Of a stretch of DNA of 64,000 nucleotides, positions 1-64,000 are shown piece by piece. A model generated the notes under the pieces. The model was not told where the DNA came from. It did not search any database and saw only the letters and a program-made list of their open reading frames with translations. Source of the DNA: Escherichia coli. Its GTDB lineage: Bacteria; Pseudomonadota; Gammaproteobacteria; Enterobacterales; Enterobacteriaceae. The translations under genes and the position numbers were made by a program. The stretch lies in NCBI RefSeq assembly GCF_003018235.1, contig NZ_CP027437.1; one strand, written 5' to 3'. Each line of letters begins with the position of its first letter. Positions within the stretch are counted from its first letter, which is position 1.

Positions 1-368
1 ATCCTATCGTTGGTGTGGACTTTCTTCAGGGCGATTTTCGTGATGAACTGGTGATGAAAGCACTGCTGGAGCGCGTTGGCGACAGCAAAGTCCAGGTTGT
101 CATGTCCGATATGGCACCAAACATGAGCGGAACACCGGCGGTGGATATCCCCCGTGCCATGTATCTGGTGGAACTGGCGCTAGAAATGTGTCGTGATGTA
201 TTAGCGCCAGGTGGCAGTTTTGTAGTGAAGGTGTTCCAGGGCGAAGGTTTCGATGAGTATCTAAGGGAAATTCGCTCCCTGTTTACGAAGGTCAAAGTTC
301 GTAAGCCGGACTCTTCTCGTGCACGTTCGCGGGAAGTGTATATTGTAGCGACCGGGCGTAAACCCTAA
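1..368 (+). CDS. rlmE: 23S rRNA U2552 2'-O-methyltransferase, C-terminal part (5' end lies outside the window)
   Basis: ORF 15..368 in frame back to the window start; translation matches the RlmE/FtsJ C-terminus; immediately upstream of ftsH as in E. coli. Confidence 0.85.
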
Positions 369-467
369 CCGGGAGATTTCAGACGAAAGTTTGAAAGATG
401 CTGGATATAGAGTATCCTGACGCTGTTTTTAACACAGTTGTAATAAGAGGTTAATCCCTTGAGTGAC

Positions 468-2402
468 ATGGCGAAAAACCTAATACTCTGGCTGGTCATT
501 GCCGTTGTGCTGATGTCAGTATTCCAGAGCTTTGGGCCCAGCGAGTCTAATGGCCGTAAGGTGGATTACTCTACCTTCCTACAAGAGGTCAATAACGACC
601 AGGTTCGTGAAGCGCGTATCAACGGACGTGAAATCAACGTTACCAAGAAAGATAGTAACCGTTATACCACTTACATTCCGGTTCAGGATCCGAAATTACT
701 GGATAACCTGTTGACCAAGAACGTCAAGGTTGTCGGTGAACCGCCTGAAGAACCAAGCCTGCTGGCTTCTATCTTCATCTCCTGGTTCCCGATGCTGTTG
801 CTGATTGGTGTCTGGATCTTCTTCATGCGTCAAATGCAAGGCGGCGGTGGCAAAGGTGCCATGTCGTTTGGTAAGAGCAAAGCGCGCATGCTGACTGAAG
901 ATCAGATCAAAACGACCTTTGCTGACGTTGCGGGCTGCGACGAAGCAAAAGAAGAAGTTGCTGAACTGGTTGAGTATCTGCGCGAGCCGAGCCGCTTCCA
1001 GAAACTCGGCGGTAAGATCCCGAAAGGCGTTCTGATGGTCGGTCCTCCGGGTACCGGTAAAACGCTGCTGGCGAAAGCGATTGCAGGCGAAGCGAAAGTT
1101 CCGTTCTTTACTATCTCCGGTTCTGACTTCGTCGAAATGTTCGTCGGTGTGGGTGCATCCCGTGTTCGTGACATGTTCGAACAGGCGAAGAAAGCGGCAC
1201 CGTGTATCATCTTTATCGATGAAATCGACGCCGTAGGCCGCCAGCGTGGCGCAGGCCTGGGCGGTGGTCACGATGAACGTGAACAGACTCTGAACCAGAT
1301 GCTGGTTGAGATGGATGGCTTCGAAGGTAACGAAGGTATCATCGTTATCGCCGCAACTAACCGTCCGGACGTTCTCGACCCGGCGCTGCTGCGTCCTGGC
1401 CGTTTCGACCGTCAGGTTGTGGTTGGCTTGCCAGATGTTCGCGGTCGTGAGCAGATCCTGAAAGTTCACATGCGTCGTGTACCATTGGCACCCGATATCG
1501 ACGCGGCAATCATTGCCCGTGGTACTCCAGGTTTCTCCGGTGCTGACCTGGCGAACCTGGTGAACGAAGCGGCACTGTTCGCTGCTCGTGGCAACAAACG
1601 CGTTGTGTCGATGGTTGAGTTCGAGAAAGCGAAAGACAAAATCATGATGGGTGCGGAACGTCGCTCCATGGTGATGACGGAAGCGCAGAAAGAATCGACG
1701 GCTTACCACGAAGCGGGTCACGCGATTATCGGTCGCCTGGTGCCGGAACACGATCCGGTGCACAAAGTGACGATTATCCCACGCGGTCGTGCGCTGGGTG
1801 TGACTTTCTTCTTGCCTGAGGGCGACGCAATCAGCGCCAGCCGTCAGAAACTGGAAAGCCAGATTTCTACGCTGTACGGTGGTCGTCTGGCAGAAGAGAT
1901 CATCTACGGGCCGGAACATGTTTCTACCGGTGCGTCCAACGATATTAAAGTTGCGACCAACCTGGCACGTAACATGGTGACTCAGTGGGGCTTCTCTGAG
2001 AAATTGGGTCCACTGCTGTACGCGGAAGAAGAAGGTGAAGTGTTCCTCGGCCGTAGCGTAGCGAAAGCGAAACATATGTCCGATGAAACTGCACGTATCA
2101 TCGACCAGGAAGTGAAAGCACTGATTGAGCGTAACTATAATCGTGCGCGTCAGCTTCTGACCGACAATATGGATATTCTGCATGCGATGAAAGATGCTCT
2201 CATGAAATATGAGACTATCGACGCACCGCAGATTGATGACCTGATGGCACGTCGCGATGTACGTCCGCCAGCGGGCTGGGAAGAACCAGGCGCTTCTAAC
2301 AATTCTGGCGACAATGGTAGTCCAAAGGCTCCACGTCCGGTTGATGAACCGCGTACGCCGAACCCGGGTAACACCATGTCAGAGCAGTTAGGCGACAAGT
2401 AA
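468..2402 (+). CDS. ftsH: ATP-dependent zinc metalloprotease FtsH (HflB)
   Basis: ORF 459..2402; N-terminus [16 protein letters not shown]; Walker A GPPGTGKT; zinc-binding HEAGH motif; 644 aa from the ATG at 468. Confidence 0.97.
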
Positions 2403-2434
2403 GTTCCCGCATCAGATGACTGTATTTGTACCGA

Positions 2435-2466
2435 AAACCCCGGGGCGTGCTCCGGGGTTTTTTCTT
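2435..2466 (+). terminator. Rho-independent terminator after ftsH
   Basis: GC-rich hairpin ccccggggcgtgctccgggg followed by a T-run. Confidence 0.6.
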
Positions 2467-2491
2467 ATCAATTCATACTAGGGATAACACC

Positions 2492-3340
2492 ATGAAACTC
2501 TATGCCCAGGGCACTTCACTGGACCTTAGCCATCCTCACGTAATGGGGATCCTCAACGTCACGCCTGATTCCTTTTCGGATGGCGGCACGCATAACTCGC
2601 TGATAGATGCGGTGAAACATGCGAATCTGATGATCAACGCTGGCGCGACGATCATTGACGTTGGTGGTGAGTCCACGCGCCCAGGGGCGGCGGAAGTTAG
2701 CGTTGAAGAAGAGTTGCAACGTGTTATTCCTGTGGTTGAGGCAATTGCTCAACGCTTCGAAGTCTGGATCTCGGTAGATACATCCAAACCAGAAGTCATC
2801 CGTGAGTCAGCGAAAGTTGGCGCTCACATTATTAACGATATCCGCTCCCTTTCCGAACCAGGGGCTCTGGAGGCAGCTGCAGAAACCGGTTTACCGGTTT
2901 GTCTGATGCATATGCAGGGAAATCCAAAGACCATGCAGGAAGCCCCGAAGTATGACGATGTCTTTGCAGAAGTGAATCGCTATTTTATTGAGCAAATAGC
3001 ACGTTGCGAGCAGGCGGGTATCGCAAAAGAGAAATTGTTGCTCGACCCCGGATTCGGTTTCGGTAAAAATCTCTCCCATAACTATTCATTACTGGCGCGC
3101 CTGGCTGAATTTCACCATTTCAACCTGCCGCTGTTGGTGGGTATGTCACGAAAATCGATGATTGGGCAGCTGCTGAACGTGGGGCCGTCCGAGCGTCTGA
3201 GCGGTAGTCTGGCTTGTGCGGTCATTGCCGCTATGCAAGGCGCGCATATCATTCGTGTTCATGACGTCAAAGAAACCGTAGAAGCGATGCGGGTGGTGGA
3301 AGCCACTCTGTCTGCAAAGGAAAACAAACGCTATGAGTAA
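2492..3340 (+). CDS. folP: Dihydropteroate synthase
   Basis: ORF 2426..3340; N-terminus [32 protein letters not shown] from the ATG at 2492; 282 aa. Confidence 0.95.
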
Positions 3341-4670
3341 TCGTAAATATTTCGGTACCGATGGGATTCGTGGTCGTGTAGGGGATGCGCCGATCACCCC
3401 TGATTTTGTGCTTAAGCTGGGTTGGGCCGCGGGTAAAGTGCTGGCGCGCCACGGCTCCCGTAAGATCATTATTGGTAAAGACACACGTATTTCTGGCTAT
3501 ATGCTGGAGTCAGCACTGGAAGCGGGTCTGGCGGCTGCCGGTCTTTCCGCGCTCTTCACTGGCCCGATGCCAACACCGGCCGTGGCTTATCTGACGCGGA
3601 CTTTCCGCGCAGAGGCTGGGATTGTGATATCTGCATCGCATAACCCGTTCTACGATAATGGCATTAAATTTTTCTCTATCGACGGCACCAAACTACCGGA
3701 TGCAGTAGAAGAGGCCATCGAAGCGGAAATGGAAAAAGAGATCAGCTGTGTTGATTCGGCAGAACTGGGTAAAGCCAGCCGTATCGTTGATGCTGCGGGT
3801 CGCTATATCGAGTTTTGCAAAGCCACGTTCCCAAACGAACTTAGCCTCAGTGAACTGAAGATTGTGGTGGATTGTGCAAACGGTGCGACTTATCACATCG
3901 CGCCGAACGTGCTGCGTGAACTGGGAGCGAACGTTATCGCTATCGGTTGTGAGCCGAACGGTGTAAACATCAATGCCGAAGTGGGGGCTACCGACGTTCG
4001 CGCGCTCCAGGCCCGTGTGCTGGCTGAAAAAGCGGATCTCGGTATTGCCTTTGACGGCGACGGCGATCGCGTGATTATGGTTGACCATGAAGGCAATAAA
4101 GTCGATGGCGATCAGATCATGTATATCATCGCGCGTGAAGGTCTTCGTCAGGGCCAGCTGCGTGGTGGCGCTGTGGGTACATTGATGAGCAACATGGGGC
4201 TTGAACTGGCGCTGAAACAGTTAGGAATTCCATTTGCGCGCGCGAAAGTGGGTGACCGCTACGTACTGGAAAAAATGCAGGAGAAAGGCTGGCGTATCGG
4301 TGCAGAGAATTCCGGTCATGTGATCCTGCTGGATAAAACCACTACCGGTGACGGCATCGTTGCTGGCTTGCAGGTGCTGGCGGCGATGGCGCGTAACCAT
4401 ATGAGCCTGCACGATCTTTGCAGCGGCATGAAAATGTTCCCGCAGATTCTTGTTAACGTGCGTTACACCGCAGGTAGCGGCGATCCGCTGGAGCATGAAT
4501 CAGTCAAAGCTGTGACCGCAGAAGTTGAAGCGGCGCTGGGTAGCCGTGGACGTGTGCTGTTGCGTAAATCCGGCACCGAACCGTTAATTCGCGTGATGGT
4601 GGAAGGTGAAGACGAAGCGCAGGTGACTGAATTTGCACACCGCATCGCTGATGCAGTAAAAGCCGTTTAA
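3333..4670 (+). CDS. glmM: Phosphoglucosamine mutase
   Basis: 445-aa ORF; [15 protein letters not shown]-terminus and active-site SASHNP motif; overlaps the folP stop. Confidence 0.97.
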
Positions 4671-4689
4671 AGCGTTAGATAACTGGCTA

Positions 4690-4717
4690 AAAAGGCGGCG
4701 ATTGTCGCCTTTTTTCT
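4690..4717 (+). terminator. Rho-independent terminator after glmM
   Basis: Hairpin ggcggcgattgtcgcc followed by tttttt. Confidence 0.55.
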
Positions 4718-4897
4718 CAGCGAACACATCGGTTTTGCTGTTTTTTTCCGCAGTTGATACAATGCGATAAAATTGCCCTTGCGAAGGTCATTCGCTTTGG
4801 TTAGTATTCACACCCGCTTCAGTGGGAAAGATTAAAAATTCCCGCTTTATTGGTTGAAGCATTGGTACGCGGCAACTCCGCAAGGAACAGGTTGATT

Positions 4898-5230
4898 ATG
4901 TACGAAGCTCTTTTAGTAGTTTTCCTTATTGTGGCAATTGGCCTTGTTGGTCTGATCATGCTGCAGCAAGGTAAAGGCGCTGATATGGGAGCCTCCTTCG
5001 GAGCAGGCGCTTCCGCTACGCTGTTTGGTTCAAGTGGTTCTGGTAACTTCATGACCCGCATGACGGCGCTGCTGGCAACGTTATTCTTCATCATCAGTCT
5101 GGTGCTGGGTAACATCAATAGCAATAAAACCAATAAAGGTAGCGAATGGGAAAACCTGAGTGCGCCGGCGAAAACCGAACAAACTCAGCCAGCTGCTCCG
5201 GCTAAGCCGACCAGCGATATCCCGAACTAA
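4898..5230 (+). CDS. secG: Preprotein translocase subunit SecG
   Basis: ORF 4850..5230; known N-terminus MYEALLVVFLIVAIGLVGLIMLQQGKGA from the ATG at 4898; 110 aa. Confidence 0.93.
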   Translation: MYEALLVVFLIVAIGLVGLIMLQQGKGADMGASFGAGASATLFGSSGSGNFMTRMTALLATLFFIISLVLGNINSNKTNKGSEWENLSAPAKTEQTQPAAPAKPTSDIPN

Positions 5231-5244
5231 AAAGTAGTATCCGT

Positions 5245-5331
5245 GCCGAGGTGGTGGAATTGGTAGACACGCTACCTTGAGGTGGTAGTGCCCAATAGGG
5301 CTTACGGGTTCAAGTCCCGTCCTCGGTACCA
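5245..5331 (+). tRNA. leuU: tRNA-Leu (leuU type)
   Basis: 87-nt sequence GCCGAGGTGGTGGAATTGGTAGACACGCTACCTTGAGGTGGTAGTGCCCAATAGGGCTTACGGGTTCAAGTCCCGTCCTCGGTACCA read directly; long variable arm; encoded CCA end; directly downstream of secG. Confidence 0.95.
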
Positions 5332-5344
5332 AATTCCAGAAAAG

Positions 5345-5368
5345 AGACGCTGAAAAGCGTCTTTTTTC
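5345..5368 (+). terminator. Rho-independent terminator after leuU
   Basis: Hairpin agacgctgaaaagcgtct followed by tttttt. Confidence 0.6.
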
Positions 5369-5405
5369 GTTTTATAGGCCAAGCAAAATATTCTTAATTT
5401 GATAA

Positions 5406-6359
5406 CTATTTGCCCAGGCATAAATCTGTTTCATCTAGTTTGAAATCTGTAATTTCTAACTTTTGCATTATTACCGGAAGCACTTGGTGAATTATTCTCA
5501 TGCCAGTGAGGATCTCGTTCATGTATATATCTGGATGAATGCGCGATTTATTGAAATCGAAACTTTCGGCTTCTGCTGCAACGCTAAGTTGGTCAGCGGT
5601 GTTATAAACCATTTCCAGAAGTTCGGCTCTTAACGGGATTCCCGCCCTGAATGCCATCATCTTGAGTTGATTCAACCAATTTTCGTAGTCTTTTTTAACT
5701 CTATAACGAAATTCTTTAAAGTTTGATGCAACAGGAGTATCAATTTCAATTTTGCATGCAGCAAGTGATATCAATGAACTCTGAATATTGATGGCTTCGC
5801 TTGAATAGACATCTAAATCGTCGTCCTGAATCAACTCATCAACATATGCTATGTAGAAACCATAAACATCATTCAGAGCATGATAAATATCATTAATTAC
5901 AGAACAATGAGCATTGCTCTCTAATATCTCCCAAAAAGCCTCTTCTTCGTCAGCATTATCGTCGTCAATATTAAGTCCTTCAGGAAAGGGAAGAGGTGTA
6001 GGAAAACCTATTCGCTTTAATACATCAATTGTTTCTTCAACCAAAAAGCCATCTTCGTCAGTAAGAGGTCGTGTTATATAACCCGTTTCAGCATCCTCCA
6101 TAGCTCGTTGAGCAAGAAAATGGATAAGCCGATCCCATTTCTCAGCATTCTCGACTGAGCCCGTCCATTCAACTAGTTGAGGAGAATAATCTCCTATTTG
6201 TGTAATATTTCTGAACTTTTTTTCCATATCAGCAGACATGTGTTCCCCTTTTTTCCATTTGCTAATTTGTGTTGAGGAAACACCTAAGTGGCTTGCTAAA
6301 TCTTTTTGAGTGCATTTCAGAGTATGTAATGCGAGGCGTACAAAATATTCACCATTCAT
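5406..6359 (-). CDS. HTH (XRE/Cro-CI-like) domain protein with an uncharacterised acidic/helical C-terminal domain, 317 aa
   Basis: Intact 317-aa ORF with an AAGGAA Shine-Dalgarno about 7 nt upstream of the ATG; N-terminal helix-turn-helix signature TQKDLASHLGVSSTQISKWKKGE; no catalytic motif recognised downstream; visibly AT-rich compared with flanking core genes; sits where K-12 has yhbX. Confidence 0.7.
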   Translation of the reverse strand: MNGEYFVRLALHTLKCTQKDLASHLGVSSTQISKWKKGEHMSADMEKKFRNITQIGDYSPQLVEWTGSVENAEKWDRLIHFLAQRAMEDAETGYITRPLTDEDGFLVEETIDVLKRIGFPTPLPFPEGLNIDDDNADEEEAFWEILESNAHCSVINDIYHALNDVYGFYIAYVDELIQDDDLDVYSSEAINIQSSLISLAACKIEIDTPVASNFKEFRYRVKKDYENWLNQLKMMAFRAGIPLRAELLEMVYNTADQLSVAAEAESFDFNKSRIHPDIYMNEILTGMRIIHQVLPVIMQKLEITDFKLDETDLCLGK

Positions 6360-6370
6360 CGGTCATTCCT

Positions 6371-6446
6371 TTTACTGAGAATAAAAACATAAAGTAAAAA
6401 TAGAATGCGCTGAAATTTACTTTATTTCATTTGGATTTTACTTTAA
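6371..6446. promoter_or_regulatory. Putative operator/promoter repeat array upstream of the HTH gene
   Basis: TTTACTTTAT at 6416-6425 and TTTACTTTAA at 6437-6446 (21-bp spacing), an inverted copy ATAAAGTAAA at 6389-6398, and a half-copy TTTACT at 6371-6376 next to the RBS. Confidence 0.35.
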
Positions 6447-6495
6447 TTCCGGATTCGGACACTGTGGCCCCTAAACACGGTCACATCTCTTAGCC

Positions 6496-6525
6496 GTAAA
6501 AAAGGCCGCATTTGCGGCCCTTATC
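6496..6525 (-). terminator. Rho-independent terminator downstream of argG
   Basis: Hairpin ggccgcaaatgcggcc followed by a T-run when read on the minus strand. Confidence 0.55.
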
Positions 6526-6540
6526 ATGAAAGCACTGAGA

Positions 6541-7899
<1,359 letters not shown>

Positions 7900-7935
7900 T
7901 TAATTAACTGATGATGAGCCTGGATTTCCGCTCTC

Positions 7936-7976
7936 ACTGAATTTTTATGCAAAATAAATGAGTTTTCATTTAATCA
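7936..7976. promoter_or_regulatory. Putative ArgR boxes in the argG control region
   Basis: AT-rich imperfect palindromes TGAATTTTTATGCAAA and AATGAGTTTTCATTTAAT about 50-90 bp upstream of the argG start, resembling the ARG-box consensus. Confidence 0.4.
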
Positions 7977-8109
7977 TCTTTTATCGGAGACAGGAAGAGT
8001 TTAGTGTGTTTTTTGTAAAATAATGCGCTTAAGGGAGAGCAGGAGAAGGCAAAAGTATTCAACAAATGAAAGTGAACTGGATATTCATTCACGTGATTAG
8101 CAATAAACG

Positions 8110-8139
8110 TTGACAAAATGTGGTATGGATCACTATAAT
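8110..8139 (+). promoter_or_regulatory. Sigma70 promoter for the metY-rimP-nusA-infB operon
   Basis: Consensus TTGACA (8110-8115) and TATAAT (8134-8139) with 18-bp spacing, about 90 bp upstream of tRNA-fMet. Confidence 0.5.
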
Positions 8140-8231
8140 GCCTGCAGATTTTACGTCCCGTCTCGGTACACCAAATCCCAGCAGTATTTGCATTTTTTAC
8201 CCAAAACGAGTAGAATTTGCCACGTTTCAGG

Positions 8232-8308
<77 letters not shown>

Positions 8309-8431
8309 CTTTCCCTTAGAGTCCTTTTTCAAATATACTGTGAAGACTTCGGCCTTCGTAGTGGGATTTGAAAAAATCCTTCTGGAAAGTGCTCCAGACC
8401 GCAGTTGCGGTTATAGGGTTCAGTTATATAA

Positions 8432-8456
8432 AGCCCCGATTTATCGGGGTTTTTTG
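8432..8456 (+). terminator. Attenuator/terminator hairpin in the metY-rimP leader
   Basis: Hairpin agccccgatttatcggggt followed by tttttt. Confidence 0.5.
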
Positions 8457-8514
8457 TTATCTGACTACAGAATAACTGGGCTTTAGGCCCTTTTTTTATG
8501 TCTTGGGGGTGGGC

Positions 8515-8967
8515 TTGTCCACATTAGAGCAAAAATTAACAGAGATGATTACTGCGCCAGTTGAGGCCCTGGGTTTTGAACTGGTTGGCATCGAATTTAT
8601 TCGCGGTCGCACATCCACACTGCGCATCTATATTGATAGTGAAGATGGCATCAATGTTGATGATTGTGCTGATGTGAGCCACCAGGTAAGTGCTGTGCTG
8701 GATGTTGAAGATCCCATCACCGTTGCTTATAACCTGGAAGTCTCCTCACCGGGTCTCGATCGCCCACTGTTCACGGCTGAACACTACGCCCGTTTCGTCG
8801 GAGAAGAGGTGACTCTGGTTCTCCGCATGGCGGTACAAAACCGTCGTAAATGGCAGGGCGTTATCAAAGCGGTAGACGGTGAAATGATCACAGTTACCGT
8901 CGAAGGTAAAGATGAAGTGTTCGCGCTGAGTAATATCCAGAAGGCGAACCTGGTTCCCCACTTTTAA
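8515..8967 (+). CDS. rimP: Ribosome maturation factor RimP
   Basis: ORF 8503..8967; matches RimP (..[27 protein letters not shown]..); start is probably a non-ATG codon (TTG 8515 or GTG 8509), so the start is uncertain. Confidence 0.88.
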
Positions 8968-8994
8968 TAGTCTGGATGAGGTGAAAAGCCCGCG

Positions 8995-10482
<1,488 letters not shown>

Positions 10483-10506
10483 TAAACTGTAGCAGGAAGG
10501 AACAGC

Positions 10507-13179
10507 ATGACAGATGTAACGATTAAAACGCTGGCCGCAGAGCGACAGACCTCCGTGGAACGCCTGGTACAGCAATTTGCTGATGCAGGTATCCGGAAGT
10601 CTGCTGACGACTCTGTGTCCGCACAAGAGAAACAGACTTTGATTGACCACCTGAATCAGAAAAATTCAGGCCCGGACAAATTGACGCTGCAACGTAAAAC
10701 ACGCAGCACCCTTAATATTCCTGGTACCGGTGGAAAAAGCAAATCGGTACAAATCGAAGTCCGCAAGAAACGCACCTTTGTGAAACGCGATCCGCAAGAG
10801 GCTGAACGCCTTGCTGCGGAAGAGCAAGCGCAGCGTGAAGCGGAAGAGCAAGCCCGTCGTGAGGCAGAAGAATCGGCTAAACGCGAGGCGCAACAAAAAG
10901 CTGAACGTGAGGCCGCAGAACAAGCTAAGCGTGAAGCTGCTGAACAAGCGAAACGTGAAGCTGCGGAAAAAGACAAAGTGAGCAATCAACAAGACGATAT
11001 GACTAAAAACGCCCAGGCTGAAAAAGCCCGCCGTGAGCAGGAAGCTGCAGAGCTCAAGCGTAAAGCCGAAGAAGAAGCGCGTCGTAAACTCGAAGAAGAA
11101 GCACGTCGCGTTGCTGAAGAAGCACGTCGTATGGCGGAAGAAAACAAATGGACTGATAACGCGGAACCGACTGAAGATTCCAGCGATTATCACGTCACTA
11201 CTTCTCAACATGCTCGCCAGGCAGAAGACGAAAGCGATCGTGAAGTCGAAGGCGGCCGTGGCCGTGGTCGTAACGCGAAAGCTGCGCGTCCGAAGAAAGG
11301 CAACAAACACGCTGAATCAAAAGCTGATCGTGAAGAAGCACGCGCAGCAGTACGTGGCGGTAAAGGCGGAAAACGTAAAGGTTCTTCGCTGCAGCAAGGC
11401 TTCCAGAAGCCTGCTCAGGCCGTTAACCGTGACGTAGTGATCGGCGAAACCATCACCGTTGGCGAACTGGCGAACAAGATGGCGGTTAAAGGCTCTCAGG
11501 TCATCAAAGCGATGATGAAACTGGGCGCAATGGCAACCATCAACCAGGTTATCGATCAGGAAACCGCACAGCTGGTTGCTGAAGAGATGGGCCACAAAGT
11601 TATCCTGCGTCGTGAAAACGAGCTGGAAGAAGCGGTAATGAGCGACCGTGACACGGGTGCAGCGGCTGAACCGCGCGCGCCGGTTGTGACCATCATGGGT
11701 CACGTTGACCACGGTAAAACCTCTCTGCTGGACTACATTCGTTCAACGAAAGTGGCCTCTGGCGAAGCGGGCGGCATTACCCAGCACATTGGTGCATACC
11801 ACGTTGAAACTGAAAACGGCATGATCACCTTCCTGGACACCCCGGGGCACGCCGCGTTTACTTCAATGCGTGCTCGTGGTGCGCAGGCAACGGACATCGT
11901 AGTCTTGGTTGTTGCTGCCGACGACGGCGTAATGCCGCAGACCATCGAAGCAATCCAGCACGCGAAAGCGGCGCAGGTTCCGGTGGTCGTTGCAGTGAAC
12001 AAGATCGATAAACCAGAAGCCGATCCGGATCGCGTTAAGAACGAACTCTCCCAGTACGGCATCCTGCCGGAAGAGTGGGGCGGTGAAAGCCAGTTCGTAC
12101 ATGTGTCTGCGAAAGCGGGTACTGGTATCGATGAGCTGCTGGACGCTATCCTGCTGCAGGCGGAAGTTCTGGAACTGAAAGCGGTACGTAAAGGCATGGC
12201 GAGCGGTGCGGTTATCGAATCCTTCCTCGATAAAGGTCGTGGTCCGGTTGCTACCGTTCTGGTACGTGAAGGTACTCTGCACAAGGGCGATATCGTTCTG
12301 TGTGGCTTCGAATATGGTCGTGTTCGTGCGATGCGTAACGAACTGGGTCAGGAAGTGCTGGAAGCGGGTCCGTCCATTCCGGTGGAAATCCTCGGCCTGT
12401 CCGGCGTTCCGGCTGCGGGTGATGAAGTTACCGTTGTACGTGACGAGAAGAAAGCGCGTGAAGTTGCACTCTATCGTCAGGGTAAATTCCGCGAAGTTAA
12501 ACTGGCGCGTCAGCAGAAATCTAAACTCGAGAACATGTTCGCCAACATGACCGAAGGCGAAGTTCACGAAGTGAATATCGTCCTGAAGGCAGACGTACAG
12601 GGCTCTGTGGAAGCTATCTCCGACTCCTTGCTGAAACTGTCTACTGACGAAGTTAAAGTGAAGATCATCGGTTCTGGCGTAGGTGGTATCACCGAAACCG
12701 ACGCTACCCTGGCTGCGGCGTCCAACGCCATCCTGGTTGGCTTCAACGTACGTGCTGATGCCTCTGCACGTAAAGTGATTGAAGCGGAAAGCCTGGATCT
12801 GCGTTACTACTCCGTCATCTATAACCTGATCGACGAAGTGAAAGCGGCAATGAGCGGTATGCTGTCTCCGGAACTGAAACAACAGATTATCGGTCTGGCG
12901 GAAGTTCGTGACGTATTCAAATCACCGAAATTTGGTGCCATCGCAGGTTGTATGGTTACCGAAGGTGTGGTTAAACGTCACAACCCGATCCGCGTTCTGC
13001 GCGACAACGTGGTTATCTACGAAGGCGAGCTGGAGTCCCTGCGCCGCTTCAAAGATGACGTTAACGAAGTCCGTAACGGTATGGAATGTGGTATCGGCGT
13101 TAAGAACTACAACGATGTCCGCACTGGCGATGTGATCGAAGTATTCGAAATCATCGAAATCCAACGTACCATCGCTTAA
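10507..13179 (+). CDS. infB: Translation initiation factor IF-2
   Basis: 890-aa ORF; charged repetitive N-terminal region; GTPase motifs GHVDHGKT and DTPGH. Confidence 0.97.
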
Positions 13180-13194
13180 GGTTTTTAGGGTTCC

Positions 13195-13268
13195 ATGCGG
13201 GATAAGGCGTTTACGCCGCATCCGGCATGGATTGCCTGATGCGACGCTGGCGCGTCTTATCAGGCCAA
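13195..13268. repeat. REP (repetitive extragenic palindromic) element pair
   Basis: gcgggataaggcgtttacgccgcatccggca and tgcctgatgcgacgctggcgcgtcttatcaggcc, typical E. coli REP units in the infB-rbfA spacer. Confidence 0.6.
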
Positions 13269-13303
13269 CGTGAACAGCCCTTCCACCTGAAATTAATTTT
13301 AAA

Positions 13304-13327
13304 AAGGGGCTAACAGCCCCTTTTTTG
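13304..13327 (+). terminator. Rho-independent hairpin upstream of rbfA
   Basis: Hairpin ggggctaacagcccc followed by tttttt. Confidence 0.55.
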
Positions 13328-13342
13328 TCAGGAGAATTTATT

Positions 13343-13744
13343 ATGGCGAAAGAATTTGGTCGCCCGCAGCGCGTAGCGCAGGAAATGCAAAAAGAGATCG
13401 CTCTCATCCTGCAGCGTGAAATTAAAGATCCTCGCCTGGGCATGATGACCACCGTTTCCGGTGTCGAAATGTCTCGCGACCTGGCGTATGCCAAAGTATA
13501 TGTGACGTTCCTCAACGACAAAGATGAAGACGCGGTTAAAGCGGGCATCAAAGCGCTGCAGGAAGCTTCTGGTTTCATCCGCAGCCTGTTGGGGAAAGCG
13601 ATGCGCCTGCGTATCGTGCCGGAACTGACCTTCTTCTACGACAACTCGCTGGTTGAAGGGATGCGCATGTCAAACCTGGTGACCAGCGTGGTCAAACATG
13701 ACGAAGAACGTCGTGTTAACCCGGACGACAGCAAGGAGGACTAA
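13343..13744 (+). CDS. rbfA: Ribosome-binding factor A
   Basis: ORF 13325..13744; known N-terminus [20 protein letters not shown] from the ATG at 13343; 133 aa. Confidence 0.93.
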
Positions 13745-14688
13745 TGAGTCGTCCTCGTCGTCGCGGTCGCGACATTAACGGCGTGTTGTTGCTGGATAAA
13801 CCGCAGGGTATGTCCAGCAACGATGCGCTGCAAAAAGTGAAACGGATTTATAACGCCAACCGTGCCGGGCATACCGGTGCGCTGGACCCGCTGGCAACTG
13901 GCATGTTGCCAATTTGCCTCGGGGAAGCGACGAAGTTTTCCCAGTATCTGCTGGACTCCGACAAACGCTATCGGGTGATTGCGCGTCTTGGACAGCGTAC
14001 CGATACGTCTGACGCCGATGGACAAATCGTTGAAGAACGTCCGGTAACCTTTAGCGCAGAGCAACTGGCGGCGGCACTGGATACTTTCCGTGGCGATATC
14101 GAACAGATCCCATCGATGTATTCAGCACTGAAATACCAGGGCAAAAAACTGTACGAATATGCGCGTCAGGGCATTGAAGTACCGCGTGAAGCGCGCCCGA
14201 TTACCGTTTATGAATTGCTGTTTATTCGCCACGAAGGCAATGAGCTGGAGCTGGAAATTCACTGCTCAAAAGGCACTTATATCCGCACCATTATTGATGA
14301 CCTGGGTGAAAAACTCGGTTGTGGCGCGCATGTTATTTACCTGCGTCGTCTGGCGGTAAGTAAATATCCGGTTGAACGGATGGTGACCCTGGAACATCTG
14401 CGTGAACTGGTTGAGCAAGCCGAACAGCAGGATATTCCGGCTGCGGAGTTACTTGATCCATTACTGATGCCAATGGACAGTCCAGCTTTGGACTACCCGG
14501 TGGTGAATCTTCCGTTAACGTCTTCTGTTTACTTCAAAAATGGTAACCCGGTTCGTACATCCGGTGCGCCGCTGGAAGGACTGGTTCGCGTTACAGAAGG
14601 TGAGAACGGCAAGTTTATCGGTATGGGCGAAATTGACGATGAAGGCCGCGTCGCGCCTCGTCGCCTGGTGGTTGAATACCCGGCGTAA
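13744..14688 (+). CDS. truB: tRNA pseudouridine-55 synthase
   Basis: 314-aa ORF; [11 protein letters not shown] catalytic motif; start overlaps the rbfA stop. Confidence 0.97.
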
Positions 14689-14740
14689 TGTTAACCGTCT
14701 TGCGATAACAGGTCGCTACGAGTAGAATACTGCCGCTTAA

Positions 14741-15106
<366 letters not shown>

Positions 15107-15123
15107 TTCTTGCGAGTTTCAGA

Positions 15124-15150
15124 AAAGGGGGCCTGAGTGGCCCCTTTTTT
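15124..15150 (+). terminator. rpsO terminator hairpin
   Basis: Hairpin gggggcctgagtggcccc followed by tttttt. Confidence 0.65.
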
Positions 15151-15352
15151 CAAGCTGACGGCAGCAATTCACTGGAAACTAATGTATTGTTGCTATGAAT
15201 GATCTTCCGCTGCAGAGGTTCGCGCGGCTAATGAGAGGCTTTACCCACATAGAGCTGGGTTAGGGTTGTCATTAGTCGCGAGGATGCGCAGAAGATCGGG
15301 TATTAACACCAGTGCCGTAAGGTACTGTCTAAGAAAGAGAAAGGATATTACA

Positions 15353-17488
15353 TTGCTTAATCCGATCGTTCGTAAATTCCAGTACGGCCAACACACCGTG
15401 ACTCTGGAAACCGGCATGATGGCTCGTCAGGCTACTGCCGCTGTTATGGTTAGCATGGATGACACTGCGGTATTTGTTACCGTTGTTGGCCAGAAAAAAG
15501 CCAAACCAGGCCAGGACTTCTTCCCACTGACCGTTAACTATCAGGAGCGTACCTACGCTGCTGGTCGTATCCCGGGTAGCTTCTTCCGTCGTGAAGGCCG
15601 CCCAAGCGAAGGCGAAACCCTGATCGCGCGTCTGATTGACCGCCCGATTCGCCCGCTGTTCCCGGAAGGCTTCGTCAACGAAGTTCAGGTTATCGCCACC
15701 GTGGTTTCTGTTAACCCGCAGGTTAACCCGGATATCGTCGCGATGATTGGTGCTTCCGCAGCACTGTCTCTGTCTGGTATTCCGTTCAATGGTCCGATTG
15801 GTGCTGCCCGCGTAGGTTACATCAATGACCAGTACGTACTGAACCCGACTCAGGACGAACTGAAAGAGAGCAAACTGGATCTGGTTGTTGCCGGTACTGA
15901 AGCCGCTGTACTGATGGTTGAATCTGAAGCTGAACTGCTGAGCGAAGACCAGATGCTGGGCGCAGTAGTGTTCGGTCATGAACAACAGCAGGTTGTTATT
16001 CAGAACATCAATGAACTGGTGAAAGAAGCCGGTAAACCGCGTTGGGACTGGCAGCCGGAGCCGGTAAACGAAGCGCTGAACGCGCGCGTTGCTGCACTGG
16101 CTGAAGCTCGTCTGAGCGATGCTTACCGTATCACCGACAAACAAGAGCGTTATGCGCAGGTTGATGTCATCAAATCTGAAACCATCGCGACGCTGCTTGC
16201 TGAAGACGAAACCCTGGACGAAAACGAACTGGGTGAAATTCTGCACGCTATCGAGAAAAACGTTGTTCGTAGCCGCGTACTGGCAGGCGAACCGCGTATC
16301 GACGGTCGTGAAAAAGATATGATCCGTGGTCTGGATGTGCGTACTGGCGTGCTGCCGCGTACTCACGGTTCTGCGCTGTTCACCCGTGGTGAAACTCAGG
16401 CGCTGGTTACCGCAACGCTGGGTACTGCTCGTGACGCGCAGGTTCTTGATGAACTGATGGGCGAACGTACCGATACCTTCCTGTTCCACTACAACTTTCC
16501 TCCGTACTCCGTAGGCGAAACCGGCATGGTCGGTTCTCCGAAGCGTCGTGAAATTGGTCACGGTCGTCTGGCGAAGCGCGGCGTGCTGGCAGTCATGCCG
16601 GATATGGACAAATTCCCGTACACCGTACGTGTAGTGTCTGAAATCACCGAATCCAACGGTTCTTCTTCTATGGCTTCCGTGTGCGGCGCGTCTCTGGCGC
16701 TGATGGACGCAGGTGTGCCAATCAAAGCTGCCGTTGCGGGTATCGCAATGGGTCTGGTGAAAGAAGGCGACAACTACGTTGTACTGTCTGACATTTTGGG
16801 CGACGAAGATCACCTGGGCGATATGGACTTCAAAGTTGCAGGTTCCCGCGACGGTATCTCTGCACTGCAGATGGATATCAAAATTGAAGGTATCACCAAA
16901 GAGATCATGCAGGTTGCGCTGAATCAGGCTAAAGGTGCGCGTCTGCATATCCTGGGCGTAATGGAACAGGCGATCAACGCGCCGCGCGGCGATATCTCTG
17001 AGTTCGCTCCGCGTATCCATACCATCAAGATCAACCCGGACAAGATCAAAGACGTTATCGGTAAAGGCGGTTCTGTTATCCGTGCTCTGACCGAAGAAAC
17101 TGGCACCACCATCGAAATCGAAGATGACGGTACTGTGAAAATCGCAGCGACCGACGGCGAGAAAGCGAAACATGCTATTCGTCGTATCGAAGAGATCACT
17201 GCAGAAATCGAAGTGGGCCGCGTCTACAATGGTAAAGTGACCCGTATCGTTGACTTTGGCGCATTTGTTGCCATCGGCGGCGGTAAAGAAGGTCTGGTAC
17301 ACATCTCTCAGATCGCTGACAAACGCGTTGAGAAAGTGACCGATTACCTGCAGATGGGTCAGGAAGTACCGGTGAAAGTTCTGGAAGTTGATCGCCAGGG
17401 CCGTATCCGTCTGAGCATTAAAGAAGCGACTGAGCAGTCTCAACCTGCTGCAGCACCGGAAGCTCCGGCTGCTGAACAGGGCGAGTAA
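15353..17488 (+). CDS. pnp: Polynucleotide phosphorylase
   Basis: ORF 15266..17488; PNPase sequence begins [21 protein letters not shown] at the TTG at 15353 (E. coli pnp uses a UUG start); RNase PH, KH and S1 domains. Confidence 0.95.
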
Positions 17489-17499
17489 GGTTGCCATTT

Positions 17500-17526
17500 G
17501 CCCTCCGCTGCGGCGGGGGGCTTTTA
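17500..17526 (+). terminator. Hairpin after pnp
   Basis: GC-rich hairpin ccctccgctgcggcgggggg followed by ctttt. Confidence 0.5.
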
Positions 17527-17596
17527 ACCGGGCAGGACGCCTTGTTAGCAACCGGGAACAGGACGTTCATTCAACCGTGGTCTTCGGGAGTGGGAA

Positions 17597-18481
17597 ATGA
17601 AGCCTTTTTTGCGCTGGTGTTTCGTTGCGACAGCACTTACGCTTGCAGGATGCAGTAATACTTCCTGGCGTAAAAGTGAAGTCCTCGCGGTACCATTGCA
17701 ACCGACTTTACAGCAGGAAGTGATTCTGGCACGTATGGAACAAATCCTTGCCAGTCGGGCTTTAACCGATGACGAACGCGCACAGCTTTTATATGAGCGC
17801 GGAGTGTTGTATGATAGTCTCGGTCTGAGGGCATTAGCGCGTAACGATTTTTCGCAAGCGCTGGCAATCCGACCAGATATGCCTGAAGTATTCAATTACT
17901 TAGGCATATATTTAACGCAGGCAGGCAATTTTGATGCTGCCTATGAAGCGTTTGATTCTGTACTTGAGCTTGATCCAACTTACAACTACGCGCACTTGAA
18001 TCGCGGGATCGCATTATATTACGGCGGTCGTGACAAGTTAGCGCAAGATGATCTGCTGGCGTTTTATCAAGACGATCCCAATGATCCTTTCCGTAGTCTG
18101 TGGCTTTATCTCGCCGAGCAGAAGCTCGATGAGAAGCAGGCTAAAGAAGTGTTGAAACAGCACTTCGAAAAATCGGATAAGGAACAGTGGGGATGGAACA
18201 TTGTCGAGTTCTACCTGGGCAACATTAGCGAACAAACGTTAATGGAAAGGCTCAAGGCGGACGCAACGGATAACACCTCGCTCGCTGAGCATCTCAGTGA
18301 AACCAACTTCTATTTAGGTAAGTACTACCTAAGTCTGGGGGATTTGGACAGCGCCACGGCACTGTTCAAACTGGCGGTTGCCAACAACGTTCATAACTTT
18401 GTTGAGCACCGATACGCATTGTTGGAATTATCGCTCCTGGGCCAGGACCAAGATGACCTGGCAGAATCGGACCAGCAATAG
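17597..18481 (+). CDS. nlpI: Lipoprotein NlpI (TPR repeats)
   Basis: 294-aa ORF; lipobox LAGCS in the signal peptide; TPR-like repeats. Confidence 0.95.
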
Positions 18482-18660
18482 CTGACGTACACATCAGCCC
18501 GTAATCTTTTTTGATTGCCATCACCTTAACGGGTGAGGGCGTTGTTGTTCGTTAATACACCTACTTTGAGCCGGTTCACACTTTTCAATGAAAATTGCTG
18601 ATCAATTTCATGATGAGTTATGTAGACTGGCCGCCATTAATTTTGAGGCACACGTACTAC

Positions 18661-20550
18661 ATGGCTGAATTCGAAACCACTTTTGCAGATCTGGGCCTGA
18701 AGGCTCCTATCCTTGAAGCCCTTAACGATCTGGGTTACGAAAAACCATCTCCAATTCAGGCAGAGTGTATTCCACATCTGCTGAATGGCCGCGACGTCCT
18801 GGGTATGGCCCAGACGGGGAGCGGAAAAACTGCAGCATTCTCTTTACCTCTGCTGCAGAATCTTGATCCTGAGCTGAAAGCACCACAGATTCTGGTGTTG
18901 GCACCGACCCGCGAACTGGCGGTACAGGTTGCTGAGGCAATGACGGATTTCTCTAAACACATGCGCGGCGTAAACGTGGTTGCCCTGTACGGCGGCCAGC
19001 GTTATGACGTGCAATTACGCGCCCTGCGTCAGGGGCCGCAGATCGTTGTCGGTACTCCGGGCCGTCTGCTGGATCACCTGAAACGTGGCACTCTGGACCT
19101 TTCTAAACTGAGCGGTCTGGTTCTGGATGAAGCTGACGAAATGCTGCGCATGGGCTTCATCGAAGACGTTGAAACCATTATGGCGCAGATCCCGGAAGGT
19201 CATCAGACCGCTCTGTTCTCTGCAACCATGCCGGAAGCGATTCGTCGCATTACCCGCCGCTTTATGAAAGAGCCGCAGGAAGTGCGCATTCAGTCCAGCG
19301 TGACTACCCGTCCTGACATCAGCCAGAGCTACTGGACTGTCTGGGGTATGCGTAAAAACGAAGCACTGGTACGTTTCCTGGAAGCGGAAGATTTTGATGC
19401 GGCGATTATCTTCGTTCGTACCAAAAATGCGACTCTGGAAGTGGCTGAAGCTCTTGAGCGTAACGGCTACAACAGCGCCGCGCTAAACGGTGACATGAAC
19501 CAGGCGCTGCGTGAGCAGACACTGGAACGCCTGAAAGATGGTCGTCTGGACATCCTGATTGCGACCGACGTTGCGGCCCGTGGCCTGGACGTTGAGCGTA
19601 TCAGCTTGGTAGTTAACTACGATATCCCGATGGATTCTGAGTCTTACGTTCACCGTATCGGTCGTACTGGTCGTGCGGGCCGTGCTGGCCGTGCGCTGCT
19701 GTTCGTTGAGAACCGTGAGCGTCGTCTGCTGCGCAACATTGAACGCACCATGAAGCTGACCATTCCGGAAGTTGAACTGCCGAACGCAGAACTGCTGGGC
19801 AAACGTCGTCTGGAAAAATTCGCCGCTAAAGTACAGCAGCAGCTGGAAAGCAGCGATCTGGATCAATACCGTGCACTGCTGAGCAAAATTCAGCCGACTG
19901 CCGAAGGCGAAGAGCTGGATCTCGAAACTCTGGCCGCCGCACTGCTGAAAATGGCACAGGGTGAACGTACTCTGATTGTTCCGCCAGATGCGCCGATGCG
20001 TCCGAAACGTGAATTCCGTGACCGTGATGACCGTGGTCCGCGCGATCGTAACGACCGTGGCCCGCGTGGTGACCGTGAAGATCGTCCGCGTCGTGAACGT
20101 CGTGATGTTGGCGATATGCAGCTGTACCGCATTGAAGTGGGCCGCGATGATGGTGTTGAAGTTCGTCATATCGTTGGCGCGATTGCTAACGAAGGCGACA
20201 TCAGCAGCCGTTACATCGGTAACATCAAGCTGTTTGCTTCTCACTCCACCATCGAACTGCCGAAAGGTATGCCGGGTGAAGTACTGCAACACTTTACGCG
20301 CACTCGCATTCTCAACAAGCCGATGAACATGCAGTTACTGGGCGATGCACAGCCGCATACTGGCGGTGAGCGTCGTGGCGGTGGTCGTGGTTTCAGTGGC
20401 GAACGTCGTGAAGGCGGTCGTAACTTTAGCGGTGAACGCCGTGAAGGTGGTCGTGGTGATGGTCGTCGTTTTAGCGGCGAACGTCGTGAAGGCCGCGCAC
20501 CGCGTCGTGATGACTCTACCGGTCGTCGTCGTTTCGGTGGTGATGCGTAA
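18661..20550 (+). CDS. deaD: Cold-shock DEAD-box RNA helicase DeaD/CsdA
   Basis: ORF 18595..20550; [13 protein letters not shown] from the ATG at 18661; motifs [19 protein letters not shown]; repetitive arginine/glycine-rich C-terminal tail. Confidence 0.95.
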
Positions 20551-20593
20551 TCATCGCTAAACAGCGAACACAATCTGTAAAATAATATATACA

Positions 20594-20624
20594 GCCCCGA
20601 TTTTTACCATCGGGGCTTTTTTTC
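20594..20624 (+). terminator. Rho-independent terminator after deaD
   Basis: Hairpin cagccccgatttttaccatcggggct followed by ttttttt. Confidence 0.6.
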
Positions 20625-20631
20625 TGTCTTT

Positions 20632-20660
20632 TGTACTCGTGTACTGGTACAGTGCAATAC
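20632..20660. promoter_or_regulatory. Putative TrpR operator in the mtr promoter
   Basis: TGTACTCGTGTACTGGTACAGTGCA contains repeated GTACT half-sites resembling the trp operator consensus, about 50 bp upstream of mtr. Confidence 0.45.
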
Positions 20661-20703
20661 ATAACAACGCAGTCGCACTATTTTTCACTGGAGAGAAGCC
20701 CTC

Positions 20704-21948
20704 ATGGCAACACTAACCACCACCCAAACGTCACCGTCGCTGCTTGGCGGCGTGGTGATCATCGGCGGCACCATTATTGGCGCAGGGATGTTTTCTCTGC
20801 CTGTGGTCATGTCCGGGGCGTGGTTCTTCTGGTCAATGGCGGCGCTGATCTTTACCTGGTTCTGTATGCTGCATTCCGGCTTGATGATTCTGGAAGCTAA
20901 CCTGAATTATCGAATCGGTTCTAGCTTTGACACCATCACCAAAGACCTGCTCGGCAAAGGCTGGAACGTAGTCAACGGCATTTCCATTGCCTTTGTGCTC
21001 TATATCCTGACTTACGCCTATATTTCTGCCAGCGGTTCGATTCTGCATCACACCTTCGCGGAGATGTCGCTGAACGTCCCTGCACGGGGAGCGGGTTTTG
21101 GTTTTGCACTACTGGTGGCGTTTGTGGTGTGGTTGAGCACCAAAGCGGTCAGCCGGATGACAGCAATTGTGCTGGGGGCGAAAGTCATTACGTTTTTCCT
21201 CACCTTCGGTAGCCTGCTGGGACATGTGCAGCCTGCGACATTGTTCAACGTCGCCGAAAGCAATGCGTCTTATGCACCGTATCTGCTGATGACGCTGCCA
21301 TTCTGTCTGGCATCGTTTGGTTATCACGGTAACGTGCCGAGCCTGATGAAGTATTACGGCAAAGATCCGAAAACCATCGTGAAATGCCTGGTGTACGGTA
21401 CGCTGATGGCGCTGGCGCTGTATACCATCTGGTTGCTGGCGACGATGGGCAACATCCCTCGTCCGGAGTTTATCGGCATCGCCGAGAAGGGCGGTAATAT
21501 TGATGTGCTGGTACAGGCGTTAAGCGGCGTGCTGAACAGCCGTAGCCTGGATCTGCTGCTGGTCGTGTTCTCAAACTTTGCGGTAGCGAGTTCGTTCCTT
21601 GGCGTAACGCTGGGTTTGTTTGACTATCTGGCAGATCTGTTTGGTTTTGACGACTCTGCCCTGGGCCGCTTTAAAACGGCGTTGCTGACCTTTGCCCCGC
21701 CTGTTGTGGGTGGCCTGCTGTTTCCTAACGGATTCCTGTACGCCATTGGTTATGCTGGCTTAGCGGCTACCATCTGGGCGGCAATTGTTCCGGCGCTGTT
21801 GGCCCGCGCATCGCGTAAACGCTTTGGTAGCCCGAAATTCCGCGTCTGGGGCGGCAAGCCGATGATTGCGCTGATTCTGGTGTTTGGCGTTGGCAACGCA
21901 CTGGTGCATATTTTATCGAGCTTTAATTTGCTGCCGGTGTATCAGTAA
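20704..21948 (+). CDS. mtr: Tryptophan-specific permease
   Basis: 414-aa [36 protein letters not shown]; aromatic amino-acid permease family. Confidence 0.95.
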
Positions 21949-21984
21949 TCAGCGGTGCCTTATCCGACATTTCTGCTGCCTACA

Positions 21985-22020
21985 CAATGCCTGATGCGCT
22001 TTGCTTATCAGGCCTATATA
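21985..22020. repeat. REP element
   Basis: gcctgatgcgctttgcttatcaggcctat palindromic unit between mtr and yhbW. Confidence 0.5.
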
Positions 22021-22064
22021 GGACAGCGTTGCCAGCCCGATAAGGCTTCCCGCGTTAAGACACA

Positions 22065-23072
22065 CTATCCCAACAACTCTTCCTTCACATCCATCGCCAG
22101 CTCAAACGAATGCAGGCGCGCCTGGTGGTCGAAAATCTGCCCGTTAACCATAATCTCATCGGCGTCGGTTTCGCGCAGGATCGACTGCAAGCCGTGACGC
22201 ACTTTCGCTTTATCGCCCACCAGCGACATACTCAGCGCCTGCTGCACGCCATACTGCTCGGACGGTGACCAGAACTGATCCATATTTTGAATCGGCGGCG
22301 GTAGTTGCCCGGTTTCGCCACGGCGTAGTTTCACAAAGGCTTGCTGCATTGAGGTAAAGAGAAATTCAGCGTCGCGGTTGCTGTCGGCGGCGATAATATT
22401 GATGCACACCATCGCATACGGTTTTTCCAGCCGTGCCGACGGTTTGAAGTTGCTGCGATAAAGATGCAGCGCCTGGAACAACATATCCGGCGCGAAGTGT
22501 GAGGCAAACGCAAACGGCAGACCAAGCTGCGCCGCCAGTTGCGCGCTGTAAAGGCTGGAGCCTAACAACCACACGGGGATTTTCTCGCCATAGCCCGGTA
22601 CCGGGCGCACATGCGGATTGGGATCGCGGGCGTCAAACCAGTCCACCAGCTCCGCGACATCGCGGGGGAAATTATCAATATCGCCGCTCATATGACGACG
22701 TAGAGCCATCATGGTTCGCTGGTCACTACCCGGAGCACGGCCCAGCCCCAAATCGATTCGCCCCGGATAGAGCGTATTGAGCGTGCCGAACTGTTCGGCG
22801 ATCACCAACGGTGAGTGGTTTGGTAACATCACGCCGCCGGACCCCAGATGCAGCGTAGTGGTATTCGCCGCCAGATAGCCAATCAATACTGATGTTGCAG
22901 CACTGGCAATACCGGTCATATTGTGGTGTTCAGCCAGCCAGTAGCGATGATAGCCGCGCTTTTCAGCCAGACGGGCGAGGTCGAGAGAGTGGGAGAACGC
23001 TTCTCGCGCTGAAGAACCTTCGGGAATGGGGGCCAGATCGAGTAGCGAAAACGGAATGGTTTTATCAGTCAT
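22065..23072 (-). CDS. yhbW: Luciferase-like (LLM class) flavin-dependent monooxygenase
   Basis: 335-aa [29 protein letters not shown]; bacterial luciferase fold family. Confidence 0.9.
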
Positions 23073-23152
23073 AACAGCTCACTTTGTTACCGATTAATCT
23101 TTAATACTGCATTAAAGAGTAGTTAAAGTTGTTAACAAAGTGAGCTATATAC

Positions 23153-24031
23153 TTACGCTTGCAGCTCCAGCCCGGCCAGCCGCCGCCAGTAGCCGTTACA
23201 ATCGCTGTTTGCCGTCAACGGCAGTGGTGCAGCGCCATTTTCATTGGCGCGGAAGGCGTCGAGCATTGCGAAAGTGTCAGTACCCTGCGGTGACAGGCGG
23301 ACCACATCGACCAGCCCCTGCATGGATGTCAGCTCGTTACCGAGGTTGTAAACGTAGCCGCTCATGGTCTGAATGCCATTGAGTACAAACACTTGTTGGT
23401 TTTCCTGCGATAGCACGTTGCGCCCGTTCGGATACTTAATGCAGCAGGTTTCACACTCATCTTTCGGGCGGTCTTCCGAACGCGCGGTAAAGCAGCGGGC
23501 GGAGTAGGCCAGCGGCAGATGACCGTAGCTCAGGACTTCCACTTCAAACTGGTTGCGAATGCCCAGCTCATCGCACTGATTAAGCAGATTCACCAACCAG
23601 TCGCGGGAAAGCTCCACCGGCATACACCAGCGCATCATGCCCTGTTTGAGCAATATTTTCAGTGTCACCGCGTTGTAGCAGTTCAGCGCGTGCCCGGCGA
23701 CGAACGGCAGTTTGCGTTCAGCACACATATTCACCACGCCGAGATCGCTGGCTTCAATCAGAAACTCACCGTTTTCAACATAGCGCTTCAGTTCGCCCAG
23801 TTCCGAGGATGCCTGCACCAGCGCCAGCGTGGAGAGCACAATCTGCTTACCACTTCCGGCGAGCGATTTTGCCATCTCCAGCCAGTCGCCAACTTTGGTT
23901 GCCCGGCGCTTGCTACAGACCGCTTCACCAAGATAAATCACGTCGGCGCTGCTGGTGGCGGCCTGCTGATAAAATTCTTCCAGCGTCTCTTTTGGCCAGT
24001 ACCACAGCACTGGCCCTAAGGAATATTTCAT
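23153..24031 (-). CDS. ubiV: U32-family protein, anaerobic ubiquinone biosynthesis (UbiV/YhbV)
   Basis: ORF 23153..24049; known N-terminus MKYSLGPVLWYWPKETLEEFYQQAA from the 7th codon; 292 aa. Confidence 0.9.
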   Translation of the reverse strand: MKYSLGPVLWYWPKETLEEFYQQAATSSADVIYLGEAVCSKRRATKVGDWLEMAKSLAGSGKQIVLSTLALVQASSELGELKRYVENGEFLIEASDLGVVNMCAERKLPFVAGHALNCYNAVTLKILLKQGMMRWCMPVELSRDWLVNLLNQCDELGIRNQFEVEVLSYGHLPLAYSARCFTARSEDRPKDECETCCIKYPNGRNVLSQENQQVFVLNGIQTMSGYVYNLGNELTSMQGLVDVVRLSPQGTDTFAMLDAFRANENGAAPLPLTANSDCNGYWRRLAGLELQA

Positions 24032-24039
24032 TGCTTTTC

Positions 24040-25035
24040 TCACTGCCATTTACGGTGATACGCGCCAAGGGTGGTCTGCGTGCCTTCGGACATCGACCCG
24101 AGCGTCTCCATCCACGCGCTTTGCGGTACGAAGTTTTGCGGATCGGCCTTACAACGGTCGATAGCCTGACGCCAGACTTTCGCCACCTGGCTGACATACG
24201 CCGGGCTACGCTGGCGGCCTTCAATTTTCACCGAAGCAATATTCGCTGCCATTAACTCCGGCAGCAGTTCCAGGGTATTGAGACTGGTGGGTCCTTCCAG
24301 CGCGTGATAGCGCTCGCCGTCCACCAGATAACGCCCTTTACACAGCGTCGGATAACCTGCGTTTTCGCCGTCCTGATAACGGTCGATCAGCACTTCGTTC
24401 AGGCGGGATTCCAGCCCCTGCGGCGTTTGCTGCCAGCGCACGAAGCGAGCCGGAGAACATGCACCGACGGTGTTGGGCGATTCACCCGTCAGATATGACG
24501 ACAGATAGCAACGGCCTTCCGACATAATGCACAGGCTGCCGAAAGCAAAGACTTCCAGTGGTACAGGCGTGACCCGCGCCAGTTGTTTCACCTGATGAAT
24601 CGACAACACGCGCGGCAGCACCACGCGTGCAACGTCAAAATGGCGATGATAAAAGTTAATCGCCTCTTCATTGGTCGCCGAAGCCTGCACTGACACATGA
24701 CGCTCAATATGCGGGTAACGCTCGGCGGCGTACTCCAGCATGGCGAGGTCGGCGAGGATCAGCGCGTCGGCACCCAGCTGCGCCGCCATATCCACGGCGC
24801 GCTGCCAACGGGCGTAACCGTCCGGATGCGCAAAAGTGTTAATCGCGATGTGAAGTTTGCGGCGATGTTGATGGACAAAACTCACCGCTTCCTGCAATTT
24901 TTTCTCGGTAAAGTTAAGGCCGGCGAAGTGACGGGCATTGGTATCATCTTTTAGCCCGATATAAACAGCATCTGCGCCGTTTTCGATGGCCGCCTTAAGC
25001 GCCGGGAGATTTCCGGCAGGGCAGAGCAGCTCCAT
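24040..25035 (-). CDS. ubiU: U32-family protein, anaerobic ubiquinone biosynthesis (UbiU/YhbU)
   Basis: ORF 24040..25062; known N-terminus MELLCPAGNLPALKAAIENGADAVYIG; 331 aa. Confidence 0.9.
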   Translation of the reverse strand: MELLCPAGNLPALKAAIENGADAVYIGLKDDTNARHFAGLNFTEKKLQEAVSFVHQHRRKLHIAINTFAHPDGYARWQRAVDMAAQLGADALILADLAMLEYAAERYPHIERHVSVQASATNEEAINFYHRHFDVARVVLPRVLSIHQVKQLARVTPVPLEVFAFGSLCIMSEGRCYLSSYLTGESPNTVGACSPARFVRWQQTPQGLESRLNEVLIDRYQDGENAGYPTLCKGRYLVDGERYHALEGPTSLNTLELLPELMAANIASVKIEGRQRSPAYVSQVAKVWRQAIDRCKADPQNFVPQSAWMETLGSMSEGTQTTLGAYHRKWQ

Positions 25036-25243
25036 AATTTTTCCTGAAGGTTGCGCTATCAAAACGCAAAAATGTTAACGAACTGGGATTTTAGTTAACC
25101 TTGCTGCGACAATTTTTGATTTAAGGCAGTTAAAGTTGTATTGGTGGTAGCAGCAATTTCATATGGAATTGTTGATTTATACCGCTATGTTATTTTTCTG
25201 ATATGGCAAAATAGGATGATTGTTGAAACAGGGAGTAAAACTC

Positions 25244-25768
25244 GTGTTGGATAAACTGCGTTCCCGTATTGTGCATTTGGGGCCATCTCTGTTGAGTGTA
25301 CCGGTAAAACTGACGCCATTTGCGCTAAAACGCCAGGTTCTTGAGCAGGTCTTAAGCTGGCAATTCCGTCAGGCGCTGGATGATGGCGAGCTGGAGTTTC
25401 TTGAAGGCCGCTGGTTAAGTATTCATGTGCGTGATATTGACCTGCAATGGTTTACCTCGGTGGTGAATGGCAAACTGGTCGTTAGCCAGAACGCGCAAGC
25501 TGATGTGAGTTTTAGTGCCGACGCCAGCGATCTGCTGATGATTGCGGCGCGTAAACAAGATCCGGATACGCTCTTCTTCCAGCGTCGGCTGGTGATTGAA
25601 GGCGATACGGAGCTGGGGCTGTATGTGAAAAACCTGATGGACGCCATTGAACTGGAGCAAATGCCGAAAGCCTTACGCATGATGCTGCTGCAACTGGCGG
25701 ATTTTGTTGAGGCGGGAATGAAAACCGCGCCTGAAACCAAACAGACATCGGTAGGTGAACCATGCTAA
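25244..25768 (+). CDS. ubiT: SCP2-domain protein UbiT (YhbT)
   Basis: ORF 25220..25768; probable GTG start giving MLDKLRSRIVHLGPSLLSVPVKL; divergent from ubiUV. Confidence 0.85.
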   Translation: MLDKLRSRIVHLGPSLLSVPVKLTPFALKRQVLEQVLSWQFRQALDDGELEFLEGRWLSIHVRDIDLQWFTSVVNGKLVVSQNAQADVSFSADASDLLMIAARKQDPDTLFFQRRLVIEGDTELGLYVKNLMDAIELEQMPKALRMMLLQLADFVEAGMKTAPETKQTSVGEPC

Positions 25769-26265
25769 TTCGAGTAGAAATTCCCATTGATGCGCCGGGT
25801 ATTGATGCCCTGCTGCGTCGTTCATTCGAAAGTGATGCGGAAGCGAAGCTGGTTCACGATCTGCGTGAAGATGGCTTTCTGACGTTGGGGCTGGTGGCGA
25901 CAGATGACGAAGGTCAGGTCATTGGCTATGTGGCATTTAGTCCGGTTGATGTGCAGGGCGAAGACCTGCAATGGGTCGGCATGGCACCGCTGGCGGTAGA
26001 TGAAAAATACCGTGGACAGGGGCTGGCACGCCAACTGGTCTATGAAGGACTCGATTCGCTCAATGAGTTCGGCTATGCCGCAGTGGTGACGCTGGGCGAT
26101 CCGGCGCTGTACAGTCGTTTCGGCTTTGAACTGGCGGCTCATCACGATCTGCGTTGCCGCTGGCCGGGCACTGAAAGCGCCTTCCAGGTACATCGTTTAG
26201 CGGATGACGCGCTGAACGGCGTAACCGGTCTGGTTGAGTATCACGAGCATTTCAATCGCTTTTAA
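25762..26265 (+). CDS. yhbS: GNAT-family N-acetyltransferase YhbS
   Basis: 167-aa ORF; GNAT acetyl-CoA binding region (..[15 protein letters not shown]..). Confidence 0.9.
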
Positions 26266-26554
26266 TCTCCGGGGTTTGCAGGCTGCTCAACAGCTCTGCA
26301 AACCCTGCGCCTTCCGCTACCAGACGTTCTTTTTGCCGTTTGGTCAGTTGCTTAACGCGATATTCTGCCCGTAACGCCAGCGAACGATCGCCCACTGGCG
26401 CGGAAAACGCCAGCGTTAGTTCTCCTTTCCCGCGCAGTGCTTTCGCCCCTTTGCCGCTTTGGTGCTGCTGATAGCGGCGTTCGACATCTGTGGTGATCCC
26501 GGTATAAAGCTTATTGTCGGCGGTACGGATCAAGTAAAGAAACCAGGGTGTCAT
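26252..26554 (-). CDS. yhbQ: GIY-YIG domain protein YhbQ (UPF0213)
   Basis: 100-aa ORF with [28 protein letters not shown], a GIY-YIG nuclease-like motif. Confidence 0.9.
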
Positions 26555-26604
26555 CGTCTGCGTCGCATGTTAAGGTCAGGCCCACAGTATAAAAGAGAAC
26601 AGCA

Positions 26605-27027
26605 ATGGAAACACTCACCGCCATCAGCCGTTGGCTGGCAAAACAACATGTTGTCACCTGGTGTGTGCAGCAGGAAGGGGAACTCTGGTGCGCTAATGCC
26701 TTTTATCTTTTTGATGCGCAGAAAGTCGCCTTCTACATTTTGACGGAAGAAAAAACGCGCCACGCGCAGATGAGTGGGCCGCAGGCTGCGGTTGCCGGAA
26801 CGGTAAACGGTCAGCCGAAAACGGTAGCGTTAATTCGCGGCGTGCAATTTAAAGGCGAGATCCGCAGGCTTGAAGGTGAGGAAAGCGACCTCGCACGCAA
26901 GGCGTACAACCGTCGCTTTCCGGTTGCCAGAATGCTGTCGGCCCCGGTATGGGAAATCCGGCTCGATGAAATCAAATTCACCGACAACACGCTGGGCTTT
27001 GGTAAAAAAATGATTTGGCTACGTAAC

Positions 27028-27048
<21 letters not shown>
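26605..27048 (+). CDS. yhbP: Pyridoxamine 5'-phosphate oxidase-like (FMN-binding split barrel) protein YhbP
   Basis: 147-aa [31 protein letters not shown]. Confidence 0.88.
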
Positions 27049-27558
<510 letters not shown>

Positions 27559-27559
27559 A

Positions 27560-28309
<750 letters not shown>

Positions 28310-28381
28310 TTATTCCCAAGAATTGATAGTGAGCGTAATATTCACGCGCTCAATTATCATAACTTATTCCTGGGGAATGCT

Positions 28382-29422
28382 ATGACTGGTCAGTCTTCAT
28401 CTCAGGCGGCAACGCCCATTCAGTGGTGGAAACCCGCGCTTTTCTTTCTCGTTGTCATTGCTGGTCTCTGGTATGTGAAATGGCAACCTTACTACGGCAA
28501 AGCGTTTACTGCTGCCGAAACCCACAGTATCGGTAAATCTATCCTTGCGCAGGCTGATGCTAATCCGTGGCAGGCGGCGTTGGATTACGCGATGATCTAT
28601 TTCCTCGCGGTATGGAAAGCGGCGGTGCTGGGCGTACTGCTCGGGTCGTTGATTCAGGTGCTGATCCCGCGTGACTGGTTGCTGCGTACGCTTGGGCAAT
28701 CGCGCTTTCGCGGCACGCTGCTGGGAACGCTGTTTTCGCTGCCGGGCATGATGTGTACCTGCTGTGCGGCTCCGGTCGCGGCGGGAATGCGTCGCCAACA
28801 GGTGTCGATGGGCGGTGCGCTGGCATTCTGGATGGGGAATCCGTTGTTAAACCCGGCGACGCTGGTGTTTATGGGGTTTGTCCTCGGCTGGGGGTTTGCG
28901 GCGATTCGTCTGGTGGCGGGGCTGGTGATGGTGTTGCTGATTGCGACGCTGGTGCAAAAATGGGTACGTGAAACACCGCTAACGCAGGCACCGGTCGAAA
29001 TTGACATACCGGAAGCGCAGGGCGGATTTTTTAGCCGCTGGGGCAGGGCGCTATGGACGCTTTTCTGGAGTACGATCCCGGTTTACATCCTTGCAGTACT
29101 GGTGTTGGGTGCCGCTCGCGTCTGGTTATTCCCCCATGCTGATGGTGCTGTCGATAACAGCCTGATGTGGGTGATTGCGATGGCGGTAGCGGGATGCTTG
29201 TTTGTCATTCCCACGGCGGCAGAAATTCCAATTGTACAAACGATGATGCTGGCAGGCATGGGAACCGCTCCGGCGCTGGCATTGTTGATGACGCTCCCGG
29301 CGGTGAGTTTGCCGTCACTGATTATGCTGCGCAAAGCGTTCCCGGCGAAAGCCTTATGGCTGACAGGGGCGATGGTGGCAGTGTCTGGTGTGATTGTCGG
29401 CGGGTTGGCGCTGTTGGCCTAA
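28382..29422 (+). CDS. yraQ: Putative permease YraQ (multi-pass membrane protein)
   Basis: 346-aa hydrophobic ORF. Confidence 0.9.
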   Translation: MTGQSSSQAATPIQWWKPALFFLVVIAGLWYVKWQPYYGKAFTAAETHSIGKSILAQADANPWQAALDYAMIYFLAVWKAAVLGVLLGSLIQVLIPRDWLLRTLGQSRFRGTLLGTLFSLPGMMCTCCAAPVAAGMRRQQVSMGGALAFWMGNPLLNPATLVFMGFVLGWGFAAIRLVAGLVMVLLIATLVQKWVRETPLTQAPVEIDIPEAQGGFFSRWGRALWTLFWSTIPVYILAVLVLGAARVWLFPHADGAVDNSLMWVIAMAVAGCLFVIPTAAEIPIVQTMMLAGMGTAPALALLMTLPAVSLPSLIMLRKAFPAKALWLTGAMVAVSGVIVGGLALLA

Positions 29423-29454
29423 GATGTTGGATGCTCCTGAATACAGCACTGGAC

Positions 29455-29500
29455 GGTCCCCTCTCCCCTTTGGGGAGAGGGTTAGGGTGAGGGGAACAGG
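29455..29500. repeat. Short interspersed palindromic repeat (boxC-like)
   Basis: cccctctcccctttggggagagggttagggtgagggg, a motif I recognise as recurring in E. coli intergenic regions; the family name is uncertain. Confidence 0.4.
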
Positions 29501-29543
29501 TCGGCTAAGATGTGAATATTTACTTCAACGACCGATCAATGGC

Positions 29544-30119
29544 TTATTTAATAAACGTAAACGCCGTAGTTACCCGCTTCACGCCGCTCACCCGGCTGGC
29601 AATATCTGCCGCCGCTTTCGCTTCACTTTCAGTCACCAGCCCCATCAGGAACACTTCACCGTTTTCGGTGGTCACTTTCACGTTGGACGATTTCACCAGG
29701 TCGCTGGTTAAGAGCTGCGAACGTACTTTGGTGGTGATCCACGTATCGTTAGACGCTTCGCCCAGACCAATCGGCTGGCCCTGACGAATCTCGTTATACA
29801 CTTCGTTGGCACCGTCTACGCCCATAGCAATCTGTTTGGCGCGAGCCGAAAGTTCAGCGTTTGGTGACTGCCCAACCAGTAGCACTTTGCCCTGATAGGC
29901 CGTGACATTAATGCGCGCTTCTTTCTTAATTTGTTCGTCTTTCGACAATGCGCTGTTCACGCGCACTTCCAGGGTACCATCGTCCACCTGGGTGCCGACA
30001 CTGCGTGGGTCAGTTGCGGCTTTGGTACCTACAGCAGCGGTACCCACTACGGCAGCGGCAACACAACCTTGCAACAGCAGCGCGGAAAGAAGGACTGCGA
30101 TTGGCGATAATGCCTTCAT
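29544..30119 (-). CDS. dolP: Outer-membrane lipoprotein DolP (YraP), dual BON domains
   Basis: 191-aa ORF with lipobox LLQGCV and two BON-like repeats. Confidence 0.92.
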   Translation of the reverse strand: MKALSPIAVLLSALLLQGCVAAAVVGTAAVGTKAATDPRSVGTQVDDGTLEVRVNSALSKDEQIKKEARINVTAYQGKVLLVGQSPNAELSARAKQIAMGVDGANEVYNEIRQGQPIGLGEASNDTWITTKVRSQLLTSDLVKSSNVKVTTENGEVFLMGLVTESEAKAAADIASRVSGVKRVTTAFTFIK

Positions 30120-30128
30120 GTATTCTCC

Positions 30129-30719
30129 TTAAACATCCTGGTGAGGGAAAAGCGTGTTATCGATCAGATCGCACAGGCAATTTACCGTCAGCATATGCAT
30201 TTCCTGAATGCGAGCACTACGATGCGAAGGAATGCGGATCTCCACATCCTGTGGCCCTAACAAACCTGCAAGTTCACCGCCGTCATAGCCGGTTAATGCC
30301 ACAATGGTCATATCACGCGTAACGGCAGCTTCTACCGCTTTTACAATATCGCGGCTGTTGCCACGGGTGGAAATGGCTAACAATACATCTCCCGCATGAC
30401 CCAGCGCCCGCACCTGTTTTGCATACACTTCATCATGTAAGCGATCGTTGGCAATCGCCGTTAAGACAACATTATCAGTATTTAGTGCAATGGCAGGTAA
30501 GCTGGGCCGCTCCGTTTCGAAACGGTTGATCATGCTGGCAGCAAAATGCTGTGCATTGGCAGCGGAAGTTCCATTACCACAACAGAGGATTTTGTTGCCA
30601 TTGAGCAGAGACTGAACCAGCGTCATAGCTGCACGCGAGATGGCATCCGGAAGCGCCTCTGCCGCCGCAATTTGAGTTTGAATGCTTTCAGTGAAGCAAG
30701 CTTTAATTCTTTCTTGCAC
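30129..30719 (-). CDS. diaA: DnaA initiator-associating protein DiaA (SIS domain)
   Basis: 196-aa [30 protein letters not shown]; phosphoheptose-isomerase-like SIS fold. Confidence 0.92.
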
Positions 30720-30738
30720 GCTAATCCTTAAACCTTAA

Positions 30739-31134
30739 TTATGAGTGGTCATTAAAGGCATCCTTAATCCACTCAACCTCATTCCCGGTGAAGGCTACCA
30801 CATCGAACCGGCAATCCACAGTATCAAAACTCCCATTATGACGCGCGAGCCACAAGCGGGCAGTCTGTAATAATTTGTGTTGTTTGCTGCGGGTCACACT
30901 GGCTGCCGCGCCGCCATAAAGCGCAGAGCGGCGGTAACGCACCTCGACAAAAACGGTGGTCCGGCCTTCACGCATTATCAGATCGATCTCGCCGCCACGC
31001 TCGTTCACGTTAGCGGCGATAAACCGCAGTCCTTTGCCTTCCAGCCAGCGACGCGCTTGTGCTTCCCACGCATCGCCGGTCTGTTTGGTGGTTAACTGGC
31101 GGGGACTACCTGACCTTGTTGGTACTGTAGCCAT
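30739..31134 (-). CDS. yraN: UPF0102 protein YraN (endonuclease-like fold)
   Basis: 131-aa ORF; overlaps the lpoA 5' end as in E. coli. Confidence 0.9.
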
Positions 31135-33128
31135 GATAACTTCCTGTTAATTACGCAATCCGGGTTAGCCGTCAGACTTCCGGTATTACCGTTGATTTCA
31201 AAACCCTGAACCTGGCGCATTTGTGAGAAATGATTTGCCAACGACCAGGCATCGACGCCCATCGCATACATGCGAGCCAGCGAATAATCGTTGTTCACCG
31301 CGCTGAGCGCCTGCTGCATTAACGGCAGATTACCGCCTGCCAGCATCGGGATTTCGCTGTACTGCAAGCCTTCCATCTCCAGACGGAAATCCGGGCCTGC
31401 GGTGCCTTGTGCGCTGCGGGAACTGGCGTACAGCGTTGCACCGCTCTGGCTACCGTTACGCATGGCGATCATCGGTTTGATAAAAGCGATTTCACCCGGC
31501 GTTGCCACAATGTACACCGCATCGACACGACCGCCATTATTGGTGAACTGGTCATCGGTTGGCGTGGTTTGCAACGTTGGATTGTTGGTTGTCATGCCGG
31601 AGTCGGTTGTTTCTCTGGGAGTAATCGGGCTACCCGTTAAAGCGATACCCGAACCGCCGTTAACACCCGCGCGTAATTCGCTGGTGGAACCAAATTTTTG
31701 TTGCAGAACGGTGCCGCCACCCAGTTTCTGCCACTCTTGCGCAAACGCATTGGCTACGCGATCGCCCAATGAACTACGTGGGATCAGCACCAGCGGCGCT
31801 TGTTTACCCTGGTCACGAATATGACGCGCTGCATCGCGCGCTTCGTCTTCTGGTGAAAGCGCGAAGTAACAAATATTGACGCGGTTTTCGATATTCTCCG
31901 GCTGGTTCAGTGCCAGCACGTTCAGCGGGGTGTTGCTCTTCAGCAACTCTTCAACGTTATTTTTCAGCAACGGACCGACCACAATACTCGCGCCATCTTG
32001 TTGGACCTGGCTTAAGATCTGGCTAAGTGGTTGTGATGATGTATCGTAGATTTTCAGCTCTGCGGATGGATTCGCGGGTGCGCTTACCGCTGCGGTGGTT
32101 GCCGCCGGGGCGCTTACAGGCACCGGCTGGGCCGCAGGTTGTTCACCGGTCAGATCGCTAACCGAGGCTTGTGCCGGGCTGGCAACGCCATCCACGGTTT
32201 GCGGCTGAGGTTGTTCTGCTACGTCTGCGGCAGGTGCGGCAGCTACCTGAGCCGCCACTGGCTGAGTGCCGATATTTTTCGCCGCTTCAAAGCCTTGCTG
32301 AATAGTGCGACCAAATACCGCTGCCTGGCCATTCAGTGGCAAAAGCAGGGCGATTTTGTTGGTCGATGCGGGTTTAAACGCTTTTACGTTAACCAACTGC
32401 GTTGGCAGCATTTTCGCGCCCGGGTTGTTCGGATAACGTTTCTGCCAGTCGGCGATCCCGGCTTTCATCATGTCGGGATCGTTACGGTTATCAAACCAGA
32501 TGCGCTGCAGATCCAACCAGCCTTGCAGAATATTTTCGTCGGCATTGATCACCAGCGTATTCGCCTGTTCCTGAGTCATGGAGGAGAGCGCCTGCCAGGT
32601 GGCGTCAATATTCTGCTGCTTTTCTTTCGCACCGAGCAGCGGTTCCTGAGCAATTAACGCGCGCAGTAAATCAATGGAAGGACGCCCCTGGCTGGCATCG
32701 ATTTTTGCCTGCCAGTAACGCGCTTGCTGGTTTTGTTCTAAATCTGCAGGTGTGATTTTCGCCAGCAAGTTTTGCGCGCCAGCAAAATCTTTCTGCGCCA
32801 GTTTAATCTCTGCCGCCAGCAGTGTTTTCTCGCGACGCTGAGAATCGTTCAGTTCTTGCGGTAGTTGGTTAAACAACTCCACCGCCTGTCCGGTTTTACC
32901 TTCTTTCACCAGTGCACGAATGGCGAGTAATTGCCAGTTGATCCTGGTATCATCAGAACTTTGCTGCATCTGTTGCAGGTAAAAGGCAGAATCAGCCTGC
33001 GCCGTGCCCTGCATATAAGCAGTGGACTGATCGGGAGTATGGGTGCCACAACCGGCGAAAATCAGGGCTGCCAGAACAACAGGCAGACAACGCGCGGCTT
33101 TCAAACGAGAAAATGTTGAGGGTACCAT
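31092..33128 (-). CDS. lpoA: Penicillin-binding protein activator LpoA (YraM)
   Basis: 678-aa ORF; lipoprotein signal [10 protein letters not shown]; TPR-like N-domain and periplasmic-binding-protein-like C-domain. Confidence 0.93.
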
Positions 33129-33191
33129 AATGTATCCAGTGATATTTTTTTACGCAATGCTCAATATTAAATCGGCAATACGGACGACACA

Positions 33192-34055
33192 ATGAAACAA
33201 CACCAATCGGCGGATAATTCTCAGGGCCAGCTTTACATTGTACCGACGCCAATCGGCAATCTGGCGGATATCACCCAGCGTGCGTTGGAGGTATTACAGG
33301 CCGTTGATCTGATTGCCGCCGAGGATACGCGTCACACCGGTTTATTGCTGCAACATTTTGGGATTAATGCTCGGTTGTTTGCGCTGCACGACCATAACGA
33401 ACAACAAAAAGCCGAAACGCTGCTGGCGAAGCTGCAAGAGGGGCAAAACATTGCGCTGGTTTCCGATGCCGGAACGCCGCTAATTAACGATCCTGGCTAC
33501 CATCTGGTGCGTACCTGCCGTGAAGCGGGGATTCGCGTGGTGCCGCTACCCGGGCCGTGTGCTGCTATCACTGCGTTAAGCGCCGCGGGTTTACCATCCG
33601 ATCGTTTTTGTTATGAAGGCTTTTTACCTGCCAAATCAAAAGGCCGCCGTGATGCGCTAAAAGCCATTGAAGCGGAGCCGCGCACGCTGATTTTTTATGA
33701 ATCTACCCACCGTCTGTTAGATAGCCTGGAAGATATCGTTGCGGTATTAGGCGAATCCCGCTACGTGGTTCTGGCGCGTGAGCTAACCAAAACCTGGGAA
33801 ACCATTCACGGCGCGCCCGTTGGCGAGCTGCTGGCGTGGGTAAAAGAAGATGAAAACCGTCGCAAAGGCGAAATGGTGCTGATTGTCGAAGGCCATAAAG
33901 CGCAGGAAGATGACCTGCCTGCTGATGCCCTGCGCACGCTGGCGCTGCTACAGGCAGAACTGCCGCTGAAAAAAGCGGCGGCGCTGGCCGCAGAAATTCA
34001 CGGCGTGAAAAAAAATGCGCTGTATAAGTATGCGCTGGAGCAGCAGGGAGAGTGA
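33192..34055 (+). CDS. rsmI: 16S rRNA C1402 2'-O-methyltransferase RsmI
   Basis: 287-aa ORF; tetrapyrrole-methylase-like motif [15 protein letters not shown]. Confidence 0.93.
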
Positions 34056-34158
34056 TATCTCTCCGTGGCCCCGTTTGAAGAACCCATGGGCCGCCTGCTA
34101 AACAATCAGTCTTTTTAGTGAATACCGCCGTAAATCCTCGCTCCGTGCGGACTGACCA

Positions 34159-35115
34159 TCAGGGAGCTAGTTGCGTGGTATAGTTGGCAGCGACCCAACG
34201 ATAACCCTTGCTGTTGCTTTTAACATGCCCCAGGCCAGGGAATGAGATATGGGCAGCTGCCACCCAGTAACCACCCTGAGCCGCATGTTTTAATACTCGC
34301 TCACGGGTTTTTACCGCTTGCTGTTGATCCACATCGAAATGTATCGCCACGTGAGGATCCGGCATCTGCACTGCTTTGGCATGAATAATATCACCCCACA
34401 ACACTAGCGTCTGGCCTTCACTCTCCACTGTGTACATCACGCTTCCAGGTGTATGGCCGGCCGTTGAGGTGGCCGTAATGTCTGCAAATACCGTTGCCGG
34501 TGCGATAAAGGTTTTCAGCTGACCTGCGTTGATCACTGGGCGGATGGTCTGCTCCGATTCGACAAAGGTGTGCTTCTGACTCTCTTCTACTTTCGAGGCA
34601 TTCGCCGGATTAAGCCAGAAATCCGCATCTTTCTGCTCAACGAATACCTGGGCGTTAGGGAAAGCTGGTTTGCCCTGACGGGAGATGCCACCAGAGTGGT
34701 CGGCATGAATATGCGTCAGCAGCACGGCATCAATGGTTTCAGCCGGATAGCCAGCAGCTGCCAGGTTCTCAAGCAGTTGGCCTCCATTGTTGCCAAACAG
34801 ATCGCCCGCACCGGCATCAATCAACACGCGTTGCTGACCATTATCAATAACAAATGCATTGATTGAAGTCTCCGTATGGGGTGTCAGAGAATCCTTTGCC
34901 AGTTGCTGGCGCAGTTTATCGGCAGGAATGTGGGTGAGTAATTTATCTAGCGGAATTGTCACCGTGCCGTCGGAGACGGCGGTAATACGTAGTTTGCCCA
35001 ATATCATGCGGTAATAGCCCGGTGCTTGTGTATCAGGAGGGGGCACAGGTATAGGCGTTGCTAACGCATTTACGGAGAGTACCAGTGAGGTCACCAGAGT
35101 CAGCAAAAGTTTCAT
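34159..35115 (-). CDS. Secreted metallo-beta-lactamase-fold hydrolase (function unassigned)
   Basis: 318-aa ORF; N-terminal signal peptide MKLLLTLVTSLVLSVNALA; MBL zinc motif THIHADHSGG (HxHxDH); divergent from the LysR-type gene. Confidence 0.8.
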   Translation of the reverse strand: MKLLLTLVTSLVLSVNALATPIPVPPPDTQAPGYYRMILGKLRITAVSDGTVTIPLDKLLTHIPADKLRQQLAKDSLTPHTETSINAFVIDNGQQRVLIDAGAGDLFGNNGGQLLENLAAAGYPAETIDAVLLTHIHADHSGGISRQGKPAFPNAQVFVEQKDADFWLNPANASKVEESQKHTFVESEQTIRPVINAGQLKTFIAPATVFADITATSTAGHTPGSVMYTVESEGQTLVLWGDIIHAKAVQMPDPHVAIHFDVDQQQAVKTRERVLKHAAQGGYWVAAAHISFPGLGHVKSNSKGYRWVAANYTTQLAP

Positions 35116-35196
35116 TCTATCCTCGATAAGTTCTGTTATTACAGTACGGGCACCAGTATCCTTTTGCGGATAACATCATTCAAATTGATTAATATA

Positions 35197-36132
35197 ATGA
35201 ACTCTATCAGAGAAAATGATTTAAACCGGGTCGACCTCAACCTGCTAATCGTGTTCCTGGTGCTACATCGAGAGGGGGAGCGTTTCACGTGCAGCCAACA
35301 AGTTACACTTGGGGCAGCCAGCAGTCAGTGGCGCGCTGGCACGGCTGAGAGAAATGTTTAACGACCCGTTATTTGTGCGCACGGCAAAGGGGATGGCACC
35401 GACACCACGTGCACAAGATCTGGTTACGGCACTACTGCCGGTGATGGATCAAATGCAGCAGGTGATTTTTCAAAGGCCAGTTTTTACCCCAGAACAGGAT
35501 CAGCATACGTTTCGCCTGGGGATGAGTGACTGGGTCGAACGCTGGCTGATGCCTGGAATGATGGCAGATATAGCCCAAATGGCACCCGGGATTCGCTTAC
35601 AAGTCACGGCATCCGATCCTTTCCAGGATGGCGAAAAAGTGCAACAGGATAAGGTGGACGTAGCAATCTCCGTCGTGGAGCAGGTGCCCGCCGGAGTGGA
35701 ACGAGAAGTGATCACTCAAATGGGTTTTTGTACGATGTGGCATCCGCTCCAGTTATCTATCACTTCACCGTTAACCCTTGATGTATATACTGAAACCGAC
35801 CATCTTTTGGTCTCTTATCGCGGTGCAAGCAGTAGCTCTATCGATCTGATTTTGGCTGACTGCGGGCGTGGGAAGTGCGTTACGTCACGCCAAATTTCTC
35901 ATCGTTACCGTTGATGTTGAGACAGATACCGGCTTTAGCGACCGTACCGCAGGGGCTGGCAGAAGGTTGGGTAGCCGATTATGGGTTGCAATTTGCCGAT
36001 GTCCCACTCGAGGTTCCTGCTTTTACGCTCTCTCTACTCTGGAATAAGCGGCGTAATAATGATGAGGCGCTGCGCTGGTTACTAGAGAAATTACGTGCAC
36101 GAATGCAGGGCTGGGAGATGTTTTCAGAATGA
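35197..36132 (+). pseudogene. LysR-family transcriptional regulator interrupted by two frameshifts
   Basis: Three consecutive ORFs carry the pieces of one LysR protein: HTH in frame 1 (35164..35361), substrate-binding domain in frame 2 (35309..35914), C-terminus back in frame 1 (35875..36132); the first shift coincides with a G-run at 35311-35314. Confidence 0.65.
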
Positions 36133-36384
36133 GTTTGAAAACGTAACAATGTGAACAGAAAATAAGGGCTTTCTAAATTAAATAATTCCTGTTGAATATC
36201 ATCGTTAGCGACAACATCATCCACGACTACCAGCAGATTTGCACCGATGGTGGATGTTCAGGTCACGCCAACCTGGCCATGAACCAGAAGGTTATCAATA
36301 CGGGTTAAGAGAATATTGAGTAATGTCATAGTCTTATCTCCTGTTATCCTTGTCGCCTTTCATTTTTCGTTCTTTTGGCGGCAA

Positions 36385-36413
36385 TAAAAAAGGCAGATAA
36401 TTAATTATCTGCC
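36385..36413 (-). terminator. Rho-independent terminator of the PTS/C-S lyase operon
   Basis: Hairpin ggcagataattaattatctgcc followed by a T-run on the minus strand. Confidence 0.55.
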
Positions 36414-36420
36414 CTGTGGT

Positions 36421-37593
36421 TTATGCGATTTTTTGCATCCTTTCTAATGCTTGTTCAAGCCAGTATCTTTGGGTGCCGAAGTTTAAACGTAAGTAGTTTT
36501 CACCGTTTTGCACATAATGGCTGCCATCTTCAATAATGACTCCAGCGTTGCGGGCAAAATGATTGACCCATTCGGTCGCGGAGCGTCCACTTTCACTGAC
36601 ATCAATCCATGCCAGATATGACGATTCTGGTGTCATCATTTTCCATTCAGGAAAATGCGTCTTGAGGGCATCATTAAGCCAGTGGGAGTTATTGCGTAAA
36701 TAGATATTTAATGCATCCAGCCACGGTCTTGCATGCTGATAAGCCAGTGTAATTCCCCAAACGCCAAAAATATTCGGCGAAGTGATTGAGTTCATTTCCA
36801 GTCTCTGGCGAAAACGCTGCCTCAATCCTTTATTCGGAATGACTGAGTAAGATGTTTTCAGTCCCCCTAGGTTAAAGGCTTTATTTGGTGATGTTAGCAG
36901 GACCAGATTATCGTGATCGGCACATCCGGTAGCCAGGCAACTGACAAACTCGCCTTCCAGCAGGTGCTCGGCATGGACTTCATCCACGACCAGAATGACG
37001 CCGTAACGTTTACATAAGTCCGAAACCTGGCGAATCTCATCTGCCGTCCAGATTCGCCCGGAAGGGTTATGTGGAGAGCAGAAAAACCATAGTTTAGGTT
37101 TATGAAGTTTAAGCTGATCTTCAACCAGCGAAAAATCCAGTTGATAACGGTTATCCGCAATGCTTAACGGATTTGCCAGCACTTTAACCCCCTGGCGCTC
37201 TGTTGCCATGGCAAAAGGGTCATAGACTGGCGTATTCATCATGACGCTATCGCCCGGCTGGCAGAACGCCTGAACCATATAGTGCAGCGTTGAGACAGTA
37301 CCATAGGTTAGGGTGATCCAATTCTGCTCGATACTTACGTGGTGACGATCGCGCTGGAAGCCTATCACGGCCTCATAAAACTCATTAAAGGCGTATGTGT
37401 AGCCGAAAGTTCCGTGCTCAACAATCCGTTGAAAACCGTCAATTACCGCTGGTGGCGAAGTAAAATCCATATCAGCGATCCAAAGAGGGATAAAATCTTC
37501 TGCAACCGCACCGAAGCGTGAGCAGACAAACTGATGATCCCATTTGCGGCACTTGTCGCTTTTACGCTCGATAATTCTATCGAAATCGAACAT
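36421..37593 (-). CDS. PLP-dependent C-S lyase (MalY/PatB-family class I/II aminotransferase fold)
   Basis: 390-aa ORF resembling MalY/PatB cystathionine beta-lyases (..LLTSPNKAFNLGGLK.. PLP-lysine region); clearly diverged from K-12 MalY, so a paralogue. Confidence 0.85.
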   Translation of the reverse strand: MFDFDRIIERKSDKCRKWDHQFVCSRFGAVAEDFIPLWIADMDFTSPPAVIDGFQRIVEHGTFGYTYAFNEFYEAVIGFQRDRHHVSIEQNWITLTYGTVSTLHYMVQAFCQPGDSVMMNTPVYDPFAMATERQGVKVLANPLSIADNRYQLDFSLVEDQLKLHKPKLWFFCSPHNPSGRIWTADEIRQVSDLCKRYGVILVVDEVHAEHLLEGEFVSCLATGCADHDNLVLLTSPNKAFNLGGLKTSYSVIPNKGLRQRFRQRLEMNSITSPNIFGVWGITLAYQHARPWLDALNIYLRNNSHWLNDALKTHFPEWKMMTPESSYLAWIDVSESGRSATEWVNHFARNAGVIIEDGSHYVQNGENYLRLNFGTQRYWLEQALERMQKIA

Positions 37594-37605
37594 TTTTAAC
37601 TCCTG

Positions 37606-39177
37606 TTAAATTAAAGCTTCAAGGCCCGTTTTCACACTTTGAACTTGCGGGCCAATAATTACCTGCACACTGTGAGCATCCAGTACAACCACCGACAGGG
37701 CACCTGCATTCTTTAACGTGGCTTGATCCACTTTCGACATATCTTTCACCACCAAACGTAAACGAGTAATACAGTTATCCAGTGAATCAATATTTTCTTT
37801 TCCGCCAAGCGCACTCAAAATCACAGCATGATCATATTTAGATTTGCCTCGTGCTTTTGAATTTGCTGCAACAGCCTGTGCTGCATCCTCAGATGAGTCT
37901 TCACGGCCTGGGGTTTTAATATCATGCTTAAGGATGTACCAACGGAAAACAAAGAAATAAATAGCAAACCAAACAATACCCACCGGAAGTATTAAATACC
38001 ATTTAGTAGAAGTACCCTGCATGATACCAAATATTAATAAATCCAAAATCCCGCCATCAGTATTACCGATAGTCACGCCCAGGATTGCCATAACCATTAA
38101 GGCCAGACCGGACATGATAATATGGAATATATACAACGCAGGAGCAATAAAGAGGAATAAAAACTCAATTGGTTCAGAAATGCCAGTAACAACAGATACT
38201 AATACGCCTGAAAGCAGTAAGCCTTTAATTACAGGACGATTTTCTGGTTTGGCTGTACGATAAATTGCGTAAGCCACAGCAGGCAAACCAAACATAAAGG
38301 TTGGCATAAAGCCTTGGGATAAAAACGCAGTAACATGTGGGCTAAAGGGAAGACCGGCTTTTAATTCTGCATAGAAAATATTGAGTGCTCCGGCAACTTC
38401 ATGACCGTCGACAATTTCTGTACCGCCCGCAGGTGTGAAGCGAACCATTGCAAGCAAGATATGATGTAGCCCGAAAGGCTTAAGCAAAAGCACACCAACG
38501 CCATAAAGGAACGGGCCGAATACGCTGGTACTTTGAATAATGTGGCCAATACCAGCAATACCCATTGCAACATAGGTCCAGAGCAAAGGAATGGCCTGGC
38601 CTACTAATGATAATGTTAGCGAAGTGATGATGGGTACGAAGCGGATACCGCTAAAGAAGGCAAAGGCATCATGTAATACAGTATCCTGAAAACGTTCGTG
38701 GAGAAAATAAGTTATTACCCCGGCGATGATGCCACCTAAAACGCCCATCTCTAAGGTTTGAATACCTAATACTACAGATTGACCAACCTGCTTCATCGTG
38801 GCAGCATCGGCAAGTTGATGGGTAACAGTGAGATAATAATTAATACTCATGTTCATTAGCATATAGCCAACAAAACCTGAATATGCGCCTACTGCTTTAT
38901 TTCTCTTTGCCATTCCTAATGGAATTGCAATAGCAAACATAACAGGTAGATAAGTAAATGCAAAGCCACCTACCATTGCAATAAAGCCAAATGTAAGTTG
39001 GGTAAGCTCACCACCTAAAAAGGGGAAGTTATTAATTGTTGAGGGGCTGGTTACTGAACTACCTATACCTAACAGAAGTCCCATAAAAGCGAGTAATGAT
39101 ACTGGGAACATAAATGTTTTCCCTAAACTTTGGAAAAACTCCCAGACCCGTGACTTTATAGACTTTTCCTGTGTCAT
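37606..39177 (-). CDS. PTS glucose-family EIICB component (MalX/PtsG-like)
   Basis: 523-aa ORF; multi-pass EIIC domain plus C-terminal EIIB domain with phosphorylation-site motif NCITRLRL; co-directional with and 13 bp upstream of the C-S lyase gene. Confidence 0.85.
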   Translation of the reverse strand: MTQEKSIKSRVWEFFQSLGKTFMFPVSLLAFMGLLLGIGSSVTSPSTINNFPFLGGELTQLTFGFIAMVGGFAFTYLPVMFAIAIPLGMAKRNKAVGAYSGFVGYMLMNMSINYYLTVTHQLADAATMKQVGQSVVLGIQTLEMGVLGGIIAGVITYFLHERFQDTVLHDAFAFFSGIRFVPIITSLTLSLVGQAIPLLWTYVAMGIAGIGHIIQSTSVFGPFLYGVGVLLLKPFGLHHILLAMVRFTPAGGTEIVDGHEVAGALNIFYAELKAGLPFSPHVTAFLSQGFMPTFMFGLPAVAYAIYRTAKPENRPVIKGLLLSGVLVSVVTGISEPIEFLFLFIAPALYIFHIIMSGLALMVMAILGVTIGNTDGGILDLLIFGIMQGTSTKWYLILPVGIVWFAIYFFVFRWYILKHDIKTPGREDSSEDAAQAVAANSKARGKSKYDHAVILSALGGKENIDSLDNCITRLRLVVKDMSKVDQATLKNAGALSVVVLDAHSVQVIIGPQVQSVKTGLEALI

Positions 39178-39314
39178 TTAATAGACTCCTTGATTTTTAT
39201 AAGCATAGTTTCAAGGTCATGAAAAAGTAATCATGACCTTTTATATTTGTGAGGTAAGTTGTTTTTTATTGTCTGAATACAGCTGCTAAGAAACTGTTAT
39301 TCACATATTTTTAA

Positions 39315-40184
<870 letters not shown>

Positions 40185-41339
40185 TTATGCCTGCCACGGA
40201 TGAATGATTACGCCTTGCACCACGCGGTTAACGGTGCCACTGGCTGATGGGGTATCCGGCGTATTGCCCATGTGCAGCGACTGCATCAGTGCAAACGTCT
40301 GGGCGTACATCAGGAAGCAAAATGCCTGCTCAACGTCGATAAAGTGACGGGACGGCGGCAGGATGATATGTGGACCGGCGGTAATAACGTCGTTGCTTTC
40401 CGCGGCGATAGCGATTACGCGCATCGCCTGGTTGTCACGACGAAGTTCAGCCAGCAGATCAAGATCATACTGGCGGGTGTAAGGGTGGCTGGAGACAAAT
40501 ACCACCACCAGCGTTTCGTTATCGACCAGCGATTTTGGTCCATGACGGAATCCGGTCGGGGAATCATAAAAGGCCGCCAGTTTACCCGCCGTCAGTTCCA
40601 GTACTTTCAGCGCCGACTCGCGTGCTGCGCCCTGTAAGCCACCGCTGCCGAGATAAACGATCCGTTTCCACGGTGCGTAACCAAACACACCTTCGCTGAA
40701 ATCGCTCAGTGAGGTTAGGATCGCCTGGCAACGATCCGCCACGTCGCGGAAGCTCTGGCTGTTGATCGTCTCAGGTGCGAAAACCGCGAGGCAGCTGGCC
40801 ATCATGGTGGTAATGCTGCTGGTCATCGCAAAGCCGCGATCGTGCGTTTCTGCGGGCATCAGCAGGGCAAACGCGTTGTCGCTGTTGATCGCGTTTTGGT
40901 AAAGAGCGCCCGCTTCGTTGCAGGTGATCGGCAGGTGATAGCACTCGGGTACAAATTGATTTGCCAGTTCCACGGCGGCGACGCTTTCCGGGCTGTTGCC
41001 GGATCGACCGAAGGAGATCAACAGCAGCGGATGAGCTGGATTCAGGTAGTCCATCGGATTGGTGACCAGATCGGTGGTCGGTACGGCGCTGAAGTTTTTA
41101 CCGGTATGGCTGGCGAGCCACGGCGCGATGATGTCACCGATAAATGCCGAGGTTCCGGCTCCGGTCAGGATTACCCGCAGATTCTCTTTGCGCAGTAACG
41201 GTTCAAGGAAGTTATTGAGCGCGGAACGTAGCGCGTCGATGTTGGTGAGTGAACGGATCCATGCGCGAGGCTGATGGCGGATCTCTTCTTCAGTCCATGT
41301 ACCGGTTGCGGCAGCAGCAGGGGTGTAATTTTCTGGCAT
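40185..41339 (-). CDS. agaS: Galactosamine-6-phosphate deaminase/isomerase AgaS (tandem SIS domains)
   Basis: 384-aa ORF MPENYTPAAAATGTWTEEEIRHQPRAW. Confidence 0.93.
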   Translation of the reverse strand: MPENYTPAAAATGTWTEEEIRHQPRAWIRSLTNIDALRSALNNFLEPLLRKENLRVILTGAGTSAFIGDIIAPWLASHTGKNFSAVPTTDLVTNPMDYLNPAHPLLLISFGRSGNSPESVAAVELANQFVPECYHLPITCNEAGALYQNAINSDNAFALLMPAETHDRGFAMTSSITTMMASCLAVFAPETINSQSFRDVADRCQAILTSLSDFSEGVFGYAPWKRIVYLGSGGLQGAARESALKVLELTAGKLAAFYDSPTGFRHGPKSLVDNETLVVVFVSSHPYTRQYDLDLLAELRRDNQAMRVIAIAAESNDVITAGPHIILPPSRHFIDVEQAFCFLMYAQTFALMQSLHMGNTPDTPSASGTVNRVVQGVIIHPWQA

Positions 41340-41379
41340 AACTCAATCCTTAGTCTGATGAACTTGACGTCGGGCGTTG

Positions 41380-41500
41380 TCGCTTTCGCTTACCTTTCGT
41401 TTCATTTCACTTGGTGATGTCTTTCGTTGATTAAAATCTATAGAAAAGAAACTGAAAGTTCAATGGAGAAAAAAGAAATAAAACGAAATTTGTGATCATT
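41380..41500. promoter_or_regulatory. agaS promoter region with AgaR-type operator repeats
   Basis: Clustered CTTTCGTTTC/GAAACGAAA-like half-sites (ctttcgcttacctttcgtttcatttcac, tctttcgttgat, aaaacgaaatttg), same motif family as the kbaZ-agaR spacer. Confidence 0.4.
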
Positions 41501-41556
41501 GAAAGAAAAGACAAGGGAAGATTAAAGGATGGCGTGATGACGTTGCTATGTTCACC

Positions 41557-41615
41557 GATTGCCGGATGCGGCGTACCGTAGGTCAAAGAAGACGCGTCAG
41601 CGTCGCATCCGATAC
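41557..41615. repeat. REP-like palindromic element
   Basis: gccggatgcggcgta ... gacgcgtcagcgtcgcatccg in the agaA-agaS spacer. Confidence 0.4.
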
Positions 41616-41688
41616 CCTGCACAGAGCACAACGAAAGAAAAAGAAAGGCCTTACGGGGGAAGTGAAGGCCCAATAAAGGAGCAAACCA

Positions 41689-42822
41689 TCAAAACGAAGC
41701 TAATTGACCCTGAATCCAGATTTGTTGCACATGCAGCCCGCTATCCAGCGCAACGATGCTGGCGCGTTTGCCCGGTTTAAGCGATCCCAGAACATCATCA
41801 ACACCCAGCATTTGCGCCGGATGCAGCGACGCCATATGGATGGCTTCGGCAGGCGTTACACCCGCCAACTCAACCATGTTGCGCACTGCCGCATCGACAG
41901 ACAGCGTACTGCCCGCCAGCCCACCGGACGCGGTACGGACAACGCCACCGTGCATCTGCACTTCTTCACCACATAACGTATAGCGACCATCCGGCATCCC
42001 GGCTGCCTGCATCGCGTCGGTGATGAGCACGATTCTCTCTTTTGCACAGCAACAACACAGCGACATCGCCGCCGGATGCACATGATGACCATCGGCTATC
42101 AGTTCCAGCCAGGCGCGCTTGTCCGTTAATCCCGCACCAACCATTCCCGGTTCGCGGTGATGTAAACCTGTCATCCCGTTATAGCAATGCACCAGGCCGT
42201 CGGCACCAGCGTCAAACGCGGCACGGGTTTGTTGCCAGGTCGCCGCGCTATGCCCCAGCATCACCCGTACGTTTTGCTGTTTAAGATGGCGGATGGCCTG
42301 CAATGCCCCTTCTTTTTCCGGTGCCAGCGCTACCACGCGCAAGGTGTGCTGAGAAACGGCAATCAACTGATCCAGCTCGGCAATTTCCAGCTCGCGAAAC
42401 AGCTCCGGCGGATGCGCGCCTTTATTCTGCGGCGTGAAGTATGGTCTTTCGAGATAACTCCCCAGCACTTGCGCACCAGGTCCGCCGCGTTGGCAACGTT
42501 GAGCAATACGTTTCAGCGCCGCATGAATGGTATTAAGCGGCGCGGTTACGGTGGTCGGTAACCAACTGCCGACACCTTCGCGTGCCTTGTGCATTGCCAG
42601 CTTGTCGAGCACATCCGGCGCGTCATCCATTACATCAACGCCCGCACCACCGTGTACATGGGTGTCGATGTAAGCGGGGCAGAGCAGTTCCGCATCGCGT
42701 TCAGTCACGCCCACTGGAATCGGTTCGATTGCTGCGATTACACCGTCAGCAATACGCAACTGATGGTCATCGAGCCATCCCTCTTCAGTCAGCAGCCTTC
42801 TGGCGCGCAGAACGTGTGTCAT
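41689..42822 (-). CDS. agaA: N-acetylgalactosamine-6-phosphate deacetylase AgaA (full length)
   Basis: ORF 41689..42843; NagA-like amidohydrolase; start taken as MTHVLRARR (ATG at 42822), which overlaps the agaF stop in an ATGA arrangement; full length here, whereas I recall agaA being truncated in K-12. Confidence 0.88.
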   Translation of the reverse strand: MTHVLRARRLLTEEGWLDDHQLRIADGVIAAIEPIPVGVTERDAELLCPAYIDTHVHGGAGVDVMDDAPDVLDKLAMHKAREGVGSWLPTTVTAPLNTIHAALKRIAQRCQRGGPGAQVLGSYLERPYFTPQNKGAHPPELFRELEIAELDQLIAVSQHTLRVVALAPEKEGALQAIRHLKQQNVRVMLGHSAATWQQTRAAFDAGADGLVHCYNGMTGLHHREPGMVGAGLTDKRAWLELIADGHHVHPAAMSLCCCCAKERIVLITDAMQAAGMPDGRYTLCGEEVQMHGGVVRTASGGLAGSTLSVDAAVRNMVELAGVTPAEAIHMASLHPAQMLGVDDVLGSLKPGKRASIVALDSGLHVQQIWIQGQLASF

Positions 42823-43253
42823 ATTCCTTCCTCGACCGGACATTCTTCATGGCAGCGGCCTAACTCGTCCACCAAACTGGTCAGCCCACGGTGTCCACAC
42901 TCCAGCGCCTGCACACGGAACTCTTCACCGCTTAACCCTTCGCGCTCCAGCACCATCTCCAGTAGCAGTTGCAAATTGGTGCCGGTGATCACTTCACAGC
43001 CCGGTTTTTGCATCGCCAGCGTTGAAGCTACGCGAAACGGCGTGCCGCCCAGCAAATCCGTCAGAAAAACAATGCCGTCTTCACAATCGAGTTGGGCGAT
43101 GGCCTCTTCAAGCTGCGATGTAAGCAGCGCGGTGCTTGAGGTTTCGGGAAAATCGATGGCAATAAACTGCGATTGCTCGCCGAGGATTTGCTTCATTGCT
43201 TTTTCTATGCCACTGGCAAACCCGCCATGCCCTGTCAAAATAATACTTAACAT
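42819..43253 (-). CDS. agaF: PTS EIIA component, mannose family (AgaF)
   Basis: 144-aa ORF MLSIILTGHGGFASG with the EIIA-Man phosphohistidine region. Confidence 0.88.
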   Translation of the reverse strand: MLSIILTGHGGFASGIEKAMKQILGEQSQFIAIDFPETSSTALLTSQLEEAIAQLDCEDGIVFLTDLLGGTPFRVASTLAMQKPGCEVITGTNLQLLLEMVLEREGLSGEEFRVQALECGHRGLTSLVDELGRCHEECPVEEGI

Positions 43254-43270
43254 CTAATACCTCATTGTAT

Positions 43271-44155
43271 TTAAAGGAAATGGCAGAATTTACCGACGAT
43301 GCCGAGAACCACGGTAACTGCAATCAGGCGCAGCGGACTCCAGCCGCGGCGTACCAGCCAGAACATGGTCAGGGTGTAGACCAGCGGTAAGAAGGCTGGC
43401 ATCAGTTTGTCGATAACATCAGCCTGTAACTTAACCACTGCGTCGCCAGCGGTGATTTCCAGCGTGGTGCTTAAACGAACATAGGTTGCCACCAGCGCGC
43501 CGATTACCGTCATCCCAACGATTGACGCAGCATGGCCGACTTTTTGGGTATTCGCTTTAATGAGTGGAATCGCCGCCACGCCCATGCGGTAAGCATAATG
43601 CGCCAGACCAAAACGCAGCCCCAGGTGTACCACGTTGAACAGCACAATAAAGACGACTGCGCCAAGAATAGAGCCTTGTAGCGCGAGGCTTGCGCCTATC
43701 CCGCCACAAATCGGCAGTAGCGTCAGCCAGAACATCGCATCGCCAATCCCGCCGAGCGGCGCACCGACGGCAATTTTGGTGCTCTGAATACTGTTAACGT
43801 CCTGCTTAGAACGCTCCATCGCAAGGATAATGCCGATAACAAACGTCACCAGAAACGGATGGGTATTGAAGAAACCCATATGCCCTTTCATGGCGCGCGC
43901 CAGGTCGCGTTTATTAGTGTGGATCTTTTTCAGAGCAGGCAGCAGACCGTACAACCAGCCGGAAGCCTGCATACGCTCGTAGTTAAAAGACGCTTGTAAC
44001 AGCATGGAACGCCAGGCGACGCGGTTGATATCTTTTTTCGTCAGCTCTGCGCCAATGCTCTGATCTTCATACACGTTTTCATTGACGCCTGTCAGCAGTG
44101 TTTCTTCGTTTTCACTGACGTTCGGCAGGGTGGTTTGATTAGATGCCATCTTCAA
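43271..44155 (-). CDS. agaE: PTS EIID component, mannose family (AgaE)
   Basis: 294-aa membrane ORF; EIID family. Confidence 0.88.
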   Translation of the reverse strand: MKMASNQTTLPNVSENEETLLTGVNENVYEDQSIGAELTKKDINRVAWRSMLLQASFNYERMQASGWLYGLLPALKKIHTNKRDLARAMKGHMGFFNTHPFLVTFVIGIILAMERSKQDVNSIQSTKIAVGAPLGGIGDAMFWLTLLPICGGIGASLALQGSILGAVVFIVLFNVVHLGLRFGLAHYAYRMGVAAIPLIKANTQKVGHAASIVGMTVIGALVATYVRLSTTLEITAGDAVVKLQADVIDKLMPAFLPLVYTLTMFWLVRRGWSPLRLIAVTVVLGIVGKFCHFL

Positions 44156-44918
44156 ATTCCTCTTTCTGTGCCGCAGGTTGAGTCGGTTCAGGAGATTTAC
44201 GCAGCAGATCGATCAGCGCCATCGCCAGCGCGGCGGCAGCAATAGCCAGCACCGGTAACTTGAGCCAGGCTGCGGCAACAAAGCCCAGGATGAAGTAGGG
44301 GATGTAGACGTTTTTCATCATGATTTTCAGCAGCACGGCAAAACCGATTGCTGGCATGATGCCGCCCGCGACGCCGAGGCCGTCGATTAATCGTTGCGGC
44401 AGGACATCAATGATGGTTTTGGCATGTTCTGCGCCGAAGTAGATAGGCAGGAAAGCGCAGAGAAAATAGAAAGTGCCGAGTGCCAGCAGTGCCAGATAGT
44501 TCACGCGTTCAATGCCGCGAGTATCGGCGTTCTCCGCCATCCGGTCGCAGCGGGACATTACGCCAGACATCACCGAGAACAGGAAGGTAATCCCCATCTG
44601 TACTGCGACAGCGAAAGGTACGGCGACACCGACCGCGACATCGGGTTTCACGCCAGTAGTAATGGCAAACGCCGTGCCGACGATAGTACCGATAATCACG
44701 TTAGGCGGTTGTGCGCCTGCCAGCGGGGCCAGCCCCATCCACACCAGTTCCAGCGTACCGCCGGTTAAAATACCGGTATGCAGATCGCCAAGTACCAGCC
44801 CGACTAACGGGCCGAGGACCACCGGGCGGTGCATATGGGTTAAGCCGTTAAACATATCCAGGCCAGCGATAAAGGCGATAATGCCCAACGCGAATGCCTG
44901 CAACAGACTGATTTCCAT
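44139..44918 (-). CDS. agaW: PTS EIIC component, mannose family (AgaW, full length)
   Basis: 259-aa hydrophobic ORF MEISLLQAFALGIIAFIAG. Confidence 0.88.
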   Translation of the reverse strand: MEISLLQAFALGIIAFIAGLDMFNGLTHMHRPVVLGPLVGLVLGDLHTGILTGGTLELVWMGLAPLAGAQPPNVIIGTIVGTAFAITTGVKPDVAVGVAVPFAVAVQMGITFLFSVMSGVMSRCDRMAENADTRGIERVNYLALLALGTFYFLCAFLPIYFGAEHAKTIIDVLPQRLIDGLGVAGGIMPAIGFAVLLKIMMKNVYIPYFILGFVAAAWLKLPVLAIAAAALAMALIDLLRKSPEPTQPAAQKEEFEDGI

Positions 44919-44928
44919 GATGAATCCC

Positions 44929-45402
44929 TCAAAGTAATTTAAAGAGGTCCACAGCAGGCTCTGTCGGGACGCCCTGAACGAAGCATTCCACCCCAGCGGC
45001 TTTCAGGTCGTTAAATGCTGCGATATCGCCCGCATCCACAGAAACCGTTTTGGCGATTTGTTGCTTGCCATTGGCGTAGTGCATATTGCCAACGTTAATG
45101 CGATTCACCGGAACGCCACCTTTCACCAGCGTCAGGAAATCGGCAGGTGTTTTACAAACCAGCAGGATTTTCTGTCGATCGGCGGCGCGATGAATGTTGT
45201 CGATGACTTTTTGCAGCGTCCAGAAACGTACGGCGATCCCTTCTGCCAGTACCATTTCCATCAGGTTTTGTTGTACCGGATCTTCGGCAACCTCATCGTT
45301 GGCTACCAGCACCAGATTTGCCCCCGCAAATCCGACCCACTGAACGCCGACCTGACCGTGAATCAAGCGTTCATCAATCCGGCTTAAAATAATATTTGGC
45401 AT
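44929..45402 (-). CDS. agaV: PTS EIIB component, mannose family (AgaV)
   Basis: ORF 44929..45438; start at MPNIILSRIDERLIHGQVG (EIIB-Man phosphohistidine loop); 157 aa. Confidence 0.88.
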   Translation of the reverse strand: MPNIILSRIDERLIHGQVGVQWVGFAGANLVLVANDEVAEDPVQQNLMEMVLAEGIAVRFWTLQKVIDNIHRAADRQKILLVCKTPADFLTLVKGGVPVNRINVGNMHYANGKQQIAKTVSVDAGDIAAFNDLKAAGVECFVQGVPTEPAVDLFKLL

Positions 45403-45424
45403 AGCGTGTTCCTCTTTGTTTTGC

Positions 45425-46705
45425 TTATTGGCCTTCACAGGCTGTGTGGTACTGCGCCAGGATGTCCTGAATATGGTTGATAATGAGTTCCCGTGGCGTC
45501 GGTTGCAGCTCGCCGGAGCGAACTTTCACGTATTGCAGCGGCAGATACTGGCTGATGAGCGGCAGCGGAATCGGTGAATCCGCCAGATTACGAACCAGAT
45601 GGGCGAAAGCGTCATCAATCTGGCTGTCCGGCCAGTAATAGCGCACGCGATCCGAGTAGCTATAACCACGCGCCAGACGACGCGCGTTGCCGTCACCGTG
45701 GTAGTGGCTTTGCCAGTATTCCGGGCGGTCGAGCATCACGTTTTCCAGCACCTGACGCAGACCGGAACAGGCTTTCGCTGGTACCAGTTCTTCTTCAATC
45801 GCCGCCAGAGAAAAAAGGGCTTCACGCAGGGCGAAGGTCAGCGCCGGGCCAACTTTCAGAATGGCAAAGTGGTCAATCACCAGCTGGCGCAACGATTGCG
45901 GCGTTTGGTAATCGGTAGAGTGCGCTTCGAAAATCAGCGTTTCGTAGTTTTCGACCATCTGGCTTAATGCGGTCGCTTTAGCTGGCTGATAATCAATAAC
46001 GTTGGTGTGATCGAATTCGACGCCGGGTTGAACCACCAGGGCAATAATGCGTGGCCAGATGGCATTCAGGCCCTGCTTTTCAAAGGCGTGGCGATGGGCT
46101 TCCAGTGTGGCGCGGGCGGCATCCGGCGTGGTGACCGCCAGCTCGCTTAAGGTTTCATGCGCGCCGCCAGGTACCGGTACTTCGGTACCAATGACATACT
46201 CCAGATCGGCCGCGCCAAAATGTTCACGGCAGGTTTCTTCCGCCACTTTCGCCAGACGAGCGGCGCGTTCGGCCACGATGTCATCAGTTAAGGGAATCGG
46301 ATCGTCCTGACAGGACATGCTGCAATCAAGGTGAATTTTTTTGAATCCTGCCGCCACGTAGCTTTTAATCAAATCATCGGCATTGGCCATTGCCTGAGCG
46401 GCAGGCAGGTTTTGCCAGCGGTTTGGCCCCAGATGGTCGCCACCCAGAATCAACGCATCCTGTGGGAAATTCAACGAGTCGGCGAGCTGACAAACAAAGC
46501 CGCGAAAATCGGCGGGCGTCATTCCGGTATAACCGCCGAACTGGTCCACCTGATTGGAGGTTGCTTCAATCAGTAACGGTGTTTGGTTTGCACTGGCGTA
46601 GCGGATTGCAGCTTCCAGCACCAGCGGATGTGCGGAACAAACGGCATAAATCCCATTTGTTTTGCCCTCTTTGTGCTGTCTCACCATTTCTGTCAGATGT
46701 TTCAC
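45425..46705 (-). CDS. kbaZ: Tagatose-bisphosphate aldolase accessory subunit KbaZ (AgaZ)
   Basis: 426-aa [40 protein letters not shown]. Confidence 0.93.
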
Positions 46706-46953
46706 TTTCCTCTCCAGTTCAGATTACTGCGATATTAATCTTTCGTTTTGTTTCAGTTGATACTGCGCCATGGTGAGATAAAAATAAAACGAAAGATAAT
46801 AGTTTTCTGATCTGATTCACAAAAGAAACATAATGAAAGCCACTGAAACGAGAGTAGCTTGCGCCAATGGGTAAGGTGGGCTTGCATTTGCTTAATAGAA
46901 AGGCGTTAATAGGCAAAACGAAATGAAACGAAAGTTTTACGAAAGGACTTACT
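46706..46953. promoter_or_regulatory. Divergent kbaZ/agaR promoter region with AgaR (DeoR-type) operator repeats
   Basis: Repeated CTTTCGTTT/AAACGAAAG motifs (ctttcgttttgtttcag, aaaacgaaagataa, aacgaaatgaaacgaaagttttacgaaagg). Confidence 0.5.
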
Positions 46954-47763
46954 ATGAGTAATACCGACGCTTCAGGCGAGAAGCGAGTGACAGGCACCAG
47001 TGAGCGACGAGAGCAGATCATTCAACGCCTGCGCCAGCAAGGAAGTGTGCAGGTTAACGATCTGTCGGCATTGTATGGCGTATCTACTGTGACGATCCGC
47101 AACGATCTGGCGTTTCTGGAAAAGCAGGGGATCGCTGTGCGTGCCTATGGCGGCGCGTTGATCTGCGATAGCACGACGCCGTCAGTCGAGCCATCAGTGG
47201 AAGATAAAAGCGCGCTGAACACCGCAATGAAACGCAGCGTTGCGAAAGCTGCCGTTGAGTTGATTCAGCCAGGTCATCGGGTAATCCTCGATTCCGGGAC
47301 CACCACTTTTGAGATTGCTCGTCTGATGCGCAAGCACACTGACGTAATTGCGATGACCAACGGTATGAACGTGGCTAATGCGTTGCTGGAAGCGGAAGGC
47401 GTTGAGCTGCTGATGACCGGCGGGCATTTGCGCCGTCAGTCGCAATCTTTTTACGGCGATCAGGCTGAACAATCGCTGCAAAATTACCACTTCGATATGC
47501 TGTTTCTTGGCGTAGATGCGATCGATCTGGAGCGCGGCGTCAGCACGCATAATGAAGATGAAGCCCGTTTAAACCGTCGGATGTGCGAAGTTGCGGAACG
47601 GATCATCGTGGTCACCGATTCCAGTAAGTTCAATCGTTCCAGTTTACATAAGATCATTGATACTCAACGTATCGACATGATCATTGTTGATGAAGGCATT
47701 CCTGCGGATAGTCTGGAAGGACTGCGAAAGGCTGGGGTTGAAGTGATTCTGGTCGGGGAGTGA
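46954..47763 (+). CDS. agaR: DeoR-family repressor AgaR
   Basis: 269-aa ORF; N-terminal HTH ([35 protein letters not shown]) and DeoR C-terminal sensor domain. Confidence 0.93.
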
Positions 47764-47817
47764 GAAAGGGTGCCCGCTGGTCAACACGAATGCGTTCGGC
47801 GGGCATTGTGAACACCA

Positions 47818-48282
47818 TCAATGGGTTTCTTCTGTCTCTCGGGTGAGGGTTTCCCAGTCGGCAGGAGGATGTCCTCTTTTTAACATTTTGCTGAATACGG
47901 TATAGGCATCTGTTTTTTTACCGTAGGTGCGCAGAGTGTTTTCATCGTTCATCCATCCCAGAATGATGACTTTCTCTTTTTCACTATAACGAAAGAAGAG
48001 ACGATAACGACCAGCACCAAATTTTACCCGTGACCAGTCTTTATTTTTCCCAGAGCCTAACGACTTGCCATGACGGAATGCCGGTGATGATGGATTGACC
48101 GTGATATGCTCCTCAATCACTTTATGGACTACCGCCAATAACTTTGTGGCGGCTTTTCTCTGATAATTTTCAGGATCTTTTCCCTTTAATATCTCGACTT
48201 CGGCAACTAAAGCGTCGTAGGTTTCCTGAAAACAGGGATGAGCATATAGCGCCCAACCATTAACCCTTTGTGGAAAATCCAT
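47818..48282 (-). CDS. yhaV: Type II toxin YhaV (ribosome-dependent mRNA interferase)
   Basis: 154-aa ORF MDFPQRVNGWALYAHPCFQETYDALVAEVE; stop/start overlap with prlF. Confidence 0.93.
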   Translation of the reverse strand: MDFPQRVNGWALYAHPCFQETYDALVAEVEILKGKDPENYQRKAATKLLAVVHKVIEEHITVNPSSPAFRHGKSLGSGKNKDWSRVKFGAGRYRLFFRYSEKEKVIILGWMNDENTLRTYGKKTDAYTVFSKMLKRGHPPADWETLTRETEETH

Positions 48283-48617
48283 TATTCGTCGTCGCCAATC
48301 TCATCATCAATGTTGACGTCCAGGCCAGCGACCAGTTTCTTTCCTTGCTGAATGTTGAATGGACGAGTTTTTTGCGGGTTGTTCTGGATATCTGCATCCA
48401 GAAAACGCAAAAATGCATTCATGGTATGATCCTCCTGTTCATCTCCCAGTCGGCACATAAATACTTGCCCACCAGGCAGAATTTCGTAATGAATGCTGTC
48501 CTGGCCTGGCTTCAGTTTTAAGGCCTCACGCACTGGCGCGGGGATAGTTGTTTGTCCGCGTATCGTGACCTTTGATTCAGTGGTCAGTACAGCGTGAGAG
48601 CGAGCATTAGCGGGCAT
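48282..48617 (-). CDS. prlF: Type II antitoxin PrlF (SohA), AbrB/SpoVT-fold
   Basis: 111-aa ORF MPANARSHAVLTTESKVTIRGQTTIPAPVREAL with acidic C-terminus. Confidence 0.93.
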   Translation of the reverse strand: MPANARSHAVLTTESKVTIRGQTTIPAPVREALKLKPGQDSIHYEILPGGQVFMCRLGDEQEDHTMNAFLRFLDADIQNNPQKTRPFNIQQGKKLVAGLDVNIDDEIGDDE

Positions 48618-48765
48618 GATTCACTGTCCTTTTACAGCCTGTTTTCTGCTCAAATTATAAGCTTGAACTAAGGTAATGCAAATGCATTATTAATGGACGT
48701 GGGGACTTTAAACAATAAAAACATGGCACTAAGGCCATGTTTTGCGAGGGACGTTCCAAAAGAAA

Positions 48766-50337
48766 TCAGGTCACCGGTGCCGGGTTAAACACCGCCAGCT
48801 GGTTATGCAGTCCCCATTGATCTGAGAAGGTTTTCTTCTTCCCGCTGGCGACGTCGAGAATAAAGTGGAACAACTTCCAGCCCACCTCTTCAATAGTTTC
48901 TTCGCCAGTAGCGATGGTGCCCGCATTAATATCCATTAAATCAAACCAGCGGTTCGCCAGCTCGGTGCGGGTCGCCATTTTAATGACGGGTACCGCCATC
49001 AGGCCGTACGGCGTACCGCGACCGGTCGTAAACACTTGCACGGTAATCCCTGAAGCCACCTGTTGTGTGCCACAGACAAAATCGCTGGCTGGCGTCGCGG
49101 CGTAAATTAATCCGCGTTTAGTCGGGCGTTGACCGGGCGACAGCACTTCAACAATTGCACTTTTACCCGATTTAGCAATGGAGCCGAGCGCTTTCTCCAC
49201 CACGTTTGCCAGACCGCCTTTCTTGTTGCCCGGCGAAGGGTTGGCGCTGCGGTCGGTTTTTCCCATATTGAGATAGTTATCGTACCACTCCATCTCCTCC
49301 AGCAGCCGTTTGCCGACCTCTTTGTTCACTGCGCGTGGTGTCAGCAGATGGATCGCGTCACGCACTTCCGTGACTTCTGAAAACATCACCGTTGCGCCGC
49401 AGCGCACCAGTAGATCAGACGCATACCCAACCGCCGGGTTTGCCGTTACGCCAGAAAACGCATCGCTGCCGCCGCACTGCATGCCGACAACCAGTTCTGA
49501 AGCCGGACAGGTTTCTCGCTGCCGTTGATTCAGTTTGTGCAAATGGCGTTCGGCGACCTGCAAAATATCCTCGACCATGGACTGAAAGCCGACATGCTTT
49601 TCATCCTGCAAACTGACAATGCTGGCGCTTTCTACTGGAATAGCTTGCACATCATCTGTTCCAGTCAGCAGGCGCTCAGGCTGCAACTTTTCACAACCCA
49701 GACCAATCACCATTACTTCGCCGCCAAAGTTAGGGTTCAGCGAAATATTGTGGATGGTACGAATAGGCACAACTGCCGCCGGTGCGTTAATCGCCACGCC
49801 ACAGCCGTACAAATGATTCAGCCCCACCACGCCATCGACGTTCGGGTATTTCGGTAGCAGATCGCGTTCAATGATTTTTACTACATAGTCCACCACGCCT
49901 GCCACACAGTGGACGCTGGTGGTGATGCCGAGCAGGTTTTTGGTGCCCACGCTGCCATCGGCATTGCGATAGCCCTCAAAGGTGTATCCTTCCAGTGGCG
50001 GTAAGGGTTCCGGGACTTTGGTTGCCAGTGGCAGCGTGTGTAACGGTGGCGCTTCCGGTAGCACAACCATTGATTCGTCGATCCAGCTTCCGCGTGGGAT
50101 TGCGCGCACGGCGTAACCAATCACTTCGCCATAACGAATAATTTCACCATTAGCCGGAATGTCCAGCAATGCGACTTTATGCCCCTGGGGAATATGTTCA
50201 ATTAATTCCAGCCCATCCGGAAAACGCGTTCCTGCTTTCAGGCCATTATCATTAACAATAATTGCCACATTATCTGTGTCGTGAACTTTTATATAAAACG
50301 CAGTTGGCGTTTCTTGTCTGATTTCGATGTTGGCCAT
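48766..50337 (-). CDS. garD: Galactarate dehydratase
   Basis: 523-aa [31 protein letters not shown]. Confidence 0.95.
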
Positions 50338-50711
50338 TGTGCAATATTCTCCAGCCAGGGGTTATTAAAATGAGGACCTGGTCTCATTTAAAAATAAATG
50401 ACTTCATTGGGTGAAATAAGAATGTCAGGAGTTTAAAGGCAGAAATGTGATCAATGTCAATCATTTCAGGGATTGCAGTGCCGCGCGGTAAGGTAAAGCG
50501 CAAATCTGTGCTTTAGCGCGCAACCTTATGTGCATATGCTCAAAATAATATTTAAATAGTATTAATTAAATTAGCATTTGCACAATGATTATTATTCTCG
50601 CGCTGCTTATACTAATTCCCGAGTTCATTGCCGTAACGGCATAAATAAAACTCATAAATAACACCTTCCCCATAATAATAAAAATCAGCATAAGTACCCG
50701 AGGTAAATAAA

Positions 50712-52046
50712 ATGATTCTGGACACCGTTGACGTAAAAAAGAAAGGCGTGCATACCCGCTATTTAATATTACTGATTATTTTTATTGTTACCGCCGTTAA
50801 CTACGCCGATCGTGCAACGCTGTCTATTGCTGGTACCGAAGTGGCAAAAGAGTTGCAGTTAAGTGCGGTTTCGATGGGTTACATCTTCTCTGCTTTTGGC
50901 TGGGCCTACTTGCTGATGCAAATCCCCGGCGGCTGGCTGCTTGATAAGTTTGGTTCGAAAAAAGTTTACACCTACAGCCTCTTTTTCTGGTCGCTATTCA
51001 CCTTCCTGCAAGGCTTTGTTGATATGTTCCCGCTGGCCTGGGCAGGGATCTCCATGTTCTTTATGCGCTTTATGCTGGGGTTCTCGGAAGCGCCATCATT
51101 CCCGGCGAACGCCCGTATTGTCGCCGCCTGGTTCCCAACGAAAGAACGTGGTACTGCCTCCGCCATCTTTAACTCGGCGCAATATTTCTCGCTGGCGCTC
51201 TTTTCGCCGCTGCTTGGCTGGCTGACTTTCGCCTGGGGCTGGGAGCACGTCTTTACCGTTATGGGGGTAATTGGTTTTGTGCTGACGGCGCTGTGGATCA
51301 AGTTGATTCATAACCCGACAGATCACCCACGTATGTCTGCGGAAGAGCTGAAGTTTATCTCAGAAAATGGCGCGGTGGTCGATATGGACCACAAAAAGCC
51401 GGGCAGTGTGGCAGCAAGCGGTCCCAAACTGCATTACATCAAGCAATTGCTCTCTAACCGCATGATGCTGGGCGTATTTTTCGGACAATATTTTATCAAC
51501 ACCATCACCTGGTTCTTCCTCACCTGGTTCCCAATTTATCTGGTGCAGGAAAAAGGCATGTCGATTCTGAAAGTGGGTCTGGTCGCCTCGATTCCGGCAC
51601 TGTGTGGCTTTGCGGGCGGCGTGCTGGGAGGTGTCTTCTCGGATTATCTGATCAAACGCGGTTTGTCCCTGACCCTGGCACGTAAGCTACCGATTGTGCT
51701 GGGAATGTTGCTGGCTTCCACCATCATCTTATGTAACTACACCAACAACACCACGCTGGTGGTCATGCTGATGGCGCTGGCTTTCTTTGGCAAAGGATTT
51801 GGTGCGCTGGGCTGGCCGGTAATTTCTGACACCGCGCCGAAAGAGATTGTTGGCCTCTGCGGCGGCGTCTTTAACGTCTTTGGCAATGTTGCCTCCATTG
51901 TCACTCCACTGGTGATTGGCTATCTGGTAAGTGAACTGCACTCCTTCAATGCAGCACTGGTTTTCGTGGGATGTTCAGCGCTGATGGCGATGGTCTGCTA
52001 CCTCTTTGTAGTTGGCGACATTAAACGTATGGAATTGCAGAAATAA
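50712..52046 (+). CDS. garP: Galactarate/glucarate/glycerate MFS transporter
   Basis: 444-aa ORF; 12-TM MFS protein; divergent from garD. Confidence 0.93.
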   Translation: MILDTVDVKKKGVHTRYLILLIIFIVTAVNYADRATLSIAGTEVAKELQLSAVSMGYIFSAFGWAYLLMQIPGGWLLDKFGSKKVYTYSLFFWSLFTFLQGFVDMFPLAWAGISMFFMRFMLGFSEAPSFPANARIVAAWFPTKERGTASAIFNSAQYFSLALFSPLLGWLTFAWGWEHVFTVMGVIGFVLTALWIKLIHNPTDHPRMSAEELKFISENGAVVDMDHKKPGSVAASGPKLHYIKQLLSNRMMLGVFFGQYFINTITWFFLTWFPIYLVQEKGMSILKVGLVASIPALCGFAGGVLGGVFSDYLIKRGLSLTLARKLPIVLGMLLASTIILCNYTNNTTLVVMLMALAFFGKGFGALGWPVISDTAPKEIVGLCGGVFNVFGNVASIVTPLVIGYLVSELHSFNAALVFVGCSALMAMVCYLFVVGDIKRMELQK

Positions 52047-52061
52047 GCAAAGGTATAAGCG

Positions 52062-52832
52062 ATGAATAACGATGTTTTCCCGAATAAATTCAAAGCCGCA
52101 CTGGCTGCGAAACAGGTACAAATTGGTTGCTGGTCAGCACTCTCTAACCCGATTAGCACTGAAGTTCTTGGTTTGGCTGGGTTTGACTGGCTGGTGCTGG
52201 ATGGCGAACATGCGCCAAACGATATCTCCACGTTTATTCCGCAGTTAATGGCCCTGAAAGGCAGCGCCAGCGCGCCAGTAGTGCGAGTGCCGACCAACGA
52301 GCCGGTAATTATTAAGCGTCTTCTGGATATCGGTTTCTATAACTTCCTGATTCCTTTTGTAGAAACAAAAGAGGAAGCAGAGCAGGCGGTGGCATCAACC
52401 CGTTATCCACCGGAAGGCATTCGCGGCGTCTCCGTTTCTCACCGCGCCAATATGTTTGGCACCGTGGCGGATTATTTCGCTCAGTCGAACAAGAACATCA
52501 CCATTCTGGTCCAGATAGAAAGTCAGCAGGGCGTAGATAACGTCGATGCCATTGCCGCTACCGAAGGCGTAGACGGTATCTTCGTCGGCCCCAGCGATCT
52601 GGCTGCGGCATTAGGCCATCTCGGCAATGCCTCGCACCCGGATGTACAAAAAGCAATTCAGCATATTTTTAACCGTGCCAGTGCGCACGGCAAACCCAGC
52701 GGTATCCTCGCACCGGTCGAAGCCGATGCGCGTCGTTATCTGGAATGGGGTGCGACGTTTGTGGCTGTCGGCAGCGATCTCGGCGTCTTCCGCTCTGCCA
52801 CTCAGAAACTGGCTGATACCTTTAAAAAATAA
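52062..52832 (+). CDS. garL: 5-keto-4-deoxy-D-glucarate aldolase
   Basis: 256-aa [27 protein letters not shown]; HpcH/HpaI aldolase family. Confidence 0.95.
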
Positions 52833-52867
52833 CCACCACCGCAACAAGAGAGATGATTGATATGACT

Positions 52868-53752
52868 ATGAAAGTTGGTTTTATTGGCCTGGGGATTATG
52901 GGTAAACCAATGAGTAAAAACCTTCTGAAAGCAGGTTACTCGCTGGTGGTTGCTGACCGTAACCCAGAAGCTATTGCTGACGTGATTGCTGCAGGTGCAG
53001 AAACAGCCTCTACGGCTAAAGCGATCGCTGAACAGTGCGACGTCATCATAACCATGCTGCCAAACTCCCCTCATGTGAAAGAGGTGGCGCTGGGTGAGAA
53101 TGGCATTATTGAAGGCGCGAAGCCAGGTACGGTATTGATCGATATGAGTTCTATCGCACCGCTGGCAAGCCGTGAAATCAGCGAAGCTCTGAAAGCGAAA
53201 GGCATTGATATGCTGGACGCCCCGGTGAGCGGCGGTGAACCGAAAGCCATCGACGGTACGCTGTCAGTGATGGTGGGCGGCGACAAGGCTATTTTCGACA
53301 AATACTATGATTTGATGAAAGCGATGGCGGGTTCCGTGGTGCATACCGGGGAAATTGGTGCAGGTAACGTCACCAAACTGGCGAATCAGGTCATTGTGGC
53401 GCTGAATATTGCCGCGATGTCAGAAGCGTTAACGCTGGCAACTAAAGCGGGCGTTAACCCGGACCTGGTTTATCAGGCAATTCGCGGTGGGCTGGCGGGC
53501 AGTACCGTGCTGGATGCCAAAGCGCCGATGGTGATGGACCGCAACTTCAAGCCGGGCTTCCGCATTGATCTGCATATTAAGGATCTGGCGAATGCGCTGG
53601 ATACTTCTCACGGCGTCGGCGCGCAACTGCCGCTCACAGCTGCGGTTATGGAGATGATGCAGGCACTGCGTGCAGATGGTTTAGGAACGGCGGATCATAG
53701 CGCCCTGGCTTGCTACTACGAAAAACTGGCGAAAGTCGAAGTTACTCGCTAA
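52868..53752 (+). CDS. garR: Tartronate semialdehyde (2-hydroxy-3-oxopropionate) reductase
   Basis: ORF 52853..53752; MKVGFIGLGIMGKPMSKNL Rossmann motif from the ATG at 52868. Confidence 0.93.
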   Translation: MKVGFIGLGIMGKPMSKNLLKAGYSLVVADRNPEAIADVIAAGAETASTAKAIAEQCDVIITMLPNSPHVKEVALGENGIIEGAKPGTVLIDMSSIAPLASREISEALKAKGIDMLDAPVSGGEPKAIDGTLSVMVGGDKAIFDKYYDLMKAMAGSVVHTGEIGAGNVTKLANQVIVALNIAAMSEALTLATKAGVNPDLVYQAIRGGLAGSTVLDAKAPMVMDRNFKPGFRIDLHIKDLANALDTSHGVGAQLPLTAAVMEMMQALRADGLGTADHSALACYYEKLAKVEVTR

Positions 53753-53848
53753 TGACGTCGTGCCCGGATGGCGTATTGCAATCCGGGCCTGGAATCCAGG
53801 CCGAATAAGAGAAACGCCCTCCGGCGTCATGTGGTAACAGGCATAGGT

Positions 53849-54994
53849 ATGAAAATCGTAATCGCCCCAGACTCTTATAAAGAAAGTTTATCTGCCAGCG
53901 AGGTTGCGCAGGCGATAGAAAAAGGATTTCGGGAAATTTTTCCTGATGCACAGTACGTTTCTGTTCCGGTTGCCGACGGTGGCGAAGGAACGGTGGAAGC
54001 GATGATTGCAGCCACCCAGGGTTCCGAACGTCACGCCTGGGTTACAGGGCCGCTGGGCGAGAAAGTGGATGCCAGTTGGGGGATCTCCGGCGATGGCAAA
54101 ACCGCGTTTATTGAAATGGCGGCGGCCAGTGGGCTGGAGCTGGTACCTGCGGAAAAACGCGATCCACTCGTGACCACTTCACGCGGCACAGGCGAGTTAA
54201 TCCTGCAGGCGCTGGAGAGCGGTGCAACAAACATTATTATCGGCATTGGCGGCAGCGCTACAAATGATGGCGGCGCAGGCATGGTACAGGCGCTGGGGGC
54301 GAAATTATGCGACGCCAACGGCAATGAAATTGGTTTTGGCGGCGGTAGTCTTAATACTCTGAATGATATTGATATTTCCGGCCTCGATCCGCGCTTAAAA
54401 GATTGCGTCATTCGCGTCGCTTGTGATGTCACCAATCCGCTGGTGGGTGATAACGGCGCATCGCGCATCTTTGGCCCACAAAAGGGAGCCAGTGAAGCGA
54501 TGATTGTCGAGCTGGACAATAACCTCTCTCACTATGCCGATGTCATTAAAAAAGCGCTGCATGTTGATGTGAAAGATGTCCCCGGCGCAGGAGCTGCGGG
54601 CGGTATGGGCGCGGCGCTGATGGCGTTTCTTGGTGCAGAACTGAAAAGTGGTATTGAAATAGTCACTACGGCGCTGAATCTGGAGGAACATATTCACGAT
54701 TGTACGCTGGTGATCACCGGTGAAGGGCGTATTGACAGCCAGAGTATTCACGGCAAGGTTCCGATTGGCGTCGCAAACGTGGCGAAAAAGTACCATAAAC
54801 CGGTGATTGGCATTGCGGGTAGCCTGACCAATGATGTTGGCGTTGTACATCAGCATGGCATTGATGCGGTCTTCAGCGTATTGACCAGCATTGGTACGTT
54901 GGACGAAGCATTCCGCGGGGCTTATGACAATATTTACCGTGCTTCACGTAATATCGCCGCGACACTGGCGATTGGAATGCGCAACGCGGGGTGA
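53849..54994 (+). CDS. garK: Glycerate 2-kinase
   Basis: ORF 53768..54994; MKIVIAPDSYKESLSASEVAQAIEKGF from the ATG at 53849; 381 aa. Confidence 0.93.
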   Translation: MKIVIAPDSYKESLSASEVAQAIEKGFREIFPDAQYVSVPVADGGEGTVEAMIAATQGSERHAWVTGPLGEKVDASWGISGDGKTAFIEMAAASGLELVPAEKRDPLVTTSRGTGELILQALESGATNIIIGIGGSATNDGGAGMVQALGAKLCDANGNEIGFGGGSLNTLNDIDISGLDPRLKDCVIRVACDVTNPLVGDNGASRIFGPQKGASEAMIVELDNNLSHYADVIKKALHVDVKDVPGAGAAGGMGAALMAFLGAELKSGIEIVTTALNLEEHIHDCTLVITGEGRIDSQSIHGKVPIGVANVAKKYHKPVIGIAGSLTNDVGVVHQHGIDAVFSVLTSIGTLDEAFRGAYDNIYRASRNIAATLAIGMRNAG

Positions 54995-55026
54995 CAAGGG
55001 CGCGCAAACCCTCTATACTGCGCGCC

Positions 55027-55403
<377 letters not shown>

Positions 55404-55413
55404 GTTTTACGTA

Positions 55414-55438
55414 AAAACCCGCTTCGGCGGGTTTTTGC
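55414..55438 (+). terminator. rnpB terminator
   Basis: Hairpin aaaacccgcttcggcgggttttt. Confidence 0.65.
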
Positions 55439-55509
55439 TTTTGGTGCACAGGGTAAGATGAATAAATATCTACGGTATTAATAATAGACTTTGTAAGAAG
55501 TTATTAAGT

Positions 55510-56697
55510 CTATATTGCATTTAAAAGGTCGTAATTATACGTATAGTCCTCTCTGGTAAAATATTGATTCTCTGAGTTATAAGCTTCATATGTATTATAT
55601 TTTACGACTTCAAAGCAATTGTCTGAAGAATTTTCGTCTTTCTCGAGTGTATTATCTGGAAGGAATTCCTCTGAGCTAGAGTCCTCTATGTTTAAATCTG
55701 TATTGTAATTAATTTTTGGATCGATTAGATAAGCATTTCCTTTGACGCTTTCATAATCTTTAATGATTATATCGATGTAATAATCTATTTTTTCTGATGA
55801 GAATGCTTTCATCTCTGGTAATCTAATTCTGTTCAAGTAATTGTTAATTTTCGATGAGCTTTTATATATTTCTTTTGTTAATTCATTTTCTAATTCATCT
55901 GTTAGAGTTGCTCTTGGTATAGATTCTATAATTGCAAGTCTCATAATTTTTAATTGTTCTTCGGTAATATCCCCAAGCGCATTTAAACAACTTTCGACAA
56001 GCTTAATTTTTTCTTCAGAATACATATCGCTAATGCTTGTTATAACAGGCGTTATTTTTAGTAAATAATCCCAGGAGATTGTGGCGTTTTGTGTTGAACT
56101 AACGAAATTTACCTGAAACATGTTGGCATTAGTAAAATCTGTGTCATCCAATTTAAAAGGATTTAAAATTGTATTGGCCATATGTTTATCTGTAAAATCA
56201 TAAAGTTCTAAATCGACATTCCGTAAGTCCAGAGAGGATAGATCAACTATACCTCCAGTCCCACAACTAAAGATTACGTTCAACCTCCTGATTTCATTGT
56301 AAATGTCTTTCAATGGGCAATTAACATTGATATTGCCTGTGGATATTTCCTGGTTTTTTAACGGTTCATTAATGGTAAGTTCACAGGTATTGTCTGATCG
56401 TTGAATAATTCGGGCGTTATAACCTAAAAAATCCAGACGAAGAGACGAGTCATTATAAAGAATTACATTTTGTAAGTACGCTAATTCTTTTTGAAAATCA
56501 CCAGTGATAATGCATTTCCCACCTGGTTGTAACGCGTTAAGTAAAGTGACCATTTGAACAGAGGTCTGTTTTAGTTTTTCTATGCCTGGTGCTAGTGCTT
56601 CGAGGTTATTTCCTATGGGGCTTTCAGGAAGATCATTCATTTTTCGACGGGCTAAATCACAACTAATATCATTACCAATTGATGAAACAGGGGACAT
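55510..56697 (-). CDS. yhaC: Uncharacterised pentapeptide-repeat-containing protein YhaC
   Basis: 395-aa ORF; very AT-rich; central run of pentapeptide-like repeats (DLSSLDLRNVDLELYDFTDKHMANTILNPFKLDDTDFTNANMF); position next to rnpB matches K-12 yhaC. Confidence 0.85.
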   Translation of the reverse strand: MSPVSSIGNDISCDLARRKMNDLPESPIGNNLEALAPGIEKLKQTSVQMVTLLNALQPGGKCIITGDFQKELAYLQNVILYNDSSLRLDFLGYNARIIQRSDNTCELTINEPLKNQEISTGNINVNCPLKDIYNEIRRLNVIFSCGTGGIVDLSSLDLRNVDLELYDFTDKHMANTILNPFKLDDTDFTNANMFQVNFVSSTQNATISWDYLLKITPVITSISDMYSEEKIKLVESCLNALGDITEEQLKIMRLAIIESIPRATLTDELENELTKEIYKSSSKINNYLNRIRLPEMKAFSSEKIDYYIDIIIKDYESVKGNAYLIDPKINYNTDLNIEDSSSEEFLPDNTLEKDENSSDNCFEVVKYNTYEAYNSENQYFTREDYTYNYDLLNAI

Positions 56698-56718
56698 TAT
56701 TTTATCCTTTATAAATAA

Positions 56719-57288
56719 TCAATAAAAATCATTATTAAAATGATCGGGTGAAAAAAAGAGAATTTGCCAACAATCTGAAGGAATGGCTGTTTTATTAAAG
56801 TACGTAGGGGGGGTTAAGATGGCTTCTTTTCGGGTGAATTTTGCACAATACTTAGAAATCGTCTCCTTAATATATTCCAGCTCTTTTTTATTGACGACTG
56901 AGCAAGTACATTGTTCACCAAAAGGTGCAAAAGTGCCTACATCTAATGTTTGTATGATGTAATCGTCATGTTCTCCTGTAGAAATATCTATGATGAATGG
57001 ACTCATATTTTCCGGTTGGATTCGGATCATGACAGAAGGAATATCGCCTTGATAGAAATTCAATGCAGTAATTGCAGATAATACTCTCCGCAGTTCATTA
57101 CTTATACTGTAAATTTTATTAACGTCATTGGTGGAGACAATTTCTGCAAACTTTCTTTTTACCGTCCAATAATCAATATTTCTATTGTGATTGTTAACCA
57201 CTGCGTGCATTGGCGGGATTGAAGGGTGAAAAATATGTGCAATTGGGAAGCCTTTCATTGATGCCTGCCTTGTCATCATGACAAACAA
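56719..57288 (-). CDS. yhaB: Uncharacterised protein YhaB
   Basis: 189-aa AT-rich ORF immediately downstream of yhaC on the same strand; start is uncertain. Confidence 0.75.
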   Translation of the reverse strand: MFVMMTRQASMKGFPIAHIFHPSIPPMHAVVNNHNRNIDYWTVKRKFAEIVSTNDVNKIYSISNELRRVLSAITALNFYQGDIPSVMIRIQPENMSPFIIDISTGEHDDYIIQTLDVGTFAPFGEQCTCSVVNKKELEYIKETISKYCAKFTRKEAILTPPTYFNKTAIPSDCWQILFFSPDHFNNDFY

Positions 57289-57513
57289 TAATAGATGCTT
57301 ATTTTCCTCGCAGGGTTCTTTCGCACTATCAAAAAACGCTCATTTACCCGGCGTTACAGTAAACGAAGCAACATTCTGTGGCCTACGCCGATCAAAAGCT
57401 CTGTGAAAATTTCCCTTGTTGTCTTTGTCTGACCTTATCGCGGCGACCAGCAATTATTCGTTTTGTGATCCTCAACACAAAATGCTATTCGTCACCTATG
57501 AGGGGAGAAGAAT

Positions 57514-57858
57514 TTATGGAAAACGATTGCATTCACAAAATGACGTCCTGTCAGAAGAGAAAAAGTTGACGTTAATCAATTGTTCGAGATGATCAATATT
57601 TGTATTCGAAATTTTAAAATATTGATAAAATAAATGTTTGTTCTCCAACAAATAGCGTGAAAAAATGTGACGTGCCGCATTATTTATCGCTGAAAATGAT
57701 TTATTTATAATAAAATTTGAGAACTTGCTCATTAAATTTAACTCAAAATTTGCCTGGTAATTATCCGGTAATTGCTTGAAATATGGTCTCAGCCCCTTTT
57801 TTGTATTAACCACATAACGAATGATGTTATCGCCATAAAATATGGTTATCCCCGTCAT
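57514..57858 (-). CDS. tdcR: tdc operon activator TdcR (ORF here is longer than I recall for K-12)
   Basis: ORF 57514..57870 divergent from tdcA, about 190 bp upstream; AT-rich; assignment is by position; boundaries uncertain. Confidence 0.45.
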   Translation of the reverse strand: MTGITIFYGDNIIRYVVNTKKGLRPYFKQLPDNYQANFELNLMSKFSNFIINKSFSAINNAARHIFSRYLLENKHLFYQYFKISNTNIDHLEQLINVNFFSSDRTSFCECNRFP

Positions 57859-58046
57859 TTTTTTTGACAAAAATCAGGGTTTATGCTGATTTTTATACTT
57901 TAACTTATTGATATATAAAGATATTTAATTGGAATAACGATACCATGGAAAGTATTGAAAGTTAATTTGTGAGTGGTCGCACATATCCTGTTCATTTCAT
58001 TTTGATACACTTCATGCCGTCAATGAGGTAATTAACGTAGGTCGTT

Positions 58047-58985
58047 ATGAGCACTATTCTTCTTCCGAAAACGCAGCACCTGGTAGTCTTTCAGGAAGTC
58101 ATTAGAAGTGGCTCTATCGGCTCGGCTGCAAAAGAATTAGGGTTAACTCAACCGGCCGTCAGTAAAATCATTAACGATATTGAAGATTATTTTGGCGTGG
58201 AATTAGTGGTGCGGAAAAATACCGGTGTAACATTAACACCTGCCGGTCAATTGTTACTCTCCCGTTCCGAATCCATTACCCGTGAAATGAAAAATATGGT
58301 TAATGAGATAAGCGGTATGTCTTCTGAGGCGGTGGTGGAAGTCTCATTTGGTTTTCCTTCATTGATTGGTTTTACTTTTATGTCCGGGATGATCAACAAG
58401 TTCAAAGAGGTGTTCCCGAAAGCGCAGGTTTCTATGTATGAAGCGCAACTGTCTTCGTTCTTACCGGCAATCCGCGACGGTCGACTGGATTTTGCGATTG
58501 GTACGTTAAGCGCAGAAATGAAGCTTCAGGATTTACATGTTGAGCCGCTGTTCGAGTCCGAGTTTGTGCTGGTAGCCAGTAAGTCCCGAACATGCACCGG
58601 CACCACCACGCTGGAGTCGTTGAAGAACGAACAGTGGGTGTTGCCACAAACCAATATGGGGTACTACAGCGAGCTGCTCACCACGTTACAAAGAAATGGC
58701 ATCAGTATTGAAAACATCGTTAAAACCGACTCAGTCGTGACAATTTATAATCTTGTTCTCAATGCTGATTTCTTAACTGTAATTCCTTGTGATATGACAT
58801 CACCTTTTGGTTCTAATCAATTTATTACTATTCCGGTTGAAGAAACATTACCTGTGGCACAATATGCCGCGGTATGGTCGAAAAATTATCGTATTAAAAA
58901 AGCAGCATCGGTTTTGGTGGAATTAGCCAAAGAGTATTCATCTTATAATGGGTGTAGACGAAGGCAATTAATTGAAGTTGGTTAG
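58047..58985 (+). CDS. tdcA: LysR-family activator TdcA
   Basis: 312-aa ORF MSTILLPKTQHLVVFQEVIRSGSIGSAAKELGLTQPAVSKIINDIE (LysR HTH). Confidence 0.95.
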   Translation: MSTILLPKTQHLVVFQEVIRSGSIGSAAKELGLTQPAVSKIINDIEDYFGVELVVRKNTGVTLTPAGQLLLSRSESITREMKNMVNEISGMSSEAVVEVSFGFPSLIGFTFMSGMINKFKEVFPKAQVSMYEAQLSSFLPAIRDGRLDFAIGTLSAEMKLQDLHVEPLFESEFVLVASKSRTCTGTTTLESLKNEQWVLPQTNMGYYSELLTTLQRNGISIENIVKTDSVVTIYNLVLNADFLTVIPCDMTSPFGSNQFITIPVEETLPVAQYAAVWSKNYRIKKAASVLVELAKEYSSYNGCRRRQLIEVG

Positions 58986-59083
58986 TTATTTGTTTTTATT
59001 TAAACATAAATAATCCACCTGTCTGTTTTGCAGGTGTCGGTTACGGTTACCTACATATTTAATTCAGGCTAAGAGGTTTTATA

Positions 59084-60073
59084 ATGCATATTACATACGA
59101 TCTCCCGGTTGCTATTGATGACATCATTGAAGCAAAACAACGACTGGCTGGGCGAATTTATAAAACAGGCATGCCTCGCTCCAACTATTTTAGTGAACGT
59201 TGCAAAGGTGAAATATTCCTCAAATTCGAAAACATGCAGCGTACCGGTTCATTTAAAATTCGTGGCGCATTTAATAAATTAAGTTCACTGACCGATGCGG
59301 AAAAACGTAAAGGTGTAGTGGCCTGTTCTGCGGGCAACCATGCGCAAGGGGTTTCCCTCTCCTGCGCGATGCTGGGCATCGACGGTAAAGTGGTGATGCC
59401 AAAAGGCGCGCCGAAATCCAAAGTAGCGGCAACGTGCGACTACTCTGCAGAAGTCGTTCTGCATGGTGATAACTTCAACGACACTATCGCTAAAGTGAGC
59501 GAAATTGTCGAAATGGAAGGCCGTATTTTTATCCCACCTTATGATGATCCGAAAGTGATTGCTGGCCAGGGAACGATTGGTCTGGAAATTATGGAAGATC
59601 TCTATGATGTCGATAATGTGATTGTGCCAATTGGTGGTGGCGGTTTAATTGCTGGTATTGCGGTGGCAATAAAATCTATTAACCCGACCATTCGTGTTAT
59701 TGGCGTACAGTCAGAAAACGTTCACGGCATGGCGGCTTCTTTCCACTCCGGAGAAATAACCACGCACCGAACTACCGGCACCCTGGCGGATGGTTGTGAT
59801 GTCTCCCGCCCGGGTAATTTAACTTACGAAATCGTTCGTGAATTAGTCGATGACATCGTGCTGGTCAGCGAAGACGAAATCAGAAACAGTATGATTGCCT
59901 TAATTCAGCGCAATAAAGTCGTCACCGAAGGCGCAGGCGCTCTGGCATGTGCTGCATTATTAAGCGGTAAATTAGACCAATATATTCAAAACAGAAAAAC
60001 CGTCAGTATTATTTCCGGCGGCAATATCGATCTTTCTCGCGTCTCTCAAATCACCGGTTTCGTTGACGCTTAA
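59084..60073 (+). CDS. tdcB: Catabolic L-threonine dehydratase
   Basis: 329-aa ORF; PLP-lysine motif SFKIRGA. Confidence 0.95.
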
Positions 60074-60091
60074 TTAATTCGTTGAGGATAG

Positions 60092-61426
<1,335 letters not shown>

Positions 61427-61451
61427 TCCGTAACTCAGGATGAGAAAAGAG

Positions 61452-62660
61452 ATGAATGAATTTCCGGTTGTTTTGGTTATTAACTGTGGTTCGTCTTCAA
61501 TTAAGTTTTCCGTACTCGATGCCAGCGACTGTGAAGTATTAATGTCAGGTATTGCCGACGGTATTAACTCGGAAAATGCATTCTTATCCGTAAATGGGGG
61601 AGAGCCAGCACCGCTGGCTCACCACAGCTACGAAGGTGCATTGAAGGCAATTGCATTTGAACTGGAAAAACGGAATTTAAATGACAGTGTGGCCTTAATT
61701 GGCCACCGCATCGCTCACGGCGGCAGTATTTTTACCGAGTCCGCCATTATTACCGATGAAGTCATTGATAATATCCGTCGCGTTTCTCCACTGGCACCCC
61801 TGCATAATTACGCCAATTTAAGTGGTATTGAATCGGCGCAGCAATTATTTCCGGGCGTAACTCAGGTGGCGGTATTTGATACCAGTTTCCACCAGACGAT
61901 GGCACCGGAGGCTTATTTATACGGCCTGCCGTGGAAATATTATGAAGAGTTAGGTGTACGCCGTTATGGTTTCCACGGCACGTCGCACCGCTACGTTTCC
62001 CAGCGCGCGCATTCTTTGCTGAATCTGGCGGAAGATGACTCCGGCCTGGTCGTGGCGCATCTTGGCAATGGCGCGTCAATCTGCGCAGTTCGCAACGGTC
62101 AGAGTGTTGACACTTCAATGGGAATGACGCCGCTGGAAGGCTTGATGATGGGGACCCGCAGTGGTGATGTCGACTTCGGGGCGATGTCCTGGGTCGCCAG
62201 CCAAACCAACCAGAGCCTGGGTGACCTGGAGCGCGTAGTGAATAAAGAGTCGGGATTATTAGGCATTTCCGGTCTTTCTTCGGATTTACGTGTTCTGGAA
62301 AAAGCCCGGCATGAAGGTCACGAACGCGCGCAACTGGCAATTAAAACCTTTGTTCACCGAATTGCCCGTCATATTGCCGGACACGCAGCCTCATTACGTC
62401 GCCTGGATGGAATTATATTCACCGGCGGAATAGGAGAAAATTCAAGTTTAATTCGTCGTCTGGTCATGGAACATTTGGCTGTATTAGGCGTAGAGATTGA
62501 TACAGAAATGAATAATCGCTCTAACTCCTGTGGAGAGCGAATTGTTTCCAGTGAAAATGCGCGTGTCATTTGCGCCGTTATCCCAACCAACGAAGAAAAA
62601 ATGATTGCTTTGGATGCCATTCATTTAGGCAAAGTGAACGCGCCCGCAGAATTTGCATAA
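61452..62660 (+). CDS. tdcD: Propionate/acetate kinase TdcD
   Basis: ORF 61440..62660; [21 protein letters not shown] acetokinase signature from the ATG at 61452. Confidence 0.93.
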
Positions 62661-62693
62661 TTTAGTTGAAGTATTGTAGAGAGATTATTTTTC

Positions 62694-64000
62694 ATGAAGG
62701 TAGATATTGATACCAGCGATAAGCTGTACGCCGACGCATGGCTTGGCTTTAAAGGTACGGACTGGAAAAACGAAATTAATGTCCGCGATTTTATTCAACA
62801 TAACTATACACCGTATGAAGGTGATGAATCTTTTCTCGCCGAAGCGACGCCAGCCACCACGGAATTGTGGGAAAAAGTGATGGAAGGCATTCGTATCGAA
62901 AACGCAACCCACGCGCCGGTTGATTTCGATACTAATATTGCTACCACCATTACCGCTCATGATGCGGGATATATTAACCAGCCGCTGGAAAAAATAGTGG
63001 GCCTGCAAACGGATGCGCCATTAAAGCGTGCGCTGCATCCGTTCGGTGGCATTAATATGATTAAAAGTTCATTCCACGCCTATGGCCGTGAAATGGACAG
63101 TGAATTTGAATATCTGTTTACCGATCTGCGTAAAACCCATAATCAGGGCGTATTTGATGTTTACTCACCAGATATGCTGCGCTGCCGTAAATCGGGTGTA
63201 CTGACTGGTTTGCCAGATGGTTATGGCCGTGGGCGCATTATCGGTGACTACCGCCGCGTGGCGCTGTATGGCATCAGTTATCTGGTGCGTGAACGCGAAC
63301 TGCAATTTGCCGATCTCCAGTCCCGTCTGGAAAAAGGCGAGGATCTGGAAGCCACCATCCGTCTGCGTGAGGAGCTGGCAGAGCATCGTCATGCGCTGTT
63401 GCAGATTCAGGAAATGGCGGCGAAATATGGCTTTGATATCTCTCGCCCGGCGCAGAATGCGCAGGAAGCGGTGCAGTGGCTCTACTTCGCTTACCTGGCG
63501 GCAGTGAAATCGCAAAATGGCGGCGCGATGTCGCTGGGTCGCACGGCATCGTTCCTCGATATCTACATTGAGCGCGACTTTAAAGCTGGCGTACTCAATG
63601 AGCAGCAGGCACAGGAACTGATCGATCACTTCATTATGAAGATCCGTATGGTGCGCTTCTTGCGTACGCCGGAATTTGATTCGCTGTTCTCCGGCGACCC
63701 AATCTGGGCGACGGAAGTGATCGGCGGGATGGGGCTGGACGGTCGTACGCTGGTGACCAAAAACTCCTTCCGCTATTTGCACACCCTGCACACTATGGGG
63801 CCTGCACCGGAACCTAACCTGACCATTCTTTGGTCGGAAGAATTACCGATTGCCTTCAAAAAATATGCCGCGCAGGTGTCGATCGTCACCTCTTCCTTGC
63901 AGTATGAAAACGACGATCTGATGCGTACTGACTTCAACAGCGACGATTACGCGATTGCCTGCTGCGTCAGCCCAATGGTGATTGGTAAGCAAATGCAGTT
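62694..64000 (+). CDS. tdcE: 2-ketobutyrate/pyruvate formate-lyase TdcE (N-terminal part; 3' end beyond the window)
   Basis: Open frame from the ATG at 62694 to the window end (MKVDIDTSDKLYADAWLGFKGTDWKNEINVRDFIQ...), PFL-family N-terminus; absent from the ORF track because no stop codon falls inside the window. Confidence 0.92.
   Translation, partial: MKVDIDTSDKLYADAWLGFKGTDWKNEINVRDFIQHNYTPYEGDESFLAEATPATTELWEKVMEGIRIENATHAPVDFDTNIATTITAHDAGYINQPLEKIVGLQTDAPLKRALHPFGGINMIKSSFHAYGREMDSEFEYLFTDLRKTHNQGVFDVYSPDMLRCRKSGVLTGLPDGYGRGRIIGDYRRVALYGISYLVRERELQFADLQSRLEKGEDLEATIRLREELAEHRHALLQIQEMAAKYGFDISRPAQNAQEAVQWLYFAYLAAVKSQNGGAMSLGRTASFLDIYIERDFKAGVLNEQQAQELIDHFIMKIRMVRFLRTPEFDSLFSGDPIWATEVIGGMGLDGRTLVTKNSFRYLHTLHTMGPAPEPNLTILWSEELPIAFKKYAAQVSIVTSSLQYENDDLMRTDFNSDDYAIACCVSPMVIGKQMQ

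Follow-up and report, generated by a model that had tools for sequence, protein, structure and literature searches.

We found that a strain-variable segment of Escherichia coli DNA, positions 5375 to 6540 of the 64-kb stretch that was analysed (the window), is a horizontally spread cassette consisting of a single gene and the promoter region in front of it, and that the helix-turn-helix (HTH) protein encoded by this gene carries a C-terminal domain of a previously undescribed family. Judged from its sequence, the self-contained cassette may best be read as a defence or abortive-infection-type module, which we propose tentatively, with a confidence that falls a little short of even. The HTH gene occupies 5406..6359 on the minus strand and encodes 317 aa from an ATG start codon to a TAG stop codon (5408-5406), exactly as given in the initial annotation, and its product is listed in RefSeq as WP_001588285.1, a 'helix-turn-helix domain-containing protein'.

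To one side of the gene lies the tRNA-Leu(GAG) gene leuU (5245..5331, plus strand), identified by ARAGORN and with an Rfam tRNA score of 52.8 bits. Its 3′ end points at the 3′ end of the HTH gene, which agrees with the tRNA 3′-flank position described earlier, and leuU itself is outside the variable segment; an Rfam scan of the cassette detected leuU only. A terminator scan identified a bidirectional terminator-like hairpin at 5339..5368 on both strands, which is common to leuU on the plus strand and the HTH gene on the minus strand (stem 5362-5345, followed by CTTTTCT) and whose sequence is kept in the yhbX allele found in other strains. On the other side, argG (6541-7884, minus strand) is the 5′ neighbour of the HTH gene and lies beyond the variable segment. 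Homology comparison with genomes carrying the yhbX allele defined a minus-strand segment of 1166 bp, the HTH allele, as homology stopped at 5373/5374 and resumed at 6541, exactly at the argG stop codon, which puts the breakpoints at 5374/5375 and 6540/6541. The segment had first been given as 5375-6495; its left end was correct, while its right boundary was moved to 6540 because homology to the yhbX allele resumes only at the argG stop codon. The argG terminator hairpin (6498-6525, minus strand; GGCCGCAAATGCGGCC, with a T run after it) belongs to this variable part and is conserved in the HTH allele of Salmonella too.

The slot was reported to hold yhbX in K-12, and MG1655 indeed carries yhbX between argG and leuU. 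When the leuU-argG interval was surveyed across 5426 complete E. coli genomes, two alleles were identified, with yhbX in 5167 genomes and the HTH gene in 236 (4.3%), such that 95% of the genomes have a 2047-bp yhbX segment in place of the 1166-bp HTH segment. Moreover, the slot is filled in Salmonella, Citrobacter and Enterobacter by orthologues that are 69-74% identical. Because of these orthologues, the slot is more aptly said to have two old alleles, of which the HTH gene is one, than to have had the gene 'inserted', whereas the replacement of yhbX was correctly recognized. Synteny with related genera might also be expected if this were simply a core or housekeeping gene in Escherichia. However, the gene is far from universal in E. 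coli and its composition is not core-like, with a GC content about 12 points lower than that of its flanks, as its noted AT-richness had implied; no housekeeping family in Pfam or NCBIfam matched it either. The distribution already refutes this explanation, the chance of which is practically nil.

Homologues of the protein were numerous, with a best E value of 4e-209 and 332 cluster representatives at 50% identity, and dN/dS between two E. coli alleles of the HTH gene was 0.175. The hundreds of homologues and this ratio show that the ORF is not a chance one. Together with the quality of the structure model (pLDDT 93, pTM 0.86), the dN/dS value indicates that the gene is functional and not decaying.

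The sole part of the protein with any known match is an XRE helix-turn-helix at residues ~6-42, in line with the Cro/CI-type HTH first noted at the N-terminus. Profile and fold both place this five-helix domain (residues 1-66; 6162..6359, minus strand) in the XRE/Cro-CI superfamily (Pfam HTH_3, HTH_19), with the recognition helix S28-S-T30-Q31-I-S-K34-W35-K36, in which W35 is invariant. The rest of the protein (residues 67-317; 5409..6161, minus strand) was modelled with high confidence (pLDDT 93) as an all-helical domain of ~250 residues with about 11 helices. The acidic linker DDDNADEEEAF was confirmed at residues 132-142, within an acidic loop of variable length (residues 128-143; 5931..5978, minus strand; NIDDDNADEEEAFW) that has the lowest confidence inside the domain (block pLDDT 74). 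We searched Pfam with the window protein and all 62 aligned members, as well as NCBIfam, PHROGs and PADLOC, and found matches to the HTH only, as was also the case in a sequence-profile search of PDB. In PADLOC-DB v2 there were seven matches (best E=1.9e-4), all within residues 2-49 and none to the non-HTH part. The C-terminal domain had no match in these libraries, in PDB or among viral structure models, and a search of AFDB with the domain identified nothing outside its own family. The initial annotation had recognized no known domain in this region, and the sensitive homology and structure-model searches that it suggested led to the same conclusion. A literature search for the protein, the yhbX-leuU locus and the box sequence described below returned nothing relevant.

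Column conservation in the family alignment (A1) revealed a signature, H-P-D-x-Y-M-N-E-x-x-x-x-x-R, at residues 275-288 (5496..5537, minus strand), where the last long helix begins. H275 and D277 were each conserved in 61 of the 62 members, E282 in 60, and Y279 and R288 in 58 each. Apart from this signature set, only K203, K233, E246, E263 and K300 were near-invariant among the polar residues of the C-terminal domain. The window protein, which is row 1 of the alignment, carries W35, G67, W75, K203, K233 and E246 in addition to H275-P-D277, Y279, E282 and R288, and it aligns over its full length with proteins that combine the HTH with the 'HPDxYMNE' helical domain, which makes it a member of this new family. 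Several motif resemblances seen by eye were dropped. The HEPN motif Rx4-6H was abandoned as the family has R288-x2-H291, in which H291 is not conserved; the Fic motif HPFx[D/E]GNGR shares 'HP' alone, and the motif here sits at a helix start; and the HD and J-domain 'HPD' resemblances gained no support from the fold.

The HTH gene was always accompanied by ~100 bp of upstream DNA containing two to four copies of an 11-bp palindrome, ATTTA(G/C)TAAAT, spaced by 21 bp. Counted over the 100 bp that precede the start codon at 51 loci, the motif [TA][TA]AGTAAA had 87 occurrences, which corresponds to 17 per kb as against 0.12 per kb elsewhere (~140-fold enrichment), and at least one copy was present in 50 of these 51 unrelated loci. 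In the window, four boxes were identified on the minus strand: O1 (6436..6446, TTAAAGTAAAA, centre −82), O2 (6415..6425, ATAAAGTAAAT, centre −61), O3 in inverted orientation (6389..6399, TTTTACTTTAT, centre −35) and a weak O4 (6370..6380, TCTCAGTAAAA, centre −16 from the ATG), the last of which takes the position of the promoter-proximal box at other loci. Their spacing is 21/26/19 bp from O1 to O4, so that the window shares the four-box layout (21/26/21) which recurs at loci of distant homologues. The exact 9-mer of the box has three copies in the window, every one in the promoter of the HTH gene, and between the two E. coli alleles the boxes are identical while the spacers differ. A Shine-Dalgarno sequence AAGGAA (6366..6371, minus strand) was read 6 nt before the ATG, and a weak candidate sigma-70 promoter (6386..6414, minus strand; TTCAGC, 17 nt, TATGTT) was picked out by eye, while a consensus promoter scanner reported none for the E. 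coli HTH gene at its own threshold. The candidate promoter overlaps O3; O2 abuts its −35 element and O4 lies at about +1. Moreover, residue 30, where the recognition helix begins, co-varies with the box, being Ala at all eight TTAAGTAAA loci and Thr at TTTAGTAAA loci, although no more than two or three independent lineages may account for this co-variation. The conserved, enriched boxes and their co-variation with a recognition-helix residue point to a self-contained, probably self-repressing cassette. We consider it very probable that the HTH binds the boxes and that the gene is under negative autoregulation, with repression rather than activation inferred from the box positions only.

Palindromic boxes at the own promoter, with binding predicted, are also a property of the controller (C) proteins of restriction-modification (R-M) systems and of the anti-CRISPR-associated (Aca) autoregulators. 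However, those are HTH-only proteins of 60-120 aa that regulate an adjacent partner (R-M or acr), whereas the window protein has 317 aa, an extra domain of 250 residues and no R-M, acr or other partner beside it. The RRNPP/AimR receptors (HTH plus helical-repeat peptide sensor) share with it an XRE HTH followed by a large helical domain. The AimR dimer binds two short sites ~25 bp apart, which resemble the 21-bp box pairs of the HTH cassette, but a TPR-like helical repeat domain after the HTH was not found in the window protein. Alternatively, the protein might be an accessory transcription factor only, whose C-terminal domain serves ligand binding and oligomerisation and which controls its own promoter and unlinked host genes and plays no immune role. 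An HTH combined with an operator array and an autoregulatory layout would suit such a regulator, as would the lack of a recognisable effector domain and the prevalence of core genes among the neighbours. So would the long stay at one chromosomal slot, since orthologues of 69-74% identity that share this slot in four enterobacterial genera are as compatible with an accessory regulator of long residence as with a defence gene. On the other hand, its own promoter is the sole conserved target and holds every exact copy of the box in the window. Furthermore, a single cargo-less ORF moves between bacterial classes, so that a host regulon would need to be re-invented in every host. The near-invariant K, K, E, E, H, D, Y, E and R residues resemble an active or ligand site more than a dimer interface, although charged and aromatic residues of this kind would suit ligand sensing too. 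We regard the regulator-only explanation as rather unlikely.

Horizontal spread was evident from composition and from sequence divergence. In 39 hosts, the GC content of the HTH gene was on average 11 points lower than that of its flanks, and identity levelled off at ~55% for homologues ranging from Serratia to Oryzomonas and Gallionella; almost no copies were found on plasmids. Besides the window, 7 of 36 scanned loci had the gene within 500 bp of a tRNA or tmRNA 3′ end. No conserved flanking DNA or terminal repeats were detected beyond the box region and the ORF. A tRNA-end repeat of at least 9 nt beyond the gene was absent in the window and in four of the seven other tRNA-adjacent loci. In Pseudomonas MYb185, a 3.2-kb islet that lacks an integrase is delimited by a 48-nt direct repeat of tRNA-Met, and a possible 13-nt tRNA-end direct repeat was seen in Providencia. 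In Salmonella, a 19-mer repeat of the tRNA end lies past argG.

Strong enrichment of a solitary gene at tRNA/tmRNA 3′ ends with no integrase, together with the H/Y/R/K set conserved in the C-terminal domain, could be explained if the protein were a recombinase that inserts the cassette at these flanks, that is, a minimal one-gene mobile element. Searches of the window confirmed the reported absence of an integrase, a partner gene and a repeat of the tRNA 3′ end. However, the cassette has no terminal repeats and its boxes are on one side only; five of the eight tRNA-adjacent loci lack a tRNA-end duplication, and the Pseudomonas repeat bounds a larger islet. The protein is structurally unlike tyrosine or serine recombinases and DDE or HUH transposases and lacks the integrase fold with its R-K-H-R-H/W-Y set. 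No att direct repeats bound the cassette in the window, and in E. coli the segment was exchanged at fixed breakpoints rather than inserted. We give a recombinase a slim chance.

The tRNA-flank site and the Cro/CI-type HTH, for which the best PHROG matches were phage transcriptional regulators, might equally suggest an orphan immunity repressor of a prophage or satellite whose remaining parts have decayed, and truncated copies in Gilliamella adjoin a phage-type integrase. Stl-type master repressors of phage-inducible islands and two-domain phage repressors (N-terminal HTH plus helical sensor) are also among the closest known systems. Nevertheless, tblastn against 50,697 phage genomes identified no homologue, the viral structure models of BFVD gave no structural match, and IMG/VR contained two truncated edge remnants only. 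The PHROG matches were limited to the HTH, the gene lies within neither a prophage nor a satellite but between core genes, and the loss of all but this gene would have had to occur separately at more than 50 independent loci. In contrast to lambda CI/LexA-like repressors, the C-terminal domain is all-alpha and Peptidase_S24 was not detected by Pfam in the 62 members; unlike ImmR/ImmA and DdrO/IrrE, there is neither an HEXXH metalloprotease partner, as no neighbour is conserved, nor a fused peptidase domain. Function had been left open between a prophage repressor, a regulator and a defence determinant. The first of these is very unlikely, its chance barely perceptible, and the neighbours and rare fusions described below lean to defence or toxin-antitoxin (TA) functions.

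The gene was described as an orphan, and this was borne out at 57 loci of full-length homologues in different species, where no common neighbour ORF family was identified except among close relatives. The neighbours included VapBC at two loci, Fic at two, a weakly matching SIR2_2, DarTG with an HNH nuclease, and a complete AbiE pair (AbiEi, AbiEii), with ParDE and Hok on plasmids; small low-GC neighbour ORFs were mostly without a family. Since ordinary core genes are the neighbours at ~85% of the loci, the association with defence islands is modest. TA modules as frequent neighbours, tight autoregulation as in TA operons, and a weak HTH-level likeness to HigA, MqsA, HipB and Xre-ParS antitoxin models would be expected if the gene encoded a whole TA-like addiction element as a single polypeptide, or else an orphan antitoxin, with the HTH acting as a HigA/HipB-type antitoxin-repressor and the C-terminal domain either being a fused toxin or neutralising an unlinked one. 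The HTH class and operon autorepression are indeed shared with HigA/HipB/MqsA-type antitoxin-repressors, which are themselves frequent neighbours in accessory islets. However, no linked, co-transcribed toxin gene is conserved at the 57 loci, and the NCBIfam antitoxin scores of 12-17 bits, all confined to the HTH, fall far under the curated cut-offs of 48-300 (47.7-90 for HigA/HipB/MqsA/Xre-RES). Moreover, one stable polypeptide offers no obvious mechanism of differential stability. We judge a TA-like element improbable.

Two fusions were identified within the family. P0134 is a complete family protein with an added TIR domain (Pfam TIR_2 3e-22; PADLOC PDC-S66 1e-64), and in P0251 a GIY-YIG nuclease domain replaces the HTH; each is a single cluster representative, the TIR fusion being on one metagenome contig only, and either could be an accident. 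The single-gene PADLOC candidate PDC-S66 and CapRel(SJ46), a fused toxin-antitoxin protein that senses a phage protein, may be compared with the cassette by functional analogy only, as one gene that would combine a control part with a sensor or effector part. Apart from the PDC-S66-type TIR domain of P0134, the core protein has no sequence or fold relationship to CapRel(SJ46) or the PADLOC candidates.

The reading of the cassette as a one-gene defence or abortive-infection module follows from the findings that the protein seems to have nothing to regulate but itself and that the gene occurs at tRNA/tmRNA hot spots beside TA and anti-phage genes. A role in defence or stress, suggested by genomic context only, is possible, with the balance somewhat against it. 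The cassette comprises a ~100-bp promoter region with the ATTTA(G/C)TAAAT array and one gene whose product has two domains. According to this defence model, the XRE HTH at the N-terminus would bind the boxes, most likely as an oligomer that reads box pairs two helical turns apart, and would repress its own transcription and thereby keep the protein level low. The work proper, as sensor and/or effector, would fall to the C-terminal domain, which has a conserved polar cluster formed by K203, K233, E246, E263, H275-P-D277, Y279, N281, E282 and R288. A cue such as infection might act on this domain to relieve autorepression and/or switch on its activity.

If so, this could be the first member to be described from a so far unrecognised family of abortive-infection-type immunity proteins, each encoded by one gene, in Proteobacteria and a few other phyla. 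Such proteins would join a self-repressing HTH to a new all-helical sensor/effector fold in which the HPDxYxNE...R site carries the activity; on present sequence evidence, we find this idea doubtful. A variant in which the protein itself places the cassette at tRNA/tmRNA 3′ flanks would be more remote. Even for a mere regulator, the purifying selection on a cargo-less self-regulating gene, its spread between bacterial classes and its alternation with the phosphoethanolamine transferase gene yhbX at one slot would be a puzzle. If the defence reading is true, the cassette would be a compact (1.1 kb) portable module with a new protein fold and a defined operator sequence, naturally present in some and absent from other strains of E. 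coli, Salmonella, Citrobacter and Enterobacter; it would supply a new orthogonal repressor-operator pair, based on ATTTA(G/C)TAAAT, that is usable in engineering, and would add another family to the one-gene defence or stress systems.

ORF calling identified a single 317-aa gene with an ATG start (HTH gene; 5406-6359, minus strand) between the tRNA-Leu(GAG) gene leuU (5245-5331) and argG (6541-7884), exactly as the initial annotation had placed it, in the gene order folP-glmM-secG-leuU-HTH gene-argG-metY-rimP-nusA. The GC content was 0.35-0.41 over the gene and 0.50-0.57 in both flanks, in agreement with its described AT-richness. The terminator scan found a hairpin at 5339-5368, 38 nt from the stop codon; since it scores as a terminator on either strand, it is common to leuU and the HTH gene. 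As had been noted, the locus in the window showed neither an integrase nor a second gene nor a copy of the tRNA end, and the tRNA was the sole Rfam match on 5150-6700.

We then surveyed this slot in 5426 complete E. coli genomes. The whole 5332-6540 interval was present in 236 of them, at 97-99.8% identity and chromosomal in every case, while another 5167 had in its place a 2047-bp segment carrying yhbX, a gene annotated as coding for a phosphoethanolamine transferase; the two alleles together cover all but about 20 genomes. K-12 MG1655 indeed has the yhbX allele. Homology between the alleles stops at 5373/5374, just past the leuU terminator, and restarts precisely where the argG stop codon lies, at 6541. 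This places the variable segment at 5375-6540, with its own argG terminator hairpin (6498-6525) included, so that the left edge of the interval originally proposed (5375-6495) holds and the right edge lies slightly further out. Orthologues of the HTH gene with 69-74% amino acid identity occupy the same slot in Salmonella enterica, Citrobacter koseri and an Enterobacter, and the argG terminator of the Salmonella copy is recognisably like that of the E. coli HTH allele. Since three other genera carry the gene in this slot, its presence or absence there is a long-standing polymorphism and not the outcome of a recent insertion in the window strain. Two E. coli alleles of the HTH gene differ at 17 codon positions with a dN/dS of 0.175, which indicates purifying selection.

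Two further observations concern the surroundings of the slot. The argG 3′ end of the window (6541-6833) is only 95% identical to that of another E. coli locus (L108:1512-1804) although both strains carry the HTH allele; this is more divergence than is usual in a core gene and is suggestive of recombination tracts surrounding the slot. In a Salmonella enterica locus, a 19-nt stretch between metY and argG (L010:6214-6232; TTGGTACCGAGGACGGGAC) exactly repeats the 3′ end of leuU on the far side of argG, so that direct copies of the tRNA-Leu end enclose argG together with the HTH gene. No counterpart of this repeat was detected in the E. coli window; it may be an old att scar, or else a sequence of chance or tRNA-like origin.

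Library matches of the 317-aa protein were limited to residues ~6-42 and were all XRE-type HTH: Pfam returned HTH_19 and HTH_3, the PADLOC, NCBIfam and PHROG matches were HTH stretches of models far under the family cut-offs, and the family profile matched only HTH among all PDB sequences. No Pfam family other than HTH was found when 62 diverse members were scanned singly. The AlphaFold2 model, built on a 62-sequence alignment, was very confident (mean pLDDT 93.2, pTM 0.86) and all-helical, with about eleven helices after the five of the HTH; only an acidic loop (residues ~128-143), residues ~271-290 (block pLDDT 66-79) and the last seven residues were softer. Foldseek searches with this model retrieved only unnamed members of the same family from AFDB50, with no other relative of the C-terminal ~250 residues, and nothing from viral models. 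Together, these searches uphold the earlier description of a Cro/CI-type HTH joined to a region without a known domain. The C-terminal third of the protein contains a cluster of near-invariant polar residues (K203, K233, E246, E263, H275-P-D277, Y279, N281, E282, R288 and K300). By helical periodicity, H275/Y279/E282 and D277/N281/R288 fall on neighbouring faces of the last long helix, where it begins, and we infer that this cluster is a functional site and not core packing.

Alignment of the 120 bp before the start codon for 52 loci showed one motif nearly everywhere. The degenerate 8-mer [TA][TA]AGTAAA, in either orientation, had 87 occurrences in the 100-bp regions preceding 51 start codons, a density of 17 per kb as compared with 0.12 per kb in the remaining ~740 kb of these loci; 50 of the 51 loci had at least one copy and 34 had two or more. 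The full box is an 11-bp palindrome with a central G/C (counts per position A74 T93 T95 T77 A97 G92 T98 A90 A92 A96 T73, n=99 sites). Boxes are paired 20-22 bp apart, mostly in inverted orientation, and a four-box layout with spacings of 21, 26 and 21 bp recurs, for example in Steroidobacter (-92/-71/-45/-24), Photorhabdus (-90/-69/-43/-22) and Pseudoalteromonas (-103/-82/-57/-36). The same plan was found upstream of the HTH gene in the window, with boxes O1-O4 being TTAAAGTAAAA (centre -82), ATAAAGTAAAT (-61), TTTTACTTTAT (-35) and the weaker TCTCAGTAAAA (-16). All three copies of the exact 9-mer TAAAGTAAA in the 64-kb window lie upstream of this gene. Moreover, the second E. coli allele has identical boxes and mutated spacers between them.

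A TTGCAA/TTGACA-17-TAnnnT promoter can be read by eye between the first three boxes in many loci. The best candidate in the window, TTCAGC-17-TATGTT (6414-6386), also found by eye, is weak, overlaps box O3 and was not reported by the consensus promoter scanner. The HTH would bind the boxes, probably as an oligomer spanning two helical turns, and repression of transcription would be the expected outcome, as the promoter and 5′ UTR are flanked or overlapped by boxes. All eight loci with TTAAGTAAA boxes have Ala at residue 30 (VSPAQISKW), just ahead of the invariant Q31, where the recognition helix starts, and loci with TTTAGTAAA boxes have Thr (VSPTQISKW). The direction of this co-variation matches the prediction of direct read-out, its statistics being of limited weight since the eight Ala30 loci are probably two or three lineages only. 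These data provide good support for a predicted DNA-binding autoregulator with a new helical domain.

Clustering reduced the family to 747 representatives at 90% identity and to 332 at 50%, nearly all of 310-330 aa with the two-domain layout kept, from Gamma-, Beta- and Alphaproteobacteria, Desulfuromonadota, Acidobacteriota and Deferribacterota. Identity to the E. coli protein ranges over 69-74% inside the Enterobacteriaceae and, beyond them, is flat at ~55% across Serratia, Pseudomonas, Oryzomonas and Gallionella, and the gene averages 11 GC points under its surroundings in 39 hosts. This plateau and the low GC indicate that the family was spread by repeated horizontal transfer. A pure accessory regulator is the likeliest of the rival explanations, but a gene hopping between bacterial classes cannot depend on a host regulon, and the conserved boxes occur only at its own promoter. 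A 98% identical gene on contig JAIJJM010000762.1 (1485 bp), from a MAG labelled Collinsella sp., lies almost certainly on a mis-binned Escherichia contig in an actinobacterial MAG.

The family is almost wholly chromosomal, with no homologue in 50,697 phage genomes and members in 5 of 72,556 plasmids. A prophage repressor remnant ranks fourth among the rivals given this absence from phages. The only IMG/VR matches were two truncated remnants abutting an integrase in Gilliamella (L092:3016-3198 and L077:7962-8348; UViG_2915938813_000004), in which the last 60-115 codons are left and of which the L092 copy adjoins a phage-type integrase and IS fragments; these 'viral' matches are thus truncated remnants at an integration site and not phage genes. 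The conjugative Vibrio campbellii plasmid pLA16-1 (L106:3939-6078) carries a distant member (25% identity, hhalign probability 99.95) with a degenerate HTH, between an 'integrase domain-containing protein' gene and a hok/gef gene.

When ORFs called within 5 kb of 57 full-length loci were clustered, no shared family was found besides the family gene itself; apparent extra clusters were rejected as antisense shadow ORFs or as coming from sister species. Similarly, when 600 bp of upstream and 500 bp of downstream sequence were compared all-against-all by BLASTN, shared DNA was identified only among syntenic relatives. A tRNA or tmRNA lay within 500 bp in 7 of 36 scanned loci, and also in the window, with the tRNA 3′ end facing the cassette in every case; about 0.6 loci would be expected by chance, as estimated from the tRNA density in the rest of the scanned loci. 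In Pseudomonas sp. MYb185 (L023:7610-10903, also locus L098), the 3′ end of tRNA-Met recurs as a 48-nt direct repeat 1.9 kb past the family gene and bounds a 3.2-kb islet downstream of rpoD that contains the family gene, a ribbon-helix-helix gene and vapBC, and no integrase. No such repeat was found in most other tRNA-adjacent loci examined. A 13-nt tRNA-end repeat in Providencia vermicola (L041, at about 10801) may mark an islet end. A self-inserting recombinase, third in likelihood among the rivals, would be at odds with the lack of terminal repeats and of a recombinase fold, and with the E. coli event, which is a replacement between fixed breakpoints. The cassette is well supported as a self-contained, horizontally mobile unit of operator array, promoter and one gene.

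Most neighbours of family genes are core genes at background GC, and those that look co-acquired are mainly toxin-antitoxin or defence genes. These include Fic, vapBC in two unrelated hosts, a SIR2_2 protein (weak match), and, on plasmids, ParDE with a resolvase, and Hok. In an uncultured betaproteobacterium (L019:5889-10915), a low-GC HNH-nuclease protein of defence-candidate type (PDC-M68A/SduA-like N-terminus) lies on one side of the family gene and a complete DarT-DarG pair on the other, in all a small defence islet. In P. vermicola, a complete AbiEi-AbiEii lies directly downstream in a tRNA-SeC islet (L041:9153-10632). Such neighbours, found at at least 7 of ~50 chromosomal loci as a raw count, are suggestive of an association with defence or toxin-antitoxin functions. 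An orphan or fused toxin-antitoxin element ranks second among the rivals; no linked toxin was found, and antitoxin matches are restricted to the HTH.

Among the 150 best representatives, we identified fusions, each in a single representative. In P0134, a complete family protein is extended at its C terminus by a TIR domain (Pfam TIR_2 3e-22; PADLOC PDC-S66 1.4e-64, model positions 137-280), and the gene encoding it stands alone, with the core-like neighbours fdhD and a CMD-family gene (L104:4419-5873, metagenome-derived). In P0251, a GIY-YIG nuclease domain replaces the usual HTH, and P0192 appears, by eye, to carry a ribbon-helix-helix-like insert in the acidic loop. These single cases show that evolution has joined the helical domain to immune-type effector domains.

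Since there is nothing else for the cassette to regulate, the reason for its existence must lie in the protein. Our favoured reading, still unproven, is a one-gene module of defence or abortive-infection type, or one with a related role in stress. Its C-domain would act as the sensor of a cue, as the carrier of an activity or as both, and autorepression would limit the amount of a protein that could be harmful. Proteins in which an HTH autoregulator carries additional domains are well known as a type. In the databases searched, this family has no name, no Pfam entry over 80% of its length and no structural relative, and no literature on it was found in our searches; within the reach of these searches, its family-wide operator, solitary life-style and trans-genus polymorphism with yhbX are new. 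Proof of a defence phenotype or of enzymatic activity would sharply raise the importance of the family.

Follow-up and report, generated by a model that had tools for sequence, protein, structure and literature searches.

The segment between leuU and argG

Several copies of one short AT-rich motif lie directly in front of a minus-strand gene for a helix-turn-helix (HTH) protein in the stretch of Escherichia coli DNA analysed here (64 kb, in the following called the window). This arrangement raises the question whether the copies are operators for self-regulation, bound by the protein in front of its own gene, as had been proposed in an initial annotation. The gene was located at 5406-6359 on the minus strand, both from RefSeq and from the sequence, and encodes a protein of 317 aa (WP_001588285.1), which RefSeq labels 'helix-turn-helix domain-containing protein'. 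The gene order in the window is folP-glmM-secG-leuU, the minus-strand ORF, argG, metY, rimP and nusA; the HTH gene stands alone between leuU and argG as a single-gene insert, and argG (6541-7884, minus strand) adjoins its cassette. The GC content is 32-42% across the HTH ORF stretch, compared with about 52-57% in the flanks.

Homology to strain K-12 ends at position 5373 and restarts at 6540. The strain-variable segment in between (5374-6539, 1.17 kb) comprises the HTH gene, the operators and the argG terminator, while at this junction K-12 has a 2-kb segment with yhbX, the gene for a phosphoethanolamine transferase. Because K-12 homology stops and resumes at these two positions, the segment is, as judged from the alignment, an alternative cassette to the yhbX segment of K-12. 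The HTH gene was found at the leuU/argG site in 236 of 5426 complete E. coli genomes (about 4%), in two alleles represented by 7 and 229 genomes. Homologues also occupy the same site in Salmonella (71% aa identity), in Citrobacter koseri (74%) and in one relative with 90% identity. The E. coli gene with its operators was also encountered, at 98% identity, on a contig of 1485 bp (L008, JAIJJM010000762.1) from a metagenome-assembled genome named 'Collinsella sp.', which is probably a contamination of that bin by E. coli DNA. A terminator-like hairpin of argG, GGCCGCAAATGCGGCC followed by TTTTTT on the minus strand, was recognised at 6496-6522 from the sequence and as an inverted repeat in a repeat search; it was not among the calls of a terminator scan of 5300-6600. 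The predicted hairpin would part argG transcription from the promoter of the HTH gene.

The repeats were found at the positions given in the initial annotation, i.e. the direct repeats TTTACTTTAT at 6416-6425 and TTTACTTTAA at 6437-6446, 21 bp apart from start to start, the inverted copy ATAAAGTAAA at 6389-6398, and TTTACT at 6371-6376, which shares one base with the Shine-Dalgarno sequence AAGGAA. The last of these had been described as a half-site. It turned out to be part of a full fourth site, reading CTCAGTAAA on the gene strand (6379-6371), since this stretch is homologous to TTTACTAAA at the same position (-16) in Salmonella and C. koseri. The four sites, all given here relative to the minus-strand gene, were designated O1 to O4. 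O1 (6437-6445) is an exact copy of the 9-mer, TAAAGTAAA on the gene strand, with its centre 82 bp before the ATG, at about -45 from the transcription start inferred by homology and just upstream of the -35 hexamer; AAGTAAAA at this site was unchanged in an alignment of E. coli, L007, C. koseri and Salmonella. O2 (6416-6424, gene strand TAAAGTAAA) is centred at -61 from the ATG, 21 bp from O1, within the spacer between the -35 and -10 hexamers at about -24. O3 (6390-6398) has the opposite orientation, reading TTTACTTTA on the gene strand, and its centre lies at -35 from the ATG, 26 bp from O2 and at about +1/+2 of the inferred start. O4 (6371-6379, gene strand CTCAGTAAA, core AGTAAA at 6376-6371) is centred at -16 from the ATG, 19 bp from O3, and its last base is the first base of the Shine-Dalgarno sequence (6366-6371 on the minus strand, TTCCTT on the plus strand). 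The start codon ATG follows at 6359-6357. The E. coli site variant TAAAGTAAA is asymmetric (TAAA-G-TAAA) and non-palindromic, with AGTAAA as its constant part.

Motif, spacing and promoter position

The exact 9-mer TTTACTTTA occurs three times in the 64-kb window when both strands are counted, and all copies lie within 6390-6445. Shuffles of the window gave an expectation of 0.41 copies, and one shuffle in 100 reached three. The two direct copies, 21 bp apart, are embedded in a longer repeat of 18 nt (83% identity), and no other pair of sites 20-22 bp apart was found in the window, even with two mismatches. When the surroundings of the array (6360-6470, 111 bp, 33% GC) were subjected to dinucleotide shuffling, three or more copies of any 9-mer appeared in 142 of 20,000 shuffles (0.7%); local AT-richness is a weak explanation for the repeats. 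A low-GC block at 55500-58000 (29-40%), which contains yhaC, an unnamed ORF of 189 aa and tdcR, showed several isolated near-matches and one exact TTTAGTAAA centred at 56061, and no pair 20-22 bp apart. These near-matches were taken as AT-rich background.

For comparison, one genome per species was scanned, which gave 70 loci beyond those at leuU/argG in Salmonella, C. koseri and the 90% relative, and counts were made on a non-redundant set of 48 homologous loci (Proteobacteria, Acidobacteria and Desulfuromonadales-type taxa). Copies of TTTAGTAAA/TTTACTAAA were present almost everywhere in the 140 bp before the start codons. In the 48 loci the strict form TTTA[CG]TAAA was counted 57 times in 9.6 kb of upstream DNA (200 bp per locus) and 5 times in 368 kb elsewhere, the motif being about 400 times rarer in flanking DNA than upstream of family genes. 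Pairs of sites 20-22 bp apart with at most one mismatch were detected in 28 of the 48 upstream regions and in none of 1944 background windows; with at most two mismatches the corresponding numbers were 42 of 48 and 9 of 1944, and 25 of 571 for AT-rich background windows. A second pair, which would hint at a regulon, was found neither in the window nor in the 368 kb of scanned flanks of the relatives' loci. The position matrix built from 91 sites reads a-T-T-(T/a)-A-G-T-A-A-A-t, and the family consensus aTTTA(G/C)TAAAt is palindromic and merely 9-11 bp long. Neighbouring sites were spaced by 20-22 bp in 31 of 46 cases, with a mode of 21. In the alignment of Enterobacteriaceae the sites appeared as islands of conservation and the E. 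coli allele/L007 substitutions fell between them, except in O3 of L079. This E. coli strain (FDAARGOS_944) carries a natural A>G change in the O3 core (TTTTTGCTTTA), the only change in an operator core among the E. coli alleles inspected.

It is extremely improbable that the repeats arose by chance in AT-rich intergenic DNA and have no function. The region is AT-rich, the rare local shuffles mentioned above do reach three copies, and the operator-pair pattern TTTASTAAA-N11-13-TTTASTAAA also turns up in AT-rich viral contigs that have no relation to the gene (at least 120, none of them encoding a family member); yet motif, spacing and position are conserved over the 48 loci against a near-zero background, and the motif co-varies with the protein, as described below. 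The pairs on viral contigs had also been considered as targets or decoys of the protein. Their gap sizes ranked 13 > 12 > 11, unlike those of the family, and they were taken as background.

At the HTH gene a consensus scan returned no sigma-70-like E. coli promoter scoring at least 9 of 12. By homology, candidate hexamers were assigned on the minus strand at 6425-6430 (-35, ATGAAA, 4/6, homologous to TTGCAA in C. koseri and TTGAAA in Salmonella) and, 17 bp after ATGAAA, at 6402-6407 (-10, CATTCT, 3/6, aligned with AATAAT in Salmonella and CATAGT in C. koseri). Together these score 7 of 12 and are weak. An alternative predicted promoter consists of TTCAGC (6414-6409), a spacer of 17 bp and TATGTT (6391-6386), with a score of 8 of 12. 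Under either candidate promoter the sites would cover the core promoter and the leader. Since the E. coli hexamers are unmapped and weak, the placement of the sites relative to the transcription start in E. coli leans on Salmonella and C. koseri. An Rfam search showed no RNA family in the leader, its single match being the tRNA.

The layout in the family was read where a good sigma-70-like promoter could be predicted, so that all positions refer to predicted promoters. Loci with four sites (e.g. Salmonella L003, C. koseri L005, L051 and L060) had site centres at -45/-46, -24/-25, 0 to +2 and +21/+22 relative to the predicted start. Among loci with two sites, some carried the first pair at -45/-24 (L029, L041, L043, L025, L028 and L036) and others the second pair at about 0/+20 (L039, L045 and L049). 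Measured from the ATG, the centres lie at -82/-61/-35/-16 in E. coli, at -84/-63/-37/-16 in Salmonella and at -83/-62/-36/-16 in C. koseri, and the E. coli array fits the four-site layout of the family. The motif is real, non-random and conserved with the family in spacing and promoter position.

The array of TTTACTTTA copies is probably what E. coli has of a set of four operators that is part of the neighbouring gene's unit, travels together with this gene and serves negative autoregulation. That the sites are operators for the adjacent HTH protein at its own promoter, as first proposed, agrees well with the finding that motif, 21-bp pairing and promoter position travel with the family across phyla. 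The HTH domain would recognise an AT-rich site of 9-11 bp, and sites would be paired at 20-22 bp, i.e. two helical turns. In the first pair, O1 (about -45) and O2 (about -24) would bracket the -35 hexamer and fill the spacer; in the second, O3 (about +1) and O4 (about +21) would overlie the start of transcription and the 5' leader as far as the ribosome-binding site. As the sites overlie promoter, start and leader, their occupancy should block RNA polymerase, which would keep the protein at a low, buffered level. The fixed spacing suggests that one protein oligomer spans a 21-bp pair, both sites of which would face the same side of the helix, while the step of 26 bp between the pairs would place these on different faces. 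The large helical domain behind the HTH may supply oligomerisation and/or signal sensing or effector activity.

Two details of the original proposal gained no such support. The repressor had been called dimeric; the family consensus is a short palindrome, but the site has just 9-11 bp and is asymmetric in E. coli, and because of this it does not reveal the stoichiometry. Self-repression had been called tight, a reading that rests on the positions of the sites, and the E. coli hexamers are weak and unmapped. The deviation of the E. coli sites from the family consensus (TAAA for TTTA on one side), which no change in the recognition helix matches, counts against the operator model.

Activators can act from about -45, so that a site placed there might in principle activate as well. 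Cognate sites might serve positive or dual autoregulation, in which O1 would help RNA polymerase onto a poor promoter, with repression from the remaining sites setting in only when the protein is abundant. This possibility gains from the poor E. coli hexamers, as none was called by the scan and the homology-based pair reached the low score given above, from the position of O1 at about -45 and from those relatives that keep the O1/O2 pair only. It was nevertheless considered unlikely. O2 falls in the spacer, O3 on the transcription start and O4 within the leader, all of them positions where hindrance of the polymerase is expected, and near-consensus promoters carry the same sites (TTGTCA-16-TATAAT in L039, TTGACA in L029), which indicates that the sites are not tied to weak promoters. 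On these sequence grounds, cognate operators with self-repression as their effect are the most likely reading of the motif.

The HTH protein and a base of its proposed operator

In an AlphaFold2 model, residues 1-66 of the protein form a five-helix HTH of the XRE type with a recognition helix at 29-36 (STQISKWK), and residues 67-317 (about 250 aa) form an all-helical domain. The model, built on an alignment of 54 sequences, was confident (mean pLDDT 91.4, pTM 0.84). Pfam covered residues ~6-42 alone (HTH_19, HTH_3), and did likewise in 54 relatives scanned singly; the N-terminal five-helix HTH matching HTH_3/HTH_19 is the feature of the XRE (Cro/C1-type) class. Searches of Pfam, PADLOC, NCBIfam, PHROGs and a PDB sequence profile gave no match to the helical domain, all matches being at the level of the HTH. 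Peptidase_S24, the self-cleavage domain of CI/LexA-like proteins, was absent from the protein and the 54 relatives by Pfam. In these relatives H275-P276-D277 and E282 are invariant. The best-conserved stretch outside the HTH comprises residues 263-301 (about 5457-5573), AE.E..G.N..R.HPDIYMNELL.GMR.IHQVLP, and may be a catalytic or ligand-binding site, though no match to a family or fold accounts for it. Several charged residues of the helical domain are conserved as well. The helical domain was also seen without an HTH, as a C-terminal-only form of about 209 aa with 25-29% identity, in AFDB entry A0AAU9QIA7 (Vibrio jasicida) and on Vibrio campbellii plasmids (H23-H25). One such Vibrio relative is labelled 'hemerythrin-like'; the label was not adopted, as just one His is invariant in the family.

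At a cut-off of E <= 0.001 the family numbered 747 clusters when grouped at 90% identity; grouping at 50% left 332 representatives. Its members are full-length, and sequences from Gamma-, Beta- and Deltaproteobacteria-type taxa are about 55% identical to one another. Source names were generic throughout, and the protein also occurs in many Salmonella contigs. A literature search with the protein accession, the motif and the leuU/argG/yhbX locus returned nothing, or unrelated papers only.

Residue 30, which occupies the second position of the predicted recognition helix 29-36 (VS-P/S-T/A-QISKW), was found to vary together with one base of the operator. All 31 loci with Thr30 had sites of the TTTAGTAAA type (TTT), and 10 of the 12 loci with Ala30 had sites of the TTAAGTAAA type (TTA), L010 and L018 being the two exceptions to the rule (Fisher p = 3e-8, a statistic that ignores phylogeny). 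On a neighbour-joining tree the combination Ala30/TTA appears in at least four separate places, for example in L025 beside L009, in L037 beside L024, in the clade L042/L044-46 and in the clade L047/L051/L052/L060/L067. Ala30 was also present in L200, a relative with 27% identity on a viral contig of 281 kb, together with TTAACTAAA-TTGACA-TTTAGTTAA. For the TAAA-for-TTTA variant of the E. coli site on one side, no consistent matching change of an HTH residue was found among the loci compared.

The co-variation of residue 30 also backs the idea of self-operators, and is the strongest indication in these alignments that this protein, rather than a host factor, reads the motif. A host factor that might bind instead would be a regulator of the OmpR type or a nucleoid protein with a preference for AT-rich DNA. 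OmpR half-sites are rich in TTTAC, with the half-site TTTACTTTT, which the E. coli variant TTTACTTTA resembles, and the region has a GC content of 33%, as an AT-preferring protein would favour. However, the motif is found with the gene even in such distant taxa as Acidobacteria, relatives of Desulfuromonas and Alphaproteobacteria, and has the roughly 400-fold deficit in flanking DNA already described; one of its bases also tracks a residue of the recognition helix, and no host factor shared across these taxa would explain this. Binding by a host factor was accordingly rated very unlikely.

Gene neighbourhood and known repressor systems

An all-against-all comparison of neighbouring ORFs in the 48 loci revealed no conserved partner gene. 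It follows that the only target travelling with the gene is its own promoter, and that the moving unit would consist of the gene, this promoter and the operators. The immediate neighbours were mainly housekeeping genes, such as rpoD, glnE, yifB and genes for a TonB-dependent receptor or a MocR-type regulator. A tRNA or tmRNA gene was present at a distance of up to about 1 kb in eight of 45 loci. A few neighbours were related to defence or toxin-antitoxin systems, namely DarG, Cas3f and two kinases of the HipA/YjjJ family (L012 5185-6264, L015 1856-3919, L018 4962-6281 and L028 167-1516); HipA-like neighbours were thus present in 2 of 48 loci.

The repeats might also be structural sites of a small mobile unit, i.e. 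recombination or end sites or iteron-like sequences, with no regulatory role. Phased repeats of about 21 bp are reminiscent of iterons, the 1.17-kb segment is strain-variable and lies beside a tRNA gene, and the loci of eight out of 45 relatives are close to tRNA or tmRNA genes as well. The sites are, however, confined to one flank of the gene, where their distances to the -35/-10 hexamers and to the start codon are constant, and no recombinase or replication gene lies alongside. A purely structural role is therefore highly improbable.

The protein had further been suspected of being a toxic or phage-responsive factor, for which no direct support was found. Matches in PADLOC-DB 2.0.0 were at the HTH level only (residues 2-49, E >= 1.9e-04), tblastn of 50,697 phage records gave no homologue of the family, and the defence and toxin-antitoxin neighbours are anecdotal. 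A paper on E. coli defence hotspots and its supplements do not mention the HTH locus at leuU/argG. Plasmid-borne members of the family were rare (5 records), and IMG/VR contained a single, distant full-length relative. It is conceivable, if doubtful, that the family is a self-contained single-gene module in which the helical domain with its HPD...E residues is a new effector or sensor, e.g. with an anti-phage or addiction function. The occurrence as 1.1-kb islets between housekeeping genes or near tRNAs, the identity of about 55% across proteobacterial classes and the lack of a partner gene would fit such a module and are no proof of it. If it were true, the four-site operator would ensure that very little of a protein that might do harm is made.

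Among known systems, repressors of the lambdoid/phage 434 type (operators OR1-OR3) resemble the present case in their XRE/Cro-C1 HTH and in several copies of a short AT-rich operator at their own promoter, which give autoregulation, and lambdoid operators are spaced by about two helical turns. The protein described here differs in that it has no S24 peptidase or CI-type C-terminal domain, and the loci of the family show no divergent lytic promoter and no prophage context. Lambdoid operators also measure 14-17 bp, compared with a conserved site of 9-11 bp here, and the E. coli sites are non-palindromic. Aca autorepressors (e.g. Aca7) have about 70-120 aa and are encoded beside an acr gene, while the present protein has 317 aa with an extra domain of 250 aa, and its family has no partner gene and is not phage-borne. 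C proteins of restriction-modification systems, which act on OL/OR C-boxes, measure about 80-100 aa and are encoded ahead of a restriction gene, whereas no restriction-modification genes were linked here.

In overall build, with an XRE HTH at the N-terminus and about 250 aa of all-helical domain behind it, the protein is similar to RRNPP/AimR-like regulators. In AimR, short half-sites far apart are bridged by one dimer, and bridging of this kind would fit the fixed 21-bp pairing. The features of the RRNPP/AimR group, a sensor domain of TPR-like helical repeats and a gene for a cognate peptide, were not found in this protein and at this locus. Antitoxins of type II with an XRE domain (HigA, HipB and MqsA) show weak similarity in the HTH and likewise autorepress through repeats at their own promoter, but the HTH family has no adjacent toxin gene as a rule, and its scores were far below the family cut-offs. 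No co-transcribed toxin gene was conserved in the 48 loci, and the E. coli gene has no companion between leuU and argG.

In kind, the regulation would thus be ordinary autoregulation of the XRE type; what appears to be new is the family, the operator shared across phyla and the uncharacterised helical domain. The proposed set of sites provides a concrete operator model for a widespread and unstudied family of regulators that ranges from Enterobacteriaceae to Acidobacteria (some 750 clusters at 90% identity, over 300 at 50%). Its elements are the consensus of the site, the four positions, the fixed pairing at 21 bp and a single predicted specificity residue (Thr30 versus Ala30). Knowledge of the gene's off-switch would also offer a practical way into the function of the helical domain.

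A copy of the gene very close to that of L028 was observed at the end of a viral contig (L201, positions 1-240, IMGVR_UViG_3300031933_000229). It keeps O1, the TTGACA hexamer, O2 and the first ~41 codons and then diverges, and the break may be an insertion junction.

Follow-up and report, generated by a model that had tools for sequence, protein, structure and literature searches.

What is written on each strand of the short spacer between rpsO and pnp, and which of the two strands selection has maintained, are the questions raised by this locus. We analysed a 64,000-nucleotide stretch of Escherichia coli DNA (the window), in which rpsO (14837–15106, plus strand, 89 aa, stop codon TAA at 15104–15106) and pnp (15353–17488, plus strand, 711 aa, TTG start codon at 15353–15355) flank a 246-bp spacer (15107–15352). 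These limits hold as given in a first-pass annotation made from the sequence alone, and the K-12 MG1655 pnp start, 3311168, maps to 15353 under the conversion w = 3326521 − k between K-12 (k) and window (w) coordinates. The conservation with the K-12 interval that the annotation anticipated was found: the alignment spans 271 nt with no indels and a single mismatch, at 15210. An 801-nt query covering the spacer region matched 5,425 of 5,426 complete E. coli genomes, with at least 99% identity in 5,393 of those matching. One genome had no match, one carried two copies and one record held a plasmid copy.

The spacer is almost certainly the E. coli rpsO–pnp intercistronic control region, read on both strands and including the antisense RNA SraG (Table 1). 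This control region and its antisense RNA are already known in detail. PNPase is a major RNA-degrading enzyme, and several layers of control over its level are packed into these 246 bases. SraG transcription and ends, RNase III and RNase E cleavages and toeprint inhibition are taken from experiments in K-12, while sequence identity, coordinates, folds, conservation, covariation and strand asymmetry come from our analysis of the window.

Table 1 Elements of the rpsO–pnp spacer in window coordinates
Feature	Position	Strand	Basis or remark
Conserved single-stranded block GAGTTTCAG	15114–15122	plus	Directly 5′ of T1
Bidirectional intrinsic terminator T1 (= SraG terminator T)	15123–15150	both	Inverted repeat I3, folds
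pnp P2 promoter region, −10 block AACTAATGTATTGT at 15177–15190	~15177–15197	plus	Inferred
Hairpin R, RNase III substrate, 97 nt, 37 pairs	15201–15297	plus	Inverted repeats I1 and I4; MFE −48.0 kcal/mol
Sole difference from K-12	15210	both	C here, T in K-12
Small hairpin CAGTGCC-GTAA-GGTACTG	15310–15327	plus	MFE fold; between hairpin R and Shine–Dalgarno
pnp ribosome-binding site: AAGGA 15341–15345, 7-nt spacer, TTG 15353–15355	15341–15355	plus	Sequence
SraG primary transcript, 216 nt	15338 (5′) to 15123 (3′)	minus	K-12 b4449 mapping, Rfam
SraG promoter −10 box TAATAT	15350..15345	minus	−12 to −7 from SraG start; same in K-12

We placed SraG by coordinate mapping and by a covariance-model search. 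The K-12 RefSeq sraG gene (b4449, 3311183..3311398) maps to the minus strand with no indels, and 215 of 216 bases are identical, the window having a G at 15210 where the K-12 RNA has an A. The Rfam model RF00082 (SraG; gathering score 50) matched the same strand at 15294..15123 over its full length (model positions 1–177; 162.4 bits, E = 1.4e-29). Both results support the suggestion in the first-pass annotation that SraG is encoded opposite the spacer. Its limits, which that annotation left open, can now be set at 15338..15123 because the sequence matches that of K-12 sraG, for which circular RT–PCR has located both ends (PMC5029454). The older 174-nt form of SraG, to which the Rfam model corresponds, starts near 15296; the 42-nt gap between the 5′ ends of this form and b4449 exists because the start was remapped, circular RT–PCR with and without polyphosphatase having shown that transcription in K-12 truly begins 42 nt 5′ of the position annotated in 2001 (Fontaine et al. 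2016, PMC5029454).

SraG lies entirely within the spacer, on the strand opposite to rpsO and pnp. It is antisense to the entire pnp leader, stopping 3 nt short of the Shine–Dalgarno sequence, and also to the last 30 nt of the rpsO mRNA, and its minus-strand fold is more stable than shuffled sequences (z = −4.1). A permissive Rfam search of 14650–15500 returned no further family in the spacer. Among the E. coli records listed, none had an annotated feature under the spacer, while the curated K-12 record does carry sraG; most E. coli genome annotations thus seem to lack the RNA. The practical gain of this analysis is the SraG annotation itself, and we attach little importance to the identification beyond correct annotation.

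The SraG promoter lies outside the RNA, with a −10 box located 6 nt upstream of the mapped start, between the pnp Shine–Dalgarno sequence and start codon. The minus strand upstream of 15338 reads ...GCAATGTAATATCCTTTC. No good −35 element was found, the best agreement being 3 of 6 positions at spacings of 15–19 nt. A consensus promoter scan found the rpsO P1 promoter and reported neither pnp P2 nor the SraG promoter; we do not count this against either, as −35 elements are poor in both. The P1-like site consists of TTGCGA, 17 nt and TAGAAT at 14700–14728. In K-12, mutation of the −10 box abolished the 216-nt SraG (PMC5029454), and identity with this gene of demonstrated expression suggests that SraG is transcribed in the window strain as well. 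Cappable-seq supplements held no entry for the rpsO–pnp locus in either coordinate version, and SMRT-Cappable-seq gave the rpsO unit only. A longer antisense transcript has been predicted, with its start 339 nt further upstream than the SraG promoter (PMC5029454); our promoter scan found no promoter-like site at its predicted start.

SraG and the rpsO mRNA have a terminator in common. T1 has the sequence AAAAGGGGGCC-TGAGT-GGCCCCTTTTTT, with stem arms at 15123–15133 and 15139–15149, a loop at 15134–15138 and a T-run at 15145–15150, so that the earlier placement of the rpsO terminator hairpin at 15124–15150 was correct to within 1 nt. Read on the plus strand, it gives GGGGGCC-TGAGT-GGCCCC followed by TTTTTT; read on the minus strand, it gives GGGGCC-ACTCA-GGCCCC followed by CTTTTCT. 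The minus-strand form was found by a terminator scan, which missed the plus-strand form, probably because extension of the stem consumes the T-run. The K-12 rpsO unit defined by SMRT-Cappable-seq (3311784–3311369; supplement, PMC6131387) maps to 14737–15152. Its 3′ end at 15152 shows that T1 is used as a plus-strand terminator, and the K-12 SraG 3′ end (3311398) maps to 15123, so that in K-12 data T1 has 3′ ends on both strands. T1 thus serves both transcripts, as the end point of rpsO mRNA in one direction and of SraG in the other. Its GC stem and flanking A and T tracts were kept in 93 of 113 Enterobacterales species. The block GAGTTTCAG on its 5′ side had a mean identity to the window of 94% across 73 species, exceeding that of its flanks. 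In K-12, the rate-limiting RNase E cut of rpsO mRNA falls 10 nt downstream of the stop codon (Le Derout et al. 2010, PMC2834685), and the block probably contains this 'M2' site, with the cut at about 15116.

Downstream of T1, the plus strand is highly structured. The segment 15107–15370 had a minimum free energy (MFE) of −101.3 kcal/mol, whereas 200 shuffled versions averaged −75.1 ± 4.7 kcal/mol and none of them folded as well (z = −5.6), in keeping with the earlier description of a long structured leader preceding the TTG start. The MFE fold contains four hairpins: T1 (15123–15149, with an outer extension spanning 15115–15156), a hairpin at 15160–15194, hairpin R, and a 7-bp hairpin at 15310–15327. 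It also contains a long-range helix between 15107–15112 and 15330–15335, which we rejected, as only 36–44% of cells could pair across species.

The P2 promoter probably starts transcripts at about 15192–15197, directly downstream of the AACTAATGTATTGT block; the surrounding stretch, 15176–15193, showed 83% identity in a comparison of 73 species. The sequence aligned to the P2 −10 region is TATAATGTATTGT in Kluyvera and Pseudocitrobacter. Hairpin R, a long and near-continuous stem in which the coordinates of every pair sum to 15503, is the RNase III element that the first-pass annotation had assigned to the leader, and matches that of K-12 except at 15210. The K-12 RNase III sites lie 39 and 77 nt downstream of the P2 start (PMC5029454), and published lengths for the P1–t1 (420 nt) and P1–RIII (502 nt) transcripts (PMC2834685) differ by 82 nt, which puts the upstream cut at about 15233. 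The geometry of hairpin R, with a 38-nt spacing and a 2-nt 3′ overhang, would put the cuts after 15233 and 15271. We therefore infer that RNase III cleaves at two sites, RIII1 after about 15233 and RIII2 after about 15271, with the two lines agreeing on 15233. Processing would expose a candidate CsrA site, the GGA at 15282–15284, a proposal that draws on a summary of Park 2015 (PMC5029454). The small hairpin faces the functionally essential 5′ 42 nt of SraG, and 30S subunits bound at the ribosome-binding site give a toeprint 15 nt from the UUG (PMC5029454).

These elements suggest a scheme in which both strands control pnp. Transcripts from the rpsO promoter would stop at T1 or read through into pnp, with P2 starting pnp-only transcripts at ~15192–15197. 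RNase E would cut at ~15116, just 5′ of T1, and start rpsO mRNA decay. RNase III would cut both sides of hairpin R, and PNPase would then remove the protective 5′ duplex, thereby limiting its own synthesis; in K-12, RNase E inactivates the pnp mRNA once the duplex has been cleaved by RNase III and degraded by PNPase (PMC5029454). CsrA, which represses translation of the processed pnp mRNA (PMC5029454), would add translational repression. On the minus strand, a weak sigma-70 promoter would start SraG at 15338, and T1 read backwards would end it at 15123. With full complementarity to the pnp leader, and with its first 42 nt pairing up to 3 nt from the Shine–Dalgarno sequence, SraG would keep the 30S subunit off, create extra RNase III cuts and slightly lower pnp mRNA and PNPase.

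Experiments in the K-12 strains N3433 and MG1655 have demonstrated SraG production and repression of pnp (PMC5029454). The full 216-nt RNA lowered pnp mRNA, a pnp–lacZ fusion and PNPase, and abolished the 30S toeprint, whereas the form without the first 42 nt did neither; new RNase III cuts appeared in the SraG–pnp duplex (PMC5029454). Loss of the promoter through the −10 mutation raised pnp mRNA and PNPase 1.3-fold, and overexpression of SraG lowered pnp (PMC5029454). In the window, the SraG 5′ end lies 3 nt from the Shine–Dalgarno sequence and well within the region covered by the 30S subunit, so the anatomy fits the published account. For the window strain, identity with K-12 suggests that SraG represses pnp modestly as well.

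The same literature bears on whether SraG might be mainly a trans-acting, Hfq-binding small RNA that regulates distant mRNAs, with its effect on pnp secondary. The affinity of SraG for Hfq is sub-nanomolar to nanomolar, and in Yersinia pseudotuberculosis SraG represses the YPK_1206–1205 operon (PMC5029454). However, both the level of SraG and its action on pnp were unchanged when hfq was deleted. In E. coli, none of ten candidate targets picked by microarray and prediction proved positive, and the operon repressed in Yersinia lacks homologues in other genera (PMC5029454). We regard a mainly trans-acting role as highly improbable and, on the basis of this literature (PMC5029454), do not class SraG as an Hfq-dependent trans-acting RNA.

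We then compared the spacer across Enterobacterales. A retrieval anchored on the conserved N-terminal codons of pnp, and so independent of the spacer, gave 120 loci from species-representative genomes, from which 113 spacers were extracted and 73 species aligned. The 113 spacers were 201–535 nt long, mostly 239–270 nt, and led to a TTG start codon in 109 species and GTG in 4, with AAGGA-like motifs upstream. The best-conserved parts were the GAGTTTCAG block, the arms of hairpin R and the P2 −10 block. Identity to the window across the 73 species was 83–85% in the hairpin R arms, 21% in the R loop and 45% in 15298–15338. The structure derived from the window was also retained, with 82% of cells able to pair compared with 39–47% when the partners were slid by 1–3 columns. 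In hairpin R, 95–97% of cells were paired and several pairs showed two-sided changes, including 15212:15287 (GC in 47 species, AU in 21) and 15219:15284 (UA in 64, CG in 8). All 7 pairs of the small hairpin showed two-sided changes, with 68.5% of cells paired in a stretch that aligns poorly.

As a G·U pair on one strand corresponds to an unpairable A·C on the other, these alignments indicate which strand is under selection. Across the 73 species, hairpin R contained 365 G·U cells, pairable in the pnp leader only, and 23 A·C cells, pairable in SraG only. The position 15220:15283 was U·G in all 73 species and 15227:15276 was G·U in 72. When the two strands of the hairpin R segment were folded separately, the plus strand was the more stable in every one of the 73 species (mean −45.7 kcal/mol, against −28.0 kcal/mol for the minus strand). 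The excess of G·U pairs and the greater stability of the plus strand argue that hairpin R is maintained for the pnp leader and that the SraG stem is its weaker mirror image. Selection on the structure of SraG itself is not evident, since the conserved G·U pairs become A·C in SraG.

The SraG promoter was conserved in part of the order. Of 113 species, 39 had the exact −10 hexamer TAATAT and 58 fitted TAnnnT; TTCTGT or TTCTAT occupies this position in Enterobacter and Klebsiella. Rfam SraG matches were nonetheless obtained in all 15 species tested (72–164 bits), with scores of 123–133 bits in Enterobacter and Klebsiella. A score that is kept without the −10 box mostly measures T1 and hairpin R, and is not independent proof of an antisense RNA. 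The Rfam score is thus largely explained by sense-strand elements, and the existence of SraG rests on the K-12 experiments. More generally, a covariance-model match to an antisense small RNA can arise entirely from conserved elements of the sense strand.

These results raise the alternative that both the conservation and the Rfam match reflect sense-strand elements only, the antisense RNA being incidental, weak transcription from the A/T-rich spacer of the ribosome-binding site, with no selected function. The strand asymmetry of hairpin R, the patchy −10 box and the scores kept by Enterobacter and Klebsiella despite a degraded box all favour it, as does the position of the 5′ 42 nt of SraG in the least conserved part of the spacer. 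SraG is also poorly expressed, with a chromosomal effect of 1.3-fold and no phenotype found (PMC5029454). Yet in K-12 the transcript does exist, its ends are defined and its promoter is open to mutation; in vitro it prevents the 30S subunit from binding, its induction reduces pnp, and an autoregulation mutant known from older work falls in this very −10 box (PMC5029454). Furthermore, an antisense RNA pairs with its target without any need for sequence conservation. We therefore consider incidental transcription unlikely, and retain the reading of SraG as a modest repressor of pnp.

A narrower proposal concerns the family rather than the RNA in this window. The weaker mirror hairpin, together with a promoter that is intact in about one third to one half of Enterobacterales, makes it possible, at somewhat less than even chances, that SraG is a lineage-restricted by-product of the pnp leader and not a conserved small-RNA family. 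In that case, many of the matches labelled 'SraG' in databases, when they fall outside Escherichia/Citrobacter/Photorhabdus-type sequences, would indicate an rpsO terminator and a pnp leader instead of an antisense RNA that is expressed. The strand asymmetry and the patchy promoter are the only points here that go beyond the literature; they weaken the case for a conserved small-RNA family, not the identification of SraG in the window.

We also considered whether the spacer codes for protein, either as a small open reading frame (ORF) or as part of a longer pnp beginning at TTG 15266, in place of the RNA elements. A program-made ORF list extends pnp in frame to this codon (15266–17488, 740 aa) and includes a 58-aa minus-strand ORF at 15241..15417. 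However, the K-12 pnp start is TTG 15353, which is supported by the 30S toeprint (PMC5029454), spacer lengths differ between species by non-multiples of three, the poorly conserved 15298–15338 lies within the proposed coding stretch, and the 58-aa ORF begins upstream of the SraG start and so is absent from the SraG transcript. A coding role has, in our judgement, next to no likelihood. We rejected TTG 15266 as the pnp start, the stretch upstream of 15353 being an RNA leader that is not conserved as protein, and rejected the 58-aa ORF as coding. A further ORF of 740 aa (15329–17551, minus strand), antisense to all of pnp in the codon-aligned frame, is a shadow ORF and not a gene: it is free of stops because pnp has no TTA, CTA or TCA among 712 codons. 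That this ORF and the extended pnp ORF are both 740 aa long is a coincidence.

Comparison with known systems places the window closest to K-12. Its SraG corresponds to K-12 SraG (PsrO; b4449; RF00082) in locus, strand and length, with an identical −10 box, start and terminator. Its hairpin R is the same 97-nt element as the K-12 RNase III hairpin, about 55 nt upstream of the UUG. The E. coli antisense RNAs GadY (gadX–gadW) and AsflhD (flhD) are likewise fully complementary to their targets and form duplexes with the mRNA that are RNase III substrates (PMC5029454, PMC9600491). Unlike these, SraG blocks the 30S subunit beside the Shine–Dalgarno sequence and ends at a bidirectional terminator common to it and the upstream gene. 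Antisense RNAs also occur at the rpsO–pnp locus in Listeria (RliD) and Enterococcus (ref41, at pnpA); they have no sequence similarity to SraG, and their function is putative (PMC5029454).

The single difference from K-12, the C at 15210, changes the U·G pair 15210:15288 of the pnp leader to C–G; in SraG, it turns what was an A·C mismatch into G–C. It is rare: the window allele over 15181–15240 was matched exactly by just 34 of 5,425 E. coli genomes, and a C–G at this pair was unique to the window among the 73 species. On the plus strand, hairpin R was predicted to fold to −48.0 kcal/mol with C and −46.1 kcal/mol with T, a gain of about 2 kcal/mol; on the minus strand, where the lower stem of SraG is predicted to be slightly tighter, the values were −37.7 and −33.4 kcal/mol. 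The allele may thus make the RNase III hairpin, and also its mirror stem in SraG, slightly stronger. As 15210 lies outside both promoters and about 23 nt away from the predicted RNase III sites, we expect little or no functional effect.

Some lineages carry additional sequence in the spacer. Erwiniaceae spacers, in 11 Pantoea/Erwinia and three Tatumella loci, were about 60 nt longer. The Erwiniaceae sequence includes an extra inverted repeat, for example AATCTGATC...GATCAGATT, within the first ~70 nt after the rpsO stop codon and before the conserved GAGTTTC–terminator block. Insertions of 100–300 nt were seen in Kluyvera (L012, L086), Pseudocitrobacter (L027), L068 and L064 (Serratia), Hafnia (L023) and L021. 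Those of Kluyvera and Pseudocitrobacter end in GGGTATAATGTATTGT, giving a perfect TATAAT where E. coli has ACTAAT. The insertion in L068 splits the terminator stem, and that in Serratia lies between hairpin R and the Shine–Dalgarno sequence.

Elsewhere in the window, Rfam searches also recovered other structured RNAs. Upstream of the spacer, within the rpsO control region (14700–14893), the S15 translational-operator leader (RF00114) matched at 14779–14893 with 117.6 bits; the K-12 rpsO transcription start, 3311784, corresponds to 14737. The remaining matches, at 5245–5328, 8232–8305, 8397–8497, 13196–13266 and 55027–55403, include two tRNAs, the rimP leader (RF01770, 102 bits) and RNase P RNA (RF00010, 319 bits). 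A match to naRNA4/CssrE (RF02564, 77 bits) lies between infB and rbfA.

Follow-up and report, generated by a model that had tools for sequence, protein, structure and literature searches.

The DEAD-box helicases of Escherichia coli carry highly basic C-terminal extensions, which are presumed to provide secondary sites for RNA binding (PMC1616957). The ATP-independent annealing activity of CsdA is probably a property of its basic C-terminal domain, as it is for Mss116p and Ded1 (PMC3590231). More generally, non-specific RNA tethering, annealing and phase separation are attributed to the basic tails of DEAD-box proteins and the disordered regions of RhlE proteins (PMC3590231, PMC11260450), and the C-terminal disordered regions of RhlE helicases determine RNA binding, phase separation and the choice of partners (PMC11260450). 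For DeaD, PMC11850223, citing Xu et al. 2017, describes the RNA-binding domain as the main RNA anchor and reports that a construct lacking the tail keeps its ATPase and unwinding activities in vitro. DeaD foci form in E. coli, according to PMC7414142, which cites Hondele et al. 2019.

The tails of Mss116p, CYT-19, Ded1 and RhlE1/RhlE2 resemble that of DeaD, being disordered, Arg-rich segments that come after the helicase core, although disorder in DeaD is a prediction. The DeaD tail differs from them in two respects. It comes after two further domains, one for dimerisation and the other an RRM-like RNA-binding domain that already serves as the main RNA anchor (PMC11850223), and it is built from a mixed-charge ERREGGR repeat rather than from a purely basic tract. 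Eukaryotic RGG/RG boxes, such as those of FUS, nucleolin and DDX4, share with it an Arg/Gly-rich, repetitive and disordered character on an RNA-binding protein, whereas the repeated element of DeaD is GGR/ERREGGR with interspersed Glu. Methylation of RGG/RG-type motifs is not known from bacteria. With bacterial coding VNTRs the DeaD tract shares in-frame tandem units longer than 10 nt, length polymorphism between strains and a probably recurrent deletion between the most identical copies. In contrast to these, the DeaD units appear old and are diverged (72-89% identical), and polymorphism is rare (4.4%) and mostly smaller than a unit (+12, +15), with no unit gains seen among the complete E. 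coli genomes searched. The tail in the window, by which we mean the whole 64,000-nt stretch of E. coli DNA analysed here, is a direct member of the Pfam family PF12343 (DeaD_C) and differs in nothing of kind, only in a Ser at repeat unit U2 and one synonymous change.

Results

The repeat tract closes the deaD coding sequence

The gene carrying the repeats is, with near certainty, DeaD, the E. coli cold-shock RNA helicase. The NCBIfam equivalog NF008642 (PRK11634) matches with 1397.6 bits against a cut-off of 989 and covers residues 1-629. Five Pfam domains, all above their cut-offs, occur in the order DEAD (30-196), Helicase_C (232-340), DeaD_dimer (dimerisation, 374-443), DbpA (a DbpA-like RNA-binding domain, 489-558) and DeaD_C (the tail, 568-629). 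The entry in the list of open reading frames begins at an upstream in-frame TTG, and the annotated ATG gives MAEFETT.... The locus was matched in 5,425 of 5,426 complete E. coli genomes at 95-99% identity, where RefSeq annotates it as deaD. PDB entries 5gju, 5gi4 and 5b88, all named DeaD, gave essentially perfect matches, residue-by-residue identity having been seen for 5b88 only.

The window has reading frames at 17597-18481, 18661-20550 and 20704-21948, and mtr follows deaD in the RefSeq annotation. We take the upstream frame to be nlpI, giving the gene order nlpI-deaD-mtr. K-12 annotates a tiny gene, yrbN, which overlaps the start of deaD by 8 nt. The homologous position in the window is 18588-18668, for which the list of open reading frames holds only the in-frame upstream TTG extension of deaD. 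A strong terminator-like hairpin with the stem AGCCCCGAT...ATCGGGGCT begins 43 nt 3' of the deaD stop codon (Table 1); the stem was also called on the minus strand, which carries no T run. Upstream of mtr (start 20704), GTACTCGTGTACTGGTACAG lies at 20633-20652. This sequence is similar to the TrpR operator known from the mtr promoter and is a candidate for it.

Two further repetitive stretches were seen within deaD. A second charged low-complexity stretch at ~19960-20095 (DeaD aa ~434-478) links the dimerisation and RNA-binding domains, contains an internal RDRxDRGPR repeat (Tandem Repeats Finder, period 9, 19982-20005) and is rich in insertions and deletions across species in the alignment. 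A period-9 DNA repeat, CGTGCTGGC, with 3.6 copies at 19663-19694, is short and in frame and encodes 12 aa at helicase motif VI in the conserved core.

Table 1. The deaD gene, its repeat-built tail and the downstream hairpin, with positions in the window, and length alleles of the tail in complete E. coli genomes (allele names give the change in nt).
Feature	Position	Strand	Details
deaD (csdA) CDS	18661..20550	+	629 aa plus stop; ORF list, NCBIfam, Pfam, RefSeq annotation
Arg/Gly/Glu-rich C-terminal tail, predicted disordered	20359..20547	+	aa 567-629; Pfam PF12343 DeaD_C, composition, AlphaFold2
Repeat unit U1	20362..20394	+	33 nt, 11 aa; degenerate
Repeat unit U2	20395..20427	+	33 nt, 11 aa; one copy of the 18-nt exact repeat GGCGAACGTCGTGAAGGC
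Repeat unit U3	20428..20472	+	45 nt, 15 aa; includes a 12-nt insertion encoding GDGR
Repeat unit U4	20473..20505	+	33 nt, 11 aa; second copy of the 18-nt exact repeat GGCGAACGTCGTGAAGGC
Conserved tail end	20506..20547	+	14 aa; present in every E. coli length allele found
Intrinsic-terminator-like hairpin and T run	20593..20626	+	9-pair stem, 6 G-C pairs, then TTTTTTCTGT
Allele +12			REGG duplicated; 158 genomes, including strain 042
Allele +15			GGERR duplicated; ~50 genomes, many named "361" or "ST361"
Allele -78			U2 fused to U4; 21 genomes
Allele -132			whole array lost, ...GGERR joined to DDSTG...; 2 genomes, clinical isolates
Allele -66			two units lost; 2 genomes (O145:H28)
Allele -15			GGERR lost; 2 genomes
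Allele -33			one unit lost; 1 genome
Allele -21			EGRAPRR lost after U4; 1 genome

Four degenerate units in a predicted disordered tail

The repeat tract (20362-20505) lies in frame within the last 190 nt of deaD and consists of four degenerate tandem units of 33, 33, 45 and 33 nt. Tandem Repeats Finder reported a period of 33 with 2.9 copies at 20363-20457 (72% matches, score 106), and a repeat search found three 44-nt copies at 20372, 20405 and 20450, two of them 75% and 89% identical to the reference copy. A repeat-family search identified the C-terminal GRRRFGGDA (20525-20543) as a fifth, very degenerate copy. The sequence-only reading, which had recognized the gene as DeaD and placed tandem in-frame repeats at its C-terminus, is borne out on both points, the first by the PRK11634 equivalog and the five Pfam domains and the second by Tandem Repeats Finder, the repeat search and the reading frame. 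Its "three copies of about 33 bp" describe the ~33-nt tandem unit correctly, but there are four units, the spacing from start to start is 33 and then 45 nt, and the array runs to ~20505 rather than ending at 20495. The proposed repeated peptide, SGERREGGR, is exact only twice and is shortened to SGERREGR in the third copy. K-12 and most E. coli have GGERREGGR as the first of these units, and a substitution at 20395 accounts for the Ser in the window.

Codon shuffling of the 63-codon tail was used as a measure of chance repetition. In 5,000 shuffles the 10-aa exact repeat was reached twice and the 8-aa triple repeat once, while the 18-nt exact DNA repeat, the longest in the tail, was reached in 44. 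The lag-33 statistic over the whole tail was modest, being matched in 55 of the 5,000 shuffles, because the register changes at the 12-nt insertion in U3. The repeat exceeds the expectation from composition, and does so more strongly for the peptide than for the DNA. In the seven SGERREG codons, U2, U3 and U4 differ from one another by synonymous third-position changes alone (4, 1 and 3 in the pairwise comparisons, at four sites), a pattern consistent with an old duplication that selection on the peptide has maintained. The tail would have originated by in-frame tandem duplication of an 11-residue unit, which left four recognizable copies and the degenerate fifth.

The tail matches PF12343, a disordered-region family, with 45.7 bits against a cut-off of 23.3, residues 568-629 aligning to profile positions 1-62 of 62. 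Its composition is 30% Arg, 30% Gly and 11% Glu, with a net charge of +8. Solved DeaD structures span residues 6-210, 218-445 and ~481-564, so the tail is in none of them; 5b88 ends at Q564. When the RNA-binding domain and the tail were modelled together by AlphaFold2 from an alignment of 20 sequences, the tail (query residues 84-150) received a pLDDT of 42-49 without DSSP secondary structure, and the adjacent RNA-binding domain folded as beta-alpha-beta-beta-alpha-beta with a pLDDT of 64-77. The tail is accordingly best described as predicted to be intrinsically disordered. An RGG/RG box is reportedly defined by Thandapani et al. 2013 as RGG or RG repeats separated by 0-4 residues. The tail holds a single RGG (residue 572), failing the Tri-RGG and Di-RGG definitions, and one Di-RG (RGGGRG, residues 572-577), the weakest of the RG-motif definitions, failing Tri-RG. 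Because one RGG and one Di-RG are all that it contains, it has no canonical RGG box.

The allele carried by the window

The tail of the window equals that of K-12 apart from G579S. Within 20340-20520, the window and its nearest complete E. coli genome differ at 20395 (A, Ser for Gly) and 20427 (T, synonymous), both in U2. No complete E. coli genome matched this interval with fewer than two mismatches, and neither of the two bases is present in the nearest complete genomes. The two changes make the ends of U2 resemble U3, which could be due to intragenic conversion between repeats or just to divergence of the lineage. Ser at the start of U2 is also found in P0002, a Logan-derived protein cluster of 258 members.

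The natural length alleles found are in frame

Length variants of the tail were found in ~238 of 5,425 complete E. coli genomes (4.4%), the standard length being present in 95.6%, and they comprise eight alleles (Table 1). A 181-nt query (20340-20520) returned 162 records at 90-95% identity and 21 with less than 80% coverage, and individual matches exposed the +12, +15 and -132 alleles. The allele tally predicts 25 records below 80% coverage, against the 21 of that search, which also held 11 extra "places". A library of synthetic 100-nt junctions, separated by 40-nt random spacers and prepared on both K-12 and window backgrounds, was then searched with an E-value limit set to exclude normal alleles. 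It contained every in-frame deletion or duplication between microhomologies of ≥7 nt lying ≤170 nt apart; the +12 junction was covered by a separate search.

All eight alleles are multiples of 3 and keep the C-terminal 13 aa, as seen in translated representatives and from a library that is in frame only. Losses of whole units occur in just 26 genomes, where the -33, -66, -78 and -132 alleles remove 1, 2, 2 and ~4 units. The junction-library search found no duplication of a whole unit (33, 45, 66 or 78 nt) among the 5,425 genomes, and a separate search for the 156-nt deletion and duplication junctions (del156, dup156) was likewise negative. The expectation from the sequence alone that copy number could vary between strains is thus realized through in-frame alleles in ~4.4% of complete genomes; in this comparison of deaD alleles length does vary, but mostly by 12- and 15-nt internal duplications and with no whole-unit gain found. 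The tract is a weakly polymorphic coding minisatellite, and its in-frame length alleles are tolerated and segregating in natural E. coli.

The codon usage of the tail offers an explanation for the reading frame of these variants. Codon use is very uniform (CGT/GGT/GAA), and of the direct microhomologies of ≥6 nt in the K-12 tail, 47 are in frame and 1 is out of frame. Since near-uniform codon choice places nearly all microhomologies in frame, the events that they mediate are bound to be in frame, without any need to invoke selection. Slippage or microhomology-mediated recombination would generate such alleles while leaving the helicase and the conserved C-terminal end intact.

The -78 deletion has its ends exactly in the 18-nt exact repeats of U2 and U4, which it fuses. 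Four carriers were 17-116 substitutions apart over 3.1 kb, some of them nearer to full-length alleles than to each other, and carriers differ at 20301, 20322, 20499 and 20541, within ~100 nt of the junction, which defines at least three flanking haplotypes. The deletion is probably recurrent, because it lies between exact 18-nt copies and is found on at least three flanking haplotypes. This pattern suggests that the deletion arose independently two or three times at least, or that recombination tracts are very short, and makes the site a probable deletion hotspot.

Tails in related species keep composition rather than sequence

Tails were compared from Klebsiella, Enterobacter, Serratia, Pantoea, Mixta, Hafnia, Plesiomonas, Proteus, a Pasteurellaceae genus and metagenomic relatives. 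They were retrieved by a protein search with the C-terminal 150 aa and are mostly gene fragments, so that copy numbers were not counted systematically; they range from 52 to 91 aa, with 23-31% Arg and 0-4 GERR units. The Klebsiella tail has three exact 10-residue units and a duplicated APRRDD. A Plesiomonas sp. tail (P0071) carries an unrelated tandem, GDRPRGDRPPRRE, twice, and the repeat expansion of the tail is therefore independent in different lineages. The RNA-binding domain beside the tail is nearly invariant across species, and insertions and deletions are extremely frequent in the tail itself. All E. coli length alleles and most Enterobacterales tails retain the terminus RRRFG(G)DA (20527-20547), which may be a short linear motif. 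As judged from these alignments, composition is conserved while sequence and copy number turn over, a pattern typical of functional disordered regions.

Discussion

We consider it very likely that the tract is the 3' end of deaD, encoding a repeat-built, disordered and basic tail that has a role in tethering RNA and whose length alleles are tolerated. The mechanism itself, with the tail as a flexible, non-specific RNA tether, is held by analogy and seems reasonably probable; the functional evidence cited for it concerns the whole C-terminal extension or other helicases and not residues 567-629 alone. The tail follows the folded DbpA-like RNA-binding domain and would act as a positively charged tether without sequence specificity. 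By comparison with other basic helicase tails, it would raise local RNA affinity, supplementing the RNA-binding domain, and would promote strand annealing; it may also aid self-association into foci. Its composition and charge would outweigh its exact sequence or length. The repeats are dispensable for viability, because the -132 and -78 alleles exist in 2 and 21 genomes and a tail-less construct is active in vitro, and their contribution may be small or conditional.

Two other readings of the tail as a protein segment were weighed against the RNA tether. The repeats might be functionally neutral, low-complexity filler, a by-product of slippage that is tolerated beyond the last folded domain. 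Such filler would allow for the natural loss of two units in 21 genomes and of the whole array in 2, for the abundance of indels across species and for the ATPase and unwinding activities of the tail-less construct (PMC11850223). We nevertheless regard this as unlikely, because an Arg content of 23-31% over 52-91 aa is maintained across distant Enterobacterales and a Pasteurellaceae genus despite the turnover of sequence, the between-unit differences in SGERREG are all synonymous, the RRRFG(G)DA end motif is conserved and the length is standard in 95.6% of E. coli genomes. Conservation of the FSGERREG core and of the same terminus could also be read as a platform of short linear motifs on which a protein partner docks, be it RNase E, the degradosome, the ribosome or a protease, and the interaction of RhlE2 with RNase E does run via C-terminal disordered regions (PMC11260450). 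Yet a single species shows anything between 0 and 4 copies, the motif is degenerate beyond Enterobacteriaceae and the literature consulted maps no partner to the tail segment, which together make a docking platform decidedly improbable.

An element acting at the DNA or RNA level has next to no likelihood. The tandem direct repeat and the long other-frame reading frames at 20241-20573 (-) and 20345-20560 (+) might suggest one, whether a CRISPR-like array, a contingency tract, a structured RNA or an antisense gene, and each of these was rejected. The earlier judgement that the repeats are coding and not CRISPR stands, since the units abut without spacers, are 75-89% identical and keep the reading frame inside a conserved coding sequence. 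A phase-variable contingency tract is opposed by the imperfect 33-45-nt unit, the in-frame variants and the 47 in-frame microhomologies against 1; every natural length variant found is in frame, and therefore there is no on/off switching. A structured RNA was dismissed for want of inverted repeats and of an Rfam family, a search of 17000-23000 at the gathering threshold having returned none. An overlapping antisense gene was also discarded, as other-frame reading frames are an expected by-product of repeated CGT/GGT codons. These frames hold peptide repeats of their own (RRSPLK... and VVKAVV...). Alternative-frame segments of this kind also occur in the database proteins P0001, P0044 and P0080, a sign that some public assemblies of the tract contain frameshift errors.

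Tail length could in principle be a tunable, recurrently mutated "rheostat" of DeaD activity, set by gain and loss of ERREGGR units. We hold this to be quite doubtful. If true, altered RNA tethering or condensates would lead to altered cold growth, ribosome assembly or stress tolerance, and the -78, +15 (in ST361-labelled strains) and +12 (in the 042 lineage) alleles would be favoured in particular clinical lineages.

The tract as such is ordinary and already catalogued as Pfam DeaD_C. It has little impact on annotation and does not merit a flag as either repeat array or mobile element. What is new here is descriptive, namely the spectrum and frequency of natural in-frame deaD length alleles and the probable deletion hotspot, and the tail provides a clean example of uniform codon usage confining the products of slippage to in-frame alleles. 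The natural allelic series of 0, 2, 3, 4 and 4+ units on an intact DeaD is usable to test the role of the tail, and could address its contribution to RNA annealing, focus formation and cold adaptation.

Follow-up and report, generated by a model that had tools for sequence, protein, structure and literature searches.

The DNA analysed here is a 64,000-nucleotide stretch of Escherichia coli (the window), in which ubiT (yhbT), yhbS, yhbQ, yhbP and yhbO lie directly beside one another (Table 1). Our open reading frame list and our reading of the sequence agree, in both coordinates and gene names, with the RefSeq annotation of a record of 99.9% identity. That record and the window stay in register from about 22.5 kb to about 32.5 kb and not beyond; an internal stop that the record annotates in agaB came out of register on translation in the window and was set aside. 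The first 7 nt of yhbS, a gene in the same orientation, also form the 3′ end of ubiT. The yhbS gene ends in TAA at 26263–26265, and yhbQ, which converges on it, ends in TGA, the reverse complement of the TCA at 26252–26254. All three sources place the genes yhbS, yhbQ and yhbP, their orientations and the 14-nt overlap exactly, to the base, where a sequence-only reading of this DNA had put them. The 21-nt overlap of yhbP with yhbO, which converges on it in the same manner, did not appear in that reading.

Because a convergent overlap is defined by two stop codons and not by the choice of start codons, neither of these overlaps can be an artefact. In the yhbS/yhbQ pair, the stop codons are unambiguous, both open reading frames match their homologues from end to end, and the YhbS chain of PDB 4RS2 finishes on the identical last residue; an annotation artefact behind this overlap therefore has next to no chance of being the explanation. 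The start codons of yhbQ and yhbP are divergent, and a sigma-70 scan of the short spacer between them found no sigma-70 consensus. This spacer is 49–55 nt long in 74 of 79 species, and its aligned sequence is weakly conserved. A search of the region against Rfam returned no family; a sub-threshold match to CRISPR-DR22 at 25176–25212 (E 0.24) was taken as chance.

Table 1. Genes and other features of the segment, with positions in the window
Feature	Position	Strand	Size	Description and basis
ubiT (yhbT)	25244–25768	+		RefSeq; SCP2 domain (Pfam 8e-20); heads the ubiT-yhbS operon
yhbS (hqbA)	25762–26265	+	167 aa	GNAT acetyltransferase binding Hfq
yhbQ	26252–26554	−	100 aa	Stand-alone GIY-YIG nuclease domain, assigned by sequence to the Slx1/UPF0213 lineage
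yhbP	26605–27048	+	147 aa	PNPOx/HugZ-like split beta-barrel
yhbO	27028–27546	−		DJ-1/PfpI-family protein/nucleic acid deglycase; PF01965 (1e-56), TIGR01382, RefSeq name
yhbS/yhbQ coding overlap, tail-to-tail	26252–26265		14 nt	Sequence
yhbP/yhbO coding overlap, tail-to-tail	27028–27048		21 nt	Open reading frame list, sequence, RefSeq
Spacer between divergent yhbQ and yhbP start codons	26555–26604		50 nt	Sequence
Hairpin	26270–26307	both strands folded	16 bp	One bulge, 5-nt loop; 4 nt past the yhbS stop, within yhbQ codons ~83–95
Published Rho-dependent termination region	~27418	+ (yhbP strand)		On the strand opposite yhbO; 370 nt downstream of the yhbP stop

Conservation and frequency of the arrangement

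Of 5426 complete E. coli genomes, 5424 gave a megablast match to a 3.4-kb region spanning these genes, which places the region in the core genome. We then surveyed one genome per species and recovered 80 Enterobacteriaceae loci, 79 of which could be scored for overlaps. The order ubiT-yhbS/yhbQ/yhbP was kept in all 80, in keeping with the earlier statement that these are conserved E. coli genes and not an insertion. The yhbS/yhbQ overlap measured 14 nt in 65 of the scorable species, 4 nt in seven, 17 nt in four and 25 nt in one, and the remaining two had none. At the other end of the segment, 31 species have a yhbP/yhbO overlap of 21 nt and 13 have one of 15 nt; no intact yhbO was found at 32 of the 80 loci. 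At some of these, remnants of the gene point to deletions.

The sequence-only reading had also called the tight antisense overlap unusual. E. coli has been reported to have 663 overlapping adjacent gene pairs, 75 of them convergent (Huvet and Stumpf, PMC4161906). By rough extrapolation, with convergent pairs making up about 14% of 4131 adjacent pairs, roughly an eighth of convergent pairs overlap. In addition, the 165 convergent excludons described in MG1655 include both yhbQ-yhbS and yhbO-yhbP (ExcludonFinder, PMC12288877). The matching RefSeq record has seven convergent pairs in the 50 kb around the locus, and coding overlap was found only in the two described here. Convergent coding overlap is thus a minority case, and two in succession are locally notable yet not exceptional; given the 75 convergent overlaps and the listing of both pairs as excludons, 'unusual' is too strong a word for an arrangement that is uncommon but does not stand apart.

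Identity of the encoded proteins

YhbS matched several GNAT models (PF00583 at 8e-12), and its residues 2–167 align to the E. coli structure PDB 4RS2 with zero mismatches. The protein first came to notice by silencing Hfq-dependent sRNA signalling and was later given the name HqbA: it is a direct Hfq binder and tunes the RNA repertoire of Hfq, restricting the weak RNA binders with no need for acetylation (PMC10710024). The gene described under that name (PNAS 2023) and yhbS of the window are the same, with no differences between them. By RT-PCR, ubiT and yhbS form a single transcription unit under the control of Fnr (PMC10470549), through which ubiT is induced ~35-fold anaerobically (PMC10710024). 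A further promoter for yhbS probably lies within ubiT, and yhbS plays no role in ubiquinone synthesis (PMC10470549, PMC10710024).

YhbQ matched PF01541 over residues 4–76 (E 8.6e-16; 58.5 bits against a cut-off of 22.6). The GIY-YIG catalytic set, consisting of the two motif tyrosines, an arginine, a histidine and the metal-binding glutamate, is present, and residues Y7, Y17, G19, R27, H31 and E64 are invariant among 14 aligned sequences that include both of its PDB relatives. These two, its nearest relatives with a solved structure, are UPF0213 proteins studied by NMR: 1ZG2 (BH0048; phmmer 3e-17) and 1YWL (EF2693). A structural model of YhbQ (pLDDT 87) gave the same picture, with Foldseek ranking 1ZG2 and 1YWL ahead of Slx1 proteins (6SEH, 7CQ2 and 4XM5) and then I-TevI. 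Like YhbQ, the UPF0213 proteins are ~100 aa long, have a single domain with the catalytic Tyr/Tyr/Arg/His/Glu and lack a conserved C-terminal Asn; the YhbQ alignment contained neither an invariant Asn at that end nor an extra domain. These are the traits set out for the stand-alone prokaryotic branch of Slx1 (PMC1564403). Eukaryotic Slx1 differs in having a RING/PHD finger and a Slx4 partner, both of which YhbQ is without, and the Ssn site-specific ssDNA nucleases (cd10448) have been described as a family apart from Slx1. By its sequence and modelled fold, YhbQ is assigned to this prokaryotic stand-alone Slx1 branch (UPF0213). In the RefSeq and K-12 records, it carries the curated name 'DNA damage response exodeoxyribonuclease/nuclease', and under that name it is a DNA-damage-response nuclease.

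YhbP matched the equivalog model NCBIfam NF002900 at 3e-80, and an exhaustive search retrieved 741 YhbP representatives at E ≤ 0.001. The E. coli protein itself hit no Pfam family even at E ≤ 1, and phmmer against the PDB returned chance matches only; among 91 aligned relatives, 64 matched PNPOx_N (PF01243; best 2e-13), and the profile of the family weakly matched 2HTI, 2ARZ and HutZ. Its AlphaFold (AF2) model has a pLDDT of 95.7 and retrieved 149 PDB matches with Foldseek at E ≤ 0.001 (best E 2e-8, TM 0.73), the top matches listed all having the split-barrel fold. The structural neighbours include PA4388 (2ARZ), the haem binders MSMEG_6519, HugZ, ChuZ and HutZ, and proteins annotated as 'PNPOx-like'. 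YhbP thus has the fold of the PNPOx-like FMN-binding split-barrel superfamily, to which the haem-binding HugZ, ChuZ and HutZ belong, at a TM of ~0.7 but a sequence identity of only 10–19% and with no Pfam match of its own. At the level of fold and superfamily, judged from the model and from the sequences of its relatives, YhbP is PNPOx-like. Residues H53, Q81 and K124 of YhbP are invariant. The protein probably binds flavin or haem; its K-12 annotation is 'putative FMN binding protein'.

The labels originally given to the three proteins from the sequence are borne out: GNAT for YhbS by the Pfam match and the 4RS2 alignment, a stand-alone GIY-YIG domain for the 100-aa YhbQ by PF01541 and the catalytic residues, and PNPOx-like for YhbP by fold and relatives only. 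The accompanying remark that their functions are poorly defined still applies to YhbP only, as it does not hold for YhbS, which is HqbA (PMC10710024), or for YhbQ, which has a curated name.

The constant proximity of an acetyltransferase, a nuclease and a putative flavoprotein raises the possibility that the trio is a single functional module, such as a DNA-repair or defence cassette. Their adjacency in 80 Enterobacteriaceae species favours such a module, as does the persistence of the divergent GIY-YIG/yhbP pair at 46–50% YhbP identity. However, the three genes belong to separate transcription units in opposing orientations, PADLOC assigned no family to YhbS, YhbQ or YhbP, and HqbA has an established and unrelated partner in Hfq. 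Furthermore, deletion of yhbQ or yhbP from a plasmid clone of YhbS had little or no effect on the YhbS overexpression phenotype. In a lineage at 50% YhbP identity, the ubiT-yhbS/GIY-YIG arrangement is kept (with a 22-nt overlap), an inserted gene parts yhbP from it, and yhbP overlaps nrdG by 20 nt, not yhbO. Homologues of YhbP with no more than 41% identity sit among unrelated genes, and a deep functional cluster was rejected on these grounds. We regard a single module as very improbable; the evidence says that YhbS, YhbQ and YhbP are functionally unrelated. HqbA is a GNAT protein acting on the distal face of Hfq; YhbQ, going by its curated name, is a minimal GIY-YIG DNA nuclease of the Slx1 lineage; and YhbP is a split barrel of the PNPOx/HugZ type.

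Origin of the overlaps and the hairpin past yhbS

To compare the ends of these proteins with the rest, we calculated per-residue conservation from 76–80 sequences per protein. Residues 1–80 of YhbQ are conserved at 77–95%, compared with only 42–54% for the tail (residues 81–100); in YhbP, conservation extends up to W138-L-R140 and falls to 26% over residues 141–147. The pLDDT is low at YhbQ 94–100 and at YhbP 141–147. The YhbQ tail, which sets the protein apart from its UPF0213 relatives, is Enterobacteriaceae-specific and is encoded across the hairpin and the adjoining gene. Its indels come in multiples of three, such that YhbQ varies from 95 to 104 aa with the overlap constant at 14 nt. Natural alleles of yhbQ with in-frame deletions, coding for 89 aa and 92 aa, also occur. 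YhbP is ~140–142 aa long in most species without an intact yhbO.

On the opposite strand, the C-terminal HFNRF of YhbS is conserved at 83–100% (76 sequences). The yhbQ stop codon is the antisense of three bases in this motif, the last two of the Phe codon and the first of the Asn codon, and TTY-AAT read on the opposite strand gives TGA or TAA (TRA), invariably a stop. That 65 of 79 species share an overlap of 14 nt is explained by the conserved Phe-Asn codons of YhbS, which force the antisense stop of yhbQ; as long as YhbS retains Phe-Asn and the yhbQ frame is kept, yhbQ must end there. Given the contrast in conservation, the indels and the shorter YhbP in species without yhbO, tails running into more constrained neighbours are the best reading of both overlaps, and extension of the 3′ end has already been proposed as a route to convergent overlaps. 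The C-terminal tails, weakly constrained and apparently disordered in both YhbQ and YhbP, would read into the conserved gene opposite, up to the first stop met in frame, which would make the overlaps a by-product of run-on tails and not special coding devices.

Just past the yhbS stop lies a hairpin that extends a perfect 10-nt inverted repeat. It folds at −27 kcal/mol (z −5.3) on the + strand and at −25 kcal/mol (z −3.5) on the − strand. Like an intrinsic terminator, it is a G+C-rich stem-loop right after a stop codon. However, there is no U-tract 3′ of the stem, where the sequence is UGCGCCUUCC on the + strand and GGAGAUUAA on the − strand, and the terminator scan did not pick it up; a canonical intrinsic (Rho-independent) terminator at this site was rejected as the U-tract is missing on both strands. 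Terminator-like matches of the scan at 27085–27103 in yhbO and 26395–26413 in yhbQ were not supported. Presumably, the hairpin is akin to the protective 3′ stem-loops that remain after Rho termination and exonuclease trimming, which it resembles.

Across species, the stem retained 72% paired cells, compared with 64% when shuffled and 26–53% when slid, and one of its pairs covaries, being split between GC in 26 and CG in 22. When each species was folded separately, a stable hairpin (z ≤ −2) was present in 39 of 79. Its 5′ arm is deleted in Klebsiella, Enterobacter, Kluyvera, Raoultella and Pseudocitrobacter, and Buttiauxella, Franconibacter and others have equally stable, unrelated-looking hairpins at the same position. 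RNAalifold found no consensus structure over 78 aligned 3′ junctions, which shows that the hairpin is not universal. We infer for it a role, in some lineages, in marking or protecting the ubiT-hqbA mRNA at its 3′ end. Past the yhbP stop, folding gave a median z of −0.9 (48 species).

Transcription of the convergent pairs

Because their coding sequences overlap, the mRNAs of each convergent pair must overlap as sense/antisense pairs. Both pairs are therefore what is termed an excludon, opposite-strand neighbours with overlapping transcripts, and both are listed in Table 1 of ExcludonFinder. They share with the other convergent excludons of MG1655 in that set neighbouring genes on opposite strands with 3′ transcript overlap; what differs here is that the coding sequences overlap too, not merely the UTRs. 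A Rho-dependent termination region has been published on the yhbP strand (Adams et al. 2021, supplementary file 2: MG1655 3299102 (−), 'antisense yhbO', score 4.79, significance 2.7e-9), and we placed it in the window through its offset from the yhbP stop in MG1655 coordinates. The same supplements, searched by name and by coordinate, list no transcript ends for yhbS, yhbQ or yhbP, and those of SMRT-Cappable-seq contain nothing matching for the locus.

The segment thus has four transcription units on alternating strands: ubiT-yhbS (hqbA) is read to the right, yhbQ to the left, yhbP to the right and yhbO to the left, and no intergenic space is left at the 3′ ends. Termination would then fall inside the opposite gene and, on the yhbP strand, would be Rho-dependent. 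The hairpin just past the yhbS stop is probably the point where the ubiT-yhbS transcript ends or to which it is trimmed. Taken together, we consider it very probable that this is a compact, vertically inherited core segment of the Enterobacteriaceae that encodes three unrelated proteins, whose run-on tails lead to convergent transcription of the excludon type.

The overlap could also be a selected regulatory switch, that is, a true excludon, in which Fnr-driven transcription of ubiT-hqbA into yhbQ silences the nuclease gene. Silencing would occur by collision of polymerases or by RNase III cleavage of the duplex, the hairpin would serve as a roadblock or 3′ stabiliser, and yhbP and yhbO would behave likewise. 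Such a switch would fit the presence of both pairs in the core set of ExcludonFinder (at least 50% of 58 transcriptomes) and the ~35-fold induction of ubiT by Fnr without oxygen. Some overlap is kept in 77 of 79 species, but its conservation at 14 nt is fully accounted for by the constraint on the YhbS C-terminus, and its length drifts (4, 14, 17 and 25 nt) and is lost in two species. The covariation and high stability of the hairpin would likewise suit a regulatory element, yet the hairpin is lost in many genera. That two of the seven convergent pairs in the surrounding 50 kb overlap, and that these two are adjacent to each other, makes the locus locally unusual; reciprocal expression data for these pairs, however, were not found in the searchable literature. 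We therefore judge a selected switch to be unlikely, and the regulatory-excludon reading is without direct support here, although it is compatible with, and not exclusive of, run-on tails in a conserved core segment.

Less likely still is an extended form of the switch, in which ubiT-hqbA, yhbQ, yhbP and yhbO would be chained by antisense transcription, such that strong, Fnr-driven anaerobic read-through from ubiT-hqbA past the hairpin shuts off the nuclease gene yhbQ, and expression of the stress deglycase gene yhbO opposes that of yhbP. If true, gene geometry alone would tie DNA-damage and glycation-repair functions to the oxygen status of the cell.

The genes, their families, the ubiT-yhbS operon and the transcript overlap of both pairs were already known from databases and papers. 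The locus is ordinary, annotated core chromosome, and the finding is of little consequence. What our analysis adds is a simple reason for the frozen 14 nt, an account of both overlaps as run-on disordered tails, and a hairpin that varies among lineages. For work on these genes, the geometry means that the 3′ end of yhbQ or yhbP inevitably changes when yhbS or yhbO is cleanly deleted or tagged at its C-terminus.

Overlaps and potential RNA structures around yhbS–yhbO

The coordinates of two coding overlaps, a hairpin, and a second inverted repeat in this region are compiled in the table below. The same-strand overlap of ubiT and yhbS is consistent with translational coupling in an operon. At the other end of the cluster, the convergent overlap of yhbP and yhbO, which the sequence-only reading did not mention, places the YhbP tail (S142–A147) antisense to the coding end of the YhbO C-terminus.

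Overlaps and inverted repeats between ubiT and yhbO (window coordinates)
Feature	Position	Size or arms	Location
ubiT/yhbS same-strand overlap	25762–25768	7 nt	
Hairpin, very stable	26270–26307	16 bp	directly 3' of yhbS stop, within yhbQ coding sequence
Second perfect inverted repeat	26880–26921	10 nt; arms GGAAAGCGAC/GTCGCTTTCC, 22-nt loop	in yhbP
yhbP/yhbO convergent coding overlap	27028–27048	21 nt	

The hairpin after yhbS lacks a U-tract. In some lineages its pairing covaries; other lineages have deleted it. Read along the minus strand, the repeat inside yhbP lies 107–148 nt past the yhbO stop, and the folding of this region is more stable in species that carry yhbO (median −21.5 kcal/mol; z ≤ −2 in 17 of 48) than in those without it (median −15.1 kcal/mol; z ≤ −2 in 2 of 31). 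The repeat may be incidental, because its arms code for conserved residues.

Strain background of the window

Over the 3.4 kb from 25000 to 28400, identity to the window reaches at least 99% in only 15 of the 5424 E. coli genomes and is 95–99% in the others; since so few match at this level, the identity data indicate that the window belongs to a less commonly sequenced lineage. The top matches were isolated from sediment and from a human. A plasmid record carries one of the 5429 matches to this interval. Base-for-base register with the RefSeq record NZ_LR778147.1 holds only at ~22.5–32.5 kb; beyond it, indels offset the coordinates, and its annotation is therefore not transferable by position there.

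Gene loss and variation across Enterobacteriaceae

An intact yhbO was not found in 32 of the 80 Enterobacteriaceae species, among them E. albertii and E. whittamii (loci L005, L006, L007, L011, L012, L034, L056, and others). Short remnants persist at L005 (residues 135–155) and L047, and one E. coli strain (L003) has a frameshifted copy, which suggests that yhbO has been lost repeatedly. In a single assembly of Leclercia adecarboxylata NCTC13032 (L052), yhbS, yhbP, and yhbO each appear truncated or frameshifted, more likely reflecting sequencing error than biology.

The yhbS–yhbQ junction also varies. In an Enterobacter sp. (L055), additional DNA at about 3300–3414 of the locus opens a 113-nt gap between the two genes and thereby abolishes their overlap. 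Buttiauxella noackiae (L062) carries a related extra sequence (TCCCCATCATCTTTCGCGC...GCAGGGGTG) 3' of the yhbS stop, and its yhbQ ORF is longer.

Within E. coli, the natural YhbQ variants P0171 and P0174 (89/92 aa) and P0156 (92 aa) have in-frame deletions in the GIY-YIG core, missing either an 11-residue stretch or AKALRGKG; one deletion allele is present on eight contigs, including a 4.7-Mb genome. Such core deletions probably inactivate the nuclease, which suggests that yhbQ is dispensable in some E. coli strains.

Follow-up and report, generated by a model that had tools for sequence, protein, structure and literature searches.

Two described systems are close to the locus analysed here. 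The aga/gam regulon of Escherichia coli C and O157:H7 consists of agaR, kbaZ-agaVWEF-agaA and agaS-kbaY-agaBCDI (PMC3668189). The malX-malY pair of E. coli K-12, which is regulated by MalI, encodes a PTS EIICB component and a beta-C-S lyase that is also a MalT antagonist. The window (the whole stretch of 64,000 nucleotides analysed, from E. coli contig NZ_CP027437.1) carries agaR, kbaZ, agaVWEF, agaA, agaS and kbaY, all of them intact. In the interval of about 5.3 kb between rsmI and kbaY (34056-39314) it contains genes for an MBL-fold hydrolase, a broken LysR regulator, a MalY/PatB-like lyase (malY') and a MalX-like EIICB (malX'). Both agaBCDI and yraHIJK are missing from this interval, apart from a 147-nt agaB stub.

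A sequence-only reading had taken the interval for one accessory island of four genes whose arrival was unclear. The gene content and coordinates that it gave agree with the open reading frames and profile matches, the gene families that it named (MBL, LysR, PTS EIICB and MalY/PatB lyase) are borne out, and the interval does stand in the place of agaBCDI-yraHIJK of K-12. The four genes are not the whole content, since the agaB 5' remnant at 36183-36329 had been overlooked, and the single island has to be given up: the interval is very probably a mosaic that arose as the locus evolved in ordinary ways, and not by one insertion.

The variable interval starts directly after the stop codon of rsmI (33192-34055, plus strand), a core flank present as an 864-nt allele with 629 bits to NF011570, and similarity to K-12 stops at 34048. 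At the other end lies kbaY (39315-40172, minus strand, 285 aa), delimited by profile match and breakpoint comparison; its last 19 nt or so (39315-39333) are part of the malX'Y' haplotype, and K-12 similarity restarts at 39334. Neither IS, integrase or transposase genes nor a tRNA or attachment site at a border were detected in 34056-39314 among the open reading frames and profile matches, and none are annotated in RefSeq genomes with an identical arrangement. The search for direct or inverted repeats at the interval borders revealed only short repeats at chance level, so the earlier statement that mobile-element genes and flanking repeats are lacking holds. Matches of the interval in the plasmid collection were limited to the agaB stub, and the phage collection gave zero matches. 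A mobile genomic island was rejected on these grounds.

The malX' gene (37606-39177, minus strand) encodes a Glc-family PTS EIICB of 523 aa that scores 733 bits against TIGR02004 (cutoff 632) and, in the profile search, also exceeds the PRK10110 cutoff (723 vs 665 bits). Its product shows 54% identity to K-12 MalX, has no EIIA domain and contains the cysteine motif of the EIIB phosphorylation site (NCITRLR), with LDNCITRLRL aligned to K-12 MalX. The malY' gene (36421-37593, minus strand) encodes a PatB/MalY-family PLP-dependent C-S lyase of 390 aa (TIGR04350, 364 bits, cutoff 340) with 31% identity to K-12 MalY and PatB as its best PDB match (6qp3, E=8e-80). The PLP-lysine region is kept, SPNKAFN of MalY' being aligned with SGSKSFN of MalY, in which the lysine is presumably the PLP-binding Lys233. 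The two genes are a predicted paralogue pair of K-12 malX-malY, and a literature search for a MalX/MalY pair linked to aga, or for the substrate of such a pair, returned nothing relevant. Similarity breakpoints place the whole module at 36318-39333 (minus strand). The lyase gene has its own intrinsic terminator (36390-36415, minus strand, with an 11-bp stem and a T run), as already noticed in the sequence-only reading, and this terminator is kept in Escherichia sp. MOD1-EC7003, in Salmonella enterica subsp. indica and in the remnant of locus L007. The AT-richness previously ascribed to the PTS/lyase segment was also found, with a GC content of 41.7% in malX' and 46.5% in malY' versus 54.7% in agaA-kbaY, and the low GC is common to the orthologues in MOD1-EC7003, Salmonella and Kluyvera.

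The agaB 5' remnant (36183-36329, minus strand, 147 nt or 49 codons) has the LysR gene on one side and the lyase gene on the other, and it parts the interval into two unrelated halves. It has 96% identity to K-12 agaB nt 13-147, shows an in-frame TGA at codon 24 (36258-36260) and is annotated in RefSeq genomes as a partial PTS IIB pseudogene. In the alignment to K-12, sequence located about 50-60 bp downstream of LysR is fused to agaB nt 147 at a 10-bp imperfect microhomology (TAAYTYCTGT, 36183-36192), and about 3.0 kb comprising the agaB 3' part, agaC, agaD, agaI and the spacer is gone. The stub marks an apparent deletion of this size at the microhomology; a single such event would have removed agaB(3')-agaC-agaD-agaI from an ancestor with malX'-malY' followed by agaBCDI, the order still present in MOD1-EC7003. 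The agaB'/LysR junction is identical in three carrier loci (L001, L002 and L009) and common to all carriers examined. It counts against this reading that an E. coli with both malX'Y' and intact agaBCDI was not found among 5,426 complete genomes, such a state being seen only in MOD1-EC7003.

The other half of the interval is formed by the MBL-fold hydrolase gene (34159-35115, minus strand) and, divergent from it, a LysR-family regulator pseudogene (35197-36132, plus strand). PDB matches place the hydrolase in the methyl-parathion-hydrolase (MPH)/dihydrocoumarin-hydrolase lactonase-like family (AncDHCH1, 5hif, E=2e-87 over the full length; MPH, 1p9e, E=4e-78), and it has a hydrophobic Sec-like N-terminus and an intact HxHxDH motif. 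An AidB-family quorum-quenching lactonase was discarded as its identity because the score against the AidB lactonase profile NF047979 (202.6 bits) is under the equivalog cutoff of 360. The LysR gene, formerly described as frameshifted, is indeed disrupted, although by two indels rather than one when called against four intact alleles of 312-314 aa: there is an additional G in the run 35274-35278, and four nucleotides (AAAA) are missing between 35870 and 35871. Reading from the ATG ends at a stop at 35361, and the frame with the HTH_1 and LysR_substrate domains is not intact. The LysR-MBL pair also occurs as a conserved unit in different genomic surroundings in Enterobacter kobei and another enterobacterium.

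At least five alternative contents are known for the agaI-rsmI spacer of E. coli, the MBL-LysR segment among them. A census of the 5,426 genomes revealed yraHIJK in 3,264, an empty slot in 1,808, MBL-LysR in 63, a toxin-antitoxin pair in 13 and another fimbrial allele in 2; E. coli EC25, considered as a further state, is actually an IS1 rearrangement and was left out. The slot comparison also delimited a 66-bp left frame (34056-34121), common to the MBL-LysR and toxin-antitoxin variants and unlike the 49-bp spacer of the empty-slot genomes. The alternatives would be swapped most likely by homologous recombination within the core genes on either side. The cassette that occupies the slot here comprises a secreted MPH-like lactonase and a divergent LysR regulator, now a pseudogene. 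Of the two halves, it is the MBL-LysR half alone that resembles an acquired cassette, at a site whose content varies among E. coli genomes.

The malX'Y' pair was detected in 30 of the 5,426 genomes (0.55%), including Shiga-toxin-producing E. coli O145:H28; carriers outside the species include Kluyvera, Enterobacter and non-enterica Salmonella subspecies. All 30 also hold the MBL-LysR segment, so the remaining 33 MBL-LysR genomes should be without malX'Y', and the two inspected outside the malX'Y' carriers have agaBCDI intact. A single horizontally acquired island of about 5 kb that swapped out agaBCDI-yraHIJK in one event would agree with four genes missing from K-12, an AT-rich PTS/lyase part and an arrangement as rare as 30/5,426. 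This explanation is nevertheless refuted by the independent distributions of the halves (30 vs 63 genomes) and by the agaB remnant between them; the conserved place of malX'Y' behind kbaY in many genera, its flank-like divergence, and the lack of integrase or IS genes, repeats, and plasmid or phage copies also speak against it, so that it retains almost no probability.

About 99% of E. coli genomes have the kbaY-166 bp-agaBCDI arrangement in place of malX'-malY'. In MOD1-EC7003 the order is kbaY-malX'-malY'-agaBCD-agaI-fimbrial operon-rsmI, and in S. indica kbaY-malX'-malY'-agaB'::agaD'-agaI' remnants-rsmI. The order kbaY-malX'-malY'-rsmI-lpoA was found in 14 species-representative loci (adequate flank in 13 of them) from Kluyvera, Enterobacter, Citrobacter and related Enterobacteriaceae, and in all Enterobacteriaceae examined the pair is located at one and the same locus. 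Morganella and Aeromonas have kept kbaY-malX'-malY' in other chromosomal neighbourhoods. A substitution of AgaS by MalY' in Aeromonas was considered and dropped, as agaS lies upstream in the longer Aeromonas loci. In Hafnia an orthologous pair (64% identity) stands alone, outside any aga cluster, which rules out that the pair is invariably aga-linked. Identity between the window and MOD1-EC7003 is 95.5% for malX' and 91.1% for malY' (flanking genes 86-96%), and between the window and S. indica 80.2% and 78.4%, respectively (flanks 75-87%).

Because the pair occupies the same site after kbaY in other genera, diverges as much as its flanks and has low GC in its orthologues too, malX'-malY' is, judged by these comparisons, an old, vertically inherited resident of the aga (GalNAc) locus that about 99% of E. 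coli have lost, and this genome would have retained it as an ancient accessory component. Given its syntenic position after kbaY in MOD1-EC7003, S. indica, Kluyvera, Enterobacter and Citrobacter, with flank-like divergence, the K-12 state after kbaY looks derived. A common ancestral arrangement, set against the island in the sequence-only reading, was thus found at family level for the PTS/lyase half, but not for the MBL-LysR half, which looks acquired. Against descent it can be argued that, at 0.55% of genomes, retention is indistinguishable from a history in which recombination within the species spread a single old haplotype.

Two other histories of the PTS/lyase half have been considered. 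The pair could have been lost early in E. coli and regained later at its homologous site from a donor lineage in Escherichia or elsewhere among the enterobacteria. Homologous recombination would have crossed over in kbaY and in agaB, and the haplotype would then have spread to a few lineages. The very low and patchy distribution of malX'Y', its low GC and the breakpoints within the last kbaY codons and the first agaB codons, as allelic replacement predicts, are in favor of this history, which is however unlikely, since in MOD1-EC7003, which has the nearest copy outside E. coli, the module (91-95.5%) is not more similar than the flanking genes are (86-96%), the adjoining kbaY and agaS are typical E. 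coli alleles (97-99% identity), and differences of 2-4% already separate alleles inside E. coli, so that an import would have to be old.

The other history concerns the common E. coli state. A simple deletion producing the K-12 state was excluded, because the 166-bp kbaY-agaB spacer of K-12 has no similarity to either module end, and therefore the two states differ by replacement and not by a clean deletion. The unrelated spacer is compatible with a secondary insertion of the common E. coli block (166-bp spacer and agaBCDI after kbaY) that took the place of malX' and most of malY' in an ancestor with its own agaBCD copy already decayed, as in S. indica; the haplotype of the window would come from a lineage spared this event. 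E. coli 18KM2445 and MEW, in which intact agaBCDI is followed by a malY' 3' end-terminator-agaB'::agaD' remnant aligning across the S. indica junction, fit this proposal as well. Such an insertion is nevertheless given only a slight chance, as MOD1-EC7003 has intact agaBCD directly after malY', which is hard to obtain from a decayed copy, the common junction could be a recurrent microhomology deletion, and the remnant occurs in just 2 of the 5,426 genomes. The decayed malY'-agaB'::agaD' remnant downstream of agaI in 18KM2445, with its S. indica junction, points to a more complicated history. With vertical inheritance of malX'-malY' as the preferred reading, the mosaic is mostly ordinary lineage variation; the genome structure itself is ordinary, a foreign-looking AT-rich block can be ancestral, and the K-12 reference derived.

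Concerning regulation, a scan of the window with an AgaR consensus, reportedly that of Ray and Larson from 2004, gave 6 matches where 0.14 are expected. Five fall in the promoter regions of agaS and of agaR/kbaZ (between kbaZ and agaR), including two operator-like sites upstream of agaS (41391-41492). No AgaR operator was found before malX' (39178-39314) at up to 3 mismatches, and the sense strand of the kbaY-malX' spacer gave no match to a sigma-70 promoter or terminator. Regulation of malX'Y' by AgaR, if any, would thus be by read-through, since malX' has no operator of its own; malX'-malY' are probably co-transcribed with agaS-kbaY, from the AgaR-controlled agaS promoter through agaS-kbaY-malX'-malY' to the strong terminator behind malY'. 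A stem-loop in the kbaY-malX' spacer (39213-39240, minus strand) shows compensatory changes in 8 of 9 pairs among 15 Enterobacteriaceae sequences and no U tract on the sense strand, and it is likely an intercistronic or leader RNA hairpin. No Rfam family exceeded the threshold in the interval, the best being Termite-leu on this hairpin (25.8 vs 51 bits). In Morganella, a terminator-like hairpin is located between kbaY and malX'.

As agaVWEF-A-S-kbaYZ are intact, the strain should grow on GalNAc, but it lacks the GalN-specific AgaBCD transporter, and carriers of the haplotype are predicted to have a GalNAc-positive, GalN-transporter-negative genotype. The conserved aga context suggests that MalX' has a substrate other than maltose or glucose, and a GalNAc link of the pair may be proposed from gene order only, with the solitary pair in Hafnia and the Morganella hairpin counting against it. 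With EIIA-Glc as its partner, MalX' would take up and phosphorylate a sugar or a conjugate of one, on which MalY' would carry out a PLP-dependent alpha,beta-elimination. A far more speculative proposal, to which we assign a low probability, is an undescribed branch of GalNAc catabolism in which the EIICB imports and 6-phosphorylates an amino-acid conjugate of GalNAc (or GalN) and the lyase, acting by alpha,beta-elimination, then releases GalNAc-6-P, pyruvate and ammonia, feeding AgaA/AgaS/KbaYZ. GalNAc-O-Ser/Thr (the mucin core 'Tn' unit) or an S-linked analogue are examples of such conjugates. If true, this would account for the retention of the pair right behind kbaY in Enterobacteriaceae, Morganella and Aeromonas. 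This uncharacterised EIICB/PLP-lyase pair is a fixed appendage of the GalNAc cluster in many Enterobacteriaceae and is absent from K-12-based pathway models.

Compared with known systems, the locus resembles the aga/gam regulon of E. coli C and O157:H7 in the genes from agaR to kbaY and in the AgaR-operator-like sites at the expected promoters, and differs from it in that the GalN branch (agaBCD, agaI) is deleted save for a 49-codon stub and malX'-malY' follow kbaY. The pair shares with K-12 malX-malY the number and order of genes, EIICB and then PatB/MalY lyase, and the same NCBIfam families above cutoffs, whereas identity is only 54% and 31%, the location is another one, within the aga cluster, and no malI-type repressor adjoins; no LacI-family ORF that could be a MalI-like divergent repressor was found near the pair, whose neighbours are kbaY and the agaB stub. 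The MBL hydrolase has the fold, the HxHxDH motif and the secretion signal of MPH/dihydrocoumarin-hydrolase-like lactonases and AidB-type AHL lactonases, but it is below the AidB cutoff and its partner LysR is inactivated here. Finally, the slot is comparable to polymorphic spacers between convergent E. coli core genes: at agaI|rsmI, where K-12 has yraHIJK, alternative cargos share one site, with sharp boundaries at stop codons and no mobile-element genes. The present haplotype departs from this in that agaI is deleted and the cassette abuts the agaB stub.

The gene content of the rsmI-kbaY interval was established by ORF listing and NCBIfam scans, and the genes described in the sequence-only reading were confirmed. 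Their interpretation as a single accessory island was sustained only in part. The interval is a mosaic of three pieces and represents lineage variation: an ancestral operon that was kept, the scar of a deletion, and a cassette occupying a polymorphic slot. The minus-strand lpoA gene is followed by rsmI (33192-34055, plus strand), an MBL-fold hydrolase gene (34159-35115, minus), fragments of a LysR regulator gene (35197-36132, plus), a PatB/MalY-family lyase gene, malY' (36421-37593, minus; TIGR04350, 364 bits, cutoff 340), a MalX-type EIICB gene, malX' (37606-39177, minus; TIGR02004, 733 bits, cutoff 632), and kbaY, agaS and agaA, also on the minus strand. The genes agaF, agaE, agaW, agaV, kbaZ and agaR are all intact further upstream in the window. 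The GC dip across the PTS/lyase genes is real, and so is the LysR frameshift, where comparison with four intact alleles shows two indels, one additional G at 35274-35278 and the loss of 4 nt between 35870 and 35871, so that the reading frame opened by the ATG ends at 35361.

The single-island view had overlooked an agaB remnant (36183-36329, minus strand; 96% identity to K-12 agaB nt 13-147, with an in-frame TGA at codon 24), which splits the interval between the LysR and lyase genes. RefSeq annotations of identical arrangements include a partial 'PTS IIB' pseudogene between these two genes. When compared to two E. coli loci carrying the MBL-LysR pair together with intact agaBCDI (L004 and L005), the window remains collinear with them between lpoA and a point some 50-60 bp beyond the LysR stop, where the match breaks off and resumes at agaB nt 147. 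These two alignments share a 10-bp overlap (36183-36192), TAAYTYCTGT in both parental sequences; a microhomology deletion thus removed about 3.0 kb, comprising the 3' part of agaB, agaC, agaD, agaI and a 276-bp stretch of spacer. The deletion junction is identical in all carriers inspected.

A census of 5,426 complete E. coli genomes revealed that the agaI-rsmI spacer exists in at least five states: the K-12-type yraHIJK operon (3,264 genomes), an empty 49-bp hairpin spacer (1,808), MBL-LysR (63), a HTH/RelE-ParE toxin-antitoxin pair (13) and a divergent fimbrial operon (2). A 66-bp left frame and a right frame of about 70 bp, unlike the empty spacer, are common to the variants with MBL-LysR and with the toxin-antitoxin pair, and the slot boundaries fall at stop codons. 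Neither repeats nor mobile-element genes were found at the slot, in agreement with the earlier observation, and no copies were found in plasmid and phage collections. The divergent LysR and MBL genes also stay together as a conserved unit at unrelated genomic sites, one in Enterobacter kobei (74% aa) and one in a metagenomic enterobacterium (86% aa), and this half therefore resembles an acquired cassette. In the MBL protein, the N-terminus is hydrophobic and Sec-like and a HxHxDH motif is present; the protein's nearest solved relatives belong to the methyl-parathion-hydrolase/dihydrocoumarin-hydrolase group (5hif, E=2e-87), and it scored under the AidB lactonase cutoff in the NCBIfam scan.

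Both rsmI (861 or 864 nt) and agaI (756 or 768 nt) vary in length, and their variants track the slot state (window 34048-34055; locus L003, 16476-17336; locus L030, 10267-11947). In the genomes with yraHIJK-type fimbrial operons inspected, K-12 and 18KM2445, rsmI is the shorter form and agaI is also shorter (756 and 765 nt, respectively), so operon insertion changed the 3'-terminal codons of the genes on either side. Strain ECNB21-M121 (L006, 10620-12611), with the toxin-antitoxin variant in the slot, has ISKpn26 in agaD. In CP057879 (L010, 1-3866), MuA and MuB homologues, Mu-like transposition genes, take the place of agaR-agaE while the haplotype is otherwise identical, and therefore a Mu-type prophage inserted into the aga cluster.

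The whole composite was found in 30 of the 5,426 genomes, and malX'-malY' likewise in 30, the K-12-type kbaY-spacer-agaBCDI block being present in 5,246; about 30 complete E. coli genomes, most of them O145:H28, already contain the arrangement in annotated form. Homologue and context look-ups, together with a scan of species-representative genomes, revealed that the order agaR | kbaZ-agaVWEF-agaA-agaS-kbaY-malX'-malY' recurs in relatives. After malY', Escherichia sp. MOD1-EC7003 has intact agaBCD, agaI, a fimbrial operon and rsmI, Salmonella enterica subsp. indica has agaB'::agaD'-agaI' remnants and rsmI, and five Kluyvera loci, seven Enterobacter loci, Citrobacter sp. R56 and Enterobacteriaceae RIT691 have rsmI-lpoA; Morganella and Aeromonas keep kbaY-malX'-malY' at other chromosomal positions. 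Both genes track the flanking core genes in nucleotide identity: 95.5% (malX') and 91.1% (malY') against 86-96% for the flanks in MOD1-EC7003, and 80.2% and 78.4% against 75-87% in S. indica. Low GC is common to the Escherichia, Salmonella and Kluyvera orthologues, so it belongs to the genes themselves and does not signal recent import, and alleles within E. coli are already 2-4% apart. By synteny and flank-like divergence, the pair proposed as an accessory import appears instead to be an old resident of the aga locus; on the simplest reading, kbaY-malX'-malY' would be ancestral within this section of the family, with the arrangement common in E. coli, that of K-12, being derived, which is the result that the sequence-only reading had set as its own refutation. 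In MOD1-EC7003 (L013/L031, 13419-14028), six tandem units of about 115 bp lie between agaD and agaI, each with a core matching an element that K-12 has between dolP and yraQ.

Neither end of the module is similar to the 166-bp spacer between kbaY and agaB in K-12, and the breakpoints lie within the final codons of kbaY (39334) and the initial codons of agaB (36317), so the two states replace each other as alleles and are not related by a clean indel. In E. coli, malX'-malY' and intact agaBCDI were never seen together. Strains 18KM2445 and MEW carry, downstream of intact agaBCDI, a remnant consisting of a decayed malY' 3' end, the terminator and agaB' (nt 11-57)::agaD' (nt ~467-543). By alignment, the agaB::agaD junction is apparently common to the remnants of 18KM2445 (L007, 8832-9212) and S. 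indica (L017, 11213-11700), the fusion directly following the malY' terminator in both, and it may reflect shared descent, transfer or recurrent deletion.

A scan with a consensus for AgaR operators, after Ray & Larson 2004, gave five matches, located precisely in the region upstream of agaS and in the kbaZ-agaR intergenic region (41391-41492, 46737-46937), an operator-like cluster as would be expected for an intact Aga regulon. The kbaY-malX' spacer has no consensus match and no sense-strand promoter or terminator match, and contains a stem-loop (39213-39240, minus strand) with compensatory changes at 8/9 pairs among 15 Enterobacteriaceae sequences. It lies at the matching position in L017, L031-L033, L035-L038, L040-L044 and L048 (aga loci of relatives), its sequence differing between the Escherichia/Salmonella/Kluyvera and Enterobacter/Citrobacter groups with pairing kept; it has no Rfam family and no sense-strand U tract. 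A strong terminator follows malY', as previously proposed. Taken together, these features suggest that agaS-kbaY-malX'-malY' could form one AgaR-controlled transcript with an intercistronic hairpin. MalX' has no EIIA domain and would rely on EIIA-Glc, and the PLP-lysine region is retained in MalY'. The pair's constant placement after kbaY suggests that the sugar moiety of the substrate enters the Aga pathway, a GalNAc-amino-acid conjugate cut by beta-elimination being an attractive guess. A strict link to aga is opposed by Hafnia orthologues outside any aga cluster and by a terminator-like hairpin after kbaY in Morganella.

No paper describing the malX'-malY' pair was found, and this uncharacterised, widely conserved appendage of the GalNAc cluster is the main lead of the analysis. 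MalX' and MalY' share 54% and 31% identity with K-12 MalX and MalY, respectively, and are a second, paralogous pair distinct from the core malXY.
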